A stretch of 64,000 nt of DNA from an uncultured Chloroflexia bacterium (GTDB lineage: Bacteria; Chloroflexota; Limnocylindria; QHBO01). Below, piece after piece: positions 1 to 64,000 of the stretch. Position numbers and translations under genes: made by a program. Positions within the stretch are counted from its first letter, which is position 1, and each line of letters begins with the position of its first letter. The stretch is from NCBI GenBank assembly GCA_963825525.1, contig CAWGTN010000002.1, forward strand, positions 128,001 to 192,000, read 5' to 3'. Below the pieces are notes generated by a model. The model did no database searches. It was given only the letters and a program-made list of their open reading frames with translations, and had not been told where the DNA came from.

Positions 1-1
1 G

Positions 2-163
2 TACGCCGGCTGGGGCCCCGAGGTCCGGGACGGAGCGTTCTGGCACGAGTTCAGCGCCCCGAGCGCGGGTCCGCCGCCGTGGGACGTCTACGAGATCACC
101 CCGACCACGTTCTATGCGGTGGCCACCCGAGAGCCGCACGGCGCGACGCGGTGGCGGGTGTGA
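2..163 (+). CDS. Pyridoxamine 5'-phosphate oxidase family protein, 3' fragment (window edge)
   Basis: Read manually: ...EFSAPSAGPPPWDVYEITP...GATRWRV*. Its TGA overlaps the GTG of the next gene. Confidence 0.6.
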   Translation, partial: YAGWGPEVRDGAFWHEFSAPSAGPPPWDVYEITPTTFYAVATREPHGATRWRV

Positions 164-615
164 CGGCCGAATCGAAGACTGGGCTGCGCCTGGACAACGT
201 CCTCGTCGTGGTCGAGGACCTCGACGCGGCCATTGCCTTCTTCATCGAGCTCGGGATGGAGCTCGAGGGACGTGCGCAGCTGGAAGGAGACTTCGTCGAC
301 CGAGTGATCGGGATCGACGGCGCTCGTGACGAGATCGCCATGATGCGCACCCCCGATGGCCTCGGGAAGCTGGAGCTCACGCAGTTCGAGACGCCGGCGG
401 CCGTTGGACCCAGCCCGAAGGACCTGCCGGTGAACGCACTCGGCTACCGCCGGGTCATGTTCTCGGTCGACGACCTCGACGCGGTGCTGGCTCGAGTTCT
501 CGCCGCCGGCGCCGAGCTCGTGCGCGACGTGGTGCAGTACGAGGATGTCTATCGGCTCTGCTTCATCCGCGGGCCGGAGGGCCTCATCATCGGGCTGGCC
601 CAGCCGCTGAGCTGA
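160..615 (+). CDS. VOC/glyoxalase family protein
   Basis: DNVLVVVEDLDAAIAFFIELG...KLELTQF...RGPEGLIIGLAQ. Confidence 0.85.
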   Translation: MTAESKTGLRLDNVLVVVEDLDAAIAFFIELGMELEGRAQLEGDFVDRVIGIDGARDEIAMMRTPDGLGKLELTQFETPAAVGPSPKDLPVNALGYRRVMFSVDDLDAVLARVLAAGAELVRDVVQYEDVYRLCFIRGPEGLIIGLAQPLS

Positions 616-738
616 CCAACGGGGTTCGGCGGCGATGCTTCGAGACGTTCAAGGACAGCGAGGGCAACACGTACGAGCTGACCCAGACTGGCTGACGTCG
701 CTGCGCGACTGGGAGCAGCATGAGCGCAACGAGCTGCT

Positions 739-1251
739 CTACTCCGGGATGGTGTTCGGCTCGGGCTCGGCCGGGATTGGCCCGTTCTCCAGGCGCGCCG
801 CCTCACGAACGGTGTTGTAGAAGATCTGCACCGGGCCGATCAGGGCCGCCAGCATCAGGAACTCGAGATATCCGAGGCTGGCGACGATGAGATTCCCGAG
901 CGTGACGACTGTCAGAACGGTCAGGCCGGCGATGATGGTCCAGCGCTCGCGCTCGCGCGGCCAGGCCGGCCCCGGTCGCGCCTGAAGGTATCCTCGGATA
1001 TACGGAATCACGAGAAGAATGGTTCCGACGCGCACCGTCAACGCCAGGTTCTCGCCCGTGATCGTGTATGCCGCCACGGTGCCAAAGCCTGCGAGGGTGA
1101 GGGCGAATCCCAGGAAGACGATGCTGGTGATCCGGTAGGCCGCAATCGGAGAATGTGCCAGCGGGCGACGGTCGAGCGCCGAGATCAGGCCCGCGAAGCC
1201 TGCCAGGGAGACGCCGAGGCCACCCATTGCCATGAAGAACGATTCATGCAC
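739..1251 (-). CDS. Hypothetical multi-pass membrane protein
   Basis: About five hydrophobic segments; start codon uncertain. Confidence 0.6.
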   Translation of the reverse strand: MHESFFMAMGGLGVSLAGFAGLISALDRRPLAHSPIAAYRITSIVFLGFALTLAGFGTVAAYTITGENLALTVRVGTILLVIPYIRGYLQARPGPAWPRERERWTIIAGLTVLTVVTLGNLIVASLGYLEFLMLAALIGPVQIFYNTVREAARLENGPIPAEPEPNTIPE

Positions 1252-1330
1252 GCCGCCACGATACGTCGTGATCAGTCGGGAGTCACGAGTTTCGCCATCG
1301 TCAGGCGTGACAAGCGAACTGGAGTGACCG

Positions 1331-1846
1331 ATGCCATCCAACGATCCGAAGACGACCCTCGACCCTCGCTTCAGCAGCGAGGACGCGACGCCAACCCCGT
1401 GGTCGACCGCTCGCGATCAGCTGCGAGAGGCGATGAGCTATCAGCTGACGACGATCCGGGCGGACGGCCGCCCGCATCAGACGACCATCGCGGGCATCTG
1501 GCTCGATGACGCCTTCTCGTTCTCGACCAGCAGTGGCGAGCAGAAGGCGCGCAACCTGGCGGCCGGCAACCACCATGTCATCGTCACCGCGGGCAACTCC
1601 GGCTGGGATGGCCTGGACGTGATTCTCGAGGGTGAGGCGGTGGAGGTGACCGATGCGGACCGGCTCGGCCGCCTGGTCGATGCCTACCGCACGAAGTACG
1701 ACGACTTCTTCGAGTTCCGCCTTGAAGACGGCCGGCTGGTTGCCCCCGGCGCGATCGGGGACAACCTCGTGTTCGACGTCCGTCCGCGGAAGGCCTTCGG
1801 CTTCGCGAAGGGCGATGTGTTCAGCCAGACCCGCTGGCAGTTCTGA
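1331..1846 (+). CDS. Pyridoxamine 5'-phosphate oxidase family protein
   Basis: LTTIRADGRPH, QKARNLA and C-terminal SQTRWQF; GGAG upstream. Confidence 0.85.
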   Translation: MPSNDPKTTLDPRFSSEDATPTPWSTARDQLREAMSYQLTTIRADGRPHQTTIAGIWLDDAFSFSTSSGEQKARNLAAGNHHVIVTAGNSGWDGLDVILEGEAVEVTDADRLGRLVDAYRTKYDDFFEFRLEDGRLVAPGAIGDNLVFDVRPRKAFGFAKGDVFSQTRWQF

Positions 1847-1880
1847 GGAGCGACCGACCCAGAGGCTGGTTTGCGGTGCG

Positions 1881-2357
1881 TCAGATGCTTCCGAGCCAGG
1901 CTCCGATGAGGTAGAGCAGCCCCAGGAGCGCACCGATCGCGAAGACCACGGCCGGCCGATCCCCGAAGGACGGCTCGACTGGGTCCGGTCGCGAGGGGCG
2001 GCGTTGTCGTGGCTGCGCGGCGACGCGGGACTCCGGCCAGGTCGTCCACGTTGCGTTCCGGGAGCGCGGCCCGTAGGTCGAGCCGTGCCACGGGGCGGTG
2101 CCTGCACCTGCCATATAGGGCGTCCCCGGCCAGGTCGTCGGTCGACGCTGCGCGTCGTACTGCGCCCGGCGCGCCGGGTTGGACACGATGCGCCATGCGT
2201 CGTTGATGCGCCGCATTCGCTCGGCAGCGGCCGCTCCCGGGTTGACGTCCGGGTGGAACGTCTTCGCCAGGCGTCGATGGGCGCGTGCCGCCTCGTCGCG
2301 GCTGGCCCCGGCCGGGATTCCCAAGGTGGCGTACGGATCGACGGTGGTGGTTGCCAT
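1881..2357 (-). CDS. Membrane-anchored J-domain protein
   Basis: DPYATLGI...LAKTFHPDVN...INDAW plus a C-terminal TM helix. Confidence 0.85.
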   Translation of the reverse strand: MATTTVDPYATLGIPAGASRDEAARAHRRLAKTFHPDVNPGAAAAERMRRINDAWRIVSNPARRAQYDAQRRPTTWPGTPYMAGAGTAPWHGSTYGPRSRNATWTTWPESRVAAQPRQRRPSRPDPVEPSFGDRPAVVFAIGALLGLLYLIGAWLGSI

Positions 2358-2358
2358 G

Positions 2359-2766
2359 TCAGGCGCTCCTTGGTGGCAGCCGCGTGGCGCGGCCGGTATC
2401 GGTCCAGATGAGCAGGTCGGCGATCACGAGCAGGACGATCGCGAGCTCGATGCCCTTCGTCACCCAGCCCAAGGTGAAGTAGGGACCCATCGCCAGGTAG
2501 GCGACGATCGTGACCGATGCGAACGTCGCCAATCCCACCCGCGGCAGCCAGCCGAGCCGGCGGATCACCGGCATCGGGAGGCAGGCAGCCGCCAGGTAGG
2601 CGGCACCCAACGCCACGTAGCCCGCGGCGTTGAGCAGGAACAGCATGCCGCCCAATGTGAAGTGGATGTACGCCGTCGCGAGGGTGAGCTCGAGGATCAC
2701 CCCGGTGAGGAGGACTCTCGGTGTCGTGTTCAAGGTTCCGATCTCCAATTGATGGTCCGTCGTCAC
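2359..2766 (-). CDS. Hypothetical four-TM membrane protein
   Basis: Hydrophobic ORF ending 1 nt before the J-domain start; start uncertain. Confidence 0.65.
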   Translation of the reverse strand: MTTDHQLEIGTLNTTPRVLLTGVILELTLATAYIHFTLGGMLFLLNAAGYVALGAAYLAAACLPMPVIRRLGWLPRVGLATFASVTIVAYLAMGPYFTLGWVTKGIELAIVLLVIADLLIWTDTGRATRLPPRSA

Positions 2767-2772
2767 ACTGAG

Positions 2773-2799
2773 CACGAACCGACCGCGCCCGATGTGACC
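2773..2799 (-). promoter_or_regulatory. ECF41-type promoter for the membrane protein/J-domain operon
   Basis: GGTCACA-N16-CGTG, compared with the published ECF41 consensus TGTCACA-N16-CGTC. Confidence 0.55.
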
Positions 2800-2821
2800 G
2801 ATCGAGCCACATCGGCGACCA

Positions 2822-2848
2822 TGTCACACTCGCAGTGACGCATCCGTG
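2822..2848 (+). promoter_or_regulatory. ECF41-type autoregulatory promoter
   Basis: TGTCACA-N16-CGTG ending 8 nt before the sigma factor ATG. Confidence 0.65.
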
Positions 2849-2856
2849 TTCGTTCC

Positions 2857-3759
2857 ATGACCCCACCACAATCCGACGACGACACGACCCGACGCGACTG
2901 GTTGGCCGGCGAGTTCGAGCGACACCGAGGTCACTTGCGCTCGGTCGCCTACCGGATGCTGGGCTCTGTCACCGAGGCGGATGATGCGGTCCAGGAGGCG
3001 TGGCTGCGCCTCGACCGCAGCGACCCCGGCGGCACCGACGACATGCGAGGTTGGTTGACCGTGGTCGTGGGCCGCATCTGCCTCGATGCCCTGCGGCGGC
3101 GCAAGTCACGGAACGAGCAGCTGGCCGGCTCGTGGCTGCCGGAACCGATCATCCGCATGGCCAACGACGCAGGACCGGAGCGCGACGCGGTCATGGCCGA
3201 CTCAGTCGGTCTGGCGCTACTGGTGGTGCTCGAGTCATTGAGCCCGGCGGAGCGCCTGGCGTTCGTGCTGCACGACGTGTTCGGCGTCCCGTTCGAGGAG
3301 ATCGCACCCGTCGTGGAGCGCACCCCGGCCGCGGCGCGCCAGCTCGCCAGTCGTGCCCGCCGCCGTGTGCGCTCCGAGGCTCCCGAGCCGGATGCGGACA
3401 TCGCCGTTCAGCGGCGAGCGGTCGACGCGTTCCTGGCGGCGGCGCGAGACGGTGACTTCGAGGGGCTGCTGCGCGTGCTCGACCCCGACGTGGTGCTCCG
3501 CGTCGATGGCGGACCGAACGCGCCTCGCGCCTTCTCCGGGCCGCCGCTCATCGGCGCCGAGGCCGTGGCGCGTGGAGCGGGCAATTTCCGTGGGGCTGCC
3601 CCGCGGGCAGAGCCGGTGCTCGTCAACGGCGCTGCCGGGCTGCTGGTGCGCTTCCCGGCTCGCTCACTCGTCGCGGCCTTCACCGTCGCCAATGGGCGCA
3701 TCGTGGAGATCGACATCATCGCCGACCCCGCGAAGCTCCGCGGGCTCGACCCGGCGTAG
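2857..3759 (+). CDS. ECF41 (SigJ-like) sigma factor with SnoaL-like C-terminal extension
   Basis: AYRMLGS..ADDAVQEAWLR, WLPEP linker, VDGG and DPAKL motifs. Confidence 0.9.
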   Translation: MTPPQSDDDTTRRDWLAGEFERHRGHLRSVAYRMLGSVTEADDAVQEAWLRLDRSDPGGTDDMRGWLTVVVGRICLDALRRRKSRNEQLAGSWLPEPIIRMANDAGPERDAVMADSVGLALLVVLESLSPAERLAFVLHDVFGVPFEEIAPVVERTPAAARQLASRARRRVRSEAPEPDADIAVQRRAVDAFLAAARDGDFEGLLRVLDPDVVLRVDGGPNAPRAFSGPPLIGAEAVARGAGNFRGAAPRAEPVLVNGAAGLLVRFPARSLVAAFTVANGRIVEIDIIADPAKLRGLDPA

Positions 3760-3900
3760 CCGGAGGAAGCTCTCGATCCCTGCGACGCGCATGACGGAGC
3801 GCTGGAGCGGATGGAAGGCCTCGTACGGGACGCGTCGCGGCGATGTGACCGATCGGGCGGCGATCTGTTGCGCGCCGCGGGATGAGCGTGGTGGGCGGTG

Positions 3901-4173
3901 TCAGCGCCTGGTCAGTTTCGGGTTCAGCTTCACGAGCAGGACGATCCAGACCAGGAACGCGGCGATCCCGGCGCCGATCAGCGTCGGCCAGCCTCCACAC
4001 GGCACCGTCCAGGCGCTGAACATGCCGAAGCAGGTCGGCGGATCGGGATCGATGCCGCCGCCCCACGGGAACTGGAGCACGAACACGACGAGGCCTGCCA
4101 GGAGCGCGGCAACGCCCAGGCGCCTCGGCGACGGCGGCCGGGGATCAGCGGATGCCATTGGCGCTTCCGGCAA
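3901..4173 (-). CDS. Small hypothetical membrane protein
   Basis: Two TM segments around a loop with two cysteines. Confidence 0.5.
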   Translation of the reverse strand: MPEAPMASADPRPPSPRRLGVAALLAGLVVFVLQFPWGGGIDPDPPTCFGMFSAWTVPCGGWPTLIGAGIAAFLVWIVLLVKLNPKLTRR

Positions 4174-4462
4174 GCATGAGCATCGCGAGCGGCACGAAGA
4201 TCAGGACCCCCAGGACCACGCCACCGGCCGTGACGAGCCTGGAGCGCATGCCAGAGGTCCGCATGTCGGACGGCACGCTCGATCGATCGCCGATGAAGGT
4301 CACCGCCAGCAGGCTCGAGAACACCACGATGAGCCACCACCCGGCGACCGCTGATTCGTCACCCACGGCGACACCGGCGATCCCGGACAGAATCAGCAGC
4401 ACGCACATCGCTCGGAGCAGCAGCATGCCGCTCACAATGCTCCGAAGCGTGCCCGTGGGCAA
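4145..4462 (-). CDS. Small hypothetical membrane protein
   Basis: Three hydrophobic segments. Confidence 0.5.
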   Translation of the reverse strand: MPTGTLRSIVSGMLLLRAMCVLLILSGIAGVAVGDESAVAGWWLIVVFSSLLAVTFIGDRSSVPSDMRTSGMRSRLVTAGGVVLGVLIFVPLAMLMLAGSANGIR

Positions 4463-4516
4463 GATCTGCAGCTCAATGTCGCTCTACCGATCGCGGTTCA
4501 GCGGGCGACGCGATCG

Positions 4517-4852
4517 CTACGCATCGGACTCTTGGGCCAGCTCCATGCGCAGCTCATCGGCTCGGCTGAGCTCGTCCGCGAGGCTGGCGCGGTCGGTCGA
4601 ATCGAGGGAGACCTGCTCGACCTGGTCGAGCAGTGCGGCGGCGCGGTCATCGTCGTCGAGGGCGTGGGCGGCATCGGCGCGAAGGATCCACGCCTGGACC
4701 CGAAGCCGATCGGAGGCGTCGGGGGTGGCGGCCAGGGCGTCATCGATCACCTTGGCCGTCGTCGCCGGATCGACCTTCGAGTAGAGGAGCAGGTTCGCCG
4801 CCGCCAGCGCACGCTCGAGGCGGGGGAGCGGCTCATCGGAGGCGGACCGCAT
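4517..4852 (-). CDS. Hypothetical helical (TPR-like) protein
   Basis: Acidic helical ORF overlapping the VOC gene end. Confidence 0.5.
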   Translation of the reverse strand: MRSASDEPLPRLERALAAANLLLYSKVDPATTAKVIDDALAATPDASDRLRVQAWILRADAAHALDDDDRAAALLDQVEQVSLDSTDRASLADELSRADELRMELAQESDA

Positions 4853-5255
4853 CGGCGGCGACCAGGGGCTGGCCGATCCGGATGATGTTGCCGCCGGGAT
4901 CGGTCAGGAGGAACTGGCGCACGCCGTACGACATGTCACCGATTGCGCCGATGCGCGGGATGCCTCGCGTCGGGATCCGGCCGAGCGACGCCTTGAGCCC
5001 AGCCCGGAAGTCCGCGTACAGCCGATCGACGTCCGAGACCATCACGTAGCACGTGCTGTAGGAGTCGGCCGGCTCGTAGCCCTTCATCGTGAAGAACTGG
5101 AGCTCGATCGCGCCGCGCCGGATCGCGGCGAAGACGTTGGGCGACTTCTGCCGATACGTGACCTCGAACCCGAGCGACTCGTAGAACGCGATCTGGTCGT
5201 CGATCGATCGGGACGGGAGGATCGGGATCATCCGATCCGGCGGCAGCTCACTCAC
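4833..5255 (-). CDS. VOC/bleomycin resistance family protein
   Basis: IPILPSRS..FYESLGF...YGVRQF..TDPGGNIIRIGQ. Confidence 0.85.
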   Translation of the reverse strand: MSELPPDRMIPILPSRSIDDQIAFYESLGFEVTYRQKSPNVFAAIRRGAIELQFFTMKGYEPADSYSTCYVMVSDVDRLYADFRAGLKASLGRIPTRGIPRIGAIGDMSYGVRQFLLTDPGGNIIRIGQPLVAADAVRLR

Positions 5256-5416
5256 CGTGCCGATGGTAGCGAGGGTCAGGGCCTCTCGGACCGTATGGCA
5301 GCACGCTGCCCGATTTCACCGATGCCCGCGATCCCCTTCGATCGGCACGAGGGGCAGTAGCGCCGGCCACCAAGTCGCGACATCGTGGGCATGATCCGCG
5401 ACCTCTAGCGGCGAGA

Positions 5417-6574
5417 TCAGAAGAACCCGCCCGACCCGTCCTTCCACATGCGATAGCCCTCCAGCTCATCGGATGAGCACATGGCGAGGCGCTCGTACGC
5501 CGGCTCCATCTTCGCGAAAGCCGGTCTCGACAGCGGCATGTGACCGATGCTGAACGTCGGGGCGTCGTGCCGGTCCAGGTGCAGCGACCAGGGATTGAGT
5601 TTGTCTGGCGGGATGTCGTACCGATCGGCGTACAGGCGGATGTGAACGCCTCGTCGCTCGACGCGCAGGATCTTTGCGATGCCGTACCCGTTCTCGTCCT
5701 TGACCGACACCAACGGAACGATCGTCGCGTCCAGGTCGCGCCCGAGTAGCGGTCCGCCGGCTTCCCGCCATCCGGCGATCTCCTCCGCCTCATCCGGGAA
5801 CACCGAGGCGGTGCCGCCGGGCTCGGGAAGCGCATCCGTGAAGGCCCCCGTCGTCAAAGCTAGGTGTGGCACCCCGACGCCGCCGTCGAGCGCGAGCAGC
5901 GGCTGACCGGCGATCGAGATTGAGGCGGTGCGCCGCAACGACGGTTCGAGCGGGCGCAGCGCGAGGGGATCGTCGAGCCGGGACTCGGTGTCCAGGATCT
6001 CGATGATGTCCTCCGGCCGCTGCTTCACGACGCCGGGCAGCAGGGCCAGATGCACGGCGTCCCGATCGACGGCGGTGACCTTGACGACGCGGAACCCGGC
6101 GAAGGCGTCGACCGTGTAGAGGGAGCCCTCGTTCGGGATGACGAGCGGGCGTTCGGCCAACCGGGCGAACGCATCGAGCTCTCGGCGTCCGGTCTTCGTG
6201 GTGGTCCCGCGCGTCACGCGCTCCATGACGCCGCTGAGCGGACCGAGCTCAACCGCAAGGTCGTACGTCACCGAGACTCGTGTGCCGCCGCCGATCGGCG
6301 CGAATGCAGCCTCCGTGCGATTGCGCGACCGCATGCCGTCTTCCTCGACGACATACGAGCGCCCAGGATGAGCTTCCGCCACACGAGTCGTGCGCTTCAT
6401 GCCCGGACCGAAGTCGAGGCGCAGCACCGTTCCCACCTCGGTCGCCGGCCCGGAAGCCTCGGCGACGCGGAGAAGCCCCATCTGCCACTGCGGCCACCGG
6501 CCGGCATCGGTCCAGAGCCGGTACGCATCGTCAGGCGGGAGCGCGACATCGACCGAGAGCTCGTAGCGTCCCAT
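5417..6574 (-). CDS. SRPBCC domain fused to two tandem uncharacterised domains
   Basis: N-terminal [16 protein letters not shown] signature; internally duplicated C-terminal module. Confidence 0.7.
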
Positions 6575-6645
6575 GGTGTCGAATCCTAGTGGCCTCGATC
6601 GGTCCCTGGTTCGGTGTTGGCGAAAGCCGGGCCTACACTCGACGC

Positions 6646-7035
6646 ATGGCAACCGATACCACGCTCCCCCTCGGCAACTTCTCCGTGAGCCTCGCCGTGA
6701 AGGACATCGCGGCGTCGCGCGACTTCTACGAGAAGCTCGGCTTCTCGGTGATGGGCGGCGACCAGGCGGAGAACTGGCTCATCCTGCGGAACGGCGCCGC
6801 GATCATCGGCCTGTTCCAGGGGATGTTCGAGCGCAACACGCTCACCTTCAATCCCGGCTGGGACGCCGATGGCGCCACGCTGCCCGATTTCACCGATGTC
6901 CGCGAGATCCAGCGTCGCCTGAAGGCGGCCGGCATCCAGCCCTCCCTGGAGGCCGATGAGTCCGGGTCAGGCCCGGCCAGCCTCATGGTCACCGACCCCG
7001 ACGGCAACCCGATCCTGCTCGACCAGCACGTTGAG
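6646..7035 (+). CDS. VOC/glyoxalase family protein
   Basis: [25 protein letters not shown]...[13 protein letters not shown]. The expected stop after DQHV is missing, probably a 1-nt error, so the ORF runs on to 7344. Confidence 0.8.
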
Positions 7036-7410
7036 CTCCGGCCAGATGAACAGCGAGGGAGGCTCGGACTCGTCCACGCTCGGGAACTCGGCAAGCGTGC
7101 CTTCCGCGTAGTGGACGATCTCCAGACACCGGAGCTCCCCATCGTCACTCGCGAACAGCAGCAGCTCAAACATGCCCGTTCGATGTCGCGACTCGATGAG
7201 TGGTGCGCCCTCACAACGGCCGTCGGTGGAAGGAGCGAACGTCACGCTTGGGCAGCACTCCCACCTCTCAGCCACGCGAGCGGTGTCGGCTCGGATGCGC
7301 AGCGCCTGGATGATGCCCTCGTCGCGGCCGCTCACCTCGATTGACAGCAGGAAATCGAGCACGCGACGCTCCGCGGCGTCTAAGCGGCTTCCACTTACCT
7401 CGGCTGGCAT
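6967..7410 (-). CDS. Hypothetical protein between the duplicated VOC segments
   Basis: 147-aa ORF with CCPS and [14 protein letters not shown]; 3' end uncertain. Confidence 0.5.
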
Positions 7411-7466
7411 CGTCCCGACATGTTACGCACGTAGCGCGTGGGCTGACCTGCGTAACGTGCTGGATG

Positions 7467-7692
7467 ATCGGCCTGTTCCAGGGGATGTTCGAGCGCAACA
7501 CGCTCACCACCAATCCCGGCTAGGACGCCGATGGCGCCACGCTGCCCGAGTTCACCGATGTCCGCGATATCCAGCGTCGCCTGAGGGCCGCGGGCATCCA
7601 GCCATCCATGGAGGCCGATGAATCCGGGTCAGGCCCGGCCAGCCACATGCTCACCAACCCCGACGGCAACCTGATCCTGCTCGATCAGCACG
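7467..7692 (+). pseudogene. Degenerate copy of the VOC gene 3' half (6805-7030)
   Basis: 226-bp direct repeat with 16 substitutions by hand count, including TGG>TAG. Confidence 0.9.
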
Positions 7693-7741
7693 CTAGGTTG
7701 ATACCCCGATTTCGCTGCGGGTCCGCCGGCCCGCCTGAACC

Positions 7742-8758
7742 TCAACGGTATAGGCCTTCGAATGCAGCGAAGATCGCGAACATCGTCCTCTCGACAATCT
7801 GCGAGAAGTCGGACATCAAACCGGCGGGACGCAGCAAGCCGTGCGCAGCCTTGTTTCTAACTGCGTAAACGACAGCCAAGTCCATTTCGCGGGGAGACAG
7901 AATCCTAGATGACCCCGGAAACGATCCTGTGGCCAACAGCGTGCCCATGGATGCATCTGAAGTTGTCAGCTGAAACGCCTTTGACATCTGCTCGATATCC
8001 AAGCTAGAGATTCGGACGCCGTGGCCCTTTGGGTAGGACTTAAGCATCTCGGCCAGAGTCTTGGCCGGTGCAGTCGCCCGCCGTCTTAGCAGGTCTTCCA
8101 CGACAAGACACAATTCGAGCTCTGCTTGACTGAACAACAGCTGCGCGAACTCGCTCCGGGTCACGCCCTCGATCCGTGGGTCAGACAAGTGGGCGACGCG
8201 GGCAACGCTGTGTGTGATTGCCGCGATCGTGGGAAGCAGAGTCGGATTTCTTTGGTAGCGGCCACTGAAGCTTTGCCAGTTGAGCTTTCCACGCCGGGCA
8301 CGTCGGTACGCGCGGAGGTGCCTATCGAGGGCTTCTTCGTAGCCCTTCACCTTCCCGTAGAACGCCTGGTTTGGATCTGACGCGTCTGCGGTCACGAACC
8401 ACACAGCGGGTCGGGCGGAAGGAAGCCGCCGACCGACATACGGTCCTCTTCGGCGGCTTGATGCATGTAGAGAAAGCCCCGGTCAAGATTTCCGAGGGCG
8501 ATATCCCGCACTCCGGCGAAGTAGTAGCCAGTGCCTTTGTGCAGGCGGCGGCCTGGGTTCGTTGCTTCCCATGAGTGGGCAATTCCGAGGGCCCACTCCC
8601 ACATGCCGACTCCCGAGCGGCATGTGCTGGCGAGGCAGCGCCAAGTTCCCGACGTTGTCGAAGAAGGGATCGATGTTGCCATCGGCAGAAGCTCGAGTGT
8701 CAAAGTACGAATGCGCGGCGGCTACGAAGCCGGCTTCGTCGAATGGTGTCCCGAGCAA
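7742..8758 (-). CDS. Putative HEPN-domain protein split over three frames
   Basis: Adjacent ORFs 8483-8758, 8392-8703 and 7742-8404; C-terminal VRNKAAHG (RxxxxH); AT-richer codon usage than the backbone. Confidence 0.55.
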
Positions 8759-9003
8759 ATCAGCTCATGGAGTGCGATGAATCGGGAGGTCAGTTCATGC
8801 CCGAGCCATTTGACGGCCGTACCCTCGACACCCGGTACTGGAACGAGATCACCATCGTTCGAAAGTGTCACTGGGTGACGGTACCCCAGCGAATGGCTTC
8901 AAGAACGCCGCTAGTCCGGTGATCGGCTTGACCCGGGTGTTGGCTCCGATCACCTCGGGGTAAGCCGCCTAGCTCACTCACGGCGCGCGGCTAGGATGGC
9001 CGG

Positions 9004-12000
9004 GTGACCCAGCGAGCCCCTGATCCGAGCCCGGACGGCGACTTCGTCCACCTCCACGTCCACTCCGAGTTCAGCCTGCTCGACGGGCTGAGCCGCATCG
9101 GCGAGATGACGCAGCGCGTGGCCGACCAGGGGATGCCGGCGCTGGCGCTCACCGACCACGGCAGCATGTACGGCGTCATCCCGTTCTACGCCGCGGCGAA
9201 GAAGGCGGGGATCAAGCCGATCATCGGGCTCGAGGCGTACGTCGGCTCCGCGCGGCATGACCGACAAGGAGGGCAAGCAGGACGCCGACTACCACCACAT
9301 GATCCTGCTGGCCAAGAACGACGTCGGGTACAAGAACCTGCTGGCCCTGACGACCGCCTCGCACCTCGAGGGCTACTACTACAAGCCGCGGATCGACAAG
9401 GAGCTGCTGGCGAAGCACAGCGCGGGGCTCATCGGCACATCGGCCTGCCTGGGTGGGGAGGTGCTGAAGCGCCTGGGCCAGGGTGATGAGCCGGCCGCCG
9501 CGAAGGCGGCCATGGAGTACCGCGACATCCTGGGCGACGGGAACTTCTTCATCGAGGTCCAGGAGCACGGGATCGACGACCAGCGACGGCTCCACCCGCA
9601 GCTCGTCGAGCTGGCGCGCAAGAACAACCTGCCGCTCGTGGCGACGAACGACACCCACTACACATCGCCGGACCAGTACGAGGCGCACGACCTCCTGGTC
9701 TGCATCCAGACCGCGTCGAACCTCGACACGCCGGGGCGGATGCGCTTCGAGAACAACGAGTTCTACCTGAAGTCCGCCGTCCGAGATGCGCCGCCTCTTC
9801 AACGGCGAGCTGCCCGACGCCATGGACAACACCGTGCGCATCGCCGAGCAGTGCGAGGTCAACCTCGACTACGAGGGGCTGCGCCTGCCGCACTTCGAGG
9901 TGCCGGCAGGGGAGACCGAGGCGTCGTGGCTGCGCAAGGAGTGCGAGCGCGGCTTACCGCCGCGTTACGGGACGATTACCAGCGAGGTCCAGCATCGGCT
10001 CGACTACGAGCTCGGGATCATCGACCGGATGGGGTACTCGGCCTACTTCCTGATCGTGGCCGACTTCACGCGGTTCGCCCGGGAGCAGGGGATCATGATC
10101 ACCTGCCGCGGATCGGCGCCGGGAAGCATCGTCACCTACTCGCTGGGCATCACCCCGGTCGACCCGCTCGAGTACGGCCTGCCGTTCGAGCGCTTCCTCA
10201 ACCCCGACCGGGTGACGATGCCGGACATCGACATCGATTTCCAGGACAGCCGCCGGGACGAGGTCATCGAGTACGTCACGCGCAAGTACGGCGACGACCG
10301 GGTGGCGCAGATCATCACCTTCGGGACGCTCGGCGCCAAGGCGGCCATCCGGGACGTGGGGCGCGCCATGGGCCTGACCTACGCGGAGGCCGATCGGGTC
10401 GCCAAGGCGGTCCCCAACGAGCTCAACATCTCGCTCGAACGCGCCGTGGAGACCTCCCCGCCGCTGCGCGAGCTGATGGCCGGGGACGATCGGGTCGACA
10501 AGCTCATCGGCATCGCGAAGCAGCTCGAGGGCGTCTCGCGCCATGCCTCGACGCACGCTGCGGGGATCGTGATCAGCCGCGATCCGCTGACCGAGATCAT
10601 GCCGCTCCAGCGCGCGACCGACGGCAAGACCACCATGACCCAGTTCGAGATGCACGCCTGCGAGACGCTCGGCCTGCTGAAGTTCGACTTCCTGGGCCTC
10701 ATCAACCTCACCATCCTGGCCGATGCGGTCGACCTCGTGGAGAAGCACCGCGGCGTGCGCCTGGACGTCGACAAGCTCCCGCTCGACGACGCGAAGACCT
10801 TCGAGCTCCTCGGCCGCGGCGAGACGATGGGCGTCTTCCAGCTGGAAGGCTCGGGCATGCGCCGATACGTCAAGGAGCTCAAGCCGACCGAGGTGCGCGA
10901 CCTCGCCGCCATGGTCGCCCTCTTCCGCCCCGGGCCGATGGCGAACATCCCCGCGTACATCCGCCGCAAGCACGGCGAGGAGCCGGTCTCGTACCTGCAT
11001 CCGGCCCTCGAGCCGGCCCTGAAGGACACGTACGGCATCTTCGTGTACCAGGAAGACATCATGACCGCCTCGATCGCGATGGCGGACTACACCGGTCCCG
11101 AGGCCGACAACCTCTGCTACGCCATCCGCAAGAAGAAGGAGGACGTCCTCCGCCAGCACGAGCAGAAGTTCAAGGCCGGGGCGAAGAAGAAGGGCATTCC
11201 GCCGCAGATCGTCGACAAGGTCTTCGCCGAGTTCGAGCCATTCGCCCGCTACGGCTTCAACAAGGCCCACGCCACCTGCTACGGCCTGATCGCGTACCAG
11301 ACGGCGTACCTCAAGGCGAACTACCCGATCGAGTTCATGACCGCCGTCATGAACGGCTTCCGCGAGCGCGCCGAGAAGGTCGCCGCGGTGATCGCCGAGT
11401 GCAAGCGGCTGGGAATCGAGGTCCGCCCGCCGGACGTCCAGAAGTCGCACGCCCTCTTCGCCGTCGAGACCGATGCGAACGACGTCCCCGAGGCGATCCG
11501 CTTCGGCCTCGCCGCCATCAAGAACGTGGGCGAGGGCGCGATCGACGCCATCGTGGCGGTGCGCGACGGCGGCGAGGAGCCGGGACCGTTCGTCTCGCTC
11601 GACGACCTGTGCCGCCGCGTCGACCTGCGCACCGTGAACAAGCGGGTCATGGAGTCGCTCATCAAGGCCAGCGCCGTCTCGTCGCTCGGCACCGCCGGTG
11701 CCCTGCTCGACGCGCTGGACACCGCGCTCGAGAACGGCCAGCGCCACCAGCGTGACGTCGCCGCCGGCCAGTCCACGCTCTTCGACCTGTTCGCCGTGGC
11801 GGCGGATGCCGGACCCTCGTTCCTCGACGGGGGCGACGAGATCCCGCGCCGCGAGCGGCTGCGCTGGGAGAAGGAGCTCATCGGCCTCTACCTGTCGGAG
11901 CATCCGCTCGGCGACATCACCGAGGACCTGCCCGACTACGTCACCGCCTACACCGGCGACCTGGCCGAGGAGACCGACCAGTCGAAGGTCACGCTGGGCG

Positions 12001-12764
12001 GGATCCTCATCTCGTCGCGCAGGATCGTGACCCGGGCCGGCTCGACGATGCTGGTGGCCACCCTCGAGGACCTCCAGGGCTCGGTCGAGGTCGTCGTCTT
12101 CCCGAAGGTCTTCGAGCAGACCGCGAACTCGTGGGCCGATGACTCCGTCGTCCTCGTGACCGGGCGAATCGACCGCCGCGATGACGCGCCCCAGATCCTG
12201 TGCGAGGCGGTCCACCAGTGGGACGACGCGGTGCGGATGGGTCCGGTTGCCTTCGCCGCGGAGCGGGATCGGCTGCTCGCCGCACGTGGGGGCGGCCGGC
12301 GCTGGGAGAAGCAGCCCGAACGCGCCCAGGGCGTGTGGGGCGGGGGATCGGAGTCGTCCCGACAGGCCGTCGCCGTGGCGGCGCCTCCCCCGGTGGCCGT
12401 GACCATCGAGGAGCCGATGCGTGCCCCGGAACCTGCCGAGGAGCCACCGGCGCCGGTCGATGCCGTGCCGATCCAGTCCTCGCCGGAAGGCTCGACGGCC
12501 ACGGTCAGCGTCGCGATCGGCGAGGACGTGGCAACGGATCGCCTGCTCGTGGCCATCGAGTCGGTCAAGACCGCCCTGGCCGGGCGTCCGGGGCCGCTCC
12601 CGGTCGTGCTGACCATCTCGGTGGCCGGTGCGACGCGCCAGGTTCGACTCCCGGACCGCGTGGCCTGGGACGAGCGACTGGGCGATGCGTTGCGCCGCGC
12701 GGCCGACGTTCCGCTGTCCGTTGAGCTCCGCTCGGGCACGTCGGTGGAATCCCGCCTCGCCTGA
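9004..12764 (+). CDS. dnaE: DNA polymerase III alpha subunit (two apparent frameshifts, ~9250 and ~9780)
   Basis: [16 protein letters not shown] domain, [25 protein letters not shown] fold. Confidence 0.97.
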
Positions 12765-12784
12765 ACGACGCCGCCGGGCGGACC

Positions 12785-13664
12785 TCAGCCGCTGAACTCG
12801 ACCGTCCGGAGCATCTCCTCGATCTCGCCGAGCATCCTGTTCTGCTCGAGCGGCGCGCCGTTGATCTCGGCGTTGACCTCGATCCAACGATCGGGGAAGC
12901 CCGGCGGACTGAGCTGCCACCACGCGACGATACCGTTGTTCGTGCGGGTGCTGCGGAATGCCGCCGGCTGACCCCCGATGATCCGCCCCGCATCCAGCCC
13001 GTACGGCCGTCGCGTCACCGGATCGAAGATCGGTGGATCACCATCCGCCCACGCGGTGATGATGATCGAGGCCTCGCCGGGCGGCACTCGTGAGATCGAG
13101 ATCGAGCACGGGTCGCCGAAGGCGGTGCACAGGTCGTCAACATCGGCGTCGAAGGTGACGATGTGCGCGATCACGTGATGCGCGTCCGCGCGGTCGGTGC
13201 CGGGCGCCACCAGCCAGCCATCGGGATGGGTGAAGTTGATCTCCTCCGCTGCGAACGGCGTCCCGGCCACGTCCGCGGACTGCGGGCTGAGCGCGACGAC
13301 GACCACCATCAGCGCCGCGACCCCCACGGCGGCCGCCGCCACGACCGCGAAGGCGAGCCAGCCCGAGTCGCGCGCCGTCGGCGGCCCGGCGTCGTGCGCC
13401 ACCGGACGCCGGGCGACCTGGACCGGACCCGACGGCCAGCGTTGGGGCGGAACGACCAGCTGGTGGGCGCCATCCCAGGCCGACCGCCGCGCAGGGTCGG
13501 AGAGGACGTGCCACGCCTCGTTGATGCGGGCCATGATCGGGGTGGGCTGCGCCGTCACGTCGGGGTGGTGCTGCTTCGCCAGCCGCCGATATGCGCGCGC
13601 AATCTCCTCGCGCGTGGCGGTGCGCGCCACGCCGAGGATGGCGTACGGATCGGGATCGAGTCAC
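12785..13664 (-). CDS. J-domain protein with TM helix and extracytoplasmic domain
   Basis: DPYAILGV...LAKQHHPDV; TM helix; 5' end disrupted by a probable sequencing error. Confidence 0.8.
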
Positions 13665-13720
13665 GACATCGGAGTGTACGTCCGCACGGGGCCGATCCCA
13701 TGCTTGCTATCCTGTCGCCC

Positions 13721-14189
13721 GTGATCATCAAGCGCAGCACCAAGCCGGTCGAGGCCGGCGATCCGGACGCAACCGTCCAGCCCGAGGCCGAACAGGCCGC
13801 GGCGGTCGCCACCGTGCCGTCGGCGGCGGATGCCCCGATCGACGGCGCGCAGCTCGATGCGGCGATCCTCCGCTTCATTCGCCGGTTCCCGAACCAGACC
13901 GTCGATCTCACGCCATTGGCCGATGAGCTCCAGGTCGACGCGGCGCGCATCCAGCTTGCGGTGGAGGACCTCGGCCGCCGGCGAATGGTGGTGGTGCCGT
14001 TCATCGAGCCCGGGGCGCGCCGGTGGGGCCACCCTGACCGCGATCGGCCTGCGCTGGCTCATCGAGCGCGAGGGCGGATCCCCGGCGGACACGCCGACCG
14101 CCTTCAAGCCTGCCGACGAGCACGTCCGCGCCGGGGACGAGGCGGCTCGCCTCCCGCGCGCCCAGGTGTACGGCGTCAAACGCGGTTGA
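13721..14189 (+). CDS. Hypothetical winged-helix-like protein (frameshift ~14015)
   Basis: ILRFIRRFPNQTVDLTPLADEL...; continues in a second frame as GGATLTAIGLRWL. Confidence 0.55.
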
Positions 14190-15394
14190 TCGGCCGCATC
14201 CTCTCGTTCCTGGGACGGATCCCCGGCGTCCTGTGGCGTCAGACCGCCGGACGCCTCATGTCATCGGCGGAGGACGGCGCCCGACGCACGGAGCCGATGA
14301 TCCAGCCCCAGGAGCCGCGCAGCGTGGCGGGCATTGCGCTTCGAGCCAGCCTGGTGGTCCTGGGCGTGGCCTTCGCCGCCTACCTCGTCTACGAGCTTCG
14401 ACTGCTCCTCATCCTCGTCTTCCTTGCCATCCTGTTGGCGTCGGGACTCTACGGCGTGGTGCGCTTCTTCGAGCGGATGCTGCCGAGGATCGCGGCGGTA
14501 CTGGTCTCGTACCTGCTCCTCATCGGCGCCATCGGCCTGGTGATGTTCCTGATCTTTCCGCCGCTCATTCGACAGGCGGTGGACCTGGTCGATGACTTCC
14601 CGCGAATCGTCGATAAGCTGCGCGACGACGCGATCCAGCTGCTCGACAACGTCGCCGGGACGGGGAGCGGCCGCGAGATCGTCGATACGCTGACCGGCGG
14701 GGCGGGCGATTCGCTGCCCGAGCTCGGGTCACTGCTCAGCGTCCCGCTCACGCTCGTCGGCATCCTGGCCAACCTCATCATCGTGGTGTTCCTGTCGGCG
14801 CTCATGCTCATCGAGCGGGATCGGTCGCGCGAGTACCTCCTGAAGTTCGTTTCGCCATCCGATCACGATGCCGTCATGGAGTCGAGCCGTCGCGCCCTTC
14901 TCAAGCTCGGGGCCTACGTGCGCGGACAGCTCATGGTCATGACGATCATCGGCGGTGGATCCGTGCTCGGGCTGGTGGTGGTCGGGTTCATCGTCCAGGG
15001 GTCGCCGCTGCCGTTCTCGGTGCCGCTGGGTGCGCTGTCGTTCATCACCGCCGCCATCCCGCTGGCCGGCGCGTTCCTGGCCGGTGGCCTGATCGTGCTC
15101 GTGTCGCTCACCGTCTCGCCCCTCGCCGCCCTCCTGATGCTGGCGTGGGTCGTCGTTCTCCAGCAGCTCGAGGGATCGGTGATCACACCGTACATCCAGG
15201 GCAAGGTGGTCAACCTCTCGGCCGTGGTCGTCCTGCTGGCGGTCGTGGCCGGCACATCGTTGGCGGGCATCGTCGGCGGGATCATCGCCATCCCGGTGGT
15301 GGCGGTGGTCGACGTCGTGATCCGCGACATCATCTTCCCGCTGCGGGAGCGTGCGGAGCATCTTCGGAGCACGTCCGACGCACGAGCCGGGTAG
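14186..15394 (+). CDS. AI-2E family transporter
   Basis: YVRGQL and QQLEGSVITP...GIVGGIIAIP motifs; multiple TM helices. Confidence 0.9.
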   Translation: MIGRILSFLGRIPGVLWRQTAGRLMSSAEDGARRTEPMIQPQEPRSVAGIALRASLVVLGVAFAAYLVYELRLLLILVFLAILLASGLYGVVRFFERMLPRIAAVLVSYLLLIGAIGLVMFLIFPPLIRQAVDLVDDFPRIVDKLRDDAIQLLDNVAGTGSGREIVDTLTGGAGDSLPELGSLLSVPLTLVGILANLIIVVFLSALMLIERDRSREYLLKFVSPSDHDAVMESSRRALLKLGAYVRGQLMVMTIIGGGSVLGLVVVGFIVQGSPLPFSVPLGALSFITAAIPLAGAFLAGGLIVLVSLTVSPLAALLMLAWVVVLQQLEGSVITPYIQGKVVNLSAVVVLLAVVAGTSLAGIVGGIIAIPVVAVVDVVIRDIIFPLRERAEHLRSTSDARAG

Positions 15395-15397
15395 CGC

Positions 15398-17410
15398 TCA
15401 GGCGGCGATCACCTGGTTGCGACCCGCGCGCTTGGCCATCGAGAGTGCCACGTCGGCCGTGGCGACGAGCCCATTCATCGAGTCCTCGCCGGTCGGGACG
15501 GTGGAGACGCCGGCACTGACCGTGCAGCGGATCGGCGCACCGTCGTCTCCCAGGAACGTCGACTCCGCGAAGGCCGTGCGGATGTCCTCCGCGACCTGGA
15601 CTGCCCCCTCGCGATTCGTGCCCACCAGGACGGCGACGAACTCCTCGCCTCCATAGCGTGCAACGATGTCGGCGCGACGAAGCCGAGCGGCCATGATCGA
15701 TCCGAAGCCAGCCAGCACTCGGTCACCCGTCCCGTGCCCGCGCTCCTTGTTCACCGCCCCGAAGTGATCGAGGTCGAAGATGATCGCCGACACCTCGAGT
15801 CGCTTGTCCGCGGGCTGACGAGTCCGCTGCGCGGCGAGCTGTTCGAACGTCAGGTTGAAGTACCGCCGATTCGGCAGCCCCGTGAGGGCGTCCCGGATCG
15901 AGCTCTCCTGCACCCGCCCGAACTCGTGCGAGTTGGTCAACGCCAGCCCGGCGAGGTCGCACATCATCTCGAGGGCTCGCAGCTCGTCCGGTTCGAACGG
16001 GGTTGCGAGGTCCAGACGAGCGAGACCGAGGGTCGCGACCACGGTTCCGCCGCTCCTGATCGGGGCGCAGGCCAGCGAGACCTCGACGGTCGGCAGGACA
16101 TCGCGCATGGCGAGCGCGCGCACATTGACGTCGGCCCTGGCGACGGACACCGGAACGCCGTCCCTGATGACCGCACCCGTCACCCCGTCGCCAGGTTCGA
16201 TCACGCGCCCGATGACCTCTGGTGCGCCGACCGCGGCGGCGACCGTGTGGGCATCGCCATCGAGCGACTTCACCGTGAGCTGGATGATGTCGGCCGGCAC
16301 GACGTCCCCCGCGGCCTGCACCACGTGGTGGAAGAGGAGATTCTCCTCGAGCGACTGCGCGATCTGACGGGCAAAGGCGGCGATCCGCTCCCGTCGGGCG
16401 GCACGGTCGGCCTCGATCGTCATCTGCATGGCGAGGGCCTCGATCGCCGCCTGCCGCTCGGCCATTGCCGCGGCCGTGATCATCGAGGACAGGAAGATGA
16501 CGGCCACCAGGATCTGCGCCTGGCCGGTCTGGATGGCAAGCCCGGGGTTGAGCAGCGCAATCGGGCCATGGCCTCCGAGGGTCCCGATCATGACAAGGGA
16601 GCCGATGGTGACCGTCGCGAGGGCGGCGCCGGCCGCTCCGAACCGGACGCCGACAACCACCAGCAGAAGGAAGACCGGATAGGCAGCGAGCTGCAGATCG
16701 GTCTCAACCGGGAAGAACGCCAGGATGGTGATCCCGAGCATCATGGCGGCGATGGCCACGGCCTCGACCACCCGCCATCTGCTCATGGCCGGACGCAGGC
16801 CGTTCGCGGCCGCCACGATCAGGATCGGGGCAACCGTCAGCACGCCTCCCGCGTCACCGATCAACCAGGTGAGCCATGTCTGCAGGAACGGCGCACCCGA
16901 TCCGATCGCAGCCGCCGCGGCCCCGATCAATCCGCCGATCGCAGGACCGCCCAGGACGCCACAGGCCACGAACAGGCCGACACCGCGGACGGATCCGAAT
17001 GACGTGAACCCGGTGCGCCGGAGGGCGACTGCCGCCGCGAGGGGCGCGACGGTGTTCGCTACCGTGAAGCCGACGGTCATGCCGGGCGATACCCCGGCGT
17101 CGAGATTGGCGGCCACCACGGCGATGGCGACACCGCCGAGCACGAGCGGCCACCGATTGACCGGTGCCAGGATCAGGGCTCCGAGGGCGAGGCCGGCGGG
17201 CGGCCAGATTCCGGCGATGTTCTGCGGTTGGAGCATGAAGACGAGGCTGATCCGGGCCGCAAAGGCATAGCCGACGGCCACGAGCAGGAGCATCGCGATG
17301 CCGCGCGGCGTGGTGACGGGGCGGATTCCACGCCAGAGACGCGCCCCGAGACCGCCGGAGGCGTCGGGCGCGATGGGCTGAACCCCCGCCGTCGGAGCGG
17401 TCGACTGCAT
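15398..17410 (-). CDS. MASE1-GAF-GGDEF diguanylate cyclase
   Basis: IWPPAG MASE1 motif, GAF domain, DALTGLPNRR, RYGGEEF with RxxD I-site. Confidence 0.92.
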   Translation of the reverse strand: MQSTAPTAGVQPIAPDASGGLGARLWRGIRPVTTPRGIAMLLLVAVGYAFAARISLVFMLQPQNIAGIWPPAGLALGALILAPVNRWPLVLGGVAIAVVAANLDAGVSPGMTVGFTVANTVAPLAAAVALRRTGFTSFGSVRGVGLFVACGVLGGPAIGGLIGAAAAAIGSGAPFLQTWLTWLIGDAGGVLTVAPILIVAAANGLRPAMSRWRVVEAVAIAAMMLGITILAFFPVETDLQLAAYPVFLLLVVVGVRFGAAGAALATVTIGSLVMIGTLGGHGPIALLNPGLAIQTGQAQILVAVIFLSSMITAAAMAERQAAIEALAMQMTIEADRAARRERIAAFARQIAQSLEENLLFHHVVQAAGDVVPADIIQLTVKSLDGDAHTVAAAVGAPEVIGRVIEPGDGVTGAVIRDGVPVSVARADVNVRALAMRDVLPTVEVSLACAPIRSGGTVVATLGLARLDLATPFEPDELRALEMMCDLAGLALTNSHEFGRVQESSIRDALTGLPNRRYFNLTFEQLAAQRTRQPADKRLEVSAIIFDLDHFGAVNKERGHGTGDRVLAGFGSIMAARLRRADIVARYGGEEFVAVLVGTNREGAVQVAEDIRTAFAESTFLGDDGAPIRCTVSAGVSTVPTGEDSMNGLVATADVALSMAKRAGRNQVIAA

Positions 17411-17469
17411 GCCGATATGGTGCGTGGCCGCACCGACCGGCGCACCGGTACCTTCGTCCGGGCCCTGCC

Positions 17470-18324
17470 CTAGCGGTCGAGGAAGCGGCGCAGGAAGTGG
17501 GTTGTCGCCTCGTGGCGCGGGTCGTTGAGCACCTGCTCGGGCGGTCCCTGCTCGATCACCGCGCCATCCTCCATGAACACCACCCGGTCGGCCGCCTCCT
17601 GCGCGAAGTGCATCTCGTGCGTGACCACGATCATCGTCGTGCCGCTGTGCGCCAGGTCCTCCATGACGCCCAGCACCTCGCCGATGAGCTCCGGGTCGAG
17701 CGCCGAGGTGGGCTCGTCGAACAGCAGCACCTTGGGTTCCATGCACAGTGCGCGGGCGATCGCGACGCGCTGCTTCTGGCCACCGGACAGGCGCGACGGG
17801 TACTCATCGCGCTTCTCCGCGAGGCCGACGACCTCGAGGTAGTACTCGGCCCGCGTGACGGCGTGGTCCTGCGAGTGTCCAAGCACACGCGTTGGCGCCT
17901 CGATGCAGTTGCCGAGCACGCTCAGGTGCGGGAAGAGGTTGAACTCCTGGAACAGCATTCCTGCGCGCAGCCGAATCTGCCGAATCTGCTCTCGATGCTG
18001 CCGATCCCGCGCGCGCAGCGGATCGGCTTCGACGCGAACCCCGTCGACCTCGATCGATCCGATCGTCGGCTCCTCGAGGAAGTTGATGCAGCGCAGGAGC
18101 GTCGTCTTGCCCGAGCCTGAGCGGCCGATGACCATCACCGCCTCGCGCTGCCGCACCTCGAGGTCGACGCCGCGAAGGACGTGGTTGTCGCCGAAGTACT
18201 TGTGAATGCCCTCGACCTTCACGATCGGCTCGCCGATGTGTGAGGGAAGCTTCGAATCGACCTCGTACCCACTGGTCGCGGTCGCCGAGCGCGGGCCGAG
18301 GTCAGGGAGAGGTGAGTCGGTCAT
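17470..18324 (-). CDS. Polar amino acid ABC transporter ATP-binding protein
   Basis: GRSGSGKT, LSGGQKQR, DEPTSALDPE. Confidence 0.93.
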   Translation of the reverse strand: MTDSPLPDLGPRSATATSGYEVDSKLPSHIGEPIVKVEGIHKYFGDNHVLRGVDLEVRQREAVMVIGRSGSGKTTLLRCINFLEEPTIGSIEVDGVRVEADPLRARDRQHREQIRQIRLRAGMLFQEFNLFPHLSVLGNCIEAPTRVLGHSQDHAVTRAEYYLEVVGLAEKRDEYPSRLSGGQKQRVAIARALCMEPKVLLFDEPTSALDPELIGEVLGVMEDLAHSGTTMIVVTHEMHFAQEAADRVVFMEDGAVIEQGPPEQVLNDPRHEATTHFLRRFLDR

Positions 18325-19155
18325 CGGTCTCCACGCGCCATCCGGCGCTCGAGGCGATCCTGGAAGAAGCTGAAGATGATCGTCAGGCCCCAGTACATGA
18401 CTGCGGCGATCAGCAATGCCTGCAGGGTCTTGAAGTCCTGCGTGCCGACCGTGCGGGCACGCCACAGCAGCTCCTGCACGGCGATGGTGGAGACAAGAGC
18501 GCGAGTCCTTGATCATGGCGATGAAGTCATTTCCCACGGCCGGGATCACGATCCGGAATGCCTGTGGCAGCACGATCCGTCGGAACACGAGCCGTTCCGG
18601 CATGCCGAGCGCCTCAGCCGCCTCTCGTTGGCCGGGCGGCACCGCCTGGATGCCGGCGCGGAAGATCTCGGTCATGTACGCGCCGTAGTTCAGGCTCAGC
18701 GCGAGGATGCCGGCGGGGATGGAGGGAATCGTGACGCCGACCTGGGGCAGGGCGAAGTAGATGAAGAAGATCTGGACCAGGAGCGGCGTGCCGCGAAACA
18801 GCGAGACGTACAGCGATGCCACGCCGTTCGGGATTGGGTTGCTGGAGAGCCGGGAGAGCGCTCCGAGCACGGCCAGGATCGACGCGAAGATGATCGAGGA
18901 CAGGCAGACCACGAGGGTGATCCAGGTCCCGCCCAGGATGTAGGGACCCCATTGGGTCCACCAGGAAGTGTCGATGTTGTCGGTCACCCACAGCGCGTAG
19001 ACGAAGGCGCCGACGATGACGACCCAGGTGGCGATGAAGAGCAGCCTGAACGACAGCCGCTGCTTTCGATGCGCGGCATCGATCTGGTCCAGGATCTGCG
19101 CGCGGTCCTGGGTCCGCGCCTTGGTGGCCATGTGCGTCGTGGACGCCTCCGTCAA
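18321..19155 (-). CDS. Polar amino acid ABC transporter permease (frameshift ~18500)
   Basis: FRGTPLLVQ and AYMTEIFRAGI..GQREAAEALG. Confidence 0.9.
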
Positions 19156-19209
19156 CGTTGAGCGGGGATGCTCGGTGCATCCCCGCTCATTCGCCGACCG
19201 GTGGATCGG

Positions 19210-20112
19210 CTACTCGGCCGGCTCCTGGGTCAGGTCCTCGTCAAACCACTGCTCGCTCAGGTCGGTGAGCGTTCCGTCTTCGTGCATCTCGCCGATGATC
19301 CTGTCGATCTCGTACAGCAACGCGCCGTGCTCCGGCCCGCTCTTGTCGATCGCGACGGCGAGATTCTCGGTGAAGATCGAGTCGGTCACGAGATGAACCG
19401 GCGCGCCCGAGTCGACGGCACCCTGCACCGTGGTGGCCGAGGTGATCCAGAGGTCGAACTCGCTTCGTCCGGCCTGGATCGCCTCCGCGCAGTTCGCGTC
19501 AGTCGGAAGCGTGGTCGCCTCGGCTCCATCCGGAAGCTCGAAGGGCAGCTGATCCACGCTGTCGACGCCCGAGCTGTCGCTCGCGGCGAGGGCAGCCGGT
19601 GCGTAGTAGTACGGCTGGGTGAAGCTCAGCGCTTCCTTGCGAGGGACGGTCACCGTCATCGATCCGACGCTGATGTCCCACCGACCCGACCAGCTGCCGG
19701 CCGTAATGGCATCCCACTCAGGGGTCTCGAAGCGGACGTCCACGCCGAGCCGGTCGGCGATCTCCCTCGCCACGTCGACGTCGAACCCGATGAGTTCGCC
19801 GTCGGCATCAAGGAATGACTGCGGCTCGTAGTTCGGGTCGCTCGACACGACGATCTCGCCGCGCTCCCGGATCGTCTCGAGCAGATCGCCGGCCTCATCG
19901 GCCTCCTCGATCGGGTCGGGATCGTCCGGCTGGAAGTCGCCGTTCAGCCAGTCGAGGTAGGTCGTCGCTTCGCCGACGCACACGACGTTCGTGATATCGG
20001 CGGTTCCGCCACCCTCGCTGGGGGATGCGCTGCTGCCGGAGCCGTTCGACTGGCAGGCCGCGAGGACGAGCACCGCGATGGGCAAGATCGCCATGCGTCG
20101 AAGATCGGTCAT
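19210..20112 (-). CDS. Amino acid ABC substrate-binding lipoprotein (family 3)
   Basis: Lipobox LAAC; GFDVDVAREIA; SMTVT..R; FTQPYY. Confidence 0.9.
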   Translation of the reverse strand: MTDLRRMAILPIAVLVLAACQSNGSGSSASPSEGGGTADITNVVCVGEATTYLDWLNGDFQPDDPDPIEEADEAGDLLETIRERGEIVVSSDPNYEPQSFLDADGELIGFDVDVAREIADRLGVDVRFETPEWDAITAGSWSGRWDISVGSMTVTVPRKEALSFTQPYYYAPAALAASDSSGVDSVDQLPFELPDGAEATTLPTDANCAEAIQAGRSEFDLWITSATTVQGAVDSGAPVHLVTDSIFTENLAVAIDKSGPEHGALLYEIDRIIGEMHEDGTLTDLSEQWFDEDLTQEPAE

Positions 20113-20258
20113 CAAATTCCTCCACTCGGGCGCGCGTTCGCTGCGCCCATGCTCCCTATCGGTCCGGGCTTTGTAGCACTTCGGGACGGTGCGCGCCAGT
20201 TGTGAGTGCACTCGCGACCCGATGCGCGCCAGGGCCCGGGCTCGGTACACTCTCGGCT

Positions 20259-21365
20259 ATGACCACCATCCAGCGGCCGAGCGCGCCTCCGTTGAGCCGG
20301 GCAGCGACGCTTCCGTCGCGCTATTACCTCGACGCCGACATCCTCGAGCGCGAGAAGGAGCTGGTGTTCGGCCGGACGTGGCAGCTGGTCGGGCGGGCGG
20401 ACCAGCTTCAGCGCATCGGCGACTTCATCCCGGTCACGGTGCTCGATGAACCGATCGTCATCACCCACGGGTTGGACGGAGAGCTCAAGGCCTTCTACAA
20501 CGTGTGCCGGCATCGGGCGGGTCAGGTGGCGCTCACCAAGGGCAATCGGAAGTCGCTCCAGTGCCGATATCACGGCTGGACGTACGGTTTGGATGGATGT
20601 CTGCGCGCCGCCCCGGAGATGGAGGCCACCGAGGGCTTCGCCAAGGAGGACTTCGGGCTCATCCCGGTCCGATGTGAGCGCTGGGGTCCCTTCGTGTTCG
20701 TGAATCTGAGCGATGACGCCCCGCCGCTGAGCGAGATGATGGGGAACATTCCGGGCGAGGTGGCCAGCGCCGGCTATGACGTGGACTCGATGCGACTGGT
20801 CGAGCGTCGCGACTACGTCATCGAGTGCAACTGGAAGGTCTACGTCGACAACTACCTCGAGGGCTATCACCTGCCGATCGCGCACCCGCAGCTCTTCAAG
20901 GAGCTCGACTACGACTCCTACCGCGTCGAGGAGTTCCGCTACTACAGCAAGCAGCACGCGCCGATCCGGGAGCTCAAGCCGGGGGAGGAGCTGGGCGTCG
21001 ACCGTCGCTATCTGCGGCAGCCGGGGGCCGAGGACAACGCGCTGTACTACTGGCTCTTCCCGAACACGATGTTCAACATCTACCAGGACAACATGTCGTC
21101 CAACGTGATCCTGCCGCTCGGGCCAGACCGAACGCTCACGATCTTCGAGTGGTTCTTCGCCGATCCGGGCTCGGGTCCCGGCTGGGAGTCGATGCAGCAG
21201 ACCATCGCCTTCAGTGACGAGATCCAGCAGGAGGACATCGTCATCTGCGAGCAGGTCCAGCGCGGCCTCCGCTCCCGCGCCTACGACACCGGTCGCTTCT
21301 CCGCCAAGCGCGAGAACGGCGTGTACCACTTCCAGAACCTCGTCCGCGAGTTCCTCGGGGAGTAG
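20259..21365 (+). CDS. Rieske non-heme iron oxygenase alpha subunit (choline monooxygenase-like)
   Basis: CRH...CRYH Rieske ligands; NWK..DNYLEGYH....H; EDIVICE. Confidence 0.92.
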   Translation: MTTIQRPSAPPLSRAATLPSRYYLDADILEREKELVFGRTWQLVGRADQLQRIGDFIPVTVLDEPIVITHGLDGELKAFYNVCRHRAGQVALTKGNRKSLQCRYHGWTYGLDGCLRAAPEMEATEGFAKEDFGLIPVRCERWGPFVFVNLSDDAPPLSEMMGNIPGEVASAGYDVDSMRLVERRDYVIECNWKVYVDNYLEGYHLPIAHPQLFKELDYDSYRVEEFRYYSKQHAPIRELKPGEELGVDRRYLRQPGAEDNALYYWLFPNTMFNIYQDNMSSNVILPLGPDRTLTIFEWFFADPGSGPGWESMQQTIAFSDEIQQEDIVICEQVQRGLRSRAYDTGRFSAKRENGVYHFQNLVREFLGE

Positions 21366-21400
21366 TCGGCCCTCGCGCGGCGTCCGGCCATCGGCCCTGA

Positions 21401-21750
21401 TCTTCGCCAGATTCATGCGGCATGCGCACCCGCGGCCGAATCGCGCCCAGTTTCGGCCACCTGCGGCGCTCAACCTGCAGGACGGCGATGAATCGCGTCA
21501 GTCGGCCGTTTCGTGCGCACCTGACGTGAATCTGGCAACGATTGGAACCACAACAGTCGTGGTGCCGGCCGTCGGCCCTGTCTTCGCCAGATTCATGCGG
21601 CATGCGCACCCGCGGCCGAATCGCGCCCAGTTTCGGCCACCTGCGGCGCTCAACCTGCAGGACGGCGATGAATCGCGTCGGTTGGCCGTTTCGTGCGCAC
21701 CTGACGTGAATCTGGCAACGATTGGAACCACAACAGTCGTGGTGCCGGCC
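21401..21750. repeat. Two tandem 180-bp units, each an imperfect palindrome of two REP-like ~35-bp motifs
   Basis: 21401-21570 matches 21581-21750 with 2 substitutions; GCCAGATTCA...TGAATCTGGC inverted pair in each unit. Confidence 0.9.
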
Positions 21751-22393
21751 CATTCGGTGCCCGCAGCCACCGCCGTGCCGAGGCTCCGCGCAACGCGTAC
21801 CCGTCGAAGAGCGCGGCGTGCCCCGCCACGTGGCGGCGCGTCGTCCTGTGCTCTGCGAACACGAGCGCGCGGCCCACGATTCGAGGAATCGGCCAGCCAA
21901 GCTGCTCTGCCAACATCGGCCCGAGCCGCGCTTTCGTATCCAGTCGCCGCAGGGTGTCCTGCACGTCCCCGAGCCGGCTCTTGACCTCAACCACGAGCAG
22001 GGCCTGTGCATCGGGGCGCCAGGCTAGAAGGTCGCAGCTCCCTCGATCGCCGAAGTGATTGAAGCTCACCTCGGGCTGCACGAGCCACCCAAACTTTGCC
22101 AGCCTGGCTGCCGTCTGATCCTGGACGGCGGCATGGAGCCGATCGACCAGCCGATCGAGATCCGCTCCGCGCCACCGCACCTCGACCAGCAGTTGGGCGT
22201 CGAGTGCAGCCACCAGTCGGTCCAGCGTTGCAAGCGTCACCGTGTCGAGCACTCCGCGCTCCACCCGGGATACGGCATCACGCGACAGGCCGGCTCGCGT
22301 GCCCAGGTCAACCTGGCGCCATCCCAGGCGAGCGCGCAGCCCCCGCATCGCGCGCGGCACGTTCGTTCGCATGGCGACGCCGATGATGCGCAT
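21650..22393 (-). CDS. XRE HTH fused to a PD-(D/E)xK endonuclease-like domain
   Basis: WRQVDLGTRAGLSRDAVSRVERG; E..F...GSCDLLAW...LVVEVKS. Confidence 0.8.
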   Translation of the reverse strand: MRIIGVAMRTNVPRAMRGLRARLGWRQVDLGTRAGLSRDAVSRVERGVLDTVTLATLDRLVAALDAQLLVEVRWRGADLDRLVDRLHAAVQDQTAARLAKFGWLVQPEVSFNHFGDRGSCDLLAWRPDAQALLVVEVKSRLGDVQDTLRRLDTKARLGPMLAEQLGWPIPRIVGRALVFAEHRTTRRHVAGHAALFDGYALRGASARRWLRAPNGPAPRLLWFQSLPDSRQVRTKRPTDAIHRRPAG

Positions 22394-22422
22394 AGGGCGA
22401 TTACCCAGCCATTACGACGGCC

Positions 22423-23076
22423 TTATCGGGCGCGACCGTCCAGGTAGGCGATGACCGCCAGGACGCGGCGGTTGTCATCGGGATGCTCTTCCAGGCCGAG
22501 CTTCGAGAAGATCGTCGCCACCTGGCCCTCGACCGTCTTGACCGAGATGGACAGCCGATCCGCGACCGAGCGGTTGGAGCGGCCCTCGGCGACGAGCGCC
22601 ATGACGTCGCGCTCCCGGGGCGTGAGGACGGAGAGCCGTTCCTGGGTCGCACGGCCCCGCACGATCTCGTCCACCACCGACGGGTCGATCGCCGATCCGC
22701 CGCTCGCCACTCGCTCGGCCGATGCCAGGAGCTCGGCCGCATCCGCCACGCGGTCCTTGAGCAGGTAGCCGACCCCGCCAGCCCCTCCCTGCAGCAGCAT
22801 GAGCGCGTACTCCGGCTCGAGAAACTGCGAGAGCACGAGGACCCCGACGGCTCCGCCATGCTCCTTGCGAATCCGGACCGCTGCGTTGAGCCCGGCCGTG
22901 TCGGATGGCGGCATCCGGATGTCGATAACGGCGAGGTCCGGCCGCAGCTCATCGACGAGCGCCAGGAGCTCGTCGCCGGTGCGGGCCTGCCCGACGATGG
23001 TCGCGCCGCCGGCGGTGAGGATGCGGACGACCCCTTCGCGGATGACCGCCGAGTCATCGGCCACGATCACTCGCAT
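22423..23076 (-). CDS. NarL/LuxR family response regulator
   Basis: ADD, DIRMPP, YLLKD, LTPRERDV HTH. Confidence 0.93.
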   Translation of the reverse strand: MRVIVADDSAVIREGVVRILTAGGATIVGQARTGDELLALVDELRPDLAVIDIRMPPSDTAGLNAAVRIRKEHGGAVGVLVLSQFLEPEYALMLLQGGAGGVGYLLKDRVADAAELLASAERVASGGSAIDPSVVDEIVRGRATQERLSVLTPRERDVMALVAEGRSNRSVADRLSISVKTVEGQVATIFSKLGLEEHPDDNRRVLAVIAYLDGRAR

Positions 23077-24632
23077 GGCAGCCACGCTTCGAGCCTTGTC
23101 CCGCCGCCAGGCGGACTGTCAAGCGTGAACCGGCCGCTGAGGGCTCGCACCCGGTCGCGCAGTCCCTCGATGCCCGAGCCGCCCAGGGAATCGGCACCAC
23201 CGACACCGTCATCGGCGACACCGATGAGAAGGCCGCCATCGGCGCGTTCGACCGAAACCTCGGCTCGCGACGCTCGAGCGCTGCGCGCGATGTTGGTCAG
23301 GGCCTCGGCGACGACGTAATACGCGGTCACCTCCACCGGCAGCGGCATCCGACCGTCGAGCGTGACCCGCAGCTCCACCGGGACCGTCGAGCGGCGCGCC
23401 AGCGTTCCGAGCGCCGGCCCGAGGCCAGCCTCGGTGAGGATCGCGGGATGGATTCCGCGGGCAAGCTCGCGCATCTCGTGCATCGCGTCGCGGAGCTCGG
23501 TGGCGATCTCATCGAGGCGTGGGCCGACGTCCGCCGGTTCGGATTCAATCATTCGACGCGCCTCGTCCAGGCGCATCGCCACCGCGGTGAGGTGTTGCTG
23601 CGCTCCGTCGTGCAACGCTCGCTCGATCCGGCGCCGCTCGGCGTCGCCGGCCGCAACAATCCGCGCGCGGGATGCGCGAAGCTCCGCCAGCTGGCTTCGG
23701 AGGAGCGTGGCCAATTCGTCGTTCTCGATGTAGGCGGCCAGGGCGTCGTCCACCGCGTCGGGTTCCTCGTCTCGTCCCAGTCGCGCCGCCATGGTCGACA
23801 GCGGACCGCCCGCGGACCGAAGGCGGAGGGTGCCGACCAGGAAGCTGATCGGCACAATGGCGCGCGCGCCCGGAACCAGCCAGTCCACGAAACCGGCGAG
23901 GCTTTCAGGAACGCTCAACAGCGGCGCTCCGGTCGCGGTGAGCGAGACCGTCTCGGCGGCGCTGTACGCCGCGAAGACCATGGCCACCACCGCTCCGATG
24001 ACCACCGGGCCGATCACCGATCTCGTCATCGACGGGCTCCCGAGCAGGCGTCGGGTGGCGACCAGGGCGACCACGAGGGCGAGGATGGCGATCCCGGCGC
24101 TGGCCAGGACCTCGACGGTCTCGAAGGCGACTCGGTCCTCGAGGACGGCAAACGGGTTGACCATGCTGCCCGGCGGGAATGCCTCGGGATGCGTTCGCGG
24201 CGGATCCTGGAGGAGCATGCGTCCGACGCTTCGCACGGCGAACGCTGCGCCCATGCCCCAGACGGCAATTCGGCCCGCGCGTGACAGGGCCTCTGCCGGG
24301 AACGTGAGTGCGAGCAGCGCAAATGCGACGTCGTAGTAGCCCTCGAAGGCGAAGCCGATGACCCACAGCGGCACGATGCCGGTCGGCCCGTAGCTGCCCA
24401 GCGACCACAGCGCGCCGCTGAGGACGAGGAGCGGCCCGGTGCGGGAGCTCGGTCGCCGACGCCAGGCGATCGTTCCCGCACCCACGAAGAGCAGGCCGAT
24501 GCCGGTGTCGAGGATGAGGAAGGTGAGTGGTGCCCCGGCCGCGATGCCGACGTAGTGGGTCACCACCACGAACGCCGTCGCGATGGCTACCGCGGGCCAC
24601 GGATCGCGTCGGACCAGCTCCGTGGGCGTCAT
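23067..24632 (-). CDS. Membrane sensor histidine kinase (HisKA_3)
   Basis: ERRRIERALHDGAQQ, EALTN, DDGVGG, GSGIEGLRDR. Confidence 0.92.
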   Translation of the reverse strand: MTPTELVRRDPWPAVAIATAFVVVTHYVGIAAGAPLTFLILDTGIGLLFVGAGTIAWRRRPSSRTGPLLVLSGALWSLGSYGPTGIVPLWVIGFAFEGYYDVAFALLALTFPAEALSRAGRIAVWGMGAAFAVRSVGRMLLQDPPRTHPEAFPPGSMVNPFAVLEDRVAFETVEVLASAGIAILALVVALVATRRLLGSPSMTRSVIGPVVIGAVVAMVFAAYSAAETVSLTATGAPLLSVPESLAGFVDWLVPGARAIVPISFLVGTLRLRSAGGPLSTMAARLGRDEEPDAVDDALAAYIENDELATLLRSQLAELRASRARIVAAGDAERRRIERALHDGAQQHLTAVAMRLDEARRMIESEPADVGPRLDEIATELRDAMHEMRELARGIHPAILTEAGLGPALGTLARRSTVPVELRVTLDGRMPLPVEVTAYYVVAEALTNIARSARASRAEVSVERADGGLLIGVADDGVGGADSLGGSGIEGLRDRVRALSGRFTLDSPPGGGTRLEAWLPCE

Positions 24633-24764
24633 GTGCCGGATCGTGGCACAGCGGCAGCGCGCCGCATACAGGGAAAACCCTCGGACGCTGTGGGGCTGTC
24701 ACCGATGCGCACGTGACGGCTGCCAGCGACGATGCGGCGGCAACCTAGCCTGCCGGAGGACCCC

Positions 24765-25853
24765 ATGTGGAACTGGACATCCGCGCGTTTCCTGATCGGA
24801 CTGCTGCTGGGAGCCATCATGCTTTCGGCGTGCGGGATGCAGTCACCGGAAGGAGCAGCGACGCCTTCTCCCTCGATCGCGGCGAGCATCCCACCGGAGC
24901 CACCGGTCAGCTCGGAGCCATCGCCATCGGCCGAGGTCGACCCTCTCGCCGCACGAACCATCGCAACGATTGACCTCGGCGGCGGACCCGACTTTCCGAC
25001 GGAGGCCTTCGGCTCGATGTGGGTGATCGCGGTCGATGGGCCGATCATGAATGACGGCACCTCACCGGCCGTCCATCGGATCGATCCCGAATCCAACACG
25101 GTGATCGCATCGATTCCGGTGCCGGGGCGCCTGTGCTCGGGGATCGGGGTGAGCCCGGAAGCCGTGTGGGTCTGCGGGCCGGATGGTCTGGTGCGCATCG
25201 ACCCCGCCACGAACGAGGTTGTGGCGACCGTCGAGCTTCGTCCGGCCCTGGTGACCAGCCGAATTCCGTATGGCGCCGGTTCCGTCTGGGCCTTTGCCAC
25301 CACGACGGTCGGCCCGGACCAGGTGGTCCGCATCGACCCGGCCACGGACGCGGTCACCGCCACCATCGACCTCGGCCACGTCGCGGGCACCATGGCGTTC
25401 GGCCTTGACGCCCTGTGGGTCACCGGTCCAGCCGACGATGTCCTGCTCAGGATTGACCCCGCCACCAATGCCGTCGAGGAATGGAGCACCGGGATCGACG
25501 GCGCCGGGTCGATCGCCGTCGGCGACGACGCGCTGTGGGTCTCCCTGATCTTCGAGCACGGCGTCCAGGGCCATGCCGATGACATGACGGTCGTGCGCAT
25601 CGACCCGCAGACCGGCGATGTGTCGCAGTCCTTTGCCACCGGCGGCCCGCTGGGAGACGAGGGCGAGATCGCCGCGAATTCCCACGGGGTGTGGGTTCGG
25701 GCACCGGAACCGTGGCTCGTCCGAATCGATCCGGCAACGAACGAGATCGTCGACCGCATCGATACCCGGAGCGGTCCGGGAGCCGTGACCGTCGCCTTCG
25801 GATCGCTCTGGGTCACCACCGAACGCGGTGAGGTCCTCCGTATCGAGCCGTGA
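24765..25853 (+). CDS. YncE/Vgb-like beta-propeller lipoprotein
   Basis: Lipobox LSAC; about seven xRIDPxTN repeats; GGAGG RBS; divergent from the two-component system. Confidence 0.8.
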   Translation: MWNWTSARFLIGLLLGAIMLSACGMQSPEGAATPSPSIAASIPPEPPVSSEPSPSAEVDPLAARTIATIDLGGGPDFPTEAFGSMWVIAVDGPIMNDGTSPAVHRIDPESNTVIASIPVPGRLCSGIGVSPEAVWVCGPDGLVRIDPATNEVVATVELRPALVTSRIPYGAGSVWAFATTTVGPDQVVRIDPATDAVTATIDLGHVAGTMAFGLDALWVTGPADDVLLRIDPATNAVEEWSTGIDGAGSIAVGDDALWVSLIFEHGVQGHADDMTVVRIDPQTGDVSQSFATGGPLGDEGEIAANSHGVWVRAPEPWLVRIDPATNEIVDRIDTRSGPGAVTVAFGSLWVTTERGEVLRIEP

Positions 25854-25883
25854 GCGGTTGGGTGAGCCGCTAGGATCTCCCAC

Positions 25884-26180
25884 GTGAACCCAGCAGCGCT
25901 CACGCACGACGACCTGGTTGAGCTCGTGCGCCGCTTCGAGGGACGGGAGGTGGAGACGGTGACGGGCCGGAAGTTCACCGCAGGCATTGCCCGCACGGGC
26001 GAGATCTTCTTCACGCCATCGTCGAGCGGCTACGGCCAGAGCGACGGGCGGAAGGCCGCGGAGCGATTCGTCGAGCGCTACAACCAGACCCGCAGCGTCC
26101 GGCCCGGTGACTACGCCGACGTCACGAGGAACGCCTCGTACTTCATCGGTCTCATCCTGGCCGCAGAGGAGCCCGAATGA
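25884..26180 (+). CDS. Hypothetical protein
   Basis: Typical codon usage; TAGGAT 7 nt upstream; ATGA overlap with the next gene. Confidence 0.65.
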   Translation: MNPAALTHDDLVELVRRFEGREVETVTGRKFTAGIARTGEIFFTPSSSGYGQSDGRKAAERFVERYNQTRSVRPGDYADVTRNASYFIGLILAAEEPE

Positions 26181-27016
26181 CTCAGCGCGCGGACGGCAAG
26201 CTGGCCGTCGCCCTCATCTCCGAAGTCTTCTGGGAGGCCGATGGCCCGATACGGCTCCGCCAGCGCCTGGCCGAAGCCGCCGACCGCGGTGTCGATCTCG
26301 CCGTCCTGCCGGAGCTGCCGCTGAACCCCTGGAGCCCGGCGACGAAACAGGTCCGCGAGGAGGATGCCGAGCCGATGGACGGCGAGCGCGTCCGGGCGCA
26401 GTCCGAGGCTGCCGCAGAAGCGGGGATCGGGCTCATCGGCGGGATCATTCATCGGGCCGAAGACGGACGGCGAACGAGCCGCGCTCTTGCCTTCGACAAC
26501 ACCGGCGAAATCGTCGCCAGCTACGAGAAGCTCCACCTTCCGGACGAGGAGGGATTCTGGGAGCCGAGCCATTACGACGTCGGCGACGCCCCGCCGCGGC
26601 GGATCGATGCATTCGGGCTGCCCATCGGCATTCAGCTGTGCTCCGACAACAATCGGCCGGAGGGCACCCACCTGCTCGGCGCCCAGGGCGTCGTCGCGAT
26701 GATCAACCCGCGATCCACGGAAGAGGCGACGTATCAGCGCTGGAAGACCGTCTGGATCGCGAACGCCCTGACGAGCTGCTGCTACGTGCTGAGCGTCAAC
26801 CGGCCGGAGCCGGAACAGGGCGTGCTGATCGGCGGACCCAGCGTGGCGATCGGGCCGCGCGGCGAGGTCCTGGTGGAGACCACGGATCGCATGGCGGTCG
26901 TCACGCTGGATGCGAGCGTGGTCCATGCCGCGCGGCGTGGATATCCGGGCTATCTGCCGGTGCGTGCCGGGCTGTATGCCGCTGCCTGGGACGAGATCGC
27001 GCGCTCGGACGGGTGA
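26177..27016 (+). CDS. Carbon-nitrogen hydrolase (nitrilase superfamily)
   Basis: E-K-C triad in LPEL, YEKLHL and LCSD. Confidence 0.9.
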   Translation: MTQRADGKLAVALISEVFWEADGPIRLRQRLAEAADRGVDLAVLPELPLNPWSPATKQVREEDAEPMDGERVRAQSEAAAEAGIGLIGGIIHRAEDGRRTSRALAFDNTGEIVASYEKLHLPDEEGFWEPSHYDVGDAPPRRIDAFGLPIGIQLCSDNNRPEGTHLLGAQGVVAMINPRSTEEATYQRWKTVWIANALTSCCYVLSVNRPEPEQGVLIGGPSVAIGPRGEVLVETTDRMAVVTLDASVVHAARRGYPGYLPVRAGLYAAAWDEIARSDG

Positions 27017-27022
27017 GCCCGA

Positions 27023-27732
27023 TCAGCCCTCGGCGAGCCGGAACTGACCGCGCGCGATGACGGTGTCGCCGACCAGGATCCGCATCTCGTAGACGCCGGG
27101 GCCCCAGTCACGCACGAACCCGGCGGCGTCACCGGCCACGAAGCCGGCGCGTGCTGGCGGCGGGATCCACGCCGAGCTGGTTGCCGGCCGCGGCCACGAT
27201 CTCCTCGCCATCGGTGCCGTCGTCGTTGAGGCGCACGACCTGCTCGCCGATCGTCGCCGCCCCGAACGGCTCCGTCGATGAGATGGAGTGCGCGAAGACC
27301 ATGCCCGGCGTGAAGGTGTCGACCGGTTCGATGACCTGGCGGTTGCCATCGAGCTCGGTGCCGAAGACCACGGTACCGGGCAGCTCGGGCGTCGGCTCGG
27401 GCGTCGGCTCGAGTGATTCGGACGGCGAGGGCTCAAGGGTCGGGGTCGCCGTCGGCGTGGCGGTCGCGCTCGGCGTAGGGGAGACATCGGCTCCGACGGT
27501 CGGGTCGGTCGGATTCAGGCTCGAGATGAAGAGGCCGATGAGCAACGCGCCCGAGGATGCTGCCGATGACCGCGCCCATCGACAGGAGCGAGTCACGGTC
27601 GGTGGGGTATCGACCGGTCGGAACGACGCGCGCTTCGCCATGTCGAAGCGAGACTCCACATGACCGACAGACCTGGGCCCATTCGGGGTTCGTGCGGCCG
27701 CAGTTGAAGCAGTCGACGGTCTCCTGGGTCAT
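27023..27732 (-). CDS. Zinc-ribbon plus TM plus Pro/Thr linker membrane protein (frameshifted)
   Basis: CFNCG...CRSCG N-terminus, TM helix, PT-rich stalk, spread over three frames. Confidence 0.7.
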
Positions 27733-27930
27733 GGAGCGGGCGGTCCTCCTGGGGGCATCTGCCGGTGGCGGCGAGAAGCCTAGCATGCAGGTGGCCGCCG
27801 GCGGTGAGAACGCCGACGGCCGGTCGGCCATCCCCGCAACGGGAGGACCGGGAATGAGTTTAGCGGCGATCGCCAGCCCCTACACTGGCGCCCGAACTCC
27901 CCCGAAGACGAGGATCCTCGCGTGCTGCAC

Positions 27931-28227
27931 ATGATCGTCAACACCCATCACGCCGAGAGCTGCCCCTTTCGCGGCAAGGACCACGCCGATGCGCTGGCAT
28001 CCGGCCTGGAGTCGCTCGAGGGTGCGGCCGAGGATCGCGGCGCCCGGGTGGCCGGAGCGTGGGTCAACGGCGCGGGTCACACGGCCTTCTTCCTGGTCGA
28101 CGCGCCGCACGCGCACGTCATCGACGAGATCATCCAGGCGGCCGGACTCACTGGTCGAACGCACTCCCAGGTCTTTGCCGTCGTCGAGCTGCCGGTGATC
28201 CTCGAGCGGATCAACACCGCGCGCTGA
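27931..28227 (+). CDS. Small GYD/DUF3303-like ferredoxin-fold protein
   Basis: HHAESCP...H..FFLVDA pattern. Confidence 0.6.
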   Translation: MIVNTHHAESCPFRGKDHADALASGLESLEGAAEDRGARVAGAWVNGAGHTAFFLVDAPHAHVIDEIIQAAGLTGRTHSQVFAVVELPVILERINTAR

Positions 28228-28253
28228 ACCTGCCGAGCACCGCGCTGCGCGGG

Positions 28254-28484
28254 CTACTCAGCAGCGGTGAGCAGCCGCGGCGCTGGTTCGCCCGATTGGA
28301 CCCCCAGGATCCACGCCGCGTCGCTTTCGACGAGGCGCTGCTGGATGCGGGCCCAGTAGACGTCACGCTCGCCGGGCTCGCGAATGGCACGCCGATCAAA
28401 CAGCGCGAGGCTGCGGAGCCACGACGAGAATCGGGGAGCTCGGCGGGTGCGGAGGGCCGCCAGCTCGATGTCGAGTTGGGTCAT
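28254..28484 (-). CDS. Hypothetical protein
   Basis: 76-aa ORF filling the intergenic gap. Confidence 0.4.
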   Translation of the reverse strand: MTQLDIELAALRTRRAPRFSSWLRSLALFDRRAIREPGERDVYWARIQQRLVESDAAWILGVQSGEPAPRLLTAAE

Positions 28485-28576
28485 GTGCGCCGCAGTCTGA
28501 ACCGGCCGCCTTCACATGGGAACGTCCCACTCGGCCTATTCCCACCCGTACCATTCGCTTGTCGACGCCCGATGCG

Positions 28577-29359
28577 TCAGCGAGGATCGAGCTTCAGCAG
28601 ACCGAACATCGCCCCGTGCGGATCGGTGATGATCGCGAACCGTCCACCCGGCATGTCGCTCGGCGACACCACCTCGGATGCGCCGCCATCGACCGCGCGC
28701 CGGAACGCGTCGTCGACATCGGCGACGTTGAAGTAGACCATCCAGTAGCTCGGCACCTCGGCGGGGACCATCGGCATCATCTCGAGCCCTCCGACGATCG
28801 GCTGGCCACCGGCGCTGAACGTCGTGTAGTCGGGCTGGCCTTCGCCCATCGGGCTCGTCTCGGCGGTCCATCCGAAGACATCGGCGTAGAACTTCGTCGC
28901 CTTGTCGATGCCGCGTGCGTTCAGCTCGGCCCAGCCGAACGCGCCCTCTCCCTCGGTGCGGAAGCTGCGCATGCCGGCCGCCTGCCAGGCCGATATGAAC
29001 GCGCCGCTCGCATCCTGGAAGACCGCCATGCGTCCCATGTCGCCGACGTCGAATGCCGGGGCGACGACGGTGCCGCCAGCCGCCTGGACCGCGTCGCCCA
29101 GGGCAGCGGCGTCGTCTGTCGCGAGGTAGAGCGTCCATGTGGTGGGTGCTTCGGGGTTCATCTTGCCGCCGATGCCGGCCACGTCGCCCTCGCCGTCCGC
29201 GAGCCGCGCCATGCCGTAGCCGCCGTACTGCGGATCGGGGGAGACCTCGATATTCCAGCCGAAGAGCTTGCCGTAGAACGCGCGCGACGCCTCCGGGTCA
29301 GGGCTCGAGAGCTCTACCCACGCCGGGCGCCCCGTCGCGATCGCCGTCTGGTCTGCCAT
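28577..29359 (-). CDS. Two-domain VOC/glyoxalase family protein
   Basis: Duplicated W.EL...FY..(L/V)FGW...D(P/A)xGA motifs; GAGGAG RBS. Confidence 0.9.
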   Translation of the reverse strand: MADQTAIATGRPAWVELSSPDPEASRAFYGKLFGWNIEVSPDPQYGGYGMARLADGEGDVAGIGGKMNPEAPTTWTLYLATDDAAALGDAVQAAGGTVVAPAFDVGDMGRMAVFQDASGAFISAWQAAGMRSFRTEGEGAFGWAELNARGIDKATKFYADVFGWTAETSPMGEGQPDYTTFSAGGQPIVGGLEMMPMVPAEVPSYWMVYFNVADVDDAFRRAVDGGASEVVSPSDMPGGRFAIITDPHGAMFGLLKLDPR

Positions 29360-29439
29360 GAGATCTCCTCTTCGCTCGTCGCTGATCGCGCCAAACCGCG
29401 GGTCGAGCGCGGGTGTGGCAGGAATTGACGATGGTGCCG

Positions 29440-29465
29440 CATTCTGTGCGGGCTAGGTGGGCGAA
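29440..29465 (+). repeat. Left terminal inverted repeat
   Basis: CATTCTGTGCGGGCTAGGTGGGCGAA. Confidence 0.9.
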
Positions 29466-29629
29466 ATAGCGAGGCCCGGGAGCCGGCTTGGCTCTCGGGC
29501 ACTTCGTTCACTGCCGAATAGGTGGCTCTTCGCAGGTACTGTACGCCATCGATCCGGGCGACGTGACCTGCCCTCCAGCCCAAGTGGGCTGTACCCTCAA
29601 CTGATCGGACTTATCAGGAGGGTGGATCG

Positions 29630-30691
29630 ATGCCCATGCGCTTCCGGCGCAGCATCAAGATCAGCAAGGGCGTGCGCCTCAATGTCAGCAAGAGCGGCTT
29701 CGGCGTGTCGGCTGGCGGTCGCGGTGCGCGCTACAGCGTGCACAGCTCTGGCCGGCGCACGACCTCGGTTGGCATCCCCGGTTCCGGCGTCGGCTTCGTG
29801 TCGACCTCGACGAGCGGCAGCCGGAGATCGTCCAGCGGAGGCCCTCGCTCCCGCAGCCAGCAGGTCGTGCTGCCGCCGCAGAATTACGCCGCAGTGCTGC
29901 CCAAGCCCGGGATGTTCAGCGGCAAGACCGAGAAGCGCTACCACGAGGGCGTCCATGCCTACCTGCGCGGGGAGCACCAGCAGGCGCTTACGGCGCTCGA
30001 AGATGTCCTGGCTGCCGATCCGTCTGCGCTCAGCGCGCACTTGATCGCCGCGATCTGCGTCGGCAAGGTCGATGGTCCCGATGCGGATCAGATCCGTCAC
30101 TTCGAAGCGCTGATCAGCTCCGACGCCGCGATGCCCGACAAGTTGCAGATGAAGTACCTGCCGCCGGGCATCGTCAGCCTAACGCTGATGGGCAAGATCA
30201 CCGACAACATCAATGCTGAGGTGCCCTTCGACTCCGCCGGCGCCACCCTGCTCCTGGCGGAGCACTACCAGGAGGCCGATCGGCTCGAGGACGCTATCGG
30301 TCTGGTCCAGCAGCTCTACGAGGCCAACCCGAGCGATCCGGTCATCAAGCTCTCTTTGGCCGATCTGCTGATGGCCGATGGCGACCATGACGGCGTGGTG
30401 GAAGTGGCGGCCGGCGTGACCAACGACAGCGACCTCGGGGCGGCCATGCTGCACCTGCGCGGCGCGGCGCTGTTTGCACTCGGCCATCAGACCGGCGCCC
30501 TCGACTCGTTCAAAGAGGCGCTGGCCAAGCCGAGCAGAGATGCCGAGCTGCTGAAGGTCATCCGCTATGACCGAGCACTGGCGTACGAGGTGGCAGGCCA
30601 GAAGGGCCGGGCGAAGCAGGATCTCGAGCGCATCTTCGCCCAGGATCCCAGCTACCTCGACGTTCGCGAGCGACTCGCGGGAATGGGATAG
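29630..30691 (+). CDS. DUF4236 domain plus TPR protein
   Basis: MRFRRSIKI.KGVRLNVSKSG.GVS.G...GIPGSG N-terminus; C-terminal TPR repeats. Confidence 0.85.
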   Translation: MPMRFRRSIKISKGVRLNVSKSGFGVSAGGRGARYSVHSSGRRTTSVGIPGSGVGFVSTSTSGSRRSSSGGPRSRSQQVVLPPQNYAAVLPKPGMFSGKTEKRYHEGVHAYLRGEHQQALTALEDVLAADPSALSAHLIAAICVGKVDGPDADQIRHFEALISSDAAMPDKLQMKYLPPGIVSLTLMGKITDNINAEVPFDSAGATLLLAEHYQEADRLEDAIGLVQQLYEANPSDPVIKLSLADLLMADGDHDGVVEVAAGVTNDSDLGAAMLHLRGAALFALGHQTGALDSFKEALAKPSRDAELLKVIRYDRALAYEVAGQKGRAKQDLERIFAQDPSYLDVRERLAGMG

Positions 30692-30709
30692 CCGCTCGCG
30701 GTGACGGCT

Positions 30710-31168
30710 CTACCGGCGGCGTGCTGACTTCTCTGCGAAGTGAGCGAGCTCCCGCGGCTCGCCGCGAGTTCCCAGCAGGAAGTAGCGAGGCCGCTTCGCC
30801 TCGTAGCGGCTCTCCAGCCATGGCATCCACCGAGCGAGCAGTGCAAAGCGGTCCTTCATTGACATCCCCTTGGCCCGCGGGAGTCGGATGAAGACTGCGC
30901 TGACCTTCAGCTTCTCCACCAGCGGCTTGTAGGCGGCCCGCTTCCTGGCATCGATGTCCTGGGTGATCCAGACTGCGCCCCAGTGGCCGCAGAATTTGAT
31001 GACGTCGGGATCGTCGGACGATCCCAACCCGACTTCGTCGTTGGATCGTGCGTTGAACGCGACATGCGCGAACGCGCGGGCCACGCCCGGCGCGAGGTTC
31101 TCATCGATGAGAAAGCGGACGCCGTCAGGGTCGAAGGGATCGGCTACGCGACTAGCTGGCGTTCCCAC
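30710..31168 (-). CDS. PIN-domain toxin (VapC45/DUF5615-like)
   Basis: FLIDENL...DDPDVI...WITQD; overlaps the DUF433 gene. Confidence 0.8.
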   Translation of the reverse strand: MGTPASRVADPFDPDGVRFLIDENLAPGVARAFAHVAFNARSNDEVGLGSSDDPDVIKFCGHWGAVWITQDIDARKRAAYKPLVEKLKVSAVFIRLPRAKGMSMKDRFALLARWMPWLESRYEAKRPRYFLLGTRGEPRELAHFAEKSARRR

Positions 31169-31830
31169 TCAGCCGCTCGTTCGATCTTGTCCTGGTCAAC
31201 TCCGTAGAGCCGTGCCAGTTGGGCGGGACTGTCGCCGGCGGAGATTGCTTGGAAGATCGAGCGCGTCGGGATGCGAGTCCCCTCGATACACGTGAGTCCG
31301 AACTGGGTCGCCGGGCGCGCCTCGACATCCTCGGCGGGGCGCCAGGCCGCCACGCGTTCGCCTTCGTACGTCAGTTGATGCTTGATGTCGCTGACTAGTT
31401 CCGGCACCTGCACCTGCTTGAGCTGAATGATCGTCAGCGCGACCTGACCGCCGCGGTTTGCGGCAATGACCGCGTCAGCTCCTCGATGCTGCTCGGCCGG
31501 CACCTTGATGAGGACGTCCCCACCGGCGGTCCAGAGACCCTGATGAACGAATGGATGGCCCCAGCCGAAGCGCTGCCGTAGGTCAGCTTCGGCCTTCATC
31601 ACTTCGCGCAGTTTCACGCCGTGGCGACGGAACTCGTGCACGAACAACAGGGAGACCAGGTCGTCGAAGCTGACGAGATCGTCACGCCAGGTCCTCCCCC
31701 TGCCTTCTCGCTCAAGCCATCGGCGCGCTGTACTGGACGGGATCCGCGCGTAGCGCGATGCGTCGGCAATCGAGTACAGGCCAAGATGCGTCACTTCAGC
31801 GGTCATTGCTGTCATCGTACTTGCTGTCAC
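31144..31830 (-). CDS. DUF433 antitoxin with N-terminal HTH (VapB45-like)
   Basis: LYSIADASRY..IP..T.RRW; FGLTCIEGTRIP...GDS..LA..YG. Confidence 0.85.
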   Translation of the reverse strand: MTASTMTAMTAEVTHLGLYSIADASRYARIPSSTARRWLEREGRGRTWRDDLVSFDDLVSLLFVHEFRRHGVKLREVMKAEADLRQRFGWGHPFVHQGLWTAGGDVLIKVPAEQHRGADAVIAANRGGQVALTIIQLKQVQVPELVSDIKHQLTYEGERVAAWRPAEDVEARPATQFGLTCIEGTRIPTRSIFQAISAGDSPAQLARLYGVDQDKIERAAEWERQLVA

Positions 31831-31833
31831 GCT

Positions 31834-33972
31834 TCAGAAGTCCTCGCCCGCTGGTACGAGATCGGCCGGGACGGGTGCCGTTGGCGGCGGCGTTTCCTTC
31901 TTTCGCTTCGGGCTCCCGGTCCCCTTCGTCCGCCCCGGCTTCTTGGTCTTCCGGCGCTTCGCCTGGTCGTGGCACTCCTTGCAGTTGTTCAGCTGCTTGG
32001 CGCGAGCGAAGACGTAGGCCTGCCATTCGTGGCCTGCCGCCTCGCACCTCCACCAGACCTTGCGTCCGGATCCTGGCGTGACCTCGTGAGGTCGCAGCTG
32101 GCCATTCCTTTCGGGATGCCACTCGCGCGCCAGGTGCGGAGAGTCGGCCGCGAGCGAGTCCTTCGGGTGTACCCGATTGCCCATGCAGAATGGACAGCGA
32201 CTGAGGTGTGCGGCGCGGTCAGTGATGCGGGCCGCCCAGACGTGGTCCTCGTCGTGGTGGCACTGCCAGAACACCCGTGACGTGCTCGTGGCCCGCAGCG
32301 TGGTCGGATCGCTACCCCAGTTGAGGCTGTAGTCCCAGTCGCGCATGAGATCGGATAGGTCGGCTACGCATTTCCCACGAACACTTCGGCGTCTTCGTGG
32401 CTCCGCCCGTCGTCGTCGAGTCCCGCGATGCAAAGGCTTCTGCCCCGCCGCGCTCCGTCGCGCCTCTTCTTCCTGGTAGCGCCGATACTTGATGGCCGCG
32501 CTCGTGCGGCGCTTGGCGACCTTCTCCTCGTGGAGCTGACGCATCTCGGCGTCGTGAACCAGCTGCGCCAGCGAGCTGCGGCCGCCGTGGTCTTCCCAGG
32601 CGTGCCAGTCGGCCACGTTCGAGCTGTGAGCGGTCGCGGTGAAGTGCTGGCGCAGAACGGAGAGGATCACGCCCTTGGATGCGTTGCCGCGGATCGACAG
32701 CATCATCAGCGCGAGGATCTTGTTCAGCCGGCGGGCGTTCTGGTAGCGGCCCGCCCGCGGCTTGATGTACGTCGCCAGGTGCTCGCGGATCGTCCCTTCG
32801 ACGTTCCCGCTGCCGACGGGCCTGTCGCGTCCGGTGCTCACCAACCGGCTGCGGTTGTCCTCGGCCAGCAGGCACTGCACCTGGATGAGGGGATCGTTCG
32901 TGGCTATCCACGACCGCAGCTCGGTGCGATCCGGCGGGACGTGCTCATCCACCATGGCCTTGAACAGATCCCACTCGGCGAGGCTGCCCTGGCAGTAGGT
33001 CATCTGGTTGAACAGTGGGTGCGGCTCAAATTCCTGGATCTGCTGGTTCCACGGCCACATGGCGCGCTTGGGCTTCTGGAGCTTGATTGGGTCGGTGATG
33101 CGCACGGTGCGCTCCACGCCATCGAGGACGGCGTAGTCCTCCATCAGACGCTTGAGGTGGTCTCGCGAGCGGAACAGGATGGCGTTCGGCCAGACCTCGC
33201 GGACCGCCTTGGCGATGCCGCGATCCAGGTCGGCGACGACCCACTCGGGCTCGCCGGCAAGGGTCGAGAAGAAGTCGCGCCATGAGTACGAGTCCTTGCC
33301 CCCCTGGACCTGGATGAGACACGGCTTGCCCTTTTGGCCAGTGTGGTCGATCGCCACCATGATCTCGCCGGCGTTGAGGTCGCCCACCTTTACGCCATCG
33401 CGGTAGCCGCGCGTGCGTAGCGGCATGGAGTCGATCGCGATGACCTTCGGCCACTCCTTCGGCGCCAGCGCATCGATAACGATCGGGGCATAAGCGTCGA
33501 TGTAGCCGCTGGCCAAGTGACCTTCCTGGCTCGTCTGCCCCGGGCCGATGTGTCTCCACTGGCGCCGGACCGTGCGGTGGATGTCCTCGCGCCGCTTCTT
33601 GCTCGAGCGGCGCTGAGACCCGCCGTTGCTGACGTGATCGAGCAGATCGGCCATCTCGGCCAAGGCGAACAGAAAGTGTCGCCCGGTGCGATGACCCTCA
33701 TGCCGCTCGAACTCGTGCTCGCATGTCCAGCAGGCTTGGCCGGAGTGCGGATGCGACGGAGACGGCTGGCGGACGGGACGCGGCGGCGCGAAGGCGTGCA
33801 GTCGCCGGCCGTTGACGATGCAGCGATAACGCGGCCGGCGGTGCTTGTCGTTCCAGGTGCCGAAGTAGCCGTCGAGGCGGACGGTGCTGGTCGGGTGGCG
33901 CGGGCAGCTGGGTCGGTGAGCGTCCATCCGTGGCCGCCCCCGTCCCCGCTTGACCTGACCCGTGCTCCCCAT
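31834..33972 (-). CDS. Mutator/IS256-like DDE transposase fused to DUF4379-type zinc-ribbon repeats
   Basis: AIDSMP, VVADLDRGIAKAVREVWPNA..FRSRDHLKR, GNVEG; C-terminal VFWQC..H.W..R..CPFC and EWHPERN..TPGSGRKVWWRC..GHEW..CKEC. Confidence 0.75.
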   Translation of the reverse strand: MGSTGQVKRGRGRPRMDAHRPSCPRHPTSTVRLDGYFGTWNDKHRRPRYRCIVNGRRLHAFAPPRPVRQPSPSHPHSGQACWTCEHEFERHEGHRTGRHFLFALAEMADLLDHVSNGGSQRRSSKKRREDIHRTVRRQWRHIGPGQTSQEGHLASGYIDAYAPIVIDALAPKEWPKVIAIDSMPLRTRGYRDGVKVGDLNAGEIMVAIDHTGQKGKPCLIQVQGGKDSYSWRDFFSTLAGEPEWVVADLDRGIAKAVREVWPNAILFRSRDHLKRLMEDYAVLDGVERTVRITDPIKLQKPKRAMWPWNQQIQEFEPHPLFNQMTYCQGSLAEWDLFKAMVDEHVPPDRTELRSWIATNDPLIQVQCLLAEDNRSRLVSTGRDRPVGSGNVEGTIREHLATYIKPRAGRYQNARRLNKILALMMLSIRGNASKGVILSVLRQHFTATAHSSNVADWHAWEDHGGRSSLAQLVHDAEMRQLHEEKVAKRRTSAAIKYRRYQEEEARRSAAGQKPLHRGTRRRRAEPRRRRSVRGKCVADLSDLMRDWDYSLNWGSDPTTLRATSTSRVFWQCHHDEDHVWAARITDRAAHLSRCPFCMGNRVHPKDSLAADSPHLAREWHPERNGQLRPHEVTPGSGRKVWWRCEAAGHEWQAYVFARAKQLNNCKECHDQAKRRKTKKPGRTKGTGSPKRKKETPPPTAPVPADLVPAGEDF

Positions 33973-34025
33973 GAGCTCGATGCTGACGGGTAAATGCGAC
34001 AGCTTCGATGGCGCGAAGGTCCCAT

Positions 34026-35684
34026 CTATTCGTCGAGGTGCACCACCGTCTCGTCCCACGTGATCCCGCACTCCTCGCAGAGCCGCTCGTCCCGGAGTCG
34101 GAGTCGGAAGTGGATGCCGGGGGCAATAGATCGGTCGACCGCCACTAGGAAGGCATGCGGCGATGCGTCGGATGTGCATCCGAAGTTGTCCGGAACTTCG
34201 TCGAGGAACAGGTCGGCGGACAGCTGTTCAAACTCCCCGTACATCAACCCTTCTTGCACCTCCACGCCGACACCCGTGAACGCGATCCACGGACACGTGC
34301 TGCTGATGGGGGGCACGAACTGCACAACGAACTCGCTGTCGAAGTCGACCGTCGGCGGCGCTCCGCCAGACTGCGAGAACCACAGGCGCGGGAATTCCTC
34401 GGCAGTCAGAGCGACATCCACGATCTCGGAGCTGACTGTTACAGCCAGCTGGTTCGCCGTCGAGGATGCCAGCAGGCGCCAGCCGTCGCCCGACGCGGGC
34501 TGAACGCCGGGTGGCGGCGTCCACAGCGGATCCGCGAGCGGCGCCTCGACCACCGGATCCGGGCCATCCCCATGGATCTCGCCGACGAGGAACTGCTGCT
34601 CGCACCACAACTGCTGCTCCTCGGGGCTCATCCGTGGGAAGCCCTCCAACCGCGGCGCCTTGGTGCATACGACCGCACCGGGCCCGAAGGATCCGGTGAT
34701 CTCCACCTCCTCTCCGCGCTTGACGCGGTCGTCGTTGAGCCAGGCGAGCGTCAGGGGATCGGTGAACATGTGCAGCGGAAAGAAGCGGTACCCAGACTCC
34801 ATGCCCGGCGGAACGAATGAGGCGTTGGGTAGGGCGGTGAGATAGGCCGGATCCCCCGGGTATAGGGCTTCCCCCTGCAAGCCCCCGGACAGCACGCCGC
34901 GCATCGTGATGATTTCTGCGATGTCGTAGCACTGATGGCGCACGGGCTCGGGAATGCGATACAGGTCTTCAGGGCGATCCGGACACGTCCAGTCCACCGC
35001 TTCGAGCGTTGGGCCGACGAGAGTCTCAGGCGCCGGGATGCCCCAGCCCGGGGAGCTCAAACCCGCAACTTCGAGGTTGGCCGCCACCCAGCCGAAGACC
35101 CACTCGTTCGGCGCACCCGACTGGCAGCAGAACTCGAACTCGACGCGGTACCACTCGGTCTCGCCGTCGTGCAGCACGTCAACCACCAGGACGTGGTGAT
35201 CTGGCTCGAGGAGGGCCCACTGGCTGCCCCCGGGCTCATCGACGACCGCAGCCGCCCCGCTCACGACGGCCAATGTGCCCGGGCCGATTGCCGCATCGAC
35301 ATCGGTGGGAGATGGCACGGGGCTTGGCGGCAGCGCAGACGGCGCTGGAGCCGTGGGCCTGGCCGAGGGCGATGGAGCGGGCGTGGCGACCAGCTGCGAG
35401 CCGATGGCCACGCTGCCGATCGCCAACAGCACCGCGACCCCCGCGGCGGCGACGCCTGTCCATGAGCGCCGTCCAATGGCAGGGGCGACAAGGAGTGGAT
35501 CGGCCGGCAGTGGCTCGGTGCGGCGCCGCGCCAGGGCGGACTCCAGTCCATTGGCGAAGGAATGGGCAGCGTTTGCGGTTGCCCGACACGCTTCGCACCC
35601 GGCCAGATGCTCGGCTTCGGCCGCCGTCAGCTCGCGCCCTTCGGCGATGGCGGCATGGATCCGGCTCGCGTAGCGGTCGCTCAT
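34026..35684 (-). CDS. Zinc-binding anti-sigma factor with large extracytoplasmic domain
   Basis: HLAGCEAC (HxxxCxxC), TM helix, Pro-rich linker; ATGA coupling to the sigma gene. Confidence 0.75.
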   Translation of the reverse strand: MSDRYASRIHAAIAEGRELTAAEAEHLAGCEACRATANAAHSFANGLESALARRRTEPLPADPLLVAPAIGRRSWTGVAAAGVAVLLAIGSVAIGSQLVATPAPSPSARPTAPAPSALPPSPVPSPTDVDAAIGPGTLAVVSGAAAVVDEPGGSQWALLEPDHHVLVVDVLHDGETEWYRVEFEFCCQSGAPNEWVFGWVAANLEVAGLSSPGWGIPAPETLVGPTLEAVDWTCPDRPEDLYRIPEPVRHQCYDIAEIITMRGVLSGGLQGEALYPGDPAYLTALPNASFVPPGMESGYRFFPLHMFTDPLTLAWLNDDRVKRGEEVEITGSFGPGAVVCTKAPRLEGFPRMSPEEQQLWCEQQFLVGEIHGDGPDPVVEAPLADPLWTPPPGVQPASGDGWRLLASSTANQLAVTVSSEIVDVALTAEEFPRLWFSQSGGAPPTVDFDSEFVVQFVPPISSTCPWIAFTGVGVEVQEGLMYGEFEQLSADLFLDEVPDNFGCTSDASPHAFLVAVDRSIAPGIHFRLRLRDERLCEECGITWDETVVHLDE

Positions 35685-36206
35685 CGATCGGCTTCCTGCC
35701 AGGCCGCTGCCAGGCGCCGGCGGGCGCGGAAGGCGATGGTGCGGGCGTTGGTGTGGGTCGTGCCGACGATGCGTGCGATCTCGTCGAGCTGGTAGCCATA
35801 GGCGTGCTGAAGGACGAGCACTGTGCGCTCACGGGCCGGGAGCTGGTCGACCAGCTCATCCAGGCTCGCTCGCGGCGGGGTGTTGGCCTGCCTCTGCGCC
35901 AGCAGCGGCAGGCGGTCGAGGAGGCCGCGCCGGCGCCGGTGATGGTTGAAGGCAGTCGTCGCCACGATGCGGGTGAGCCACGCGTCGAGTGCTCCTGACA
36001 TCGCGGAGCTGCCCGATCTTGGCGCGCGCCCGCAGGTAGGCGTCCTGGACCACGTCCTCGGCGGTGTCGGGGCCGACCAGGCTGCGCGCCGCGGCCAACA
36101 GCCGCGGCTTCAGCTCGACGAAGCGCTCGTCCAGTAGCCGATCGGTTGTCTTGATAGCCGGTACCGCGACGGGCTCGGTCACTTCCACCCCAACTGTCGT
36201 AATCAT
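35681..36206 (-). CDS. ECF sigma factor (frameshift ~36000)
   Basis: AEDVVQDAYLRA region 2; LPARERTVLVL..GY..EIA region 4. Confidence 0.8.
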
Positions 36207-36400
36207 CGCATTGACAGGACACCCGGGATCGTCGCGGTGTTGCGCCGCTTGTCAACGAGCCGGTGAAGAAGTGTCCCGTCTGCGGCGGTAGGCGGATCTC
36301 GCGCGGCGCCTCTCTGCCATCGGAAAGGTTGGTGTAACGCGATCAGGTATGGTGCGTGGGATCGGGTCGAGCCCGCGCGAGCTCCCCGAGTGGCGACGAA

Positions 36401-36426
36401 TTCGCCCACCCAGCCCGCACAGAATG
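36401..36426 (-). repeat. Right terminal inverted repeat
   Basis: Reverse complement reads CATTCTGTGCGGGCTGGGTGGGCGAA. Confidence 0.9.
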
Positions 36427-36513
36427 TGGTGCCGGAGGTGGGACTTGAACCCACACGAGCTTGCACTCATCGGTGTTTGAGACCGACGCGTCTGCCGATT
36501 CCGCCACTCCGGC
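36427..36513 (-). tRNA. tRNA-Leu(CAA)
   Basis: GCCGGAGTGGCGGAATCGGCAGACGCG-TCGGT-CTCAAAC-ACCGA, long variable arm, GGTTCAAGTCC, CTCCGGCACCA; TATAAT upstream. Confidence 0.97.
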
Positions 36514-36540
36514 CGGGGGAGCCGTCATTATAGGAAGCCA

Positions 36541-37152
36541 ATGGTCGAGCCCCCCGGAAGACTCCCGCTCGTCGCACGCAGCCGCTTCCGGACGAGGCGG
36601 ATGTCATCGCGCGTGCGGCTGACGGAGACCGGACGGCGTTCGCCCAGCTCATGGAGCACTACCAGAGTGCCTGCTTCGGCCTCGCCATGCGCCTTCTCAG
36701 CGATGCCGATCAGGCCGCCGATGCCACGCAGGACGCATTCATCCACGCCTATCGGGCCATCGGCTCGATACCGCGGCGGGATCTTTCGCTCGTGGCTGCT
36801 GCGCATCACCGCCAACGCCAGCTACGACATCCTGCGACGCCAGCAGCGCCGCCCGACGACCACGCTTCCCGACCCGGACGAGGGGGCGCCCGAGCTGCCC
36901 GATCTCGGCGCCGTCAATCCGCTGATCGAGGCCACCAAGAGCGAGCTGTACCGACACCTGGACGTGGCGCTCAGGAAGCTGCCGGAGGACCAGCGAACCG
37001 CGATCGTGCTCTGCGACGTCTACGGCATGGACTACAACGAGGTGGCCGCGATGACGCAATCCGCCCTCGGAACGGTGAAGTCACGCATCCATCGGGGACG
37101 GCTGCGGCTGCGAGAGCTCATGGCCGAGCACCGGGAACTCTTCGCGAGATGA
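36541..37152 (+). CDS. ECF sigma factor (frameshifted)
   Basis: AADATQDAF; FRSWLLRI..N; LPEDQR..GTVKSRIHRGR. Confidence 0.85.
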   Translation: MVEPPGRLPLVARSRFRTRRMSSRVRLTETGRRSPSSWSTTRVPASASPCAFSAMPIRPPMPRRTHSSTPIGPSARYRGGIFRSWLLRITANASYDILRRQQRRPTTTLPDPDEGAPELPDLGAVNPLIEATKSELYRHLDVALRKLPEDQRTAIVLCDVYGMDYNEVAAMTQSALGTVKSRIHRGRLRLRELMAEHRELFAR

Positions 37153-37171
37153 TGACGTCTGGACACGTGGC

Positions 37172-37850
37172 ATGCTGATACCCAACCACCCTGACGACGA
37201 GTGGCTCTCGGCCTTCGCGGCGGACGACCCGGAGGCGGTTGACCCTGCCCAGGCGAGTCACGTTGCGTCGTGCGAGCGCTGCACGGCGGTCGTGACCGAG
37301 CTCGCGTCGTTGCGCATGGCGCTCGCCGAGCTGCCCGATCTGGCGCCGAGTCGTCCGCTTCAGCTCGTCCCGGCCGTTCCGTCTGGCTCCGCAACCTGCC
37401 GATCGCGTTGGTGGCTGGGTGCGGCGGTTCTTCACTCCCGCGCTGGCCGCCGGAGCGGCCATCGCCCTTGTCGGCGCGGTCGGCACCACGACGACGAATC
37501 TGGCGAGCTCGACAGTCGGACTCTGCAGCGACCGATCAGGCCGCACGCGAGAATTTCGGACAACCGGCCGCCTCCGCCGGAGGGGCTGCCGGGCTGGGCG
37601 CCTCGTCAGACGGCGGCGCGTCGCCCGCCACGGAGTCGCTTCGATCCCAGGCTCTCGCCCCGGATGAAGCGGGTACTGACGGGAACGAGATTCGGACCTT
37701 CGACGCCGAGAACGACGGATCGCCGCTCAATCTCGCCGCTGACCGGTCCCTGTGGCCGATGGTGCTCTTCTCGGCGTCGCGCTCATGATTGCGGCGCTGC
37801 TCCTGCGCTGGATCCTGGTCCCTCGAGCCGGGCAGCACTCCGCCGCTCGG
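37172..37850 (+). CDS. Zinc-binding anti-sigma factor (frameshifted, end approximate)
   Basis: HVASCERC motif followed by TM segments in shifted frames. Confidence 0.65.
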
Positions 37851-37855
37851 CCGAG

Positions 37856-38389
37856 CTATCGTGTGTCAGAGCGCCAGGCGAGCCCGCCGCGACGACTCCG
37901 GCGAGCAGCAACAGCATCACTGCCGCCAGCCAGGACCGCCGCCCAGGCCGAATCCCGGAAGGTCGTCGGAACGGGCTCGGGCCGTTGCGGGCGTCGCGTG
38001 CGCGGGGATCGGCACCTCGCCCGGGGCGCGAACGGTGCGCGGAGCCGCCCGCGTCTCGGCCGCGGTCGCTCGCCACGTGGCCCAGGTCCGCGTCGAGGTT
38101 GGCGCCGACGGCGTGATCGGCGAGCGTGACGCGCCCCAGTGGCCGGCCGACGGCGTGCCGGACGACGGATGGGCAGCGGTCGTACTCCCGACGCGACGTA
38201 CGGGTTCGAGAGGACCACCCATGCCTCGTTGATCCGCCGCATGCGCTCCGCGGCCTCGGCGGCACCCTCGTGGAGGTCGGGGTGATGGCGCTTCGCCAGC
38301 CGCCGATGCGCACGGGCCACCTGGAGCGGCGTCGCGTCGCGCGTCACGCCCAGCACGGCGTACGGATCGAGGATCCGGCGTCCGGTCAT
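37856..38389 (-). CDS. Membrane-anchored J-domain protein (frameshifted)
   Basis: DPYAVLGV...LAKRHHPDL..MRRINEAW. Confidence 0.8.
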   Translation of the reverse strand: MTGRRILDPYAVLGVTRDATPLQVARAHRRLAKRHHPDLHEGAAEAAERMRRINEAWVVLSNPYVASGVRPLPIRRPARRRPATGARHARRSRRRRQPRRGPGPRGERPRPRRGRLRAPFAPRARCRSPRTRRPQRPEPVPTTFRDSAWAAVLAGGSDAVAARRSRRGGLAWRSDTR

Positions 38390-38445
38390 CGGCACGATTC
38401 TACGGCGGCCCGCAGGCCGCCATCGGGCTAGACTCAGACCCACCG

Positions 38446-41362
38446 ATGCCCGACCGCAGACCCCTCCTCATGCTCATCGACGGGCCGAGCCTCGTCTACC
38501 GCGGCTACTTCGCGCTGCCGCCGCTGACGATGTCCGACGGGACGCTGGTGAACGCCGTGTTCGGCTTCCTCCAGATCGTGCTGCGCGGCATGCAGGACGT
38601 GAAGCCGGACTTCGCGATCGTCAGCTTCGACGTCGGCAAGCCGCAGTTCCGCTTCGACGCGTATCCCGAGTACAAGGCGGGCCGGCCGAGCATGCCGGAC
38701 GACCTCCGCGGCGCAGTTCCCGATCGTGCGCGAGATCGCGGCGATGATGGGCATGCCGATCCGCGAGCTCGAGGGCTACGAGGCGGACGACGTGATCGGC
38801 ACGCTCGTCCAAGAAGGCGACCGCCGCAGGGCGTCGACACCATGATCGTCTCGGGCGACCTCGACGGGCTGCAGCTCGTGGACGACCACGTGCGCCTGCT
38901 CACCACCCGGATGGGCGTGGCGTCCACGGTCATCTACGACGAAGCGAAGGTCCACGAGCGATACGGCCTGCGCCCCGACCAGATGCTCGACTACAAGGCG
39001 CTCAAGGGCGACACCTCGGACAACATCCCCGGCGTCCCGGGGGTGGGGGAGAAGACCGCCATCAGCCTCCTCCAGCAGTTCGGGACGCTGGACGGCGATC
39101 TACGAGCGCCTCGACGAGGTGAAGGGCAAGATGCGCGACCGGCTGGCCGAGCATCGCGAGTCGGCCTTCATGTCGCGCCAGATCGGCCGCATCGTGACCG
39201 ACCTGCCGGTCGAGCTGGACCTCGAGGAGGCGAGGACCGGCCGATACGACCGCCGCGCGGTGGCCCAGCGCTTCCGCGAGCTCGAGTTCCGATCGCTGAT
39301 CGACCGTCTGCCGGCATCGAGCATCGCGCCGACCGGCTTCGACAACCCGGAGCCAGGAGACGCGCGGCGGGCTCCAGCTCAGCCTCGACCTGCTGGGCGG
39401 CCGCGGGCCGGCGGCTCCCACGGGCGCTGGGAACGCCGAGGCGACGCCCGATCGGCCGGATCCGCTCGCCGACCCGGGCGGGGCCATCGAGCACGTCGAT
39501 CCGCGCATCGCGCGGACGGCGGCGGACCTCGACGAGCTGGGCGCGTGGCTCGAGGCCCATGGCGACGAGATCGGCCTCGGCTGGGCGGTGGGAGCGGGCC
39601 GCCCGCTCGAGCGGAGGCTGTACGGCATCGCCCTGGCCGCCAACGACGCGAGTGCGCTGGTACGTGCCCTGCGATCCCGGCAGCATCGCCGTCGAGCGGC
39701 TGCCGGACTGGCTCACGCGGGATGGTCGCGATCCGCATCGGGCATGACCTGAAACAGCTCGTGACGACCCTGTGCGGCAGATCGACGGGCTGCGAGCTGC
39801 GCGGCACGTTCGTCGACACGCTCGTCGCGGGCTACATGGTCAACCCGGCGCTCCGCTCCCAGACCATCGAGGACCTGGCTGCCCAGCGCTTCGGCGCCGA
39901 GCTGCCTCCGCGAGCCGGTCAGCCCCGGAGACGGGCGCGGAGGAGCAGCGCGATGGCGCGCCGCGCCGCCGGCGAGGCGCTCGACGGCACTGCTCGCCCA
40001 CCCGATCCTCGCGCCGCGAGCTCGAGCGAGGGCGGCCTCGCTCGACCTGTTCGACGAGGTCGAGATGCCGCTGCTCCCGGTGCTGGCGCGGATGGAGCTC
40101 GCCGGGGTCGCGCTCGACCTCGAGACGCTGGCGGCGATGAGCGAAGAGTTCGGCGGCACCCTCGCCGGGCTGGAGTCGCGCATCTACGAGCTGGTGGGCC
40201 ACGAGTTCAACATCGGCTCGCCGAAGCAGCTCGAGACGATCCTCTTCGACGAGCTCGAGCTGCCCTCGACGAAGCGCACGCGGACCAGCCGGTCGACGGA
40301 CGCATCGGTGCTCGAGGAGCTGCGCGACAAGCACGAGGTCGTCCCGCTCATCCTCGAGCATCGCCAGGTCTCGAAGCTGAAGTCGACCTACGTCGATGCG
40401 CTGCCGACCCTGGTTGACGAGGAGGCGCGGCTCCACACGACCTACCAGCAGGCGGTGGCGGCGACCGGCCGCCTGTCGAGCACGGACCCCAACCTCCAGA
40501 ACATCCCGATCCGGACCGCGCTCGGCCGGCGCATCCGCCGCGCGTTCGTGGCGCCGCCGGGCAAGCTCCTGCTCGGCGCCGACTATTCGCAGCAGGAGCT
40601 GCGCATCCTGGCCCACGTGTCGCGGACGAGGGGCTGAAGGCGGACTTCGCCGCGCACGCCGACATCCACCTCGCCGCCGCCGCGCGGGTGCTCGGCCTGC
40701 AGCCGGATGCGGTGGGCCCCAAGGAGCGCAGCGTGGCGAAGATGATCAACTACGGGATCGCCTACGGCCTCTCCGACTTCGGGCTCGCCGAGCGGCTGAG
40801 CATCCCCCGCGAGGAGGCGCAGCGTCTTCATCGAGGATTACTTCGCCGCCTATCCCGGGATTCGCCGCTACACGATCGAGATGAAGATCCTGGCCCGCGA
40901 CCAGGGGTTCGTGACCACGCTGCTCGGTCGCCGGCGCTACCTGCCGGAGCTGGCGGCCCGGAACTCGGCGCTGCGCTCGGCCGGCGAGCGGATGGCGATC
41001 AACATGCCGATCCAGGGCACGGCGGCCGACGGCATGAAGATCGCCATGGTGCGCGTCGACGCGGCGCTCGCGCGAGCGCGGGCTCCGGTCGCGGATGCTG
41101 CTCCAGGTCCACGATGAGCTGGTGTTCGAGACGGACGAGGAGGAGCTGCCGATCCTGGCCGAGCTGGTCGAGGAGATCATGAAGGCCGCGCTGCCGCTGG
41201 ACGTCCCGCTCGAGGTCGACCTCAAGGTCGGGCAGAACTGGGAGGGCATGGACCGCTACCTGCGCTCCGATGACGGCTCGTGGCGGCGCGTGCCCGAAGT
41301 CCGCGGGCGACGTGGCCCGCGAGGAGGCCGAGGAGGAGGTCGCCGCGGAGCTGGTCTCCTAG
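38446..41362 (+). CDS. polA: DNA polymerase I (multiple apparent frameshifts)
   Basis: 5'-3' exonuclease GDTSDNIPGVPGVGEKTA; TGRLSSTDPNLQNIP; ADYSQQELR; QGTAAD; LQVHDEL. Confidence 0.95.
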
Positions 41363-41369
41363 GCGCGCC

Positions 41370-42286
41370 ATGCCCGAGCTCCCCGAGGTCGAGACCGTCG
41401 CCCGCGACCTCCAGGGCTGGATCGCGGGTGCCACGATCGTCGGCGCCGACGTGCGCTGGGACCGGACGATTCGGCATCCGCAGCCGCCCGAGCGGTTCGT
41501 GGCCGAGATCGTGGGCGCCACCATTCGTCGCGTGGGCCGACGCGCGAAGACCGTGCTCCTGCACCTGCTCGACGGCCGGGTGATGACGGTCGCGCTGCGG
41601 ATGACCGGGGCCCTCATCGTCGCGTCGCCCGGGCACGCCGACGACCCGTACGCGCGCGTGATCTTCCGGCTGGCCGATGGCCGCGAGCTGCGCTACCGCG
41701 ACGTGCGCAAGTTCGGTCGGATCGGGCTCTGGCCCGGGGGCGGGCTGCGCGGCATCGGGGCGTGGCGGCGGGGCTCGATCGCGTCGCGTGGCGGAAGGCA
41801 GCCGACAGTTCCGCATCGGCGAAGTGTTCAGCGGTCACGGTCCGGAGCCGCTCGCGCGGCAGTTCAGCGCCGCGCGGATGGCGGAGCGGCTGCGCGGGCG
41901 GTCCGCGAAGATGAAGACCCTGCTGCTCGACCAGAGCTTCATCGCCGGCGTGGGCAACATCTACGCCGACGAGGCGCTGTGGCGGGCGCGGATCCATCCG
42001 CTGCGGACGGCCGACACGCTGCACGCCATCGGAGATTCGGCGGCTGCATCGAACCGTTCGCCAGGTGCTTCGCGAAGGAATCGCGAACCGCGGCGCGAGC
42101 TTCAGCGACTACGTCGGAGCCGATGGCCAGCCGGGCGCGAACGCAGAACGGCTTGCGGTCTATCAACGCACCGATCAGCCGTGCCATCGCTGCGGCAGGC
42201 CCATCCGGCGCATCGTGGTCGGACAGCGCAGCACCCATTTCTGCCCTCGCTGCCAGCCGGAGCCGGTAGCATCGGACACCGCATGA
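41370..42286 (+). CDS. mutM: Formamidopyrimidine-DNA glycosylase (frameshifted)
   Basis: [22 protein letters not shown]...CPRCQ zinc finger. Confidence 0.95.
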
Positions 42287-42855
42287 AGGTCATCGGCCTC
42301 ACCGGGAACATCGGCTGCGGCAAGAGCACCGTGGCGCGCATGCTGCGCCAGAACGGCGTGGCAACCGTCGACGCGGACGTCATCGGCCGTGAGATTCGCC
42401 TCAACGACGCCGACGTCCGCGCCGAGATCCTCGATCGATTCGGGACCTACCAGGCCGACGCGCTGTCGCGCATCGTGTTCGCCGATCCGTCCGCCCTGCG
42501 TGACCTCGAGCGAATCCTGCACCCGCGAATCCGCGGCGAGGTGCGCAGCCGGCTGGCCGAGCTGGGGCAGGGCGGCGTCGACGTCGCCGCGGTCGAGGTG
42601 ATCAAGCTGATCGAGTCGCCCCTGGCCGATGCCTGCGACGAGATCTGGGTCGTGCGCTGTGACGAGGCGGACGCCATCCGTCGCCTGGCGGAGTCGCGGG
42701 GCATGGACGAGGAGACCGCGCGTCGCCGGATGGCGAGCCAGTCCTCGCAGGAGGAGAAGCTGGCCGTGGCGGACGTGGTGATCGACGGGTCAGCGACGCT
42801 CGAGGAGACGCGTCAGCAGGTCGAGACCGCGCTGGCCGCACTCCGGACCGGCTGA
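42283..42855 (+). CDS. coaE: Dephospho-CoA kinase
   Basis: [23 protein letters not shown]; conserved polA-mutM-coaE order. Confidence 0.95.
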
Positions 42856-42864
42856 GCGGGAGGC

Positions 42865-43689
42865 TCAGCGGCTGGCCGAGCTCTCCGTCGAGCTCCGGCA
42901 GGCAACGGGATCGGGAAGCCGAATTCCTCGATGAGGCGGTCGATGGTGGATCCATCCGTCTCGGCGGTCCGATCGTCCTCGTCGGCCCGCAGGGCCATGG
43001 TGAACTGTCCACCGGCCGCACTGAGCTCGGTGACCTTTTCGGCGGTGGCGAGGTCCGTGCGCAGGATGTAGACGGCGCCGTTCCGGGCGAGGACCGTCAT
43101 CCGCTGCAGCGTGACCTTGGTCGACGGGCCCGGCAGGAACTGCTGGGTGGTGTCGGCGGCATCCTCTGGGCTCTGGCCCAGCTCGGGATTGATGGCCATG
43201 GTGACGATGAGGTCGACGAGCTGGCCCGGCAGCAGCGTACCGCCGACGGCCCGCTCATCGGGGACGCTCACGGACACGGCGCGGAGGTCCGGCCCCGAGG
43301 GATCGAAGGACGCGCCGGGTTCGAGGATGCTGAACTCCTGCCCGGAGGTGGTGGACGCGAGGACGTTCCGCGTCACGAGCTGGCCGGTGGCAACGGGCAC
43401 GCCCGTCACGCGGCCGATGACCTCCTCGAGCGATCCGAATGCGGTCTCGTTCGTCGCGTCGACCGCCACGCGGCGGACGCTCACGTCGCCTTCCTCGATC
43501 GGCTTGCGGCTCGCGATCTCGCGCACCGCGACGACCACGTCGCGCATGGGCACCTCCGTCGTCTCCGGTGAGGCCGCTGGCCTGGAGCGCGATGAAGACG
43601 GTCGCCGCCACGAGCAGCGCGACGATGACCCCGACGGCGATGTACACCTTCGAGCGGCGCGTGTTGCGATCCGAGTATTCGAGTTCCAC
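42865..43689 (-). CDS. cpaB: Flp pilus assembly protein CpaB/RcpC (frameshifted)
   Basis: TM helix, SAF domain VVVAVREI, RAVSV..AVGG.L.PG..VD. Confidence 0.85.
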
Positions 43690-43723
43690 GGGTGGATGCT
43701 CTCCTAGAACGATGGGGTGGTCA

Positions 43724-45658
43724 CTAGGACCAAGGGACCAGCCGGGGCCGCTGGGCACGGCGCAGTGCGAGGTCGTTCGGGTCGCCGTAGACGCCGGTGA
43801 CGGCCTTGCCGGCGATGGTGTTGCGCGTCGACGGCGGTGACCTGGAAGACCGCCGAAGCCGATGATGTCGACGTACTGGCCGCCCGCCTCGGTGGTGGCC
43901 ACCGTGAAGGTCATCGGCTGCAGATGCGTCACCGGCTGCCCGTCGCCATTGGTGCCGGTGGCGCGAACGTTGAAGCGGTAGCAACCCGGCTGCGAGCCCG
44001 GCGGTGTTCACGGAGACGGTCGACAGCGCTCCGCTGCCACTCGAGGTTGGCGTCACGCTCGAGGCCGAGAACGTGATCTGGTTTGCGGGGAGCGACGCCG
44101 ACGTCGAGGTTGCAGTGCTGAACGAAGCGGGGTCCCACGACAGGCTGACCGCGCTGCCGGTGGCTCCCCATCTCGTGGCGCTGGCACTTGTCGTGGAGAC
44201 GTATGCCTGCAGGCTGACGATGCCGCCGTATGTGGCCGTGGTCCCGCTGGTCGTGGAGTTCGCCAGGCTGAAGTCGCGGACCGCGCCACCGATGCGAACG
44301 GCGAGCGGAGCGCGACGAGTCTGGAAGTACGGATTCCCCGAATGGCCCTCGAGCCACACCGTGTAGATCCCCGCCGGAACCGACGTCGTCCGCAGGTTGG
44401 AGGTGGCGACGCTCGTGCCGTTCTTGTTCGGAATGAACACATTCGGGGTGAAGGTCGGCTCGTTCATCTTGCCGGCGGGCGGGGGAGTGACCGGCGGATC
44501 GGGCACGAGGTTGTAGGTCGGAAAGCCTGCCGCGGCGGCATCGGTATCGCCGTGCAGGTGGAGCGTGACCGTGCTGTTGAAGGCCGCATTGCGCGACACC
44601 GTGAAGGATGGCCCGGCGGCACCGGCAGCATTCGTCGAGGGCAGGGTGACGTACGGCGGCGGCGTGATCGTGAAGTCGGGGATCTCCATGACGGTGCCGT
44701 TGTAGACGGCGAGCAGGATGCGGTCGCCCACGGCATACGCGTCGTCGAAGTTGCCGACCACCATGGATGTGTCGTTCCCGGACATCACGCCGACCTGGGT
44801 GTCTCCCGTGGCCGGGACGCTCACCGGCGGAAAGCCGGGGCCGGGGTAGCCGGCGAGGATGTACGCGCCCTGCATGTTCTTCAGCGTGTTCACGTTCGTG
44901 CCCGGCGTGACCCCGTTGTAGTAGACCCGAGACCCGGTGGATTCGAAGTTGCGGACGTCAAGCGCGATGAAGCCACGGAAGCTCGAGTCGTTGTTCGCCT
45001 TGGCGCCAGGGCCGTAGAGGTCGAAGATCGGGCCCGGGGCGCCCTCGCTGGCCGGAACGCGCCCGCCATAGCCCAGGGGATCGAGGTTGTCGACGCTCCC
45101 GCTGCCACTCGTGGCGGCCGTGGCCATGAAGTCGGTGAAGCCGCCGCCCGGCCCGGGCGGGTTGGTATATCGACGGGCGACGATCGGGACGGCGGGGGAA
45201 CCCTGGAGGCTGCACCGAGCGCGCCCCCCGGTGTCCAGCGAGCCGATGCCCACGACCCGCGCGAGTACGGTGTCGACAACCGATGAGATCGCCAGCCGCA
45301 CCGTCGAGCCGGCGACGATGACGCCGCTGCGCAGGAACGCCGGATCGCCGGCATGGCCGTCCTGGTAGACGCGGGCGTCGTCGGGGGCGATGGTTGCGGC
45401 GGCCCCGGCCGGTGATCCCTCCAGGTTCACGAGTGCCACGTCACGAGCCGCCTGCGCGGCGGCATTGTCAGACGCCCCGTTCACGAGCTCGCGGCAGGCC
45501 GCAAGGGCTCCGGCGTCGGCCGCGTTCTGCACGTGCCGGCGCTCGGCCACCTGGCGGCCGATGTCGATGGCGATCCCGGCGACCGCCAGCAGCACGACGA
45601 GCCCGAGCGCCACGATGACGAGGACCTGGCCTCGTCCGCCGCTCGTGGGCGAGCTCAA
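43724..45658 (-). CDS. TadG-like pilus-associated protein with long Ser/Thr-rich extracellular region
   Basis: RGQVLVIVAL...IDIG...QNAADAGALA. Confidence 0.8.
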   Translation of the reverse strand: MSSPTSGGRGQVLVIVALGLVVLLAVAGIAIDIGRQVAERRHVQNAADAGALAACRELVNGASDNAAAQAARDVALVNLEGSPAGAAATIAPDDARVYQDGHAGDPAFLRSGVIVAGSTVRLAISSVVDTVLARVVGIGSLDTGGRARCSLQGSPAVPIVARRYTNPPGPGGGFTDFMATAATSGSGSVDNLDPLGYGGRVPASEGAPGPIFDLYGPGAKANNDSSFRGFIALDVRNFESTGSRVYYNGVTPGTNVNTLKNMQGAYILAGYPGPGFPPVSVPATGDTQVGVMSGNDTSMVVGNFDDAYAVGDRILLAVYNGTVMEIPDFTITPPPYVTLPSTNAAGAAGPSFTVSRNAAFNSTVTLHLHGDTDAAAAGFPTYNLVPDPPVTPPPAGKMNEPTFTPNVFIPNKNGTSVATSNLRTTSVPAGIYTVWLEGHSGNPYFQTRRAPLAVRIGGAVRDFSLANSTTSGTTATYGGIVSLQAYVSTTSASATRWGATGSAVSLSWDPASFSTATSTSASLPANQITFSASSVTPTSSGSGALSTVSVNTAGLAAGLLPLQRSRHRHQWRRAAGDASAADDLHGGHHRGGRPVRRHHRLRRSSRSPPSTRNTIAGKAVTGVYGDPNDLALRRAQRPRLVPWS

Positions 45659-46257
45659 TTCATCACCATCGTGGCTTCCGCACTGAGCGGAAACAGTCCG
45701 TTCCCGTCCCCGTCGAGAAGCGCGTCGAGGAGGGGCACCACGATCACCTGGTTGTAGGTGATGCGGACGCGAACCAGGCATCCCTCACCGCTGTCGAGGG
45801 TGCAATACGTGGCGGCGTTCGCCGTGTTCGGGCACGGTGCGCCCGGTGCAGCCCCGGCTGCGCAGAACGATACCTCGATGTCGCCGTTCTGCCACAGGTC
45901 GTGCTTGCCGTCGCCGTTGAGATCCACGCCGCCGGGACACGGCGAGCTTGCCGAGAAGTTGGGGCTCGAGGAACCGAGGAATCCGAACGCCTGCGTTGCC
46001 GCGCCGAGGGCCGCGGTGCAGCGATCCACCCCGTGGGCAGCATTGCTCTGCGTGGTGTCGTATCGGTAGATGGTCGCCTCGCGCGCGCCTTCGCGAGCCG
46101 CATTGGTCAACGACACGTTGGCGCCCAGCAGGAGTCCGAACTGGACGATGCCGACGATGATGAACAGCAGCGGCAGCAGGACGGCCGCGAACTCGACCAT
46201 CGCCTGGCCGCGCTCGCGGTGGCGTGATCGACCGTGCTGCAGTTGCGTGGTGGGCAC
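45655..46257 (-). CDS. TadE family pseudopilin
   Basis: RGQAMVEFAAVLLPL...AAREGAR. Confidence 0.88.
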   Translation of the reverse strand: MPTTQLQHGRSRHRERGQAMVEFAAVLLPLLFIIVGIVQFGLLLGANVSLTNAAREGAREATIYRYDTTQSNAAHGVDRCTAALGAATQAFGFLGSSSPNFSASSPCPGGVDLNGDGKHDLWQNGDIEVSFCAAGAAPGAPCPNTANAATYCTLDSGEGCLVRVRITYNQVIVVPLLDALLDGDGNGLFPLSAEATMVMN

Positions 46258-46399
46258 TCTCACGGCTGGGTCGAGGCTCGTTGACGGGACTGGTTGGCAG
46301 GGCAGCCACGCCGATCCTATGAAGCATCCGTCCCGGCCGATATAGGCCGATGGGGGCCGCCACATGGGACCCATGGAGGACCGCTAGAATCGGTCACCC

Positions 46400-48547
46400 A
46401 TGCCCGACCTCAAGGTCCACGCCCCGTACGAGCCGACCGGTGATCAGCCCGCGGCGATCGCCGCGCTGGTCGATGGCGTCGAAGCGGGGCTCAAGCACCA
46501 GGTCCTCCTCGGGGCCACGGGAACGGGCAAGACGTTCACCGCCGCCAAGCTCATCGAGGCCGTCCAGAAGCCGACGCTGGTCATGGCGCACAACAAGACG
46601 CTCGCCGCGCAGCTCTACCAGGAGTTCAAGGAGTTCTTCCCGGACAACGCGGTCGAGTACTTCGTGAGCTACTACGACTACTTCCAGCCCGAGGCCTACC
46701 TGCCGCGGACCGATACGTACATCGAGAAGGACTCTTCACGAAACGACGAGATCGACCGTCTGCGGCACAACGCCACGCGGGCGCTGTTCGAGCGGCGCGA
46801 CGTGATCATCGTGGCGTCGGTGTCCGCGATCTACGGGCTCGGCGCGCCCGTCGACTACGGCGCGACGGTCATCGGCCTCAAGGTCGGTGGGTCGTATCGG
46901 CGTGATGGGATTCTCCGGCACCTCGTGGACCTCCAGTACCAGCGCAACGACACCGCGCTCGGACGCGCGCAAGTTCCGCGTCCGCGGCGACGTGCTCGAG
47001 GTCCAGCCGCCGCACGGCGAGTACGTCGTGCGGGTCGACTTCTTCGGCGACCAGGTCGAGCGCATCGTGGAGATCGACGACCTCACCGGCGAGGTGCTCG
47101 CGGAGCGGAGCGAGGTCAACCTGTATCCGGCCTCGCACTACGTCACGCCGCGCGACAAGCTGATGGCGGCGGTCGAGAAGATCGATTCAGAGATGGAGGA
47201 GCGAGTCCGCTGGCTGGCGGACCAGGGGCGGGAGCTGGAGGCCGCGCGGCTCCGACAGCGGACCCTGTTCGACCTCGAGATGATGCGGGAGGTGGGCTAC
47301 TGCTCGGGAATCGAGAACTACTCGCGCCATCTCGCCGGGAGGGAGGAGGGGAGCCGGCCGTGGACGCTCATCGACTACTTCCCGACCGACTTCCTGCTCA
47401 TCATGGACGAGAGCCACATCTCGATCCCGCAGGTCCACGGCATGTACAAGAACGACCGGACCCGCAAGGAGATCCTCGTCGACTTCGGCTTCCGGCTGCC
47501 GTCGGCACTCGACAACCGGCCACTGACCTTCGAGGAGTTCGAGGATCATTTCAGCCAGGTCGTCTACATGTCGGCGACGCCCGGCCCGTACGAGACGGAG
47601 CGTGCCGAACGCGTGGCCGAGCAGCTCATCCGGCCGACCGGGGTCGTTGACCCGACCATCACGGTCCGTCCCACGACCGGCCAGATCGACGACCTGCTGG
47701 CCGAGATCCGCGCGACCGTGGAGCGCGGCGAGCGGGCACTCGTGACCACCCTCACCAAGAAGATGGCCGAGGACCTGGCGGACTACCTGGCCGAGCTGGG
47801 GATCAAGGTCCAGTGGCTGCACTCGGAGGTGGACACGCTCGAGCGCATCGAGATCCTGCGCGACCTGCGGCTCGGGGTCTACGACGTCCTGGTGGGCATC
47901 AACCTGCTGCGCGAGGGCCTCGACCTGCCCGAGGTGACGCTGGTCGCGATCCTCGACGCCGACAAGGAGGGATTCCTGCGGTCGGGTGGCTCGCTCATCC
48001 AGGTCATCGGGCGCGCCGCGCGGAACATCGGCGGCCGGGTGATCATGTATGCCGACCGCATCACGGACTCGATGCGTGCGGCGATGGACGAGACGGAACG
48101 CCGCCGCGAAACGCAGGTCGCCTACAACACCGCGCACGGAATCACGCCGGAGACGATCATCAAGGAGATCCGCAGCATCCACGAGAGCCTGCGGCGCGTG
48201 GCCGAGGAACGGGCCGAGCTGCAGGTGGCCGGCAAGGAGCCGGAGGAGCTCGCGGCGATGACCGGTCGACTCGAGGCGCAGATGAAGGAAGCGGCGCGCA
48301 ACCTCGAGTTCGAGCGCGCCGCGGCACTGCGCGACGAGATCCTCCAGCTGCGGCGGCTGCGCGAGGAGCTCGCCGCGGCGCCGGGCAGCATCCCGGCCGA
48401 GGTCTACGCTCGGCCGCCGAGGGCGACGAGGAGGCACGCAACGGGCGAGGCGCCCGCGAGCCCTCGCAGGTGTTCAGCGTCCAGACCCGGCCGAACGTCA
48501 TTGCGGCAGGCAGCCGGCGCCGACCGCCGCGCCGACGCCGTCCATGA
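46400..48547 (+). CDS. uvrB: Excinuclease ABC subunit B (frameshifts ~46965 and near the 3' end)
   Basis: [39 protein letters not shown]. Confidence 0.96.
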
Positions 48548-48563
48548 TGCCGGTGCGAGCCTG

Positions 48564-49175
48564 ATGGCCGGAACGATGCCGCATGCCATCTTCGTGGAGA
48601 CCGACGTCGATGGGCAGGGACTGGTGGCTGCCTACGCGGCCGAGCTGCCGGGCTGCGCCGTCTTCGCGGACGGTGCCGATGCGGCCGCCGCCGCCATGCC
48701 ACGTCGCGTGAGCCGATTCACGGCCTGGCTGCGCGACAACGGTGAGGCGCAGCCCGACTTCGTCGGCGACAACTGGTACGAGGTCGAACGTGCCAGTGCC
48801 ACTGACGGGGGAAGCAGCCGCGCGTCGTTCACCCTCGACGAGCTGCCGCCGAGCGCCGACGAGTTCGCCGCCTGGATGCGCTGGCTCGAGCTGTCACGCG
48901 AGGAGCTGGCCGATGCCCTCGACGGCGGGCAACTCACGGACGTCGCGGACCTGCTGGCCCGCATCGAGCGCCAGGATGTCGCGTTCGTCCGGGATCTCGG
49001 CGGCGCCGCACCGGAGCTGTCGACCGATCCGATCGACAACCTGTACGCGGCACGCGACGCGCTGACCGATGCGCTGGCGGCGGCCGGGCCGTACCAGGAC
49101 GGCGTTCGCCGGATGCTCCGACTCGCGATCGCGGACGACCTCCGGGCAGCCGAGGCCCTCAGACCATCGACGTGA
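48564..49175 (+). CDS. Hypothetical protein with HicB-like N-terminus
   Basis: [12 protein letters not shown] motif followed by a helical region. Confidence 0.55.
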
Positions 49176-49840
49176 TGGACCTGGCGACCGCGGCGCCGAA
49201 GCGCCTTCGTCATGCCGGCGAGTGGCCGATCCCGACGCCCCGGCGAGCGCCACAAGGGACGCCGCTGCGCACCCTCCAGGACTCCATGCCGCACTGCGCG
49301 ACCGGTGTCCCACCGGTCCTGTCCGGCGACGGGAGCGAACGCGCGATGCTCATCGGCCAGGCGCCGGGGTGGCGCGAGATCGAGACCGGCCTGCCATTTG
49401 CCTGGGACGCGGGGAAGCGGCTCTGTGGCTGGCTCTCGATCGCCGGGATCGACGTGGCGGCCTTCCGAGAGCGCTGGTACGTCACCAGCATCGGCAAGTG
49501 CTATCCGGGCCGCGCCCCGGGCTCGTCGGTCGATCGGCCACCGAGCCGGGCGGACATCGAGCGCTGGACGCCGTATCTGCGCCGCGAGATCGAGCTCGTT
49601 GCGCCGCGGCTCGTCCTTCTCGTCGGCGGCCTTGCGCATCGCTTCGCCTTCGGTCGAGCCGCGAAGCTCGATCAGCTGGTGGGGCGCGAGCTCGCGTGGG
49701 ACGGCGCGCCCGGCGCAGCGGTCCTGTGCCTGCCTCACCCTTCCGGGGCGTCGACCTGGCTCAACGACGCGTCCCACGTGGAGCTGTGGCGCCAGGCCAC
49801 CGGGCTCCTTCGCGACCGATGGAGCGAGATCGACCGATGA
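49172..49840 (+). CDS. Uracil-DNA glycosylase superfamily protein
   Basis: IGQAPG, KCYPG, LPHPSG. Confidence 0.88.
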
Positions 49841-50365
49841 CTCGCGAGGTTCGCATCGGCATGGCGGTGGTGGCGGGGCTCGGCGCTTTCGTCTTCTTCC
49901 TGCTGGTGGTCGGCTCTTCCGGCGGTACGCGGCCCGACGTCAATCCGCGTTCGGTCGAGGAGGCCCTCGCGGGCGGCGATCCGGTCGGGACGTGGGGGAG
50001 CGACGAGCTCTCACATCAGTGGCTGGTACGCGGAGCTCGACGGGGACTGCGTCGGGGACGATGGCGGAGCCGATGCGTCGGTCGCCTGGCTGCAGCGCGA
50101 GTGCCCCCTTCGCGTGCTGCTGCCGGCCCAACCGGCCGAGGATGTCACGCAGGCCGAGCTGCTCCGCACGGGGTTGCGGCTTGCCGCGCCGCAGGGCCGC
50201 GCGTTTCCGTCACGTGCCGAGCCGGGCGGCCCGAACCTTCGTGGCCAGGAGCTGGTGTTCGTCGGCCACTTCGACGACCGGGCGGCCGCGGCGTGCATCC
50301 CGGAACGCGCGGAGCAGTGCCGCGAGACCCTGGTCGTGAGCGACTACGACGAGCTGGTGCGCTGA
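49837..50365 (+). CDS. Hypothetical membrane-anchored protein (frameshifted)
   Basis: N-terminal TM; GHFDD.AAAAC..C C-terminus in a second frame. Confidence 0.6.
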
Positions 50366-50369
50366 GCCG

Positions 50370-51242
50370 TCAGCTGCCGGTGGTCATGTCGAGCAGGCCT
50401 GCCTGGCGGGCGCGGCGCATGAACCAGGCGAATGCCGCCAGCGCGAGGGGGATGACGATGGCCGTCGAGACCACGAGAAGCAGCATCACCACGCCATCCG
50501 ACAGCTCGCCGATGGCGCCGGGCGATCCATGGCCCAGGAGGCCGCGTCGCGATGCCTCGAGCCACCAGGTCGTGGGTGACGCGTAGGCGATGGGATGCAC
50601 GAAGGACGGCAGCACGTCGATCGGGAAGATCGCGCCCGAGATCAGGTAGAGCGCCCCGGCGATCGCCTCCGGGTAGGACCACGCCTCCTGCCGCAGCTGG
50701 AGGCACCAGCCCGCCATGAACACGCCGAGCGCCATGACCGCCACCACGCCGAGCACGGTGGCCGGGATGAGGTAGAGAAGATTCGGTCGCAGCTCGACCC
50801 CCAGCAGGACGATCCCGACCGCCAGGGTCAGCACCACCGCCACGAATGACACGATCACGCGCGCCAGCGATCGGCCGAGCAGGAACGGGAAGAGCGAGGT
50901 CGGCGTGACGACGACGTACTTCATCATCCGGTAGCGCTCGCGGTCCTCGAGAATCGATTGGACCAGGCCACCCATCACGCCGAAGACGACGTTCCACAGC
51001 GCGCTGCCCACGATGAGGAACTGGAGGAACTCGCCTCCCTGGCCCTGGGTGATGACGTTGAACATCACGACCAGGATCATCGCGGCGGCGAGCGGCTTGG
51101 CCATGGTGTAGATGGCGAAGAGCGTGGGGTCCGACCAGTTCGACTCGATCGCCCAGCCGAGGCCGATGGCGGTGCGGAAGCTTCGCCACGCGTCAGGCAG
51201 CGTGATCCCGTCGACGTGGGTCGGTCGCTCGATCACTGCCAC
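50370..51242 (-). CDS. ABC-2 type transporter permease
   Basis: Six-TM pattern; SGAIFPIDVLP. Confidence 0.88.
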   Translation of the reverse strand: MAVIERPTHVDGITLPDAWRSFRTAIGLGWAIESNWSDPTLFAIYTMAKPLAAAMILVVMFNVITQGQGGEFLQFLIVGSALWNVVFGVMGGLVQSILEDRERYRMMKYVVVTPTSLFPFLLGRSLARVIVSFVAVVLTLAVGIVLLGVELRPNLLYLIPATVLGVVAVMALGVFMAGWCLQLRQEAWSYPEAIAGALYLISGAIFPIDVLPSFVHPIAYASPTTWWLEASRRGLLGHGSPGAIGELSDGVVMLLLVVSTAIVIPLALAAFAWFMRRARQAGLLDMTTGS

Positions 51243-52108
51243 CGCAGCGTCAGCCGTCCCTCGCGGCGCGCGAGGGTCTCGAGATAGCCCAGGGCAAGTC
51301 GGGCAGCGACGAGGAAGACGACCCCCATCGCCGCCAGGATCGCCATCTCGGCACCGACCGGCAGGATCCCCTGCGCCGATCCCGGAAAGACGAGCTGGCG
51401 CATGGCGTCGAGCCCCACTCCCAGCGGCAGGGTCGCAAGCACGACGCCCGCGACCGCCGGCCCCAGGGCACGAAGCGGGAAGTTCACGCCGCCCAGCAGG
51501 TAGATCGGCTCCTGGAGGAGCTGGGCCAGGTGAAACGCCTCACGTCCCCAGAGCAGGAAGAGGCTGGCGAACAGCATCCCCATGCCGTAGAGCGGGATCA
51601 TGGTCAGGATGAACACGGCCACCAGGGCCACGGGATCGCGGACGTCGTACGCGACGCCGTAGAGCACCGTCCCGATGCCGATGACCGCCAGCGCGCGCGA
51701 GCTCGTCATCACGAGGCCGCCGATCGCCATGCCGGCCAGCACGCTCATGAGGTGCATCGGCGCGGTGAAGTAGAGCTCGAGGTTGCCCTGGTCCTTCTCC
51801 CAGTAGAACTGGGCGGCCATCATCCACACCACGTTGAGCCAGAACGCGGTCATCGCACCGCCGACGACGACGAAGCCGATGAACTCCTCCGGCGCATCCA
51901 GCGCGCGATAGACGAACACGAAGGCGCTCACCGCCAGGAACGGCAGCAGGATCTCGAAGAACAGCCAGGACGGCTCGCGGGTGAGGCCGATGACGCGCGG
52001 ATAGGCGCGGCCGACGATGGCGCGCAGGTTCATGGCGATGATGCGCCGGTTCGACCACTCGGCGGCCTCGCGTGGCCCGGTCGCCGGCGTCCCGCGGTAG
52101 ACGCTCAT
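51233..52108 (-). CDS. ABC-2 type transporter permease
   Basis: EKDQGNLE; GGVNFPL. Confidence 0.88.
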   Translation of the reverse strand: MSVYRGTPATGPREAAEWSNRRIIAMNLRAIVGRAYPRVIGLTREPSWLFFEILLPFLAVSAFVFVYRALDAPEEFIGFVVVGGAMTAFWLNVVWMMAAQFYWEKDQGNLELYFTAPMHLMSVLAGMAIGGLVMTSSRALAVIGIGTVLYGVAYDVRDPVALVAVFILTMIPLYGMGMLFASLFLLWGREAFHLAQLLQEPIYLLGGVNFPLRALGPAVAGVVLATLPLGVGLDAMRQLVFPGSAQGILPVGAEMAILAAMGVVFLVAARLALGYLETLARREGRLTLRWQ

Positions 52109-53126
52109 CCGGCCGGCTCCGCCGCGTCCTCGTCGCCGAAGCCCCGACCGACGAGCTCGACGAAGACATCCTCGAGGCTGGGCTCCGACTTCGCGAGGCC
52201 CACGAGGTGCGAGCCCCGCTCCGCGACGGCGGTGACGACGCTGGTCAGTGCCGAGTCGTCGGCCAGCGCCACCTTGATGGCCACTCGGTCGGAGCCGGCA
52301 CCGTCCGCACTCGGCTCATCCGCCGCCACGGCGGAGAGCACGCCCGGCAGGTCGCTGATGACGGCGATGCCGCCATTCGTCGGAAGCCGATCGAGCTCCA
52401 GGCGAAAGATCGACTCGGCCTGGACGCGCCGACGCAGCTCGGCGGGCGTGCCGAGCGCCAGGATCATGCCGCGATCCACGATGGCGATGCGATCGCACAG
52501 CTGCTCGGCCTCCACCATGTAGTGGGTGGTCAGGAGCAGGGTCCGTCCCGGAGCGGCCGCCTTCCATGCAGGGTGTGCTCGCGCAGGTCGCGCGCGGCGG
52601 CAACGTCGAGGCCGAGGGTCGGCTCGTCGAGGAACAGCACCCACGGGTCGTTGAGCAGCCCGCGCGCGAAGTTCAGCTTCTGGCGCTGGCCGGTCGACAG
52701 CGTGCGGACCTTCTGGTCGCGCTGCTCGGTGAGGCCGGTGATCTCGATGAGCTCATCGACCCGACGCCATCCCTCCCGGTTCGGGAGCCCGTAGAACTGG
52801 CTGAACATCCACAGCTGTTCGCGCAGCGTCAGCAGCCCGTAGCCGGACTGCTCGCCTCCGGCGACCATGTTGATCACGCGACGGATCTTTGCCGTCTCGT
52901 TGACGACGTCGAATCCGGCGATGCGGGCGGTTCCGCTCGTCGGCAGGAGCAGCGTCGTCAGGATCTTGATGAGGGTCGTCTTGCCCGCGCCGTTGGGTCC
53001 GAGGAGGCCGAAGTACTCGCCGGGTTCAACGGCGAGATCGACGCCGCCGAGCGCCGTGACCGGCTTCGGCTTGGCCTTGTAGACGCGGGTCACTCCCTGC
53101 GCGTGAATGGCGAGTTCGTCGGACAT
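52105..53126 (-). CDS. ABC exporter ATP-binding protein (frameshifted)
   Basis: GPNGAGKT, LSTGQRQ, LDEPT, TTHYM..AE.LCDR. Confidence 0.9.
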
Positions 53127-53215
53127 CGTGAGGCAGCACCGGATGAGCGGAGATGGCGGAACGGGAGGCGGATGGTAGCACTGCTAACCATCGCCGGTCG
53201 CGCGATCGGTCGCGG

Positions 53216-53470
53216 TCAGTACGCCCCGTTCTCGCCCTCGCACTCACCGGGGCCATGCTCACATGATGCGGACAGCAGCCCGGCGCCGCGGATGCCCAGG
53301 AGCGCCTCGCGAATCTCGCCCTCCGACGCCAGCGGCGAGACGGACGCGATGGCCTGGGCGACGCGATCCGACAGCGTCGCGGTCGTGGAGTCGGTCGCAC
53401 CGTAGGTGCGCCATTCGCCATCGTCCTCCCAGATGACGATGCCGTAGCCCTTGACCGCCACCGAGAACAT
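53216..53470 (-). CDS. Hypothetical small protein
   Basis: 84-aa ORF with AGGAG upstream. Confidence 0.45.
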
Positions 53471-53693
53471 GAATGCGCGCTCCTGACGTGCTGCCGGATC
53501 GGCGGTCCCCGTGGCCCCCGGACGGCCGACCCGGCACTCCCCTCATTTCCCCCGTCGGCATCCCCCGTACCGATCTCCCAGTACCGTGCGCCTTCCCGGC
53601 GGCTTCGACAATCACGCTGGACCGCACAAGTCCGCCTGCAACCGCTCAATTTTCGCCGAAGGTCCCATGACCCGGCGGCGTGGGTGCGGAAAG

Positions 53694-53707
53694 CGAACAG
53701 GCGTTCT
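53694..53707. promoter_or_regulatory. LexA (SOS) box upstream of uvrA
   Basis: CGAAC-AGGC-GTTCT matches the Gram-positive/Chloroflexi GAAC-N4-GTTC box; -10-like TACGAT follows. Confidence 0.75.
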
Positions 53708-53740
53708 CATCGGCGCATTTCCTGCTACGATGCGGATGGA

Positions 53741-56688
53741 ATGCCCTCCGACAAGATCGTGGTTCGCGGCGCACGCGAGCACAACCTCAAGAACGTCGAC
53801 GTGGAGATGCCCCGCGATCGGCTGATCGTGGTCACCGGGCTGCTCGGGCTCCGGGAAGTCGAGCCTCGCCTTCGACACGATCTACGCCGAGGGACAGCGG
53901 CGCTACGTCGAGTCCCTGAGCGCATACGCGCGGCAGTTCCTGGGACAGATGGAGAAGCCCGACGTCGACCAGATCGACGGGCTCTCGCCCGGCCATCTCG
54001 ATCGACCAGAAGGGCTCGTCGCGCAACCCACGTTCGACGGTCGGCACCGTCACCGAGATCTACGACTACCTGCGACTGCTGTTCGCTCGCATCGGCCGCA
54101 TGCATTGCCCGATCTGCGGCCGGGAGATCGAGCGTCAGACCGTGGAGCAGATGGTCGACCAGGTCTACGGCCTGCCCGAAGGCACGCGCGTGATGCTCAT
54201 GGCGCCGCTGGTCCGGGACCGCAAGGGCGAACACGAGAAGCTGCTCGCCGGCGCCAAGCAGGCCGGGTTCGTCCGCGTGCGGGTGGACGGCGAGCTGCGC
54301 GACCTCGACGAGGAGATCAAGCTCGACAAGAAGTACAAGCACTCGATCGAGGTCGTGGTCGACCGGCTGGTCGTCCAGCACGCCGCCGATGACGGCACAA
54401 CTCGGCCCGACGCCAGCCGCATGGCCGACTCGATCGAGACCGCCCTGCGCCTGTCGGAGGGACTGCTGCTCCTCAACCTGCCCGATGCTCCGGCGCGGGA
54501 GGCCGATCGGCTCTTCAGCGAGAAGTACGCCTGTCCGGAGCACGGCGGCTCGTTCGAGGAGCCGGCGCCCCGCAACTTCAGCTTCAACTCGCCGCACGGA
54601 GCTTGTCCGGACTGCACCGGGCTGGGATCGCGGCTCGAGATCGATCCGGACCTCGTGCTGCCGAACGACGAGCTCTCGATCGACGAGGGTGCCGTCCTCC
54701 CGTGGCGGCGCATGGCGGCGACCGAGAGCTGGTTCAGCAAGATTCTCGATGCCGTGGCGGAGCACTACCACTTCCGGACCGATGTGCCGGTGCGTGACCT
54801 GTCGGACGAGGCGCGCCGCATCGTCCTCCACGGCAATCGCGGGGAGCGCGTCGACGTCCGCTACCGGGCACGCAACGGCAACACCCATACGTTCAAGACG
54901 ACGTTCGAGGGGATCATCCCGAACCTGACGCGCCGGCATCGAGAGACCGGGTCGGACGCGATGCGAGCCGACTTCGAGCGCTACATGACGAACAAGCCGT
55001 GCCCGACCTGCAACGGGATGCGGCTCAAGCCCGAGTCGCTGAGCGTCACGATCGCCGGCAAGAACGTGATCGAGACCACGCGCCGCTCGGTGACGGATGC
55101 GCTGGCCTGGTACGACACCCTCTCCGAGCGCCTGAACGAGCGCGAGAACCAGATTGCGCGTCAGGTTCTCAAGGAGATCCGGGCGCGACTCGGATTCCTC
55201 ATCGACGTCGGGCTCGACTACCTGACCCTGGACCGAGCGTCGGGAACGCTGAGCGGTGGAGAGGCGCAGCGGATCCGCCTGGCGACCCAGATCGGCTCGA
55301 GCCTGATGGGCGTGCTCTACATCCTGGACGAGCCATCGATCGGCCTCCACCAGCGGGACAACGATCGCCTCATCGCGACCCTCGTGCGGCTGCGGGATCT
55401 CGGCAACACGCTGCTCGTGGTCGAACACGACGAGGACACGATTCGCTCGGCCGACTGGGTCGTCGACATCGGCCCGGCCGCGGGCGAGCACGGCGGTCGG
55501 CTGATCCACTCCGGGCCCCTCGCCGGCCTGCTCGAGAACCGGCGGTCGATCACCGGCGCATATCTGCGGGGCGAGAAGTCGGTGCCGGTTCCGGACCGGC
55601 GGCGCAACGGAAAGGGCGCGGCGCTGGTCGTGCGCGGCGCCAGCGAGAACAACCTCAAGGGGATCGATGTCGCATTCCCGCTCGGCAGGTTCGTGGCGGT
55701 CACCGGCGTCAGCGGGTCCGGCAAGTCGAGCCTGGTGACCCAGATCCTGCATCCGGCGCTGGCTCAGCGAATCTGGGGATCTCGAGAGCCGGCTGGGAAG
55801 CACGACCGGCTCGAGGGGGTCGAGCTGATCGACAAGGTGATCCAGATCGACCAGTCGCCGATCGGCCGCACGCCTCGATCGAACCCGGCCACCTACACCG
55901 GCCTGTGGGCCCCGCTGCGCGAGCTCCTGGCGGCGGTGCCCGAGAGCCGGCTGCGTGGATACAAGCCCGGGCGTTTCAGCTTCAACGTCAAGGGCGGCCG
56001 GTGCGAGGCGTGCCAGGGCGCCGGCATCGTCCAGATCGAGATGCACTTCCTGCCCGACGTCTACGTTCCGTGCGAGGTGTGCAAGGGGAAGCGATACAAC
56101 CGCGAGACCCTCGAGATCCACTACAAGGGCAAGAACGTGGCGGAGATCCTCGAGATGACGGTCGAGGAGTCCCTGCGATTCTTCGAGGCCGTGCCCAGCA
56201 TCCGCAACAAGCTCCAGACGCTCAACGACGTCGGCATGGGCTACGTCCACCTGGGGCAGCCGGCCACCACGCTGTCGGGCGGCGAGGCGCAGCGCGTGAA
56301 GCTGGCCACGGAGCTCTCGAAGCGGGCGACCGGCAAGACGTTCTACATCCTCGACGAACCGACGACCGGCCTCCACTTCGACGACGTCGCGCGGCTGCTC
56401 CAGGTGCTTTCGCGCCTCGTCGAGAGCGGGAACACCGTCGTCGTCATCGAGCACAACCTCGACGTGATCAAGACCGCCGACTGGGTGATCGACCTCGGTC
56501 CGGAGGGTGGCGACCGCGGCGGCGAGCTCGTGGCCGCCGGGACGCCGGAACAGATCGCACGCGTGGCTGCGTCGCACACCGGGCGCTACCTCCGATCGGC
56601 GCTCGGCATCGAGCCGGACGTCGCCGATGCCCCAGCCGACAGTCCACGCCGCCCGCGTCGCCGATCCGCAACCGCCGTCGGCTCGTAG
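53741..56688 (+). CDS. uvrA: Excinuclease ABC subunit A (5' frameshifts)
   Basis: GAREHNLKN, two LSGGEAQR signatures, GVSGSGKS, zinc fingers. Confidence 0.97.
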
Positions 56689-58331
56689 GGTCGCCCGGCC
56701 TCCAGCCCCATCTCGGCGAGGAACGGAGATGGAAGGCGGGGATCGAACGCCAGGATGAGCCGCCGGGTCGCGCGCGTCAGGGCCACGTAGGCTAATCGGC
56801 GCTCCTCCTCGAGCGCTCGATCGGGGTCGGCCGCATCGAGAAGCGATCGACGGTTCGGGATCCGATCGGCCTCGAAGCCGACGAGCACCACCGTCTGCCA
56901 CTCCCGTCCCTTGGAGCCGTGGACGGTGGCGAGCTCGACGGGCGCCGCCGGGTCGCGCAGCGCCGTGATTCGTGCCCGGGCGCCATCGAAGGCGCCGATG
57001 AAGGACGGCACCGAGCCGAAGGCGACGGACCATCCCATGAGGGCATCCAGCGCGGCGTGGTCGCCATCGGCCAGCATGTCGCCGGTGAGCGTTCCGCGTG
57101 CCCATCCGTGGCCCGCTCGGAGCGTGCGGAGGACGCGAAACGGATGCTCGGCAGCATCGATGTGTCGTGCGGCATCGATGAGCGTGCGGACACTGGCCGA
57201 GTCCACGATCGGCTCGATGGCCGATGCGTGCCGCACGCCCTCGCGCACGAGCGCCAGCAGAATCGGCGTCAACTCGCTCCGTGTTCGCGAGAGGAAGCAG
57301 AGGCTCGAGCCATCGGCGTCGTGCGCAGCGGCCATCCGGGCCATCTCGTCCGCCCATCCCGCCCGTGAGGCGTCGGAGGCCACGATCGAACCGGGAGTGG
57401 CGTCCTGTGTCGACGGGCCGTGGATCGGCTTGACGAACCGCTCGCGGTTGACGGCCACCATGCGCGCCGATGCCTCGATCACCTCGCGCGGGCAGCGGTA
57501 GTTGGTTGCCAGCATCACGCGGCGGGCTGCTGGGTAGTCATGGGAGAAGCGCAGAATTCTCCGCACGTCGGCCAGGCGCCAGGCGTAGATGGTCTGGTCG
57601 TCGTCACCGACCACGAACAGGTTGTCCTCCGGCGCCGCCAGCAACCGCACCAGGCGCAGCTGGGCGGCATCCACATCCTGGAACTCGTCGACGCAAACGT
57701 GGCTGAAGCGTGCCTGCCAGCGCAGGCGGAGCCGGGCATCGGAGCCCAGGAGATCGGCCGCGCGCACCACGAGGTCGTCGAAATCGATGGCGCCTCGGGC
57801 ACGCAGCAGATCGGCATAGGCGTCAAGGGTCGGCCGATCGGCGTCCGGCGGCACGAGGCCCTCGATCTTCCACCGCGACAGCCAGGTATCGAGCTCGGCT
57901 GGCTCGGAGATGGCGACGTTCGGGGCGTCAGCCTGGGCGCGGCGGCGCGCTGCACGGATGAGGGGGAGGCGATCCGCGACGATGCGCGTGCTCTCGCCTG
58001 CGTCGCGAAGGATGAGTCCCGCCAGGGCATGGAGGGTCCGAACCTCCACCGCCGTGGCCGTCGGCATGTGGCTGCCCAGGCGCCGGGCGACGCGGCCGGC
58101 GAGGTCATGGGCGGCGTCGCGATTGAACGTCACCACGCAGATACGGTCGGCGGGCACGCCCCGGGCGAGCAGGACGGCGATCCTGGCGACCATGGTGGTG
58201 GTCTTGCCACTCCCCGCGGGCGCGATGATCTGGGCCGGACCGTCCGGCAGCGTCGCGGCCTGGCGTTGCTCATCGTCGAGCGCGCCGAGGATGGTGTCGA
58301 GCGCGGGCGCCGTGGCCGCCGCAGTTTCCAT
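56586..58331 (-). CDS. UvrD/PcrA-like SF1 helicase
   Basis: APAGSGKT, VDEFQD, VGDDDQTIY, NYRC, TVHGSKGREW, EERRLAYVALTRA. Confidence 0.92.
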   Translation of the reverse strand: METAAATAPALDTILGALDDEQRQAATLPDGPAQIIAPAGSGKTTTMVARIAVLLARGVPADRICVVTFNRDAAHDLAGRVARRLGSHMPTATAVEVRTLHALAGLILRDAGESTRIVADRLPLIRAARRRAQADAPNVAISEPAELDTWLSRWKIEGLVPPDADRPTLDAYADLLRARGAIDFDDLVVRAADLLGSDARLRLRWQARFSHVCVDEFQDVDAAQLRLVRLLAAPEDNLFVVGDDDQTIYAWRLADVRRILRFSHDYPAARRVMLATNYRCPREVIEASARMVAVNRERFVKPIHGPSTQDATPGSIVASDASRAGWADEMARMAAAHDADGSSLCFLSRTRSELTPILLALVREGVRHASAIEPIVDSASVRTLIDAARHIDAAEHPFRVLRTLRAGHGWARGTLTGDMLADGDHAALDALMGWSVAFGSVPSFIGAFDGARARITALRDPAAPVELATVHGSKGREWQTVVLVGFEADRIPNRRSLLDAADPDRALEEERRLAYVALTRATRRLILAFDPRLPSPFLAEMGLEAGRPYEPTAVADRRRGRRGLSAGASATSGSMPSADRR

Positions 58332-58535
58332 CCGACGGATTGTTCGGGGATCGGCTTACCGTGGGCTCATCGCCCGCTTACCGAGGTCAGTGAGCCACCC
58401 CACCGGCACCGATGCGGGCGAGGCCGTATCCTTTCGGCTTGCCAACGAGGACCGAGCACGCGCGGCGAGCTGATCGGCGCCAGGCATCACGGCCGGAGCC
58501 GCCCCGTAGGCGCGTGCAACGACGCCGGCGTCGTC
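58106..58535. repeat. Left copy of a long direct repeat (helicase 5' end, intergenic region, deleted LCP 5' end)
   Basis: Near-identical to 63024-63564 but with two internal deletions. Confidence 0.9.
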
Positions 58536-58568
58536 GCGAGCAGCGCCAAATCGACAAATTTCCTGTGC

Positions 58569-58967
58569 CTAGTCCTCGCATTCAGGTTGCTGCGTGGATG
58601 CGTAGGCGCACAGCTCTGGCACCTGGTTGAATAGGTTGCCAGGCCCGAGTGCTTCGGAGAAGAAGACGAAGTAGTCGGGCTCCTCGGAGGAGCGCCCGGG
58701 CATCATCAGCACTCTTCGTGGGTCGACCCCCCGCAACGCCAGAACCTGTCCATTCGCGAATATCGGGTCGTTGCTGTCTTCGACGTCGCCCGCGATGGTG
58801 AGGTCATCGGGCTCAACGTCCAGCGGGATGATGGCGCCGCCATATCGCTGGCCGCCGAAGGACACCCAGGTGACTGAATCGACCTCACAGGCGACCGCCG
58901 ACACCGTGAACGCGATGGCGACGAACCACTGAACCCAGTGCCTCAACGCGCTAGGGCTGCTGCGCAA
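58569..58967 (-). CDS. Hypothetical lipoprotein
   Basis: AVAC lipobox-like signal. Confidence 0.55.
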   Translation of the reverse strand: MRSSPSALRHWVQWFVAIAFTVSAVACEVDSVTWVSFGGQRYGGAIIPLDVEPDDLTIAGDVEDSNDPIFANGQVLALRGVDPRRVLMMPGRSSEEPDYFVFFSEALGPGNLFNQVPELCAYASTQQPECED

Positions 58968-59559
58968 GTTGGTCGGTCAGGGTATTCATCCTGAGGCTCA
59001 CCGTACGCTCGAAGTTGGTCCAACCGGTGTCCGTCGAGATGAAGCTGCCATGGCCCTGCCACAGCACTGTCCACGCCCGCTCGCTCCCGTCCTCGAACGG
59101 AGTGTCCTCCAGACGGAGGAACAGAAGGTAATCGGTTCCCTCTCGCCAGTCGACTTGGCTGTCGTGGACCATGGTCATGTTGCCAACAGTTCCACCGATC
59201 CCTCTCACGATGATACGGCCCGCCGGTAGGGATCCATGCAGAACATTCTGCACGGTGAATAGGTCGTCTCGATAGATCCAGGCTCGCCTGCCGTCGGCTG
59301 TCGCGGGCTCCCAGGGCGCATTGTCAGTGCTGTTCCAGAAGCTGTCCGACACGCCCGTGAACCTCAGTACGGCGACTGCATCGGCGCTGTTCACCAACGT
59401 CGTGAGCCGGACGTCCGGATAGATTGCGGCCACACTGATGGTTTCGTCTGGTTGAGAGGTCAGCGCAACACCGGCGGCGACGACAAGGCCTAACCCAACG
59501 ACTGCCGCAGCGCCATGGCGATATGCGCGAATGATGACTCCGTTGACCACGGTCAGCAC
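58951..59559 (-). CDS. Hypothetical secreted/membrane-anchored protein
   Basis: N-terminal TM; GGTVG...YLLFL pattern. Confidence 0.6.
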   Translation of the reverse strand: MLTVVNGVIIRAYRHGAAAVVGLGLVVAAGVALTSQPDETISVAAIYPDVRLTTLVNSADAVAVLRFTGVSDSFWNSTDNAPWEPATADGRRAWIYRDDLFTVQNVLHGSLPAGRIIVRGIGGTVGNMTMVHDSQVDWREGTDYLLFLRLEDTPFEDGSERAWTVLWQGHGSFISTDTGWTNFERTVSLRMNTLTDQLAQQP

Positions 59560-59560
59560 C

Positions 59561-60190
59561 TCACTTGGGTGGATACAGCTTCTCGATACCCGCGCGATCG
59601 TGTGTGGTGATCGACCGCTGCTTGGTGTCGGCGATCGTCGTGCTCGGCCACATTGTGTCGTCGACGTATGTGCTCCCGCTCACATGAGTGAGGGAAACCT
59701 GATGACCGAACTCGTGGGCCGCCACGCTCCAGAGGTCGACCTCTTTGTTACTGCCGTTCGGCGTTCCGGTGCCTGTGTACCAGTGATAGATGCTGGGGGT
59801 TGTATTGAAGGCAATGGCACCTGTGCAGATCGTGACTGCGCAAGACCCCGCAAACGTCATGGACATGGCCATCGAGTCACCATTGGGCCAAGCCAGGTCT
59901 TCGTAGGTGATTTTGATTAGCCCGTTAGAGCTCGTGCCGGCGGCAAAGTAGAGCTCTCGTCCGGCCGAATTCCAGCTGCCTGCGCCGTCGACGATCCTTG
60001 GCTTGAAATTGGCCGGCACGCTTGAGTGGTACCAGTATCGGATGTAGTTTTGGTACGGAGCGACCACAACATCCTTCCACTTGGCGTTGATGTTGTGGGC
60101 CGCGATTGCGGTGCCGGCCAAGCCGGATAGCAGGAGCGCAAGCGCAAATATCGCGGTGAGTGATCGGCGCGCTATGCCACGGCTTCGCAT
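59561..60190 (-). CDS. Secreted matrixin (M10-like) zinc metalloprotease
   Basis: Signal peptide; DLWSVAAHEFGHQVSLTH; Met-turn DTMWP. Confidence 0.85.
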   Translation of the reverse strand: MRSRGIARRSLTAIFALALLLSGLAGTAIAAHNINAKWKDVVVAPYQNYIRYWYHSSVPANFKPRIVDGAGSWNSAGRELYFAAGTSSNGLIKITYEDLAWPNGDSMAMSMTFAGSCAVTICTGAIAFNTTPSIYHWYTGTGTPNGSNKEVDLWSVAAHEFGHQVSLTHVSGSTYVDDTMWPSTTIADTKQRSITTHDRAGIEKLYPPK

Positions 60191-60219
60191 TCTTATTGAC
60201 CCCTCTCGGAAGCTACGCG

Positions 60220-60603
60220 CTACTCGTTGGCCCACTGGCTGCCAGCCCTCGACACGTCGGAGTACAGATTCACGGTGCCGTCCGCTTGGATTACGCAGAC
60301 CACTGCATTCAAGAGCGGCGGCTTCTCAATAGTCGGTGCCATCGCCACTAAGTCCGTGCGGAACTCCCCGGAGAACAGGATCACATGGGCCGGTCTTCGA
60401 TCTTGTTCGAGTTCAGGGGTCCGAAGCATGTTGGGCAGGTGGTTCGGTAGATCCGCAGCGTGATCGAGGGCAAACTCAGCCGCAATGCGGTTGTCTCCGG
60501 CCCCACATTTCTGCCGCTCTACCGGGTCCCTCGGTGCGGCAACTGCTAGCGCAACTGCGGTGACAAGCGAGGCGCAAATGGCCAAGACCATCGCGGGACC
60601 CAT
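60220..60603 (-). CDS. Hypothetical secreted protein
   Basis: Signal-peptide-like N-terminus; start uncertain. Confidence 0.55.
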   Translation of the reverse strand: MGPAMVLAICASLVTAVALAVAAPRDPVERQKCGAGDNRIAAEFALDHAADLPNHLPNMLRTPELEQDRRPAHVILFSGEFRTDLVAMAPTIEKPPLLNAVVCVIQADGTVNLYSDVSRAGSQWANE

Positions 60604-60647
60604 GGTCCTTCCCAGCTTCAGACGGTGCCTTGTCACAATTTGAGCCC

Positions 60648-61406
60648 TCACCTGGATGTCCAAATGTCGATGCTCCGCGTGCCCGTCACATCACACAAGA
60701 ACGGCGCTCCACCGTTGTTGAAGTTGCACGAGTCGGCTGCGTTGAAGGACGTCCAGAAGAAGCCGCCGCCCTCGACATTCGCGTAGTTGAGCGATGTGAT
60801 GCTCAGCTTGTTTCCAGGGTCACCGCCCAGCTGGTCGCCCAAGTCCATGGTCTGTCCGAACCACTGTGCTCGGCGCCCGGTCCAACAGATGTTGCTCTCG
60901 GCGATGGAGTGGACGAGAGTCGCATCTACGTAGAATCTCCACTCGTTCGAGGTGTGATGCACCTTGAAGTCGTGCGGCGCGCTGACGTACGCACCTTCGT
61001 TCTGTATGACCGGAGAGCGGTTTGAGTATCCGGCACAGCCTGCCACCGATGATGATCGACCCCACGCGCTGTAGTAGCGCTGGCCGCCGACGCACGCGCT
61101 CCCTCGGCAGTTCCCCATTCCGACGGTGACGACACTCAGGCCCGCAGAATTGTCCGGAGCGACGGCGCTCCAAACCATGCTCCCGCTGATCTCGACCAGC
61201 CCAGGCGTGCCACACTGGACGAGCGCATGCGCCTCGGCAGTTGCTGACGCTCCGTGCTTCTGGTTCGCCGTGTCTGTGGTGCTATGGCCACGCCAGCGAT
61301 TCGTCTGAGATCCCTCGCTGCAAGATGCATGTTGCGCTGAAGCGGCCGGCGGCATCACCATCGATATGACCATGACAGCCGCGGCAGCAGTCGCTGCGAC
61401 GCGCAT
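60648..61406 (-). CDS. Secreted cysteine-containing beta-rich protein
   Basis: Signal peptide ending ASA; eight cysteines; WRFYVD. Confidence 0.65.
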   Translation of the reverse strand: MRVAATAAAAVMVISMVMPPAASAQHASCSEGSQTNRWRGHSTTDTANQKHGASATAEAHALVQCGTPGLVEISGSMVWSAVAPDNSAGLSVVTVGMGNCRGSACVGGQRYYSAWGRSSSVAGCAGYSNRSPVIQNEGAYVSAPHDFKVHHTSNEWRFYVDATLVHSIAESNICWTGRRAQWFGQTMDLGDQLGGDPGNKLSITSLNYANVEGGGFFWTSFNAADSCNFNNGGAPFLCDVTGTRSIDIWTSR

Positions 61407-61515
61407 GTGGTTTCGACTCCTATGCTCCGTCGATCTCGGCGGGCGGAAACGCGTTCGGCGTGCCCGTGCCGTCGGGTGGTTTGAGGAGACGGTGCCTGCA
61501 TCCATCTCCCTCGTC

Positions 61516-61553
61516 TGTCATACAAGTCACGGAGTTCTGTGCGTGTAGTCACA
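61516..61553. promoter_or_regulatory. Two tandem CRP-type boxes
   Basis: TGTCA-N6-TCACG (61516-61531) and TGTGC-N6-TCACA (61538-61553). Confidence 0.65.
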
Positions 61554-61601
61554 CAATGTTCCGAAGCCTGTGGAATAGACTGGGCCGGGAGGGAGCATCA
61601 A

Positions 61602-62303
61602 GTGATAGTTGATCGCGTCGCGACAGCCGATCTGACAGAAGCGCTTGACTCTAGTTTCCTGGCCGCGGTGGATCCTGGCGTGCGGTCACGACTTGTAGCG
61701 GACGGCCGAGTCCTGACCATCCCCGCCGCGTACATGTTGGTCGACGGATATCGCGAGTTCGGCGGGATCGTGATGTCCGGGCTGCTGCGTGTGTTCGCTC
61801 AGGCAAGCGATGGGCGGCCGAGCATCACGTATCGGAATGCCGCCCGCGGAGATGCCGTCGGCCTTGGAGCTCTTCTCGGCGTTCAGGACGAGATCTGGGT
61901 CGAGACGATAACCCCCGCGACTGTGCTCTCACTCCGACTGGCAAGCGTGAGATTTTATTGCGGCACGGACGCCTCGCTCGCGCTCGCGCTGGCCGGGGAG
62001 GCCATGCGGCGCCTGCAGTCGACCACTCGCGAACTTCGCCTGTGGGCTCGCGGGACCGTGCGCGATCGCACGATTAGATGCCTGCTCGACATGGCACAGG
62101 GCGCGGATGGAGGTGTACCCACGTGTGTGCGGGTTAGTCACGAGCAACTCGCGGAACGGGTCGGCTCAACACGCGAGGTAGTCACCCGGGCGCTAGGACA
62201 CCTCGAGCGAATCGGTCTCGTGCGATTAGGGCGTGGTCAGGTCAAAATACCCGACATCGTTCTGTTGAGCCGAGAGATTCATGCAATCTCCGAGACTCGC
62301 TGA
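61602..62303 (+). CDS. Crp/Fnr family transcriptional regulator
   Basis: cNMP-binding-like barrel; HEQLAERVGSTREVVTRAL HTH; GGAGGGAG RBS. Confidence 0.88.
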   Translation: MIVDRVATADLTEALDSSFLAAVDPGVRSRLVADGRVLTIPAAYMLVDGYREFGGIVMSGLLRVFAQASDGRPSITYRNAARGDAVGLGALLGVQDEIWVETITPATVLSLRLASVRFYCGTDASLALALAGEAMRRLQSTTRELRLWARGTVRDRTIRCLLDMAQGADGGVPTCVRVSHEQLAERVGSTREVVTRALGHLERIGLVRLGRGQVKIPDIVLLSREIHAISETR

Positions 62304-62473
62304 TGCATCCAGGCCACAGCCGGCTGGGGCTGCTTGATTCACGATGGACGAGATTGCAGGGATGCCGTCCAAAGGAGATCGCTGCGCCGAGGACAATCTC
62401 GCCCCGTTGATCCAAGAAGAGAGACCGAAGAAGCCGATTCAGCCGCATTTGCCCTTCCCTCCCGAGGTCCATC

Positions 62474-63042
62474 GTGATGGTGTTGGGGCATGCCTGTCAC
62501 CGACCTGCCTCTCGGTTCCGCCCCCCGAGCCTTGCGCCCACGCGCAACGATCTACGACGGTGGTGGGGGAGCGTGGCGGGCTTCTCGCCGAGCACGCGTG
62601 GCCACCTGCTCGGCATGGTCCGCGCCTTCTACGCCGAGGCCGTCGAGCGCACCTGGGTCGTCGCAGATCCCTCTAAGGGCATCAGGGCCCCACACCGCGA
62701 GAATGACGACGAGACGCCTGCGCTTACGCGGGAAGAGGCGCTCCGTCTGATCGCTTCCATCCGGGCGGAATGCGACCACCCCGAGCGAGGCATCATCGCC
62801 CGTCGGGACCTGGCGATCGTCGCCGTGATGCTACGCATGTGCCTGCGCTGTAACGAGGTGCATTGGCTCCGCTGGCGCGCCCTGCAGACGCTGGACGGCC
62901 GCCGCGTCCTGAAGTTCCTCGGCAAGTTCCGCAAGTGGGGGGACCCTGTACGTGCCACCCGACGTCGACGAGACACTCGCCGCGTGGCGGGAAAGCTATC
63001 GCGCACAGGTAGGCGTGGACTTCCATGGGCGGCGTCGCGATT
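62474..63042 (+). pseudogene. Truncated tyrosine recombinase
   Basis: Core-binding-like region, PALTREEA..L, RDLAIVAVM..CLRCNEV and GK; cut by the repeat before HxxR and the catalytic Tyr. Confidence 0.75.
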
Positions 63043-63564
63043 GAACGTCACCACGCAGATGCGGTCGGCGGGCACGCCCCGGGCGAGCAGGACGGCGATC
63101 CTGGCGACCATGGTGGTCGTCTTGCCACTCCCCGCGGGCGCGATGATCTGCGCCGGACCGTCCGGCAGCGTCGCGGCCTGGCGTTGCTCATCGTCGAGCG
63201 CGCCGAGGATGGTGTCGAGCGCGGCCGCCGTGGCCGCCGCAGTTTCCATCCGACGGATTGTTCGGGGATCGGCTTACCGTGGGCTCATCGCCCGCTTACC
63301 GAGGTCAGTGAGCCACCCCACCGGCACCGATGCGGGCGAGGCCGTATCCTTTCCGCCGCGCCAGCCTTTCGGCGGGCCAACGAGGACCGAGCACCTTCCA
63401 TGAATCCCGCGTGAGACGTCCGGCAGCCGTGGCGTTCAGCGACGACACCGTCCCGTACGATCGTGAGCTCATCCGCTCCGGTGGCACCGCGCGGCGAGCC
63501 GATCGGCGCCAGGCATCACGTCCGGAGCCGCCCCGTAGGCGCGCGCAACGACGCCGGCGCCGTC
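63024..63564. repeat. Right copy of the direct repeat, containing an orphan helicase 5' fragment (63024-63249, minus strand)
   Basis: Encodes METAAATAAALDTILG...TFNRDAAH and then diverges. Confidence 0.9.
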
Positions 63565-64000
63565 CCGGTTCCTTCTTCCGCACCCTGCGGACGCTCCTGC
63601 TGCTCGTCCTGCTGGCGGCCATCGTGGTCGGTGTTCTGCTCTTCCTGCGGGGTGGAACGTTCAACGCGGCCGTCTCGAGCGCGCCGTACCCATCCACCGC
63701 GCTGCTGTGGGACCTCAACGGGAGCGAACGGGTCAACGTGCTCATGGTCGGCTACGGCGGCGGTGATCACGACGGCGCGTACCTCGCCGATTCGATCCAG
63801 GTCCTCTCGATCGATCCCTCGACCAATACCACCACCACGATCCCGATCCCGCGCGACCTGTGGATCGAGGGCATCGATGCCTTCAGCCAGAACGGCAAGG
63901 TCAACGAGGTCTACGCCGTCGGCCACGGGTCGGTCGACGGTGACGAGTCGGCTCGGCTGGATGCGGCCGGCGCGCGAATGGCCGAGGTTCTCACCGAGGT
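63429..64000 (+). CDS. LCP (LytR-CpsA-Psr) family protein, partial
   Basis: Read manually: TM helix, RVNVLMVGYGG..H.G..LADSIQV, IPIPRDLW, KVNEVY. Confidence 0.88.
   Translation, partial: MAFSDDTVPYDRELIRSGGTARRADRRQASRPEPPRRRAQRRRRRPGSFFRTLRTLLLLVLLAAIVVGVLLFLRGGTFNAAVSSAPYPSTALLWDLNGSERVNVLMVGYGGGDHDGAYLADSIQVLSIDPSTNTTTTIPIPRDLWIEGIDAFSQNGKVNEVYAVGHGSVDGDESARLDAAGARMAEVLTE

Follow-up and report, generated by a model that had tools for sequence, protein, structure and literature searches.

A transposon at the CCA end of a tRNA-Leu gene is probably a member of an apparently undescribed, tRNA-end-homing insertion sequence family

Within a 64,000-nucleotide stretch of DNA from an uncultured Chloroflexia bacterium (hereafter, the window), a segment bounded by inverted repeats adjoins the 3' end of a tRNA-Leu gene. 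What kind of element lies here, and how does it come to occupy the exact end of a tRNA gene? Very probably, the segment 29440–36426 (6,987 bp, both inverted ends included) is a transposon with a DDE transposase and represents a separate IS family that homes to tRNA ends and has apparently not been described before.

The features of the element are collected in Table 1. Its two inverted ends differ at a single position (A/G), and their pattern (allowing up to three mismatches) matches only these two sites in the window, nothing in 100 shuffles, and nothing elsewhere in the 2.58-Mb genome. The element is single-copy in its genome, though 46 tRNA genes with an encoded CCA are present. Both copies of the 8-mer TGGTGCCG abut the element ends directly, without a gap. 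This 8-mer alone is not rare (eight copies in the window versus 3.8 expected), and so the weight of the repeat comes from its position and not from its rarity. Since the CCA end of tRNA-Leu lies at 36427, the right-hand copy is the last 8 nt of the tRNA, and the tRNA is complete. Pfam scans of the nine main open reading frames of the element detected no integrase, resolvase, or Tns/TniQ domains. A preliminary description of this locus had reported 26-bp terminal inverted repeats around 6,987 bp, an 8-bp repeat at the CCA end, an intact tRNA-Leu (recovered here by both ARAGORN and Rfam), and no integrase or Tn7 genes; all of these are borne out. It also placed a DDE reading frame at 31834–33972. 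The gene is indeed present, at 31834–33927 instead; the open frame extends further, to 34179, and the 697-aa frame is intact.

Table 1. Features of the element and its target in the window.
Feature	Position	Strand	Remarks
8-bp target-site duplication, distal copy	29432–29439	+	TGGTGCCG; tRNA-Leu ends in its reverse complement, CGGCACCA
Terminal inverted repeat far from tRNA	29440–29465	+	26 bp, CATTCTGTGCGGGCTAGGTGGGCGAA
DUF4236 and TPR-repeat protein, 353 aa	29630–30691	+	PF14020 9e-19; TPR_14 1e-13
DUF5615/PIN-like protein, 152 aa	30710–31168	-	PF18480 3e-6; PIN_10 8e-5
DUF433 protein with N-terminal HTH, 228 aa	31144–31830	-	PF04255 2e-9
Transposase, 697 aa	31834–33927	-	start as in database copies
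552-aa protein, putative anti-sigma	34026–35684	-	N-terminal H-x3-C-x2-C motif, then hydrophobic segment
ECF-type sigma factor, split over two frames	35681–36206	-	region 2: 36206–35856; regions 2.4 to 4: 36001–35681
Terminal inverted repeat adjoining tRNA	36401–36426	-	26 bp, 25/26 identical to the other end
8-bp target-site duplication, proximal copy	36427–36434		TGGTGCCG; last 8 nt of tRNA-Leu
tRNA-Leu(CAA), target, intact	36427–36513	-	ARAGORN and Rfam; CCA end at 36427

The transposase begins with N-terminal Cys/His motifs, followed by a DDE core of RNase-H-like fold into which an alpha-helical domain is inserted; then come a long helix and a pair of DUF4379 zinc ribbons of the treble-clef type (approximately residues 520–660). 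Its invariant residues are D166, D233/D235, S254-R255-x-H257, and E377. In the model of the protein, D166 lies on a beta strand, D233 just past a strand, and E377 on a helix beyond an all-alpha insertion, with helices filling residues 255–370. The best Foldseek matches are to ISCth4 of the IS256 family (6xgx/6xg8; E 3e-9 to 8e-7, target TM 0.46–0.51), followed by the P element and Hermes transposases (E ~5e-4). In the Atlas, the closest clusters that bear a name are Transposase_mut (score 0.93). The single transposase of the element belongs to the IS256/ISL3/Mutator structural group.

Sequence profiles match the protein only weakly. PF00872 (Transposase_mut) gives transposase P0004 15.1 bits against a cutoff of 21 and matches two of 29 members when E values up to 1 are allowed; the MULE profile matches three of the 29. 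PF01610 (ISL3) matches 14 of the 29 at E up to 1 (best 3.5e-6) and gives P0004 13.6 bits against a cutoff of 23. NF033550 (also ISL3) matches three of the four transposases scanned, at 18.6–25.9 bits (cutoff 180), and NF033544 (IS1249) scores 17.4 bits (cutoff 300). All of these scores fall below the curated family cutoffs, and the assignment is therefore made at the superfamily level only. The Mutator-type label of the preliminary description accordingly stands for the superfamily, by virtue of the ISCth4-like fold, and falls at the level of the family, where scores miss the cutoffs and ISL3 is matched by more members. Its suggestion that the element is undescribed apparently holds: homologous proteins are labelled only 'zinc-ribbon domain-containing' or 'hypothetical' by NCBI and JGI, and the literature searched yielded no description of such a tRNA-end-homing simple transposon.

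As had been proposed, the transposase is flanked by passenger genes on either side: a sigma/anti-sigma pair on one side, and a DUF433/PIN-like pair plus the TPR protein on the other. The DUF433 gene overlaps the PIN-like gene; the PIN-like protein is a candidate toxin of a two-gene module, and the DUF433 protein a candidate antitoxin or regulator. The 552-aa protein gave no Pfam match, and from its H-x3-C-x2-C motif we take it to be a putative anti-sigma factor. The stop of the sigma frame and the start of this gene overlap, and the sigma gene is frameshifted near 36,01x. One of the two pairs recurs in a related element, L069 (at least 4.1 kb): its PIN-like copy (74% identical) occupies the same position, and its DUF433 copy (82% identical) lies downstream of the transposase. 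Other cargo variants measure 2,892 bp (L063), 3,009 bp (L029), and 3,480 bp (L064).

An empty allele, which the preliminary description had named as a check on its reading, is found in near-identical strains. Contigs of runs X1 and X5 (from two studies) join 29427 to 36427, omitting 6,999 bases, and run X2 spans both occupied junctions. The empty contigs represent strains that are 97–99% identical in the flank, not the same clone. From 29427 to the end of the tRNA they have 26 intervening nt, as against 2 nt in the window; this 24-nt difference adjoins the distal duplication, and the empty allele is not a clean reversal of the insertion. No circle junction between the two inverted repeats was seen in the assembled contigs of the runs. 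Judged from these sequences, the window copy appears to have entered tRNA-Leu(CAA) recently enough for near-identical strains to keep the empty site. Separately, several runs show other sequences preceding 36427, and the region downstream of tRNA-Leu differs in all 11 of the relatives' loci inspected.

Where do related elements insert? A total of 108 transposase homologues was found, hosted by Chloroflexota and Actinomycetota metagenome genomes. Most of the corresponding elements are bare insertion sequences of 2.2–2.4 kb that hold only the DDE gene, with ~100–250 bp of non-coding DNA. At 22 of 44 fetched loci (12/29 genome loci and 10/15 metagenome loci) a tRNA points its 3' end towards the element, and in 11 of the 12 tRNA-facing genome loci the conserved inverted repeat begins 0–3 nt after the CCA. 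The targets comprise 13 tRNA species, and identical repeat variants are shared by elements at unlike tRNAs, as in L033 (Lys) and L071 (Gln). Among 49 distinct end flanks, 18 consist of a tRNA T-arm plus CCA and 19 of TGG plus 5 nt; random positions gave these classes 57 and 1,523 times, respectively, in 20,000. Every target 8-mer ends in CCA, and the far end of the relatives repeats the last 8 nt of the tRNA (NNNNNCCA).

The 8-bp duplication is perfect in 11 of 20 two-ended relatives and has one mismatch in another four; ten of the perfect duplications lie against a tRNA end, and the remaining one (L065) against another copy of the element. A simple duplication does not account for five of the 20: L015, L066, and L068 are discordant, L018 has a tRNA end on either side, and the flanks of L020 are of the distal type and derive from two different tRNAs. 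Copies may have recombined in these cases, or the short-read assemblies may be chimeric. No tRNA-like flank adjoins one end (L032), and both repeat and tRNA are lacking in L037 (49% identity). More distant cousins (26–28% identity) occupy non-tRNA sites. These results show that integration within the clade has a single kind of target, the 3' end of tRNA genes, where the inverted repeat directly follows the CCA. Because the far end of the element receives a copy of the tRNA's last 8 bp, the gene stays complete and the insertion is harmless. Site-specific targeting of tRNAs had been suggested for this locus, with a search of homologues for inverted repeats and 8-bp duplications at tRNA ends as a check; both are seen among the relatives.

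We propose that the transposase would bind the 26-bp ends, with D166, D233, and E377 catalysing cleavage and strand transfer, and that the cuts would be staggered by 8 bp across tRNA positions 69–76. The protein itself would read features common to all tRNA genes (the T-arm, the acceptor 3' strand, and the CCA), without a guide RNA or accessory protein. Movement may be copy-out-paste-in, as in IS256 relatives, or cut-and-paste; either is compatible with the data. The zinc ribbons are weakened as the target reader because a distant cousin, L108, aligns through the ribbon region yet occupies a non-tRNA site. On balance we favour, with moderate confidence, a new IS family in which one IS256/ISL3-like DDE protein, without helper or guide RNA, reads a feature common to tRNA genes and joins the element at the terminal A of the encoded CCA, generating an 8-bp duplication. 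If true, this would constitute a one-protein, cargo-capable, safe-harbour integrase for bacteria. The more distant cousins found in hairpin loops hint that the clade arose from hairpin-targeting ancestors and came to specialise on the T-arm.

Could the transposase instead recognise a DNA hairpin or cruciform—the T-arm—and cut at a fixed distance 3' of it, irrespective of the tRNA gene as such? The 13 target tRNA species share little beyond the T-arm and CCA; one cousin IS, in G311 (the L110 copy), lies inside the loop of a hairpin with perfect 7-bp pairing (GTGACAC-GAAC-GTGTCAC); and two ends (L023 and L067:16052) adjoin no more of tRNA-Arg than its final 16 nt, which form the 3' arm of a 12-bp hairpin. 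However, the latter two flanks may stem from one inherited event, the site of cousin L108 (8-bp duplication CCGCTGGC) has no obvious hairpin, and a pure structure reader would not need the CCA that ends each target 8-mer. We therefore regard structure recognition as possible and rather unlikely. A guide RNA, either encoded by the element (as in IS110/IS1111) or provided by a tRNA transcript that tethers the transposase, seems very unlikely. The element is located where a tRNA transcript is made, and RNA contact is conceivable because DUF4379 ribbons also occur in trypanosome mitoribosome assembly proteins. Nevertheless, Rfam found only the tRNA within 29000–37000, the bare elements have little non-coding DNA to offer, the enzyme is of the DDE type and not the DEDD type of IS110, and one repeat variant hits tRNAs with different 8-mers, such that no fixed guide can match the target.

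Two further explanations concern the nature of the segment. It might be an integrase-type island or a Tn7-like element, with the 8-bp repeat as att core and the recombinase located elsewhere or lost. The 3' ends of tRNA genes are classic targets of integrases and Tn7-like elements, the region downstream of tRNA-Leu varies among the relatives (11/11 loci), and the other sequences before 36427 in several runs are expected at an integration hot spot. Yet the nine reading frames scanned contain no tyrosine or serine recombinase, TnsA/B/C, or TniQ domain, the 26-bp ends are inverted and not direct att repeats, and relatives of 2.2–2.4 kb have the DDE gene only; moreover, the 8-mer varies with the tRNA hit in each relative and is therefore derived from the target. 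We give this explanation hardly any credence. Less easily dismissed, and still improbable, is that the window copy is an immobile relic whose cargo consists of ordinary host genes trapped between two old ends. Its single-copy state, the frameshifted sigma gene, and the 24-nt difference beside the left duplication point in this direction; the intact transposase frame, the near-identical ends, the perfect duplication, and the absence of the element from strains 97–99% identical in the flank point against it.

How does a tRNA-homing DDE transposon compare with known systems? IS256/Mutator elements have 8–9-bp target duplications, inverted ends of ~25–40 bp, and a C/D-x-x-H motif shortly past the second catalytic D. 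The window element resembles them in its DDE core, where an alpha-helical domain separates the second D from the E, its ISCth4-like fold, its 8-bp duplication, and its 26-bp inverted ends. At the C/DxxH position it has S254-R255-x-H257, similar to that motif but with serine replacing C/D. It differs in the length of the transposase, which exceeds theirs by ~300 aa and has Cys/His motifs near the N terminus and a pair of DUF4379 ribbons near the C terminus, and in the strict tRNA-end targeting of its clade; IS256 elements are not known to show such site specificity. ISL3 elements duplicate 8 bp of their target, have short inverted ends, and bear a zinc finger at the N terminus, points in which the window element is like them, and PF01610 is the sequence family matched by the most members (14/29); unlike ISL3 transposases, the window protein is much larger, carries DUF4379 ribbons, and is tRNA-specific.

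Tn7-like elements need TnsB, TnsC, and a TniQ/TnsD selector, and insert at a distance downstream, whereas in the window element a single protein would do everything and insertion is at the CCA itself, with an 8-bp duplication. In cyanobacteria, such elements target tRNA genes under the direction of TniQ/TnsD (PMC9881144, PMC11837452); they share with the window element a site-specific, DDE-type insertion beside a tRNA gene that leaves the tRNA intact. Tyrosine-integrase islands and prophages are alike in that a repeat regenerates the tRNA 3' end, and in following the same safe-harbour logic. Such islands use conservative site-specific recombination, bring their own copy of the tRNA end with them, and are each specific for one tRNA, whereas the window family has target-derived 8-bp duplications, inverted ends, and many tRNAs per lineage. 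Finally, Ty3 and the Dictyostelium TRE are eukaryotic retroelements that Pol III transcription factors direct to tRNA genes, where they insert some way upstream or downstream. For them, too, tRNA genes are generic, conserved, and harmless landing sites; unlike them, the window element is a bacterial DNA transposon inserted at the exact 3' nucleotide.

The element occupies positions 29440–36426 of the window (6,987 bp) and is bounded by 26-nt inverted ends, 29440–29465 and 36401–36426, that are complementary at 25 of 26 positions. A search with the end pattern, allowing up to three mismatches, gave two matches only in the window, none in 100 shuffles of it, and no further match in the whole genome (2.58 Mb, four contigs). 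The left boundary reads ...GGAATTGACGA TGGTGCCG CATTCTGTGCGGGCTAGGTGGGCGAA... and the right boundary ...TTCGCCCACCCAGCCCGCACAGAATG TGGTGCCG GAGGTGGGACTTGAACCC..., the 8-mer being repeated directly at 29432–29439 and 36427–36434. Both ARAGORN and Rfam place a tRNA-Leu(CAA) gene on the minus strand at 36427–36513; the 8-mer's right copy thus belongs to the tRNA itself, as its CGGCACCA end (the proximal copy), and the left is its duplicate at the far end of the element (the distal copy). The 8-mer occurs eight times in the window, and its evidential weight lies in its exact abutment to both ends. By coordinates, end match and tRNA prediction, the inverted ends, direct repeat and tRNA 3′ end are as the preliminary description had them. 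The Rfam scan returned no RNA family besides the tRNA, and the promoter scan no sigma-70-like promoter; terminator-like sites were no commoner than chance.

A scan with one genome per species yielded 29 loci encoding relatives of the transposase, all from metagenome-assembled genomes and mostly from Chloroflexota and Actinomycetota. A tRNA 3′ end faces the transposase gene in 12 of them (nine upstream and co-directional, three downstream and convergent), and in 11 of these 12 the CCA is followed by 0–3 nt and then by a conserved repeat, (C)CCCTGTTTTATCTGCGTGGGAAT; the exception is locus L028. Fifteen further loci came from a metagenome scan, ten adjoining a tRNA. L063 and L064, the two closest relatives (55% and 52% identity, respectively), have repeats resembling those of the window (CTTTCTGTGCGAAC...GGGGAAA) and begin directly after tRNA-Pro and tRNA-Arg, respectively, each with a perfect 8-bp duplication.

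Across all loci, 77 repeat ends gave 56 distinct flanks, 49 of them long enough to classify. Of these, 18 are formed by the T-arm and CCA of a tRNA, and the distal copy, TGG followed by 5 nt, accounts for 19; sampling 20,000 random positions of these loci gave the two classes 57 and 1,523 times, respectively. The remaining 12 flanks comprise two spurious pattern hits, three distal copies with one mismatch, one tRNA-Pro end outside the pattern, two with a 16-nt tRNA-Arg 3′ piece, one duplication between tandem elements (L065), two degenerate flanks and one without a tRNA-like flank (L032). Internal matches of a loose second repeat pattern in L009 and L033 were rejected as spurious. Among the 20 two-ended relatives, the 8-nt repeat is perfect in 11 (L012, L019, L024, L027, L029, L033, L063, L064, L065, L067 and L071), carries one mismatch in four (the L004/L035/L036 group, L021, L023 and L038) and is discordant in three (L015, L066 and L068). 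The 8-mer varies with the tRNA that is hit, and is therefore a true target duplication. Thirteen tRNA species are involved (Leu-CAA, Arg-CCG, Arg-TCT, Arg-TCG, Ala-CGC, Val-GAC, Val-CAC, Gly-CCC, Pro-GGG, Pro-CGG, Lys-CTT, Gln-CTG and His-GTG), and the same repeat variant occurs at different tRNAs (Lys in L033, Gln in L071), which makes specificity generic for tRNA ends. Both orientations are used, with the tRNA upstream in 16 and downstream in six of the 22 ARAGORN-supported loci, some of which are probably one event. The earlier suggestion of a site-specific, tRNA-targeting transposon is borne out by these 22 loci and by the 11 perfect repeats. In L037 (49% identity), neither a convincing inverted repeat nor, within 10 kb, a tRNA was found.

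Several loci depart from the simple arrangement. Of the two-ended relatives, L018 has tRNA ends at both sides and L020 has distal flanks from two different tRNAs; such anomalies could stem from recombination between copies or from chimeric assembly. At L065:1–60, tandem elements are separated by exactly an 8-bp duplication, GCGCGCCA, the arrangement that two hits on one tRNA end would give. At L067:16020–16075 (where no transposase gene follows) and L023:4778–4860, the repeat end adjoins no more of a tRNA-Arg than its last 16 nt, and this piece forms the 3′ arm of a perfect 12-bp hairpin, GCGCGCCCGACA-CC-TGTCGGGCGCGC. This arrangement may have arisen by palindromic duplication of the flank, or it may hint that ~16 bp suffice as a target. 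Within the window's own genus, a partial copy (L006/L086, on contig C18 of genome G002) holds no more of the transposase than its C-terminal part, and its family-type repeat abuts a tRNA-His 3′ end; it is a decayed second insertion within the genus.

The tRNA-Leu gene and the gene to its right are present in 60 of 60 same-genus genomes, at 76–86% identity. In none of the 11 same-genus loci inspected (L042–L052) does the inverted repeat follow tRNA-Leu, and the sequence downstream of the tRNA is different in each, as also in several contigs from public soil sequencing runs. Since every relative's downstream sequence differs, an exact empty junction is not demonstrable in species-level relatives; the differing DNA in relatives and soil contigs marks the position after 36427 as a variable hot spot. 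The glyoxalase/bleomycin-resistance-like gene of the left flank (28577–29359) lies elsewhere in relatives. Unpublished genomes (G083, G034, G006 and G204) enter only into the counts of same-genus tRNA-Leu loci and the class-wide survey.

The soil runs contain both alleles. In X1 and X5, runs from two studies, contigs join 29427 to 36427, skipping 6,999 bases and with 26 other letters between, and their right boundary is exactly the CCA end of the tRNA; their flanks show 4 differences from the window in 136 positions and 5 in 428. Contigs of run X2 span both occupied junctions. The occupied allele of the window is without 24 nt present in the empty allele, 2 nt from the distal duplication (29427–29431), a difference attributable to an adjacent deletion or to polymorphism between strains. 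The empty site that the preliminary description proposed to look for is supplied by X1 and X5, but not by the same-genus loci, and with this difference on its left. No junction between the two inverted repeats, as in a circle, was seen in the soil-run contigs. Outside the window, at G000:C2:556674–556760 of the same genome, a tRNA-Lys(CTT) gene is followed by ACC and then by CGCTCACCA, a repeat of its last 9 nt; when tRNA tails were paired with other tRNAs' downstream sequence, 9 nt was reached by 1 of 2,056 pairings. Such a repeat could be, suggestively, the footprint of an excised family element, and is left out of the evidence.

The family is patchily distributed: across 301 genomes of the class, its profile matched 19 (that of the window included). 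Genome G311 holds cousins of 26–28% identity, which are ordinary insertion sequences with sites outside tRNA genes; one copy of the 2,363-bp type lies in the loop of a hairpin, GTGACAC-GAAC-GTGTCAC. That homologous elements might sit at non-tRNA sites was a concern from the start; these distant cousins do. Because a non-tRNA cousin also has an 8-bp duplication, the 8-bp stagger is ancestral, and tRNA homing belongs to the clade at ~39% identity or more. With the 2,765-bp cousin, the alignment continues across the ribbon region at the C-terminus of the transposase, so the ribbons alone cannot account for tRNA reading.

Genes carried by the element, and the two types of G311 cousin
Feature	Location	Strand	Remarks
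ECF-type sigma factor	35681–36206	minus	region 2 and regions 2.4 to 4 in two frames
552-aa protein	35684–34026	minus	N-terminal H-x3-C-x2-C motif and hydrophobic segment; start overlaps sigma stop
Transposase	33927–31834	minus	
DUF433 protein	31830–31144	minus	overlaps DUF5615/PIN-like gene
DUF5615/PIN-like protein	31168–30710	minus	
DUF4236-TPR protein	29630–30691	plus	opposite strand to other element genes
Cousin type 1	L109:3414–5775, L110:3950–6311 (G311)		2,363 bp, two copies, ends ~60 bp
Cousin type 2	L108:4145–6909 (G311)		2,765 bp, perfect 30-bp ends, 8-bp duplication CCGCTGGC

A database search with the 697-aa transposase returned 108 homologues at 39–78% identity (self-matches excluded), labelled at source only 'hypothetical' or 'zinc-ribbon domain-containing' and many on contigs of 2.2–3 kb. 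An alignment of 29 members shows invariant D166, D233/D235, S254-R255-x-H257 and E377, plus several Trp, Cys and His. The AlphaFold model (mean pLDDT 77.9) puts D166 in a strand, D233 immediately behind one and E377 in a helix; a mainly helical insertion spans residues 255–370, followed by a long helix (453–493) and two small zinc-ribbon units (~550–660). The top five Foldseek hits in the PDB are ISCth4 (IS256 family; E 3e-9 to 8e-7), with P element and Hermes transposases at ~5e-4 and retroviral integrase cores at ~1e-3; the C-terminus matches DUF4379 mitoribosome proteins. A sequence search of the PDB returned DUF4379 proteins alone. Among the 29 members, profiles match DUF4379 in 28, PF01610 (ISL3) in 14, MULE in three and Transposase_mut in two; in the window's transposase, to which alone the bit scores refer, all families except DUF4379 fall under the curated cutoff. 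NCBIfam models score 18–26 bits for ISL3 against 180, and 17 for IS1249 against 300. In the Atlas, the window's transposase lies beside clusters of Transposase_mut and ISL3. On these fold, profile and Atlas results, the transposase belongs to the IS256/ISL3/Mutator structural group, outside every curated IS family. No full-length match was found in 72,556 plasmid records, where the DUF4379 part alone matches; that region resembles 'zinc-ribbon domain-containing' genes on 136 plasmids (Bacillus, Rhodococcus, Streptomyces and others), often several per record.

A Pfam scan of the element's ORFs turned up neither an integrase or resolvase domain nor one of the TnsABC or TniQ type, which upholds the absence of such genes noted initially. 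The sigma gene has a frameshift near 36,01x, which may be a sequencing error, since no other contig covers the site; an intact second ECF sigma gene lies just beyond the element (36541–37152). The 552-aa protein is without a Pfam match and is read as an anti-sigma factor. The DUF433/PIN-like pair would act as an addiction module, and tRNA transcription may read through into the co-directional operon. Bare relatives measure 2,198–2,439 bp, and larger ones 2,847 (L067), 2,892 (L063), 3,009 (L029) and 3,480 bp (L064); the additional ORFs of L063 and L064 have neither a Pfam match nor similarity to the window cargo. L069 (at least 4.1 kb), whose final repeat abuts tRNA-Ala, carries DUF433 (82% identical) and PIN-like (74%) genes in the same order after the transposase. 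No element larger than that of the window was seen, and no other has genes upstream of its transposase.

Insertion in this family is precise after the CCA, generates an 8-bp duplication, occurs in either orientation at many tRNAs, and preserves the tRNA. We propose that D166, D233 and E377 would perform DDE catalysis, that the N-terminal region of the transposase would bind the element ends, and that the shared T-arm, acceptor strand and CCA may be recognised by the protein alone. Movement could be copy-out-paste-in, by analogy with ISCth4, or cut-and-paste.

A search of article full texts, exclusive of supplements and ISfinder, returned no single-protein DDE element targeting tRNA ends, and an ISfinder entry is possible; in those texts, the transposons that target tRNA are Tn7-like. 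In Chloroflexota and Actinomycetota, the family accounts for part of the variation seen downstream of tRNA genes. It also offers both a tractable model for tRNA-gene reading by a transposase and a possible compact tool for site-directed insertion. Insertion is apparently without harm to the target, and at least 4.9 kb of cargo is tolerated. Among bacterial DDE transposons, site precision is chiefly known where several proteins or a guide RNA take part (Tn7, its CRISPR-associated relatives and IS110/IS1111, for example); here, one protein apparently sets DNA at a defined nucleotide, in a site found ~46 times in the window's genome and in every cell.
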